From Macrostomum lignano (Eukaryota): a stretch of 64,000 nt of DNA. The position numbers and the translations under genes were made by a program. The stretch covers positions 1-64,000 of the forward strand of contig NIVC01000624.1 of assembly GCA_002269645.1 (NCBI GenBank), in the 5' to 3' direction. Shown one piece after another: positions 1 to 64,000 of this stretch. The notes under the pieces were generated by a model. That model had not been told where the DNA came from. It saw nothing but the letters and a program-made list of their open reading frames with translations, and ran no database searches. Position 1 is the first letter of the stretch, and each line of letters opens with the position of its first letter.

Positions 1-1320
1 CTGCAGCGGCACAAGTTCCTCAGGAGACAGCGCAGCGTCGGCAGCAGAGAGCGCGCAGAGTCGGCGGCAGCGACAGCCCAATCGCTGGGTGCAGTCAATC
101 TAGATCGGCAAATCGGATTCAGTGTTGCAGAGCCGGACTTCATGCGAGGACAGAGACAGCAGAGGCCCTACAGAGACCTTGATGAATTTGCTACCTGCCT
201 TCTTCAAATCAGCATGCGGGTTTCGAGATGAGAGCGGAGGATCGAACAAGCTCTTCTGAATCAGTAGACGAATGCAGGCTCGGCAACTCTTTGGAGCAAG
301 AGCTGTCGAAAGATCTCTGCGAAAGATGTTGCGCAGAGTGGAGATTCCAACATTCTATGGCGACAAGCAACAGTATGAAGCGTGGAAGGCTGCCTTCATG
401 GCATGCATCGATAGGGCTCCAGCAACACCAGAGTTCAAACTGCTGCAGTTGCGTCAGTATTTGCGTGGATCAGCACTGAAGTGATAGAGCACTTGGGTCA
501 TTCGGCTGCTGCCTATCAGGCGGCCAAGGAGAGATTGGAGCGTGAGTACGGCGGCAAGCGACGACAGTTGGCGCACTACTTGGAAGAGCTAGATAGTTTC
601 CACCCGTGAAGCAGAATGGTGCGAGGAGCTGAAGAAATTCGCGAACATCCTCGATGTGGCTGTAATTAATTTAGAAGAAGCTGGTAAGAACTCCGAACTT
701 AGTGATGGACTGCTTTATGCTAGATAGCAAAAAAGTTACCAGAGCGATGGTAGCAGCATTTCGACGATGGATCTTCGAGAAGGCGAAAGCAGAAGGCGTT
801 AGGACCCTTCAAGAGTGGGTTTTGCTTGAGGCAGAGTTCCGGACTGAGGCAGCAGAAATTGTGTACGGGGTGGCCGCATCGAGTCAGGAGCAACCAAGAA
901 AGGACAGCAAGCAGAAGGCCTTCCATGTAGCGCAGCTAAGCAAGAGCTCAAGCAAGGGGAGCTACTCCTGTGTAGTCTGCAAGGAGGCGCACGATCTATG
1001 GAAGTGTCCCGCGTTCGCGGAAACTGTCGTCTGAGAACAGATGGAAGGCTGCTCAGGAAGCCAAAGCCTGTTTCCGCTGTCTTGGCCATGGTCACACCGG
1101 TATGAACTGCCGACGAGGTCGAAAGTGCGGCGTTGATGGATGCACCAAATCCCACCATCGTCTGCTGCATTCGACAGCAAGGTCGGAATCGAAAGAGAAG
1201 TCAGAAGTCAAAGCCGGTGCTGAGCAAGAAATGCAGTCGAAGCCGAAAGCTGCAACCGTGACAATGGTCGCTAGAGATGCCAGTGCGGTTTCACTTCGAA
1301 CGGTTTCGGTCATTCTTAAG
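1..1320 (+). mobile_element. Degenerate BEL/Pao LTR-retrotransposon gag fragment (frameshifted, 3' truncated), antisense within a host intron
   Basis: DUF1759-type gag text across broken frames ([28 protein letters not shown]...[15 protein letters not shown] / [25 protein letters not shown] / ELKKFANILDVAVINLEEAG / FRRWIFE...TLQEWVLLEAEF). BEL-type Cys-His knuckles follow (CVVCKEAHDLWKC, CFRCLGHGHTGMNC, CGVDGCTKSHHRLLH), then VSLRTVSVILK. Frameshift at ~481 and internal stops. Confidence 0.9.
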
Positions 1321-1321
1321 G

Positions 1322-1527
1322 CTCATCATCTAACAGGAGGTGACGCACACCAAGTGACTTTGGCCTCATCATCTAACAGGAGGTGATGCACACCAAGTGA
1401 CTTTGGCCTCATCATCTAACAGGAGGTGATGCACACCAAGTGACTTTGGCCTCATCATCTAACAGGAGGTGACGCACACCAAGTGACTTTGACCTCCTCA
1501 TCTAACAGGAGGTGACGCACACCAAGC
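1322..1527. repeat. 43-bp minisatellite, ~4.8 copies
   Basis: Unit CTCATCATCTAACAGGAGGTGAYGCACACCAAGTGACTTTGGC starting at 1322, 1365, 1408, 1451, 1494. Confidence 0.95.
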
Positions 1528-1561
1528 GATTTAGGTTGCGAGCATCTCACAGACGACTAAC

Positions 1562-3655
1562 CTTGATGATGCACCTGATTCTCGCCGTGGCCCTCGTGGA
1601 TCACTTTCACCCAGGATGGATCGTGAATGAAGGTGTTGGTCGGGTGCAGGTGGAACACTGTATAGCTGAGGAAGGGAAACCGATCTGAAATGGTAAAGTG
1701 GAAATTGAATCTATTTAAAATTATTATAAACGCTATGAATGAAAATAATGTTTTAATTATTCTTTGGTAAAAACAGTGAAAATTTCTAAATGAAGGAGAC
1801 TCAGTATAAAAGCAAAATTTTTATTCACAGCAGTATCATTTTCTCAAAGAGAATTATTGATTCAGACTTTACCTTAAGTTTTATTGATCTAGCGGGAATC
1901 GAACCTGGTACCTTAATTTGTTTTAATTTTTACACCAAAATATCAATTGCCTCTAACTACCATTAAAAGTGCATTTCTTAGAAATGTTCTCACCATACTC
2001 TTCGACATTTCTGAGTAGTACTCCGCTCTGAAACTGAGGATGCAGCTTCATCACTTTGGACACGTGAACGAATCCGTCCTTGAAGGTTGGGAATTTCGGC
2101 GGCGGTGTGATGGTCTCGAAGAAGTTGAATATGGAATAGAGAGCGTCGGTTGACTTGTCCTGCCTGCCGTCCTCCTATAGAGCGGTGGAATATCGGCAAT
2201 GAACACTGGTGACTCTGTTGCAGACGTCTATTAAGTCACTTCTTAATCCTGGGATATAATTTCATTTTACGAGCTAGTAACGAACCTCTGTGCTTACGAG
2301 GCTCGGATAGCTCAGCGGGAAAACGCGTCCTACTCTCGCGTCACCAATGACCCCAAGTTCGATTCCGCAGGCGTTTGGAGTTCCTACATACGGAAAGGGC
2401 CTGTCAACTTAAAGCTCAGTTAGTGGATTCCCTAATCATCCCCTTGTTCTCCCTCTCCCAATTCTAACTTATGTCGCTCTTTGCCAAACCCTGCTAGCTC
2501 GTACCGTGTCATTATGAGCAGAATGATGTAAAATTTGTGTACATAGGTTACTCGGCTCTACTTTATGAGCTTTAGTTGACAGGCCCTTTTGCCTATAGAT
2601 TCTTTTGTCCTACGATTCAGTCCAACGACAGAAAGTTTTTCATTGCCTACTGGTGAGGGAAAATCAGGGCCGCTCTGTGTGTGTCCTCTGAGACTGACTA
2701 ACAAACTGCTATCCTTATTTCCCGTGTACTCGTACTTGAGTATTCAGCGAATAACACGAGTGTACTAATTTTCAACTCATTTTCGTCTGTCCTAGTTGGG
2801 AGTACTAAATCAAAATTTCAACTTTCTAGCACTTTCCTACGCCTAGAAATTAACCAAAACAAAACGTCAGTAGCAATTGTACCCCCATTCGATAATCTTG
2901 CAACACTTTTTGCCGTCAGTTTGGCCAGAAAACGGCCTGAAGCTCCATAAGATCAAGGAGATGATCGACACAGCCTCCCCAATGATGGTCTAAGCATCTC
3001 CAAGATCTCCAAGGACATCAATGCCTAGTTCGTCATTGGGTCTCCCAAATGTGTAATTTCTGGTCCACTTTTTGAAGAGGAGGGAGCTGATAGCCAGCAA
3101 GCAGTTTTTTTCACTTGGACAACGCTCCCGTTCACACGGCCAACATCGTGCGTGAGTTCTTGGCCAAGCAATTGCCCAACTTAGTAGCATCATTTTGAAT
3201 TTGTTTCCGAACGCACCTGGGTAAGCATTGAGAAAACTCCGCAGTTAGATCTACAGAGCATAAAGTTACTTAAATAAACAAAAGTTAAACATTCGCAATA
3301 AACTACCATAGGATTTCTGGCGTCTTTTGTGCTGAAGGTCTCGACGATATGATAATGAAAATATACTTGCACACTAAAAAATGTACATCGTAAATCGTTT
3401 TGTTTTAAAGCTTTGATAATTTAGCAAAATTGGCAATAATTGGCGTTTGAAACATCGCAAAAAAACAATTTTATAGTTGCCTAGATTGATCGATAACTTA
3501 ACAATAGAACTCATACGAGAAGGTGACCTTTTTAGCGATGTGCCTGGCCGCTATGATGTGGTGTGCGTCACCTTCGAGAGCCGGTCGGCGCCGCCGAAAT
3601 TGCGACTAAATCCGCCATAGGGCAGCATCCGAGAGTGCCGGCGTTCGTCGTCCAT
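1562..3655 (-). CDS. Uncharacterised protein, probable ABM-like dimeric alpha+beta barrel fold; partial gene, 3' exons presumably lie left of the window
   Basis: Exons 3655-3572 (phase 0, AAG/gtgacg), 2174-1994 (ctatag/ ... G/gtgaga) and 1684-1562 (tttcag/ ... G/gttagt) join in frame: MDDERRHSRMLPYGGFSRNFGGADRLSK-EDGRQDKSTDALYSIFNFFETITPPPKFPTFKDGFVHVSKVMKLHPQFQSGVLLRNVEEY-DRFPFLSYTVFHLHPTNTFIHDPSWVKVIHEGHGENQVHHQ. The fold call is inference from the pattern PQFQSGVLLRN...RFPFLSY. Confidence 0.75.
2301..2420 (+). mobile_element. tRNA-derived SINE head
   Basis: Pol III box A TAGCTCAGCGG (2308-2318) and box B GTTCGATTC (2357-2365); no complete cloverleaf or acceptor stem. Confidence 0.6.
2990..3223 (+). 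mobile_element. Mariner-family transposase remnant with putative right TIR
   Basis: FLVHFLKRRELIASKQFF / HLDNAPVHTANIVREFLAK, with one extra T in the T-run at 3105-3111, matches the mariner second-Asp motif HxDNAPxH. 3194-3223 reads TA-CCCAGGTGCGTTCGGAAAC on the minus strand, a mariner-like terminus. Confidence 0.7.
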
Positions 3656-6379
3656 CTCAATTTTGCTATGTACAATCGAGCCAGTTGTTGATGGGATTGA
3701 CAAACTTCAATTTCCCTACTTAGAACAGTATTTTAGTCTGCTTAGTACATTAGCATTTTGAGATATTTATATTATAACCATGCAGGCAGCTTTTCAGAGG
3801 GGAGGGTAAAACATAACTCGCAATGCGTATGTGAAACAGCTATAGTAAAAAACACGAAACGATGTCTCAGCCATGCGGGTTAATAGCTAGCTATATTGCA
3901 CGCACTCCTTCCTTCTCTATTCTATAATATACACACTGCCCCCTGTCCTCTCTTCTTCCTCCTCTCTCTTAATTCTCTCCTTTCCCTTCTCGCCCTGTCC
4001 GTAAGCAGGAACTGTGCAGCGTAGCTACTGACTAAATATGAGATCGTTTAGGTTTAGGAATGCATGCAGTAATGTAATGTAGAGAGAAAGAGAGGAGAAA
4101 CTGTGGGATCAGTTCAAATGTGTCGCGTTTTAGCCTCTTTGATCCCCACAATACGTTCCGCGGGCATGACTGCATACGGTTGTGTATGCAGCGGTCGATC
4201 CGGTCCAGCCCGGCCAGCGCATTCAGTCTGTTTCCCATTGCGGAAGGAAATTTTTACCACCGTCGGCCCGTCATAATATAATGGTATAGTTCTGTTCTGC
4301 TGGCCATAAATAAAGCTGATATCGATTCTTGCAGCGCCACGTGAGCATTCGTTTTAAAGATCTACAAATACAGACTGCATAATATAATGTACAATAGATT
4401 TGCAGTACTGTAAATACATTTTGTGCATGTAAGCACGCTGCTAACACAGCTAGTAAAGAAATATATAGTAGTGGACCGACAAAAATACAAGTGCATGTAC
4501 GAGTAAATTAAACGAGCCCCATAATGTTTCTTTATAATCAAGGACTTCATACGCTCGTAGTCCCAAATTTTTACGGCTTTTATAATACATGTACATATAA
4601 TATACATACACAATACTATAGTATAGATCTCCATGTACAAAGTAAACGTACGAGTTTACATGTAGCTCCACGCTAGTTTTAGCAAGTTAACCAATAAATT
4701 TGATGCAGGGGCTAAAGGAAAGCTTCGAATAAATTCCGATTTTTAAGGTTTGTGGATCTTTTGGGTGACCTCGTGCTGCACAGAACGGTAATGATCTTTA
4801 AAATCTGTCACTTTACAATCAAAATCATGTTTTATCTACTATAGCTACAAAAAGTCCTGCGCTAATTATTAAATTCATTCAACGTACTCAAAGGTGCACT
4901 TCATACTTATGCTTAATGCTTGCATCTGTGCTCTGTGTGAATAATTTAAAGGAGGTAAACTAATTAAGAATTCATCCTACTAAATGCCGCGGCGTTTTAT
5001 ACAATTGTTATCATTATTTTAACAAAAACAGCTAGAACTGTTGAAAAATAACACATTTTTTAGCTCCAGTTTCCTAGATTAGTTTCTTTAACACAAACAT
5101 AAGAGCTAAATATTGCAGCTTTAACATAAAACGACTAACAGAAAAACAGAAAGAACCAATTCAAAAAGTTTTCGCCATTCGCAAGTTAACAATTCATTTT
5201 CCTTTATTGTTGTTCACTTTCTTTCACTAAAACGAAAACGTTTTGGAGTAGATTATATTTATAACTTTTTAAAAACAATTTACCTATGTAAAATCAATTA
5301 TAACGGTTTATACTAGTGATTTTTTGTATCCTTTTTGGATTAATGTTACTACATGTATTCCACTACACACCTACATGCCTTCACCACATAACTTTGCTAA
5401 CTGAAACTGGAAAAAAATATTGAGTATGATTTTTATATCAAAGTAGCAGATTTTTGCTGTAGAAAATTGATACATATTTTAAAGAAACAATAATATTCAC
5501 AAATAATTTTAGAAAAACTTAAACGTATTGGATATATTTTGAAAAAATTGTGAATTATCATTATAGTAAGAATTGGATGTTATATTCACTTTACACATCT
5601 ATCCCTTGTATATTGGTGTTTTTTCAGCAAACCTATGAATTAAAAAAACTTCAATAATTTTGAAAGCTTAATGGCTTTGTTTCTTCTGCTAGAAAGCATA
5701 AAAGTTATAGTTAAAGAAAGTTAAAGAATTTTAACTTTTAGAAAGCATATGGAACTATGTTGAGCTTCATGTTGAGCTTTTGGTTGAGCTTCATGTTCAA
5801 CCAAAATATCTTTCAGCCAATTTTAATTAAAACAAAACCAAGTAACAATCTTTTAAAATAGTTTTTTTCTCAAACCTCACTTTGTTTTTAGATATAATTT
5901 TTTAAATTATTTCTCACAGATTGAACTTGTTGACTAAGTTTTTCTATTGCTAGTGTCAGATTTCCTTTTTATTAAACTCTTATAAAAATTTGCTATTTTG
6001 TTTCTAATTGCTCATAGAAGTAAATATAAATAAATGTTTAGAAATTTTGTATTATGAAAAATATATCAATTTAAATAGATGAATTGGTAAATTCATGCAT
6101 CTATATTGCTAATATTTAGACCAGGGGCATTAGACCAATCCGAAAGAATATGGAAGTAACAAATTTGGTTGAAAAAGCATTGTTATTATACTTTTGTATT
6201 TACCATACTATGGAGCAATCTAATAAGTTGCTTTAATCAAATATTTTTCAATGCAGTTTTAATCAAACTTGTTGCCTGTTCTGAGTTCAAAGGACTAATC
6301 ACAATGCTTTATGATTTGCAATCAACATTTCAGATTCCTTGTATAAATAAAAACTCTACATATAAATCGAACTGACTCC

Positions 6380-17041
<10,662 letters not shown>

Positions 17042-17527
17042 GCCAAGTGCTAAAAGACACTGACAGCTGTTTGTCCCTCACTAACTAAAAGGGCTTGTTC
17101 ACTACCTGTTTGTTTGCAGTTGTCAATCTTCAGCTAATATCTGGCGCTGTTTACTAAACAGTTTTTCTCATCCAATAATCTAATATCTTTATCAAATTAA
17201 TAATAGCCATATTTAAAATGTCCACTTACTCTTTTTTCTCCCAAGAACCACTTTTTGGCCTCAATATTTATTAGCTTTTTCAGGGGCTTTTATTTACAAA
17301 TTGTTCAAAGCATTTCTCTCTCTTTCTCTTCAATGTGTTTTTGTGTCATCTTTTTGATTGAAAGCGGCAAGCCGTGTTGAAATTCTCCTGGTTATAGACA
17401 GTCAATTGTTTTGAAAAAAATAGCAAAATACGCATCGTTTTGTTGTTTTTGTTTCTCTGATTTTTTGATTTTCATGAAATGTATTCGAGTTTTTTGAGTT
17501 TAGTCATTTTTGAAAGCTTGCTCGTGT

Positions 17528-18900
17528 TCAGTTAGAGAATCGAACTAGCTCACTTTCCGCTACCCTGGACTGCTCAATCTGTTCGTCCATCTCCAGGCGC
17601 CATCGGACTGACAGGTGAAAAGCGATTAGATAAGATAATAGCGATACAGCATAGGCCTGCAGGAAGCGCTGCTGCCAATTGTACTGCCACATGTAGGCCT
17701 TTGTATAGAACTTCTTGGGTATGTTGCGGTTGAACTGATCCGGTTGGATTATCTGCGCTGTGGCGAACAGTGCGATCGAGGCCATGAGCAGCACTGTGCT
17801 CACGATTGACATCACCAGGTCGCGTCTGAGTTGATTGAGTTACTGCTCACTGTTGGATTGCAATGATCTCACTGACTGGATTGACCTCCCCTACTCCAAT
17901 ATGAGTAGCTGGCTTGACCTCCCCTACTTCAATGTGAATAGCTGGACTGACCTTCCCTATTCCAATGTGAGTAGCTTGCTTGACCTCCCCTACTTCAATG
18001 TGAATAGCTTGCTTGACCTCCCCTACTCCAATGTGAGTAGCTGAACTGACCTCCCCTACTCCAATGTGAGTAGCTGAACTGACCTCCCCTACTCCAATAT
18101 GAGTAGCTGAACTGACCTCCCCTACTCCAATGTGAGTAGCTGAACTGACCTCCCCTACTCCAATGTGAGTAGCTGAACTGACCTCCCCTACTCCAATATG
18201 AGTAGCTGGACTGACCTCCCCTACTCCAATGTTAGTAGCTGGACTGACCTCCCCTACTTCAATGTGAGTAGCTTGCTTGACCTCCCCTACTCCAATGTGA
18301 GTAGCTGGACTGACCTCTCCTACTCCAATGTGAGTAGCTGGACTGACCTCTCCTACTCCAATGTGAGTAGCTGGACTAACCTCCCCTACTCCAATGTGAG
18401 TAGCTGGACTGACCTCCCTTACTCCAATGTGAGTAGCTGGACTGACCTCCCCTACTCCAATGTGAGTAGCTGAACTGACCTCCCCTACTCCAATATGAGT
18501 AGCTGGACTGACCTCCCCTACTCCAATGTGAGTAGCTGGACTGACCTTCCCTACTCCAATGTGAGTAGCTGGACTGACCTCCCCTACTCCAATGTGAGTA
18601 GCTGGACTATCTCTTCTAACCTTAAAATACTCATAGGTACTAAAACAATGTGCAGACTCGCCTGTTAATAAGCCGCAGCAGCCATTGGTTCTTCATCATC
18701 TCGTCGACCAGGGTGAACTGCTTGAGCTCGGCTTCGGGCACCAGTTTGGACACCGAGTCCTCCGATCTATCGGAAGTCCTCGGCTTCTCCTTAGCCGACT
18801 TGTAGCTGGTCAGCTGCGAGTTAGTCAGGCGTTCCAATGCCGCTTTTCGAATTCCGTCCAAATCCCAGGAGTCCCGGCTGCGCTGCTGCGGCAGAGACAT
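17528..18900 (-). CDS. Orphan ~178-aa protein with two predicted transmembrane helices; 2 exons, GC-AG intron
   Basis: Exon 18900-18662 (MSLPQQRSRD...NQWLLRLIN-AG/gcgagt) joins in phase 2 to exon 17825-17528 (actcag/A CGC GAC). Product continues RRDLVMSIVSTVLLMASIALFATAQIIQPDQFNRNIPKKFYTKAYMWQYNWQQRFLQAYAVSLLSYLIAFHLSVRWRLEMDEQIEQ...FSN*. Confidence 0.75.
17871..18608. repeat. 33-bp intronic minisatellite
   Basis: Unit CTGGACTGACCTCCCCTACTCCAATGTGAGTAG, ~22 copies. Confidence 0.95.
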
Positions 18901-19218
18901 GACTGACTGGCTTGGGGCTGGGTTCGATTCGGTTAAAGACTAAAAATAAGCTAAATGCAATTTCTCTCTGAATAGAATTATAGTGCGGATGCTTTGAGTC
19001 TTATTTGTTCAATTTGCTGGATACAAAATTGACTGAACTCCCTATACTAAAAATTGTTTCATTTTCAAGGTGTCATTTTCAGTTAATGCCATAGACGGTA
19101 GAGCTACTAGAGTCAATCCACTAGCCGATAGTGTTCTAGCCGATAAGATATAACACTACTGAATCTCAAGCTCTTAATTTTGTTCTCACTCCCTAGCTCT
19201 TGTGAATATAAGTAACTT

Positions 19219-21445
19219 TCCATCCTCTAACAGTGTTTTCCCATCCTCTGTCAGTCTACCCATCCTCTGTCAGTGTTTGCCCATCCTCTGTCAGTGCTTC
19301 CCAATCCTCTGTCAGTGTTTCCCATCCTCTGTCAGTGTTTCCCCATCCTCTGTCAGTGCTTCCCCATCCTCTGTCTGTGTTTCCCCATCCTCTGTCAGTG
19401 CTTCCCAATCCTCTGTCAGTGCTTCCCAATCCTTTTTCAGTGTTTCCCCATCCTCTGTCAGTGTTTCCCCATCCTCTGTCAGTGTTTCCCCATCCTCTGT
19501 CAGTGTTTTCCCATCCTCTGTCAGTGTTTCCCAATACTCTGTCAGTGCTTCCCAATCCTTTGTCAGTGTTTCCCCATCCTCCGTCAGTCTTTCCCAACCT
19601 CTGTCAGTGTTTCCCCATCTTCTGTCAGTGTTTCCCAATCCTCTGTCAGTGTTTCCCCATCCTCTGTCAGTGTTTCCCATTCTCTGTCAGTGTTTCCCCA
19701 TCCTCTGTCAGAGTTTCCCTATCCTCTGTCAGTGTTTCCCTATCCTCTGTCAGTGTTTCCCCATCCTCTCTCAGTGTTCCCCATCATCTGTCAGGGTTTT
19801 CCCATCCCCTGTCAGTGCTTGACTATCCTCTGTCAGTGCTACCCCATCCTATATCACTGTTTCCCCATCCTCCGTCAGTCTTTCCCAACCTCTGTCAGTG
19901 TTTCCCCATCTTCTGTCAGTGTTTCCCAATCCTCTGTCAGTGTTTCCCCATCCTCTGTCAGTGCTACCCATCCTCTGTCAGTGTTTCCCAATCCTCTGTC
20001 AGTGTTTCCCCATCCTCTGTCAGTGTTTCTCCATCCTCTGTCAGTGTTTCCCCATCCTCTGTCAGTGCTACCCATCCTCTGTCAGTGTTTCTCCATCCTC
20101 TGTCAGTGTTTCCCAATCCTCTGTCAGTGTTTCCCCATCCTCTGTCAGTGTTTCCCTATCCTCTGTCAGTGTTTCCCCATCCTCTGTCAGTGTTTCCCAA
20201 TCCTCTGTCAGTGTTTCCCCATCCTCTGTCAGTGTTTCCCAATCCTCTGTCAGTGTTTCCCCATCCTCTGTCAGTGCTTGACTATCCTCTGTCAGTGCTA
20301 CCCCATCCTATATCACTGTTTCCCCATCTTCCGTCAGTCTTTCCCATCCTCTGTCAGTGCTACCCATCCTCTGTCAGTGTTTCCCAATCCTCTGTTAGTG
20401 CTTGACTATCCTCTGTCAGTGCTACCCATCCTCTGTCAGTGCTACCCATCCTCTGTCAGTGTTTCCCCATCCTCTGTCAGTGTTTCCCTATCCTCTGTCA
20501 GTGTTTCCCCATCCTCTGTCAGTGCTACCCATCCTCTGTCAGTGTTTCTCCATCTTCTGTCAGTGTTCCCAATCCTCTGTCAGTGTTTCCCAATCCTCTG
20601 TCAGTGTTTCCCCATCCTCTGTCAGTGTTTCCCCATCCTCTGTCAGTGTTTCCCAATCCTCTGTCAGTGTTTCCCAATCCTCTGTCAGTGCTTGACTATC
20701 CTCTGTCAGTGCTACCCCATCCTATATCACTGTTTCCCCATCTTCCGTCAGTCTTTCCCATCCTCTGTCAGTGCTACCCATCCTCTGTCAGTGTTTCCCA
20801 ATCCTCTGTCAGTGTTTCCCCATCTTCCGTCAGTCTTTCCCATCCTCTGTCAGTGCTACCCATCCTCTGTCAGTGTTTCCCAATCCTCTGTTAGTGCTTG
20901 ACTATCCTCTGTCAGTGCTACCCATCCTCTGTCAGTGCTACCCATCCTCTGTCAGTGTTTCCCAATCCTCTGTCAGTGTTTCCCCATCCTCTATCAGTGT
21001 TTCTCTATCCTCTGTCAGTGTTTCCCAATCCTCTGTCAGTGTTTCCCCATCCTCTGTCAGTGTTTCCCAATCCTCTGTCAGTGTTTCCCAATCCTCTGTC
21101 AGTGCTTCCCCATCCTCTGTCGATAATTCTCCATCTATATCAATAATTCCCCACTTCTATCAATAACTCCGCATCCTCTATCGATAACTCCCCATCCTCT
21201 ATCGATAACTCCCCATCCTCTATCGATAACTCCCCATCCTCTATCGATAACTCCGCATCCTCTATCAATAACTCCGCATCCTCTATCAATAACTCCCCAT
21301 CCTCTATCGATAACTCCGCATCCTCTATCAATAACTCCGCATCCTCTATCAATAACTCCCCATCCTCTATCGATAACTCCGCATCCTCTATCGATAACTC
21401 CCCATCCTCTATCGATAACTCCCCATCCTCTATCAATAATATCCC
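19219..21445. repeat. 21-bp intergenic minisatellite with two unit domains
   Basis: CCATCCTCTGTCAGTGTTTCC to ~21120, then CCATCCTCTATCGATAACTCC to ~21445. Confidence 0.95.
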
Positions 21446-21803
21446 ATCGTGCTTTAATAATACCCCATATCATCATTTATCAGTTTTCCCATACTGACGA
21501 TGAGGAAGCTAGAACAGATGTAAGATATGTTGTAGGGATGCAGGGATGTAGGGATCCAGGGATGCAGAACAGATGACTGCTCTCCTGCCTCATCGCTGCA
21601 AACAAACAAACAAACATCTGGCTTGATATTAAAAAAATCTTTTAGCTATACTAGTTTCAATGAAACCCATAGACAAGTCAATTTGAAACAGTGCAAGGCG
21701 CTTGAATACCAATCAATTGATACAAAGCACAGAAGTTTTAGTGCGAGACAACCAGCAGTTTGTGATAGTTGACAAAAAACAATCGAATATTTGCTAGCCA
21801 GTC

Positions 21804-22097
21804 ATGTTCGGCCCCGTGCACCCTAGCGAAATCCCGCCGGAGGTTTGCTATGCCAACTGCCCGCGCATCTACCCGCGGCCGGAGGCCGACAACTCCGGAG
21901 ATGACGGTGCGGGAATCGCGGTGCCAGAGGAGTACAACAACGAGGCCGGCCGGCGGATCTACAGCGAGCGGGACAAGCCCTGCTATGTGGTGTTCAGATT
22001 CAACAGGTCTCACTGTCGGGCACTCAGGAACTTCATCATATCCAACTCTTCTAAGCTGGAGGTGAGAGCAGAGTCTGTCATGAGTCCATGCGTGACT

Positions 22098-22128
<31 letters not shown>

Positions 22129-22165
22129 GTGCCTGTCTGTCTGTCTGTCTGTCTGTCTGTGTGCC

Positions 22166-22216
<51 letters not shown>

Positions 22217-22217
22217 G

Positions 22218-22270
<53 letters not shown>

Positions 22271-22286
22271 TAGTGTCTGTCTGTCC

Positions 22287-22330
<44 letters not shown>

Positions 22331-23040
22331 TTCAGCCAGTCAATCATGCAAACCAGCTCATGCAGTCGCACTGCAAACTCCTCCGCCAGGTAATGACGGG
22401 CATGTACTGTGGCATCTCAACCAAGGTGTTCAACATCAACAGCAACACCCTGGAGCCAAACGCCTCCATCGGCGTGCTGCGCTTCAAGACCACCCACAGC
22501 GCCTACCGGTTCGTGATGTCGGAGAACCGCATGAACCGGCAGGAGTTCCTCGGCGGCCGGTTCGACATCTGGAACCTGACGCTGTGCGCCGAGGACCAGT
22601 CAATCATACCGAACCCGGCCAACCCGGACAAGATGGTCAACCACATGAACGTGCTGCACTTCATGCACGTCCGCAAGGTGGCTCTACTGCCGGACGACCT
22701 CGCTGAGCAGTCGCTGGAGGCCAGAGAGAAGGCCGAGGCTGACGCAGCCGCGGCTCAGAAGGAGCTGGAGGAATCCCTGCACACTGTCGAAGGCTTCAAC
22801 GGCCGGGTGGTGGTGAAGACCTCCGCCATGGCCCGGCTCCGCGGCCTGCCGATGGCCGACCGGACCAACGAGCCGCAGAAGCTGGTGTACGTCACCCAGT
22901 GGCGCGGCGTGTACTACTTCTGGCAGTGGTTCGAGGGCGAGCACGGCCGTCGGTTCATCAACCTGATGAAGGACTTCTCTGGCAGCAACTACGAGTCTCT
23001 GCTGCTGACCCTGTGCCTGGATTTCCACGATCTCATGTAG
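21804..23040 (+). CDS. Uncharacterised ~320-aa protein with two tandem DUF1330-like (dimeric alpha+beta barrel) domains; 2 exons
   Basis: Exons 21804-22061 (GAG/gtgaga) and 22336-23040 (tttcag/CCA), phase 0, GC3-rich codon usage. Two segments follow the DUF1330 pattern: PCYVVFRF...[13 protein letters not shown]...[19 protein letters not shown] and NVLHFMHV...FNGRVVVKT...[20 protein letters not shown]. An upstream exon via the acceptor at 21796-21797 is possible. The domain call is inference. Confidence 0.75.
22098..22330. repeat. (GTCT)n microsatellite abutting a splice acceptor
   Basis: Runs directly into TTCAG/ at 22331-22335. Confidence 0.97.
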
Positions 23041-23584
23041 GAGCCGGTCATCATAAATATTATCCAATGCTCATTGATTTAGACAAAACCGCCTGACACA
23101 GCATTTCTTACTGCGCGTCACTTAATTTTTTCTTTATACCTTCTTAACTCTGCAAGTTTTTGCGAAAAAAAGAATATTTTTTAGTCTCTCACTCACTCTA
23201 GCCTGCCTGCCCCTTGATCCGATGCAGTGTCTCTTTGTCAATTTGAAAGCCAAACTCTTAGTAAAGATGTGCATTTTTGACTAATAAATGTTTTAGGTGC
23301 TAAATCTCCTGACCGCAACTCAAGCAACCGGGGCTGGTTGAAATCAGTCCAGTTTCATCCCAGCGACTGGCGGAAAATGTTATCAACCTCAGTAGAATAA
23401 AATCATTTTTGTGACTGCTCATTTCTAGCTTTGTTCTTCGTTTGCTTCTATTTACGTCTCAGAAACAGAATAAGACAAAAACTGTTGTATCTTTGCTCAG
23501 CCCACTCTCCTACTCTCTGCCTTACTCTCCTACTCTCAACCTCACTCTCCTACTCTCTGCCTTACTCTCCTACTCTCAAACTCA

Positions 23585-24255
23585 CTCATCGCACCCACCT
23601 CACTCCTCGCACCCACCTCACTCCTCGCACCCACCTCACTCCTCGCACCCACCTCACTCCTCGCACCCACCTCACTCCTCGCACCCACCTCACTCCTTTC
23701 ACCCACCTCACTCTTCACACCCACCTCACTCCTCTTTCACCCACCTCACTCTTCACACCCACCTCACTCCTCTTTCACCCACCTCACTCCTCTTTCACCC
23801 ACCTCACTCCTCTTTCACCCACCTCATTCCTCTTTTACCCACCTCACTCCTCTTTTACCCACCTCACTCCTCCACCCACCTCACTCCTCTTTCACCCACC
23901 TCACACTTCACACCCACCTCACTCCTCTTTCACCCACCTCACTCCTCTTTTACCCACCTCACTCCTCTTTCACCCACCTCATTCCTCTTTTACCCACCTC
24001 AATCCTCTTTTATCCACCTCACTCCTCTTTTACCCACCTCACTCCTCCACCCACCTCACTCCTCTTTCACCCACCTCACACTTCACACCCACCTCACTCC
24101 TCTTTCACCCACCTCACTCCTCTTTCACCCACCTCACTCCTCTTTCACCCACCTCATTCCTCTTTTACCCACCTCAATCCTCTTTTATCCACCTCAATCC
24201 TCTTTTACCCACCTCAATCCTCTTTTACCCACCTCACTCCTCCACCCACATTCCT
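23585..24255. repeat. 17-21-bp CACCCACCTCACTCCT-family minisatellite
   Basis: 18-bp units CACCCACCTCACTCCTCG followed by 21-bp units CACCCACCTCACTCCTCTTTY. Confidence 0.9.
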
Positions 24256-24691
24256 CCTCTACTCATCCAAATTCATTAAAAAAGCAGTTGTCAATATAGG
24301 GTCGGAACTGTCTTATTTTGAAACATTTTTGGCGTCTGGATTGCCCCTCTTTCGACTCTTGTTTGAATATGGTTTCAGTAAATGCTGTCTACTCATGTGT
24401 CACAGCCATCAGTGACTCCGCTGAATCGCGCTGAAAAATATCAGAAAAAAAGTTGAAAATCTTTTTTTGCAACAATTGCTGCATTTTACGAGTCAAACTT
24501 ATTTAATAGGGCCTTAAGCACCGCTCGTCAATGGCAGACATCCGGTCTCAGGCTGGGTGTTTCGAGTATGCAGTCTCATCACAACTGGATCTGTATTCGG
24601 CTATGTATATACAATATAAGAACGTTCGAAAAAATGTTCTCCCATTTATGAAGCTGTCCACATTGGCATAGCAACTAACCAGTCAGGCAAG

Positions 24692-25838
24692 ATGAGTAAT
24701 TCTCTTCTGCCAGCCCTGCTATTGTTAGCGACAGTCCTGTTGCCTGTTCGCAGCGAGTCAGAACTGGCTGGCTTGCCGACTGACCGACCGTTCAGCTCCG
24801 CTGAGGACCGCCTGGTGACGAGGCTGCTGCGCAGTCTGGGACCAGCTGGCGCCATCGCCAGGCCGATGGGCAGGAACACCACCGAGCCTGTGACTGTGAG
24901 CCTGGAGGTGTCGCTACAGGGACTGGAATCTGTGCAAAGCAGCAGGGCTCGCTTCTACGTGTGGCTCACAATGGCAAGTAAATTCGTTGTTCTGCAATAT
25001 GTCCGTTGATTTGGAGCAGTTGGGGCAGTGCCTGTCACAATATGGGCATGGAGCAGTTGGGGCAGTGCCTGTCACAATATGGGCATGGAGCAGTTGGGGC
25101 AGTGCCTGTCACAATATGGGCATGGAGCAGTTGGGGCAGTGCCTGTCACAATATGGGCATGGAGCAGTTAGGGCAGTGCCTGTCACAATATGGGCATGGA
25201 GCAGTTGGGGCAGTGCCTGTCACAATAAGGGCATGGAGCAGTTGGGGCAGTGCCTGTCACAATGGGCATGGAGCAGAAAGTGTGGAATGCAGTACTCGGT
25301 GTCATTTAATGTTGCAGACTTGGTCAGACCCCAGGCTGAGCTGGGACCCAAAGAACTTCGGCGGCCTCACGAAGGCGGCGCTGCCTGCCCACCTTCTGTG
25401 GCTCCCGGATGTCCGACCGTACAACGCGTAAGTGAATATAAGATTCTTACTATCTTACTATTACAGGTATATGTGGTATGTCAATCATACACTGATTTCA
25501 ATGGCTTTCTTTGCAGCGGCAAGTACCAGTTAGATAAGGAATCCGCAATGCGAGCCACGGTTGACTACGACTCGAAAGTTGTCTTCGTACCGCCAGCTAG
25601 TCTCAGCGCTCCCTGCTCTCGGCAGGACAACGGCTCGATACACTGCAGGCTGGTCATGGGCAGCTGGGTGTGCAATGGCTTCGAGCTGGATCTGCGGCTG
25701 GGCGAGAATGCCATCAGCTGGGAGATGTTTGAACAGCATGACAGGTGGGAATTGGCTGGAGCATCCAGTCGGCGCACTGAAGCTCTTTACAGTTGCTGTC
25801 CTGAACCGTTCGTCAGTGCTCACTACACCATTGTGTGA
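24692..25838 (+). CDS. Secreted acetylcholine-binding-protein-like protein (Cys-loop receptor ligand-binding domain only), 237 aa, 3 exons
   Basis: Exons 24692-24973 (ATG/gcaagt, GC donor), 25318-25427 and 25517-25838. Signal peptide, then EDRLVTRLL...RP, VWLTMTWSDPRLSWDP, LWLPDVRPYN, VVFVPP, C-x9-C, MGSWV and loop C YSCCPEPF, then YTIV*. No transmembrane exons were found before the next gene. Confidence 0.85.
25013..25276. repeat. 37-bp intronic minisatellite
   Basis: Unit GGAGCAGTTGGGGCAGTGCCTGTCACAATATGGGCAT, ~7 copies. Confidence 0.95.
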
Positions 25839-25944
25839 GTAGCTCGTACAATACTCATACGTCTGCTTGTGCTTTTGAGCTGCGTGTTGAGCAGACTTAG
25901 TTTTTAATTGTTAAATGTAGAGGATTGTGGAATGCGGCGGCTGC

Positions 25945-26230
25945 TGGATGAGTGAGGCTAGTGGAGGAGTGAGGTGGGTGGAGGAGTGAGGTAAGTGGAG
26001 GAGTGAGGTGGGTGGAGTGAGATGGGTGGAGGAGTGAACCTCCACCAACCTCACTCCTTCACCCACCTCACTCCTCCGCCCGCCTCACTCCTCCACCCAC
26101 CTCACTCCTCCACCCACCTCACTCCTCCACAAACCTCACTCCTCCACCAACCTCACTCCTCCACCAATCTCACTCCTCCGCCCACCTCACTCCTCCACCC
26201 ACCTCCCTTCTCCACCTACCTCACTCCTGT
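25945..26230. repeat. CACCCACCTCACTCCT-family array in fold-back arrangement
   Basis: GGTGGGTGGAGGAGTGA units at 25945-26037, then the reverse-complement units at 26038-26230. Confidence 0.85.
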
Positions 26231-27195
26231 GAGTGGATGGCTCCCTCACGTCCGACCCGCTCTGAATGGGGTGCAGCAGTCAATTTAGATAGCAAATTCC
26301 AGTGAACGCATCTGAAAGACAAGCAAGAAATCTCCAGGCTGGTTGGATAAAACGCAAATTGCTGCCGCTACTAATAGTCTAAGTAGTCTACTTGGTATTT
26401 CTATTTTTTCTGTAAGTTATTCTCTAACTAATATTACTCACTATTTACAACGTGTAAGCTTCGATCAGCTGCTAACTAACCAGGACCAGCACAGCTTAAC
26501 TTACTAGTAAAATTATCGCTTCTGCCACTGTCTAGTGGGCTAAAAAACTACTTGTTTAGGGATTGCAAATTAAATATTGGTGGCCCCACATGACCCCGGC
26601 TGACTCACTCAATTAGGCGAATTTTAGCCTCGATCCAAAGTTAATTCATAATTCATTTTATTTTATTACGAATGCTAATCTTGCTTAGCTCAAGGTGACA
26701 AGGCTAGCTTAGCAGTTCAGGTGAGACAAAGGCGGCGTCAGATTACCAAAAAGCTAATCTGGGGATTATTCTAGCTAGCCAGAGAGTAATAATAAGAAAA
26801 TATCAGCACCACAGGGACAAAGCTGATCTTTCAATTGATATTGAAAGCCAAACGCAAAAAGAGAATGCAATTCCGTTTGACTGTCATTGCTCAGCCGGGG
26901 GGACTGCATGCAGCGGCAGTGAGAGAAAGTCTCTCAAGTCCCAGCCAATCAAATTCGTTCTGGCCTCTGACGCAGCCGGCAGTCTGGCTCCCTCACTGGC
27001 CTCGTGGCTCATGGAGGAGGCGGTTGGTCAGGCTGGGCTGGGCTGGCTGCAGAGCGCCAACAAGACTAGGGAGGCCTGCCTACCTGCCAGCATTGACTTG
27101 CTCAGCCTCTCAGCCAGACTCAACATAGTTGTCTTCTCTTCTACCTCGTAAGAAGCAATCGTAGGAGACCCCCCCGGATACTACAGGCTGCCCGA

Positions 27196-47659
<20,464 letters not shown>

Positions 47660-48577
47660 CTCAGACAGCCAGCCAGGCCAGATAGCGCTAATCCGGTAAT
47701 CCCATCAGCCTAGCAACTGGGATTCCAACTCTTCACACTCAATATATTTATTTATTGTTCTGAAAAAAATAAGCCTGCTTTTTTAGTACACCGTCTCAGT
47801 TTTTTGTTGTAGAACAAAAAATTCTAGCAAACTGTTAGATTTAATTTACTAATAGTAGTACGACAATGTTTTAGCAACTATTCTATCGCATAGCGCGCAT
47901 AAATAATTGTTCATATCCCGAAAACGTATTGTTTTAGCTTTCTAGAGCATTTTTTGATTGTAAATTTTAACCATGTGTCTGATAAAAAGCTGGTTAAAGT
48001 TTGCAGTGCTTTTGTTTATAATAGGAAAGAAGCGACTCTAGACGACTCAAAAACGACGAAATGTCACGGGTACAAGCCGTCAAAAAGTCGTCAGAGTCGC
48101 AGAAGACTAAGTGCTTTTTATGTGTTTAATATGTGCATGAAAATCGCTTCTGTGCTATTGTTATACTTATAAACTACTGCGAGTAGGTAAAAAGCGAATT
48201 TAATTATTCATTATTATTTATAAATGTTTTAATTATATTATTCCCAATGTGTGCACACATGTGCATGTGCGCTGTGGTGTGGCAAGCATTTTCGGTTGCC
48301 ATGTTACTCCGATGTCAATGATGTAACTGTTGTGCCCTAACTGAAATGCCCCCTCTATCATACCTATTGAACCCCTCTATTACAGTGGCTGAAAAACTAA
48401 ACTGACTGTATTCAATTTAAATATACGATGTGACAGTTGCTGACGCTGAAGAGGTAACCTTAAATGATGCTAAACTAGCTGTATCATTATGTCACAATTC
48501 ATTGGCTTTTATTGACTTACGCAATTTCTAGAGGGTCGAAACTTCATTTGTTTATTTCGGTGCCATTGTGATTAGTG

Positions 48578-49499
48578 GGAGGGACAGGCGGGTAGGGAGA
48601 GGCGGGTAGGGAGAGGCGGGTAGGGAGAGGCGGGTAGGGAGAGGCGGGTAGGGAGAGGCGGGTAGGGAGAGGCGGGTAGGGAGAGGCGGGTAGGGAGAGG
48701 CGGGTAGGGAGAGGCGGGTAGGGAGAGGCGGGTAGGGAGAGGCGGGTAGGGAGAGGCGGGTAGGGAGAGGCGGGTAGGGAGAGGCGGGTAGGGAGAGGCG
48801 GGTAGGGAGAGGCGGGTAGGGAGAGGCGGGTAGGGAGAGGCGGGTAGGGAGAGGCGGGTAGGGAGAGGCGGGTAGGGAGAGGCGGGTAGGGAGAGGCGGG
48901 TAGGGAGAGGCGGGTAGGGAGAGGCGGGTAGGGAGAGGCGGGTAGGGAGAGGCGGGTAGGGAGAGGCGGGTAGGGAGAGGCGGGTAGGGAGAGGCGGGTA
49001 GGGAGAGGCGGGTAGGGAGAGGCGGGTAGGGAGAGGCGGGTAGGGAGAGGCGGGTAGGGAGAGGCGGGTAGGGAGAGGCGGGTAGGGAGAGGCGGGTAGG
49101 GAGAGGCGGGTAGGGAGAGGCGGGTAGGGAGAGGCGGGTAGGGAGAGGCGGGTAGGGAGAGGCAGGTGAGGAGAGGCAGGGAGGAAGAGAAAGGCGAGGA
49201 CAGGGGAGTAGGGCGAGGCGGGTAGGGAGAGGCGGGTAGGGAGAGGCGGATAGGGAGAGGCAGGTGAGGAGAGGCGGGGAGGGAGAGGCGGGTAGGGAGA
49301 GGCAAGTGAGGAGAGGCGGGTAGGGAGAGGCAGGTGAGGAGAGGCGGGGAGGGAGAGGCGGGTAGGGAGAGGCAGGTGAGGAGAGGCGGGGAGGGAGAGG
49401 CAGGGAGGAAGAGGCGGGTAGGGAGAGGCAGGGAGGAAGAGGCAGGCGAGGACAGGGGAGTAGGGAGAGGCGGGTGAGGACAGGCAGGTAGGGAGAAGC
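48578..49499. repeat. 14-bp G-rich minisatellite
   Basis: Unit GGGTAGGGAGAGGC; pure to ~49160, then degenerate. Confidence 0.96.
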
Positions 49500-49646
49500 G
49501 AGCATAGAGTGTTAAGAAAGTATTTTAGTTGAAGAAGAGAGAGGCAAAGTTGCTCTTCTGCGCAAGTTGATTGCGCAGTGCCGTGAAGAGTGAACTCCCC
49601 CTGAAATGCGCTATCCAGGCTCAAACTGTTGATCAAGCCCAATATA

Positions 49647-50537
49647 ATGGCGCCTTCCGGGTCTGGCGTGTGGCGCGGGTATTCTATTAGAAACGCGAGA
49701 AGCGGTGAGCCTCTCGCTTAAATTTGGCATCCATTGTGAGCGTGAACATTATGGTAAACTTCAACTTATCTTGATATGGATGGCTAAAATTAAAAACTGC
49801 TCCTATGAATGCTGTTGGTACGCGATTGGCTCCTTTAATGCATAAATAGTCTACAAGACTGAGTAAACTGTTGAAGATGCAGTGAAGAAGCTGACTATAC
49901 TACGTATTAAAACTTCGCCATTAGATTTAGATTTAGATATTCTATTAAAAGCATGTTGTCAGGCGTTCACACAGCGGAACAGAATGGCCAGATCAGAAGC
50001 AGAAAAATTGGAATAGACGGAAACGGAAACCGCAGCGGCCGAGCAGAGCTGGTGGGGGTCAACTGGCGATCAGCACTGGCTGCTCTTGGTCAGCGGCCTC
50101 TGCGCAGACTGCCACCGCCGCCGCCACCTCTGCCGGCTCCTCTGCCGCCGTTGATTGCTCAGAGTGGGTTTCGCTGGGCACATACGCCGAATGAGCTGCA
50201 GCCGCCACCTCCACCGACCCCGTCAACACCACCCAAGGAGCAGCAGCAACACCAGCAGCAGCAGCAGCAACAGCAGCAGCAGAAGAAGAGCTTTAGTCGC
50301 ACCACACGACCGGCTCGGCTGTCGCAGGATCTGTTCGATGCCAGACTGTCGGTGGAGCAAAAATACGACCGATATGTCAGACTGCACTGCGGCGGAGGCG
50401 GCGGAGGTCGACGCGAAGTCGGTGATGGCGGTGGCAGAGCCGGCGGCCTCTGGGTGGTCGGCAGTCGCCTTCGCCGCGGTCGGCAAGACGTGGCTCCGGG
50501 TTTCCCCTGCTACAGCTACTGGTGGCGCTGCTTCTAG
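49647..50537 (+). CDS. Orphan ~210-aa Pro/Gln/Gly-rich protein, 2 exons
   Basis: Exon 49647-49704 (MAPSGSGVWRGYSIRNARS-G/gtgagc) joins in phase 1 to 49963-50537 (ttgtcag/GC GTT CAC). PolyP and polyQ tracts precede LSVEQKYDRYVRLHC...LWVVGS...GFPCYSYWWRCF*. AATAAA at 50590. Confidence 0.7.
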
Positions 50538-50822
50538 AGGAGAGCAGCCTTTCTATCAGCTTTTTCAATGCCATAACTGGACCGTAGAAAATAAAAATCA
50601 AATAAAGACAATTTTTTTTTCTAATATACGAAGCATACGAAGTATGTTTTGATTGACTGTTTTATTAGTGCATTATTAATTAATAGCAACATAAAAACCA
50701 ATTATTTATCAATAAAACACGATTAATTCAAATTCTATTAAAACAGCTTTTCTTGACAGTCCTGACGTAAAAACAGTATATAAACTTTGTTTAATTTCAA
50801 TGCTGATTTGTTTTGCGCACTG

Positions 50823-53800
50823 TCAAACAACCAATCGCTTCGAGTTGATATCGCGGATCAGGCAGCATGCGATAACCACGCCAATCACCTGCAATGATAG
50901 GAAAACTCTGGTAAGACGGGCTTTCAGACACGGTTAATCACCCGCTTTCAGACACAATCACCCGGTTTCAGACACAATCACCCGCTTTCAGACACAATCA
51001 CCCGGTTTCAGACACAATCAAACGCTTTCAGACACAGTCACCCGCTTTCAGACACAGTCACCCGCTTTCAGACATAATCACCCGCTTTTAGACACAATCA
51101 CCCGCTTTCAGACACAATCACCCGCTTTCAGACACAATCACCCGCTTTCAGACACAATCACCCGCTTTCAGACATAATCACCCGCTTTTAGACACAATCA
51201 CCCGCTTTCAGACACAATCACCCGCTTTTAGACACAATCACCCGCTTTTAGACACAATCACCCGCTTTCAGACACAATCACCCGGTTTCAGACACAATCA
51301 CCCGCTTTCAGACACAATCACCCGCTTTTAGACACAATCACCCGCTTTTAGACACAATCACCCGCTTTCAGACACAATCACCCGGTTTCAGACACAATCA
51401 CCCGCTTTCAGACACAATCACCCGCTTTTAGACACAGTCACCCGCTTTCAGACATAATCACCCGCTTTTAGACACAATCACCCGCTTTCAGACACAATCA
51501 CCCGCTTTCAGACACAATCACCCGCTTTCAGACACAATCACCCGCTTTCAGACATAATCACCCGCTTTTAGACACAATCACCCGCTTTCAGACACAATCA
51601 CCCGCTTTTAGACACAATCACCCGCTTTTAGACACAATCACCCGCTTTCAGACACAATCACCCGGTTTCAGACACAATCACCCGCTTTCAGACACAATCA
51701 CCCGCTTTTAGACACAATCACCCGCTTTTAGACACAATCACCCGCTTTCAGACACAATCACCCGGTTTCAGACACAATCACCCGCTTTCAGACACAATCA
51801 CCCGCTTTTAGACACAATCACCCGCTTTCAGACACAATCACCCGGTTTCAGACACAATCACCCGCTTTCAGACACAATCAATCACCCGCTTTCAGACACA
51901 ATCACTCGCTTTCAGACACAATCAATCACCCGCTTTCAGACACAATCACCCGCTTTTAGACACAATCACCCGCTTTCAGACACAATCACCCGGTTTCAGA
52001 CACAATCACCCGCTTTCAGACACAATCAATCACCCGCTTTCAGACACAATCACTCGCTTTCAGACACAATCACCCGGTTTCAGACACAATCACCCGCTTT
52101 TAGACACAATCACCCGCTTTCAGACACAGTCACCCGCTTTCAGACATAATCACCCGGTTTCAGACACAATCACCCGCTTTTAGACACAATCACCCGCTTT
52201 CAGACACAATCACCCGGTTTCAGACACAATCACCCGCTTTTAGACACAATCACCCGCTTTCAGACACAATCACCCGGTTTCAGACACAATCACCCGCTTT
52301 CAGACACAATCAATCACCCGCTTTCAGACACAATCACTCGCTTTCAGACACAATCACCCGGTTTCAGACACAATCACCCGCTTTTAGACACAATCACCCG
52401 CTTTCAGACACAGTCACCCGCTTTCAGACATAATCCATCACCCGCTTTCAGACACAGTCACTATGCAACAGAACAGACTCAGTAGTTCCAGAGAACAGCT
52501 CACCTCACAAAAGGCGACCAAGCTGGCGATAACGATGATGGGGACAGCGTGCCGGTTGGAAAAACTGACAATACTTGAAATGCAGGTCTGGAAGTTGGAG
52601 ACGAAGCGGGAAAATTAGTTAGCTCTATCGCTGCCATATTGAAATCAGTTTAATCTCTCACCTTGGTGTGCAGAGTATTGCCAGTGAACGGACAGTCCGC
52701 ATCAACCAGAGTGCTGTTAAGCCTGTCCAACGAGTCAAAGATGCTGCCTCTGCTGTTGAGGACGGCTGGCTTTTGATCTTGGCGCACCTGGCAGCAGGTG
52801 ACAGGAAAGGTCAGCTGGCGACCGTCGTAGCTGCCGTTGGACTCGAGAAAGCTGCTGCTTAAAGCGATGTCGCCTGGGACCACGGCGCCGCAGCACTCGA
52901 ACTGGAGGTGTACCGCTGATAAATGGTATTGATACCACAGGCTGCTAGCATCTGACTATCAAGAGTAGGTCTGCTAGCATCTGACTATCAAGAGTAGGTC
53001 TGCTAGCATCTGACTATCAAGAGTAGGTCTGCTAGCATCTGACTGTCAAGAGTAGGTCTGCTAGCATCTGACTATCAAGAGTAGGTCTGCTAGCATCTGA
53101 CTCTTAAGAGTAGGTCTGCTAGCATCTGACTATCAAGAGTAGGTCTGCTAGCATCTGACTGTCAAGAGTAGGTCTGCTAGCATCTGACTCTTAAGAGTAG
53201 GTCTGCTAGCATCTGACTATCAAGAGTAGGTCTGCTAGCATCTGACTATCAAGAGTAGGTCTGCTAGCATCTGACTCTTAAGAGTAGGTCTGCCAGCATC
53301 TGACTCTCAATGGGGCATTAGAGCTTTTAACCAAATGACAATAGTGAAAGTAGCACAAACCTTAATCTGCAGATAGTTGATAAGCATAGTGACAGTCTTC
53401 TTATCCTCGCTGATCTGTCCGTTTTGATAGTCAGGCATAGCAACGAACATCCTGTCCTGCAGGTCGAACATGCCCAATTCGGATGAGGTGCGGACGTGGT
53501 TCTGGAATACTCCGGCAATGACGGCCACGGCTACTTCAACTCCCAGGCCCAGGCCCATCAGGATTACGTACTGTGAACAGGTGGGGGCGAAGGAAAATTT
53601 TCGGTTTAGCCAAACCAATTTATTATATACTATTTCATTCGTATTTATAAAAGACGCATACAGAAAACGAAGAAAAGCAAAGCTTCGTTTCCTCGCTGCT
53701 ATTTACAGCTCGCTCTAACGCCGATGCGTTCACAGAAAAGACGAGAGGGCTGGTCAGCAGACTGTGGGCTGGGAGACAGTTCTCTATAGTCCAGGCTATA

Positions 53801-54825
53801 GAGGCTTGAATCATTACCAATAGCAGTATAGCTCGTATAAGAGAGCCTCAATAGTCAACTCAATAGCTGTATACGAACTAGAGAACACCGAATCACAGTC
53901 AAACAGTAGAGAGCCTCAAATCACAACCAAACAAAAAAGAGCCTCAAATTACAATTAGTAGGAGTATAGGGCCTCAAATCACAACTAGTAGCAGTATAGA
54001 GAGCCTCAAATCACAACTAGTAGCAGTAGAGAGCCTCAAATCACAACTAGTAGCAGTATAGAGAGCCTCAAATCACAACTAGTAGCAGTAGAGAGCCTCA
54101 AATCACAACTAGTAGCAGTATAGAGAGCCTCAAATCACAACTAGTAGCAGTAGAGAGCCTCAAATCACAACTAGTAGCAGTAGAGAGCCTCAAATCACAA
54201 CTAGTAGCAGTAGAGAGCCTCAAATCACAACTAGTAGCAGTAGAGATCCTCAAATCACAACTAGTAGCAGTAGAGAGCCTCAAATCACAACTAGTAGCAG
54301 TATAGAGAGCCTCAAATCACAACTAGTAGCAGCACAGAGAGCCTCAAATCACAAGCTGAGAGCCTCAGATCACAACCAATTATAGGGTAGGGTGTCCTAA
54401 ATCGCTAACTATTGGGAGCCTTGAAATTCCTACCAATGCCATGACAGTAGGGGAGCCTCTAAACTCAAAATTTATAAGTCTCTAAAAATTAGACTGAAGA
54501 AAAACAAATTTTACATTATTTTAAAATGATCTTTGCTCACCCAAGCAAGCAAGTGCTTCGATTCCTTAATAGCGCCGCAGTAGCCGCAGCAACCAACCAG
54601 AAGCATCGATGAACCAGTGATAATCAGAATATAGCCTGCGGCAAGAAAGAGTCCATGCTGATTGGCTGCCGAACTAATCTCTGCATAGTTAATCACGTTG
54701 ATGAAGCGAAACAGCTCGCTCTTGCTGACTACAATCCAAATTCCCAGACCGAGACAGGTCGTTCCCAGAAGCAAGTAGAAAATGCTGAAAACGATCATAA
54801 CTAACTTGGCTAAAGAGACAGTCAT
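50823..54825 (-). CDS. Tetraspanin, 294 aa, 5 exons
   Basis: Exons 54825-54541, 53570-53361, 52901-52662, 52587-52504, 50888-50823, all phase 0 GT-AG. Four TM helices, GCCGYCGAIKES after TM2, large loop with FECCG, PVTCC, DC and TC, TM4 ...LVAFCEVIGVVIACCLIRDI. Confidence 0.93.
50930..52460. repeat. 20-bp intronic minisatellite
   Basis: Unit CACCCGCTTTCAGACACAAT, ~75 copies, in the last tetraspanin intron. Confidence 0.96.
52942..53306. repeat. 29-bp intronic minisatellite
   Basis: Unit CTGCTAGCATCTGACTATCAAGAGTAGGT, ~12 copies. Confidence 0.95.
53895..54372. repeat. 30/32-bp intronic minisatellite
   Basis: Unit GAGAGCCTCAAATCACAACTAGTAGCAGTA(TA). Confidence 0.93.
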
Positions 54826-55305
54826 GATGATTTTTTGCTACAAATTATAGTGCGACTTTAGACAAGCAGACGATCCAGCTCTGATCCGAATTTAGTGTTA
54901 AGTATATATACATATATTCTGCAACCTTTTGCAATTAAATGAGTCATCTGGAGTGTGCATGTCGGTTTTACTTTATAGTCTCACCAGATGTACGTATTCC
55001 TTGCCAGCTTGGTTAATAGGGATCGTAATTGCATTCTCTCTTGTGATTGGCTGGAGACCCTCGGCCAGCTTTATTTGATAGCATCAACCAATGGAGTAAT
55101 TCCAAATGTACGCTGAGTGCTCGCATGCACACAATTCACTAAGAAGATGATCCAATCATGTTTCAATTGTGTCTCCGCTCTCCCTCGCCTAAAATTAGGG
55201 TGTAACTTTTTCTTTTTACAAAACAAGCTCAAACTAACTACAGTCCCCGCCAAACTCGTGAAGTGAAGTGTAAGAAAAGTACATAAACCCAGCAACATAC
55301 TAGTA

Positions 55306-55920
55306 CTCAGCAACAGTCAAAAGGTCCACGCTCCAAGCGAGATGAAAATTTTCTCACGTTTTGCGACAACTTCTTACTCACAATTCAACCCTCCAGTTAC
55401 GCAACTATAGCCGCCGCGAGGAATGGAAAGTTGGTATCAATACTCGTAATAAACGTCAGTCGCACAAAATAATTTTACGCAATAATCGCGATTCTCCATA
55501 ACGCGTGTGGGATCCCCTCTCACGCAGAAGTGCGGCGACTCTGCGGTGCATCCCCAGGATGAGGCGGCCGCAGAAAGTCCTGGTGGTAAAGCTGCTGCAA
55601 AGCGCAACATTCTGCTTTAGTGGATTTTCGTTTCGAACGCAGAATTTTAGGAAGTCCCAAACATGCTCGATGGGATTCATGTCTGGGGATCGGGAATGCC
55701 AGCGCAGAGTGCGCGGCTGTAGCTGTTCTTTCAGTTGACTAACAGCATCGGCTCGGTGTGGCGGCGCGTTGTGATCTTGGACCATTAAGCTAGCGGACCC
55801 AAACCACCCCAAGTGGCGATTAAGCTTTGCTCGTGGGTAAGTAATTTTAATTGTTGCGTCACTCGCAATAGTGAAAAAAATTCATCTTGCTTGGAAGGTG
55901 GAACTTTGACTGTTGCTGAG
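55306..55920 (-). mobile_element. Non-autonomous Tc1-family DNA transposon (internal deletion derivative), 615 bp
   Basis: Transposase C-terminus QDHNAPPHRA...WHSRSPDMNPIEHVWDFLK...RGSHTRY at 55456-55812. Imperfect TIRs TA/CTCAGCAACAGTCAAAAGGTCCAC... (55306) and ...GTGGAACTTTGACTGTTGCTGAG/TA (55920), with similarity over ~70 bp and TA on both sides. Confidence 0.88.
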
Positions 55921-57798
55921 TATAATACAATTTTATAATACTTTTTTAAAGTCAATTCAAAGCATTTGCTAATTGAGCCTTTAGACAGGCTAGTATCATG
56001 TAAAATTAAAGCCGGAAACGTGTGTTACTAACTAATCCATTCCACCGACTCCCCTGAGCAGGCACATGCAACAATTACGCAGTTTTACACACAGGCACAC
56101 ATTCACAAAGGAGTGTACAGAGGCCCTAAATTTATTTATCGTTAGACATGTACACTTCTACACTGTTTGCTAAGGGGGGGGGGTTGGCCATCAAGGACAG
56201 GGCCACTGCTCTCGGTCACTTCGTCAACCAGGGCCAATCAATTTAGTAGACCTCTTAAACTTTGGTCCCATCGTCAATTGCCAATTGCGAAGCCCAAAAA
56301 TGGTGGTCACTTCGTCAACTCCGCATTCGTGCATGTGTATGCAGTACAAGATGTTGAAACCCGCGGAGAGAGAGAGAGTCCGAAAGCCGACTACGAAACC
56401 GGCCCAGTCCAATTGATCTTAAATAATTGGTTGAAGATCGTTGATCAACTAAAACTTTGATTTATCGCTGCGTCTCTATCCTTCAATCATTGGCTCTGTG
56501 AACAGGTTGGCCCTTTTATCACTTCTTGACGCATGTCTCAGCTTTGCAGTGACATCTTAGACACATGATTGCCTTTTGTATTTCCCGAGATATTTGCATA
56601 CTTCCAAATTGTGCAAGGGGTGCAACTAACTGAATTCGTCTTTTGACACAATGTGTATTCGTGCCAATGTTTTTTCTGTAGGACAGAAAATTTTTGCTTA
56701 TAAAATTTGAAAACTGAATATGACGTCAGAGTAAGGAAAGCATCCCAAAGCATGAAATCATTTTTTGTTTGAATTATTTGTTCGAAGGAAAAATTTCTGT
56801 TGGAAAATCTGCACGCACGCACGCATGGCATGATGATAGGTCGGTTGGGTAAAATGGTTATGAAATCCTAGAATTAATTATTTGCCTAATAACTACCTAT
56901 CCTATAAAATGGCTGTTTGTCCTGGTAAAATAATTTTTGTTAACTAATAATTTGTAAGTCTGATTTAGTGATTAAAAGCTATTTCAAGTAATATAGGCCT
57001 ACATATAATTCATTTAACAGAAAATTAAAACACAAGTTCTAGCACTTAGTCTCTACCTTTTATACAGACTACAATTTATAAAATTGGCACTATAATTATA
57101 TTAGGCTTAAACAACTTTTATTTCATCAACTTGACTATATATAAATTAGGCCTAGGATCTATTAGGCCTAATATTATTTATTTATTTATTTATTTTAGAT
57201 TTTTTATGAAGTATATATATATATAGGACTAGCAAATTTGTAAATATAGATGTCTATATCTAAGAATCTATAATATTTACCAATAAAATTTGTATCATTT
57301 TCCATATATAAAAATGAAAAAAAGTATAAGGCACTAAAATTCTAAATATATATGCCTATATTATAATTTCTATTTCTAATGCAAGCCTATTATATTAGGG
57401 CCTATAAAAAAACCTCAAAATTTGAGTTAAATTAAAATTAAGGCTTATGTTTCCAAGCTTTGAAGATTATTTTAATAAAGACTTTTTAAGTAGTTCTAGG
57501 TAGATACTATACAGAAAAGTTAGACTTTTTGTAAAGGCCTAATTTATTTAGCTGTTCAAAAATATATATTTGATAAAATTGCTAATTTTGTTTATAATGA
57601 CTTTGTACTTTGACTTTTATAGGTCCAAAATATTATAAAATTATGGTAATTCAAATCTATATTAAAAAAAAGAAAATGGTTTTATTGGTCTATAATCTGC
57701 CAGATTTTTATCTTGACTTTACTAGACTTTATCAATCAGCATCACTAGACTTTACCACCTTATATAGCTCAAAGACTCTAGCTCAAATCAGCATCATA

Positions 57799-58072
57799 CA
57801 TGCGCAATAGTTGTCTGAGTCGGCCAATTCAGCTGACTAATTTGGCGGCCAACCAAGGTAAATTGCAAAAATGGCCACCTGAATTAATACCCAAGTAGTA
57901 CTAAGTAGATGATGAGGCATTTTGCCTTAATAACACAGTTATAGTACCCAAAGTTGCATTAATTTTGCTTTAGGGTTTCTTTTACATGTAAGTTACATTT
58001 TGGCCAAAAACTATGTCGCATTTTTGTTAAAACTAAGTTGCATGGCCGACCGAATTTTGGAGGTTGCGCATG
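57799..58072. mobile_element. Putative MITE (~275 bp)
   Basis: TA/CATGCGCAA...GTCGGCCA (57799-57826) is inverted at TGGCCGAC...TTGCGCATG/TA (58043-58072); non-coding AT-rich interior. Confidence 0.5.
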
Positions 58073-58079
58073 TATGATC

Positions 58080-58605
58080 AGCATCATAGGAGAGTGTAGA
58101 TTCAATCAAGATAACAAGAGACTATAAATCCAATTAGCATCACAAGAGACTATAGATCAAATTAGCATCACAGGAAACTGTAAATTAATATCACAGGAGA
58201 CTATAGATCCAATCAGCATCACAAGAGGCAGTAGATCCAGTCAGCATCACAGGAGGCAGTAGATCCAGTCAGCATCACAATGAGGCAATAGATCCAATCA
58301 GCATCACAGGAGACTGTAGATCCAGTCAGCATCACAAGAGGCAATAGATCCAGTCAGCATCACAAGAGGCAGTAGATCCAATCAGCATCACAGGAGATTG
58401 TAGATCCAGTCAGCATCACAGGAGACTGTAGATCCAATCAGCATCACAGGAGACTGTAGATCCAATCAGCATCACAGGAGGCAGTAGATCCAGTCAGCAT
58501 CACAAGAGGCAGTAGATCCAGTCAGCATCACAAGAGGCAGTAGATCCAGTCAGCATCACAAGAGGCAGTAGATCCGGTCAGCATCACAAGAGGCAGTAGA
58601 TCCAT
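58080..58605. repeat. 28-bp minisatellite immediately upstream of CWF19L1
   Basis: Unit AGATCCAGTCAGCATCACAAGAGGCAGT; ends ~20 bp before the first ATG. Confidence 0.93.
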
Positions 58606-58627
58606 GTGAACCACAAAAACTCTCCGA

Positions 58628-61426
58628 ATGGCACCAAATCCAAAGCTACTATTAGAAATTGCAGCCAACATGTCGGAGCCAGTTAAGCTGCTAATCAGTG
58701 GCAGCGTAGGCGGTCGCTTAGACGATGTCTACAAGCGCTGCTTGAGGGCTCAGAAAAAATCTGGAGCCAAATTTGCCATGCTATTCTGCGTTGGCGATTT
58801 TTTCGGCGCCGAATCTGGTCCGGGCGTCGAAGTGATTAAGCGTTACATTAGCGGCGCCACCAAAGCGCCACTGACGACTTATGTGGTGTCGCCTCTGCCT
58901 GAATGGGCCAATGCTCTGGTGCCCGATCCAAGTGGCTGCGAGATCGGGCCCAATCTGATCTACCTGGGCCGGCGAGGACTGTTCTCTGGCCAGACTGGGC
59001 TCAAGGTGGCCTACTTGGCTGGTTAGTGCCGCCTTTATCACCTCTTCAATTCCTTGCTACCCTCCGATGCTTCAGCTGCTACCCTCCCGATGCTTCAGTT
59101 GCTACCCTTCCGATGCTTCAGTTGCTACCCTCCCGATGCTCCAGTTGCTACCCTCTCCCATGCTTCAGCTGCTACCCTCCTAATGCTTCAGTTGCTACCC
59201 TCCCGATGCTTCAGCTGCTACCCTCTCCGATGCTTCAGTTCAGTTGCTACCCTCCCGATGCTCCAGTTGCTACCCTTCCGTTGCTCCAGTTGCTACTCTC
59301 CCGATGCTCCAGTTGCTACCCTCCCGATGCTTCAGTTCAGTTGCTACCCTCCCGATGCTCCAGTTGCTACCCTCCCGATGCTTCAGTTCAGTTGCTACCC
59401 TCCCGATGCTTCAGTTCAGTTGCTACCCTCCCGATGCTTCAGTTGCTACCCTCCCGATGCTTCAGTTGCTACCCTCCCGATGCTTCAGTTCAGTTGCTAC
59501 CCTCCCGATGCTTCAGTTGCTACCCTCTCCAATGCTTCAGCTGCTACCCTCCCGATGCTTCAGTTCAGTTGCTACCCTCCCGATGCTCCAGTTGCTACCC
59601 TTCCGTTGCTCCAGTTGCTACTCTCCCGATGCTCCAGTTGCTACCCTCCCGATGCTTCAGTTCAGTTGCTACCCTCCCGATGCTCCAGTTGCTACCCTCC
59701 CGATGCTTCAGTTGCTACCCTTCCGATGCTTCAGTTGCTACCCTCCCGATGCTCCAGTTGCTACCCTCTCCCATGCTTCAGCTGCTACCCTCCTAATGCT
59801 TCAGTTGCTACCCTCCCGATGCTTCAGCTGCTACCCTCTCCGATGCTTCAGTTCAGTTGCTACCCTCCCGATGCTCCAGTTGCTACCCTTCCGTTGCTCC
59901 AGTTGCTACTCTCCCGATGCTCCAGTTGCTACCCTCCCGATGCTTCAGTTCAGTTGCTACCCTCCCGATGCTCCAGTTGCTACCCTCCCGATGCTTCAGT
60001 TCAGTTGCTACCCTCCCGATGCTTCAGTTCAGTTGCTACCCTCCCGATGCTTCAGTTGCTACCCTCCCGATGCTTCAGTTCAGTTGCTACCCTCCCGATG
60101 CTTCAGTTGCTACCCTCCCGATGCTTCAGTTCAGTTGCTACCCTCCCGATGCTTCAGTTGCTACCCTCTCCAATGCTTCAGCTGCTACCCTCCCGATGCT
60201 TCAGTTGCTACCCTCTCCGATGCTTCAGTTGCTACCCTCCCGATGCTCCAGTTGCTACCCTCCCGATGCTTCAGTTGCTACCCTCCCGATGCTCCAGTTG
60301 CTACCCTCCCGATGCTCCAGTTGCTACCCTCCCGATGCTTCAGTTCAGTTGCTACCCTCCCGATGCTTCAGTTCAGTTGCTACCCTCCCGATGCTTCAGT
60401 TGCTACCCTCCCGATGCTTCAGTTCAGTTGCTACCCTCCCGATGCTTCAGTTGCTACCCTCTCCGATGCTTCAGTTGCTACCCTCCCGATGCTCCAGTTG
60501 CTACCCTCCCGATGCTTCAGTTGCTACCCTCCCGATGCTCCAGTTGCTACCCTCCCGATGCTTCAGTTGCTACCCTCCCGATGCTTCAGTTGCTACCCTC
60601 CCGATGCTCCAGTTGCTACCCTCCCGATGCTTCAGTTGCTACCCTCCCGATGCTTCAGTTGCTACCCTCCCGATGCTTCAGTTGCTACCCTCCCGATGCT
60701 CCAGTTGCTACCCTCCCGATGCTCCAGTTGCTACCCTCCCGATGCTCCAGTTGCTACCCTCCCGATGCTCCAGTTGCTACCCTCCCGATGCTTCAGTTGC
60801 TACCCTCCCGATGCTCCAGTTGCTACCCTCCCGATGCTCCAGTTGCTACCCTCCCGATGCTCCAGTTGCTACCCTCCCGATGCTCCAGTTGCTACCCTCC
60901 CATCCCACAGGCACCAGCCGCGGCGAGGAGTCCCGCAGATTCAGAGACTCTGAGCTGGCCTGGCTGGCCGGCCAAGCCTCAGACGCAGAGTTCCCAGGCG
61001 TGGATTTGTTGCTAACCTGCGCCTGGCCAGCTGGCACTCTGACTGGCTGCGAAGACTGGCTACCAATGGACGAGTGCCAGGCGGTGGAGTCCGCCTCCAA
61101 GCCGTTCGCTCATCCCGCCATTGCCAGGCTGGCCGCCCGTCTCCGCCCGCGCTATCACGTGTGCGCCTGCGGCGACGGCTCGGACAGCGGGCTGGACTTC
61201 GAACGGCTGCCCTATCGGAATCACCGGGTCGGCTCGGAACGGGAGCGGCACTCGACCAGGTTCCACTCGTTGGCTGGCGTTAGCAGCGGCAGGCGCTGTC
61301 TGTACGCTTTACAGTTAACCCCTTTGGCTAAGATTGATCGGGCTGAACTGCTGAAACAGACTCCCAGCGGCGCTGGCGTCACCGACTGTCCGTATAAGGA
61401 TGACGGCAAGGATGTCAGCACAGTTG
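58628..61426 (+). CDS. CWF19L1: CWF19-like protein 1 (metallophosphoesterase-like N-terminal domain); first two coding exons, gene continues beyond the window
   Basis: Exons 58628 (or ATG 58670)-59021 and 60911-61426, phase 1/1. Motifs KLLISGSVGGRLD...QKKSGAKFAMLFCVGDFFG, NLIYLGRRGLFSGQTGLKVAYLAG, GVDLLLTCAWP, LRPRYH, FERLPYRNH, HSTRFHSLA and VTDCPY match recalled CWF19L1. Confidence 0.92.
59045..60900. repeat. 23-bp intronic minisatellite
   Basis: Unit GTTGCTACCCTCCCGATGCTYCA, with +5 (GTTCA) variants. Confidence 0.96.
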
Positions 61427-61454
61427 GTGAGCTGGGGTGCTATTTTGTGTCTGA

Positions 61455-64000
61455 GCTGTACATGTTTATATTGGTCAGCTGTAGTTGTTTATATTGGTCA
61501 GCTGTAGATGTTTATATTGGTCAGCTGTAGATGTTTATATTGGTCAGCTGTAGATGTTTATATTGGTCAGCTGTAGATGTAAATATTGGTCAGCTGTAGA
61601 TGTTTATATTGGTCAGCTGTAGATGTTTATATTGGTCAGCTGTAGATGTTTATATTGGTCAGCTGTAGATGTTTATATTGGTCAGCTGTAGATGTTATAT
61701 TGGTCAGCTGTAGATGTTTATATTGGTCAGCTGTAGATGTTTATATTGGTCAGCTGTAGATGCTTATATTGGTCAGCTGTAGATGCTTATATTGGTCAGC
61801 TGTAGATGCTTATATTGGTCAGCTGTAGATGCTTATATTGGTCAGCTGTAGATGTTTATATTGGTCAGCTGTAGTTGTTTATATTGGTCAGCTGTAGATG
61901 TTTATATTGGTCAGCTGTAGATGTTTATATTGGTCAGCTGTAGATGTATATATTGGTCAGCTGTAGATGTTTATATTGGTCAGCTGTAGATGTTTATATT
62001 GGTCAGCTGTAGATGTTTATATTGGTCAGCTGTAGATGTTTATATTGGTCAGCTGTAGATGTTATATTGGTCAGCTGTAGATGTTTATATTGGTCAGCTG
62101 TAGATGTTTATATTGGTCAGCTGTAGATGCTTATATTGGTCAGCTGTACTAGATGTTATATTGGTCAGCTGTAGATGCTTATATTGGTCAGCTGTAGATG
62201 TTATATTGGTCAGCTGTAGATGTTTATATTGGTCAGCTGTAGATGCTTATATTGGTCAGCTGTAGATGTTTATATTGGTCAGCTGTAGATGTATATATTG
62301 GTCAGCTGTAGATGTTTATATTGGTCAGCTGTAGATGTTTATATTGGTCAGCTGTAGATGTTTATATTGGTCAGCTGTAGATGTTTATATTGGTCAGCTG
62401 TAGATGCTTATATTGGTCAGCTGTAGATGTTTATATTGGTCAGCTGTAGATGCTTATATTGGTCAGCTGTAGATGTTATATTGGTCAGCTATAGATGCTT
62501 TTTTTGGTCAGCTGTGGATGTTATATTGGTCAGCTGTAGATGCTTATATTGGTCAGCTGTAGATGTTATATTGGTCAGCTGTAGATGTTTATATTGGTCA
62601 GCTGTAGATGCTTATATTGGTCAGCTGTAGATGTTTATATTGGTCAGCTGTAGATGTATATATTGGTCAGCTGTAGATGTTTATATTGGTCAGCTGTAGT
62701 TGTTTATATTGGTCAGCTGTAGACAGCAACTGTTGGTCAGCTGTAGCTGTTTATATTGGTCAGCTGTAGATGTTTATATTGGTCAGCTGTAGATGCTTAT
62801 ATTGGTCAGCTGTAGATGTTATATTGGTCAGCTGTAGATGCTTATATTGGTCAGCTGTAGATGTTATATTGGTCAGCTCTAGATGCTTATATTGGTCAGC
62901 TGTAGATGTTTATATTGGTCAGCTGTAGATGTTTATATTGGTCAGCTGTAGATGTTATATTGGTCAGCTGTAGATGTTTATATTGGTCAGCTGTAGATGC
63001 TTATATTGGTCAGCTGTACTAGATGTTTATATTGGTCAGCTGTAGATGTTTATATTGGTCAGCTGTAGATGTTTATATTGGTCAGCTGTAGATGTTATAT
63101 TGGTCAGCTGTAGATGTTATATTGGTCAGCTGTAGATGTTTATATTGGTCAGCTGTAGATGCTTATATTGGTCAGCTGTAGATGCTTATATTGGTCAGCT
63201 GTAGATGTTATATTGGTCAGCTGTAGATGCTTATATTGGTCAGCTGTAGATGCTTATATTGGTCAGCTGTAGCTGTTTATACTGGTCAGCTGTAGATGTT
63301 ATATTGGTCAGCTGTAGATGTTATATTGGTCAGCTGTAGATGTTATATTGGTCAGCTGTAGATGTTTATATTGGTCAGCTGTAGATGCTTATATTGGTCA
63401 GCTGTAGATGTTTATATTAGTCAGCTGTAGATGTTTATATTGGTCAGCTGTAGATGTTTATATTGGTCAGCTGTAGATGTTATATTGGTCAGCTGTAGAT
63501 GTTTATATTGGTCAGCTGTAGATGCTTATATTGGTCAGCTGTACTAGATGTTTATATTGGTCAGCTGTAGATGTTTATATTGGTCAGCTGTAGATGTTTA
63601 TATTGGTCAGCTGTAGATGTTATATTGGTCAGCTGTAGATGTTATATTGGTCAGCTGTAGATGTTTATATTGGTCAGCTGTAGATGCTTATATTGGTCAG
63701 CTGTAGATGCTTATATTGGTCAGCTGTAGATGTTATATTGGTCAGCTGTAGATGCTTATATTGGTCAGCTGTAGATGCTTATATTGGTCAGCTGTAGCTG
63801 TTTATACTGGTCAGCTGTAGATGTTATATTGGTCAGCTGTAGATGTTATATTGGTCAGCTGTAGATGTTATATTGGTCAGCTGTAGATGTTTATATTGGT
63901 CAGCTGTAGATGCTTATATTGGTCAGCTGTAGATGTTTATATTAGTCAGCTGTAGATGTTTATATTGGTCAGTTGTAGATGCTTATATTGGTCAGCTGTA
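61455..64000. repeat. 22-23-bp intronic minisatellite running off the window
   Basis: Unit GTTTATATTGGTCAGCTGTAGAT, >100 copies. Confidence 0.97.

Follow-up and report, generated by a model that had tools for sequence, protein, structure and literature searches.

Macrostomum lignano carries at 24692-25838, on the plus strand of the window (the whole 64-kb stretch of DNA that was analysed), a gene that resembles those of soluble acetylcholine-binding proteins (AChBPs) and stops where the first transmembrane helix (TM1) of a nicotinic receptor would begin. The question raised by this locus is whether it encodes a soluble ligand-binding protein or only part of a channel. The gene model was obtained by reading 24300-26400 and splicing the evident exons; it has three exons and a 714-nt coding sequence specifying a 237-aa protein. 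The features are listed below by window coordinates.

24606..24619, + strand: TATA-like stretch TATATACAATATAA, ~75-85 nt 5′ of the ATG; judged from its letters, a possible core promoter
24692..24973, + strand: exon 1, with the ATG at 24692 and ending ...VWLTM
24692..24754, + strand: signal-peptide-like segment in exon 1, codons 1-21; the rest of the exon holds the N-terminal helix SAEDRLVTRLLRSL, the first beta strands and loop D Trp91
24974..25317, + strand: intron 1, phase 0, GC-AG, donor GCAAGT
25318..25427, + strand: exon 2, 110 nt, TWSDPRLSWDP...WLPDVRPYN(A), carrying loop A Tyr129
25428..25516, + strand: intron 2, 89 nt, phase 2, standard GT-AG (GTAAGT...GCAG)
25517..25838, + strand: exon 3, the remaining ligand-binding domain to the stop (TGA 25836-25838)
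25614..25646, + strand: shortened Cys-loop, C164-SRQDNGSIH-C174, C-x9-C without FPFD, with the N-G-S sequon at N169
25665..25673, + strand: loop B Trp181 followed by Cys183 (WVC), Cys183 being a fifth, unpaired cysteine
25788..25811, + strand: loop C, Y222-S-C224-C225-P-E-P-F229
25835..25840, + strand: splice donor GTGAGT over the stop codon, conserved; if used, it ends the exon in phase 2 after ...HYTI(V)
25920..26154, no strand: inverted minisatellite hairpin in the 3′ flank, with 115-nt arms and a 5-nt loop
27196..27358, + strand: first exon of the next gene, with its own ATG, its own hydrophobic leader and a GTGAGT donor

Exons 1 and 2 can be joined in frame only via a GC-AG intron (ACAATG/GCAAGT at 24974), the nearby GT at 24978 being out of frame, and the end of exon 1 is collinear with the paralogue exon end ...VWIQM. 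Intron 1 also contains a minisatellite of 37-nt units (7.2 copies, 25012-25276). Downstream, a separate gene starts at 27196 on the same strand, 1.36 kb beyond the AChBP-like gene, which is therefore bounded to ~24.6-27.1 kb. Pfam searches of neighboring open reading frames (ORFs), including the gene at 27196, gave no usable match, and scans for Rfam families and tRNAs found nothing. Past the stop, A(A/T)TAAA first occurs on the plus strand 730 nt away, and the hairpin at 25920-26154 has a predicted RNA fold of -194.9 kcal/mol (z score of -19).

The predicted protein matched Pfam PF02931 (Neur_chan_LBD) over residues 54 to 234 (E value of 1.1e-28) and no other family. Among the PDB matches listed, all of the best are AChBPs or nicotinic subunits, with Aplysia AChBP constructs (8e-27 to 1e-24) ranking ahead of the nicotinic subunits alpha6, alpha7, and beta2 (~1e-23 to 1e-22, with alpha7-type matches up to 7e-23). 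An earlier note on this sequence had described a complete set of alpha-type binding residues (loops A to D, Y-x-C-C, and a final Phe). All of them were found, at W91 (loop D, YVWLTM), Y129 (loop A, RPYNA), W181 (loop B, GSW), Y222 with C224-C225, and F229, and they align with the corresponding residues of Aplysia AChBP and of receptors. Its descriptions of a C-x9-C Cys-loop without FPFD and of a protein ending where TM1 would start were likewise borne out, the stop codon falling at the boundary between the ligand-binding domain (LBD) and TM1. Inspection and Kyte-Doolittle hydropathy identified a single hydrophobic segment (residues 1 to 19; 1.86), followed by V-R-S/E. An AlphaFold monomer model, built from a five-sequence alignment, consists of an N-terminal helix and a beta-sandwich with a mean pLDDT of 62.6, a moderate confidence explained by the small number of sequences in the alignment. 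The model superposes on whole AChBP chains, including those of Aplysia and Capitella, with target-normalised TM-scores of 0.70 to 0.79. The three-exon gene is intact and codes for the ligand-binding half of a nicotinic receptor alone, probably in secreted form.

An exhaustive protein search gave 2,987 matches at an E value of ≤0.001, and no full-length protein of the window gene was found in the protein collections searched. Among the matches is a short M. lignano fragment, UniRef A0A1I8IKX8 (82 aa), which is identical to the window protein at 65 of 66 positions (residues 142 to 207) and has the same SRQDNGSIH loop; it is evidently the product of the same gene or of an allele or homeologue. 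The fragment differs from the window protein in that it begins at an internal Met, has Tyr at the position of Cys183, and diverges past EQHDR into a 16-aa tail, LQPRRRAHKWSLWKVA, for which tblastn against the window gave nothing significant (best E value of 0.1). The GC donor of intron 1 may be the cause of this fragmentary public model.

The best full-length matches are M. lignano hypothetical proteins of 247 to 269 aa that are 47% identical to the window protein (Mlig018664g2/g4/g5/g6 and Mlig011179g1; PAA75741.1, PAA56211.1, and PAA85864.1; UniRef A0A267FPN5), annotated as uncharacterised "Neur_chan_LBD domain-containing protein." Their Cys-loop, CDRLRN[KQ]SMSC, is again C-x9-C with an N-x-S sequon. 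In assembly GCA_002269645.1 these paralogues are compact 2.3- to 2.7-kb genes lacking PF02932, comprising a signal-peptide exon, exons of 185, 110, and 318 nt, and a terminal exon of 73 to 82 nt; at both P0152 loci (L001 and L002), the neighboring genes lie on the opposite strand. They share with the window gene the 110- and 318-nt exons, the intron phases, a donor over TGA, and the lack of TM segments. Unlike the window gene, they carry an additional intron following the signal peptide, a terminal exon for a Lys/Gly/Asp-rich tail, Phe in place of the loop A Tyr, and GT intron donors. Two further relatives, P0167 (48% identical to the window protein) and P0004 (37% identical to it), are uninterrupted ORFs, one of 236 aa and one of 252 aa, on 0.9- to 1.05-kb Logan contigs (runs SRR28338164-6), one of which has AATAAA in its 3′ flank; we read these contigs as probable mRNAs of domain-only proteins. 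P0004 has lost both Cys-loop cysteines, and the mid-loop N-x-S sequon is invariant across the clade described below, P0004 included.

In a neighbor-joining (NJ) tree of 145 sequences (the Capitella AChBP not among them), the window protein groups with two M. lignano sequences and both Logan-contig proteins in a clade supported by 99.5% of 200 bootstraps. This clade spans at least three diverged lineages of LBD-only proteins. Nodes above it reached bootstrap values of at most 24% in the same tree, so that the independent derivation suggested in the earlier note is a tentative idea, and a profile built from the clade scores AChBPs and receptor LBDs alike (1e-37 to 1e-31).

We consider it likely that the locus encodes a secreted, domain-only M. 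lignano protein that forms an AChBP-like pentamer and acts as a ligand buffer or scavenger. Under this proposal, which is drawn from sequence comparison, the signal peptide would be cleaved near residue 21 and the protein would be N-glycosylated at N62 and, within the short Cys-loop, at N169. The soluble pentamer would carry at its interfaces the aromatic box W91, Y129, W181, Y222, and F229 together with the C224-C225 pair. Through cation-pi contacts, acetylcholine or some other amine (quaternary or protonated) would bind in this box, allowing the secreted protein to buffer or scavenge ligand outside cells. The Cys-loop would have shrunk to nine residues and lost FPFD because there is no channel domain to couple to.

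A fuller version of this proposal takes in the history of the gene. Intron positions were compared among the genes that we mapped. The position of intron 1 is also found in an M. lignano paralogue, an amphioxus domain-only gene, and a Lingula receptor gene, and that of intron 2 is common to every gene mapped. These two introns, in phase 0 after VW..M and in phase 2 after PD..YN, flank the 110-nt exon and lie at sites that are canonical for nicotinic genes, and the 110-nt length also occurs in the Lingula receptor gene. Mapped mollusc domain-only genes have a different 5′ intron. Only the Macrostomum genes showed a phase-2 intron at the LBD/TM1 boundary; the Lingula receptor gene lacks it, as do the domain-only genes mapped in amphioxus, bivalves, and gastropods. 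This pattern hints at separate truncations in different phyla, which it fits without proving, and none of the 10 matches checked for receptor genes came from M. lignano. On the fuller reading, the clade, presumably a flatworm one, would have arisen separately from the molluscan and annelid AChBPs by truncation of a nicotinic subunit at the lineage-specific phase-2 LBD/TM1 intron. The donor over the stop would yield two C-termini, a bare ...Y-x-I/L-V when the intron is retained and a charged tail when it is spliced, and a glycosylated mini Cys-loop of nine residues would stand in place of the channel-coupling loop. The window copy, as the only member with the full alpha7-type aromatic box, would be the family's true acetylcholine binder. 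That all of these elements hold together is doubtful.

The ligand is where the likely proposal of an AChBP-like buffer meets its best-surviving rival, namely, that the protein is soluble and domain-only but works outside cholinergic signaling, with a different small amine, a toxin of dietary or algal origin, or a peptide as its ligand, or in a structural or secretory role. The paralogues have Phe or Ile in place of the loop A Tyr, so acetylcholine need not be the ligand of the family; the absence of both Cys-loop cysteines from P0004 points the same way, and the unpaired Cys183 of the window protein could form disulfides between pentamers. There are precedents as well, in the nonneuronal AChBP relatives ACCBP (biomineralisation) and the haemolymph dodecahedral BgAChBP (PMC3423370) and in lophotrochozoan nicotinic-type subunits with ligands other than acetylcholine (PMC10338036). 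Against this stands the window copy itself, in which the alpha7-type aromatic box and the vicinal cysteines are complete. AChBP structures make this combination the best sequence predictor of acetylcholine or nicotine binding. We therefore regard a noncholinergic role for the window protein as rather unlikely.

A second rival accepts a functional family but takes the window copy to be a silent or decaying duplicate, drifting toward a pseudogene in a highly repetitive, polyploid genome. Several features could be read this way: intron 1 begins with GC, possibly a weakened donor, against GT in the paralogues; Cys183 is unpaired where the near-identical A0A1I8IKX8 has Tyr; minisatellites have invaded the 3′ flank as well as intron 1; the search for a downstream tail exon was negative; and the sole public gene model is of 82 aa. 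However, the reading frame is intact across 237 codons and three exons, GCAAGT matches the usual consensus of GC donors, and every fold-defining and binding residue is kept. Of 87 positions at which the other three lineages do not vary, the window protein retains 63, much as P0004, on its mRNA-like contig, retains 63 of 92 by the same measure. Nei-Gojobori dN/dS values between the window gene and its relatives are all below 0.45 (0.35 to 0.43, with dS saturated, so that these are only indicative); the corresponding values were 0.29 for two M. lignano paralogues (dS of 0.06) and 0.22 for a paralogue and P0167. Decay of the window copy thus seems improbable.

The 3′ end of the gene bears on the remaining alternative. 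As the earlier note had pointed out, a donor (GT/GTGAGT, at 25834/25835) overlaps the stop. Measured to this donor, exon 3 is 318 nt long. The paralogue 318-nt exon ends in the same way (...CTTGT/GTGAGTAAA), with TGA read when the intron is retained, and this shared exon end with its donor over the stop indicates that the window donor is conserved and real. The annotated paralogue product is spliced at the conserved donor to a tail exon encoding LDKKRKGKDGKGKGRPRGEEDDD; the tail is 23 aa long and charged and is never a channel. In the window, the short non-TM tail predicted by the earlier note does follow from the acceptor at 25919/25920 (V-GLWNAAAAG and a stop), but the candidate exon (25920-25952) is doubtful because it sits inside the inverted minisatellite with its 115-nt arms. 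A homologue of the paralogues' tail exon was not found when the window interval from 23 kb to 29 kb was searched by tblastn, blastn, and tblastx, which gave only the three coding exons. The phase-2 acceptors from 25870 to 27200 would give short non-membrane tails, save one that reads into the first exon of the next gene. The C-terminus of the window protein would thus be either ...HYTIV, with the donor unused, or a short non-membrane tail, with the donor used.

TM exons were sought in three ways: by tblastn with human alpha7, by tblastn with the segments that follow loop C in 54 diverse receptor homologues, and with a local TM1-TM3 profile HMM run unfiltered on all six-frame stop-to-stop fragments. 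At the level of genome sequence, neither strand of the window yielded a TM1-TM3 or PF02932-like exon, the 38 kb downstream of the gene included. Two candidates were set aside. The read-through peptide after the stop, VARTILIRLLVLLSCVLSRLSF, looked like a TM1 remnant in the alpha7 tblastn; it had no score against the unfiltered TM1-TM3 profile and is attributed to chance. A TM1-like peptide at 48101-48163 (RRLSAFYVFNM...) lies in AT-rich sequence, gave E values of 0.3 to 1 across the 54 queries, and is not followed by TM2 or TM3. The window gene has neither the four TM helices (PF02932) nor the C-x13-C FPFD loop of a nicotinic receptor subunit.

That the three exons are the 5′ part of a full-length receptor, with TM exons lying beyond the window or reached from 25834 by long-range or trans-splicing, is extremely improbable: a good donor does sit exactly at the LBD/TM1 boundary and the weak 48101-48163 peptide could be counted in its favor, but the unfiltered profile detected no TM1-TM3 signal downstream or elsewhere in the window, another plus-strand gene intervenes from 27196, the paralogue donor joins a terminal tail exon, the contigs bearing the relatives' ORFs end without TM segments, and the Cys-loop lacks the coupling motif. 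With no TM exons in 64 kb and paralogues that are likewise channel-less, the sequence data support the earlier description of a soluble AChBP-like, domain-only gene rather than a broken channel.

How unusual such a gene is can be judged from its homologues. We counted as domain-only those sequences that end no more than 45 residues past loop C and lack a hydrophobic helix (n = 70 Cys-loops among the retrieved homologues). Their Cys-loop spacing is mostly x9 (16 sequences), x10 (19 sequences), x11 (11 sequences), or x12 (8 sequences), and 68 of the 70 lack [FYW]PxD; by comparison, 57 of 63 TM-bearing homologues have x13 and 59 of 63 have FPxD. The short Cys-loop is therefore a hallmark of the class and not a peculiarity of the window gene; the earlier note was right that it is present but took as telling what is the norm for domain-only homologues. 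The named domain-only examples retrieved come from bivalves, gastropods, amphioxus, and a copepod. Also in need of qualification is the view that AChBPs are mainly molluscan. It holds insofar as few have been characterised elsewhere, the characterised proteins being from gastropods, bivalves (ACCBP), and Capitella (PMC3423370), but LBD-only genes are numerous in molluscs, annelids, and cnidarians, with 4 to 34 LBD-only models per genome and none in vertebrates, in a sampling that did not include flatworms (Jiao et al. 2019; PMC6896357). No paper describing a flatworm AChBP-like protein was found in the literature searched.

Because the genomes of lophotrochozoans and cnidarians have already supplied dozens of domain-only nicotinic genes, the present one will not surprise a specialist: it is an essentially unannotated addition to the widespread AChBP-like group, real but fairly ordinary. 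It does belong to a phylum in which, within the literature searched, no AChBP-like domain-only member has been characterised so far. AChBPs serve as the chief structural surrogates of nicotinic receptors; to our knowledge, their own biology (transmitter buffering, biomineralisation, and haemolymph assemblies) has been learned only from molluscs and a single annelid. A flatworm clade whose glycosylated Cys-loop has nine residues would bring in a third phylum and offer structural studies a loop variant that is new. M. lignano is amenable to RNA interference, transgenesis, and in situ hybridisation and would thus allow the function of a soluble acetylcholine binder to be examined in vivo. The locus also illustrates how, owing to a GC-AG intron and dense minisatellites, public annotation can retain no more than an 82-aa piece of such a gene.

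Among known systems, the molluscan AChBPs (Aplysia californica, Aplysia kurodai, and Lymnaea stagnalis) resemble the window protein in being secreted LBDs of ~210 aa without TM helices and in having the aromatic box, the vicinal Cys pair, and a shortened loop without FPFD. Their structures match the model with TM-scores of 0.70 to 0.74 (target-normalised), although identity is only 27% and their Cys-loop is C-x12-C, compared to C-x9-C in the window protein. The AChBP of Capitella teleta (PDB 4AFG/4AFH), a soluble protein from outside the molluscs, gave target-normalised TM-scores of 0.76 to 0.77 at 25 to 26% identity; it, too, comes from a different phylum (annelids). With the LBD of alpha7-type nicotinic receptors the window gene shares the binding-site residues, including Y-x-C-C, the 110-nt exon, and the flanking intron phases, while the TM1-TM4 segments and the C-x13-C FPFD loop of those receptors are missing from it.

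The acetylcholine-binding protein (AChBP)-like gene (window 24692-25838, plus strand) has minisatellites in its flanks and in intron 1. The hairpin on its 3′ side starts 82 nt past the stop codon and has arms of 115 nt and a loop of 5 nt; the predicted RNA fold has an energy of -194.9 kcal/mol (z of -19). Related arrays of the same 17-nt family lie at window positions 23592-24242 and, inverted, at 28527-28705, so that the gene is bracketed by them. A second minisatellite lies within the gene, and a third is carried by a Macrostomum lignano paralogue.

Features of the window and of the paralogue locus.
6534-8246: 570-aa open reading frame (ORF), Ser/Lys/Arg-rich, with 132-nt (44-aa) tandem repeats
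25012-25276: 37-nt minisatellite, 7.2 copies, 97% matches, taking up the bulk of intron 1 in the AChBP-like gene
25920-26154: hairpin of two opposed 17-nt minisatellite arrays, units GGAGGAGTGAGGTGGGT and CCTCCACCCACCTCACT
27196-27358, plus strand: start of the next plus-strand gene, with a GTGAGT donor
27368-27876: (GACA)n array, 0.5 kb, opening the first intron of the gene that starts at 27196
9073-9857 of paralogue locus L001 (M. lignano NIVC01000864.1): 40-nt minisatellite, 20 copies

At L001, the 40-nt unit consists of the final ~25 nt of the 318-nt exon together with the donor GTGAGTAAA, and about 20 tandem copies of both therefore open the last intron of the paralogue.

Tandem repeats are extremely dense throughout the window (47 TRF rows with a score of at least 200, positions 1-64000) and include a 1.8-kb (TCTA)n array, (GACA)n/(AGAC)n arrays of 0.5 to 1 kb, and many minisatellites with units of 14 to 55 nt. 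Many of them yield long spurious ORFs in several frames. The ORF at 6534-8246 gave a subthreshold match to the Pfam Cep57 microtubule-binding domain (25.9 bits; cutoff, 31.3), and the gene starting at 27196 had no Pfam match. The peptide RRLSAFYVFNMCMKIASVLLL, encoded in AT-rich sequence at 48101-48163, weakly resembles nicotinic pre-M1/TM1 (tblastn E values of 0.3 to 1); no TM2- or TM3-like sequence follows it, and we judged the likeness to be due to chance.

Within the protein, N169-G-S (25629-25637) forms an N-x-S glycosylation sequon at the center of the nine-residue loop. This sequon is invariant across all clade members in alignment A3 (the window protein, its M. lignano paralogues, and two contig-encoded relatives), and P0004, a relative encoded by an ORF on an mRNA-like contig, keeps it despite the loss of both Cys-loop cysteines. 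Cys183 (codon TGC, 25671-25673), two residues past the loop B Trp, gives the window protein an odd number of cysteines. It could reflect an allelic or homeologous difference or could be a site for an inter-subunit disulfide; the corresponding residue is Tyr in most homologues and in the public 82-aa M. lignano fragment (UniRef A0A1I8IKX8), which is identical to the window protein at 65 of 66 aligned residues.
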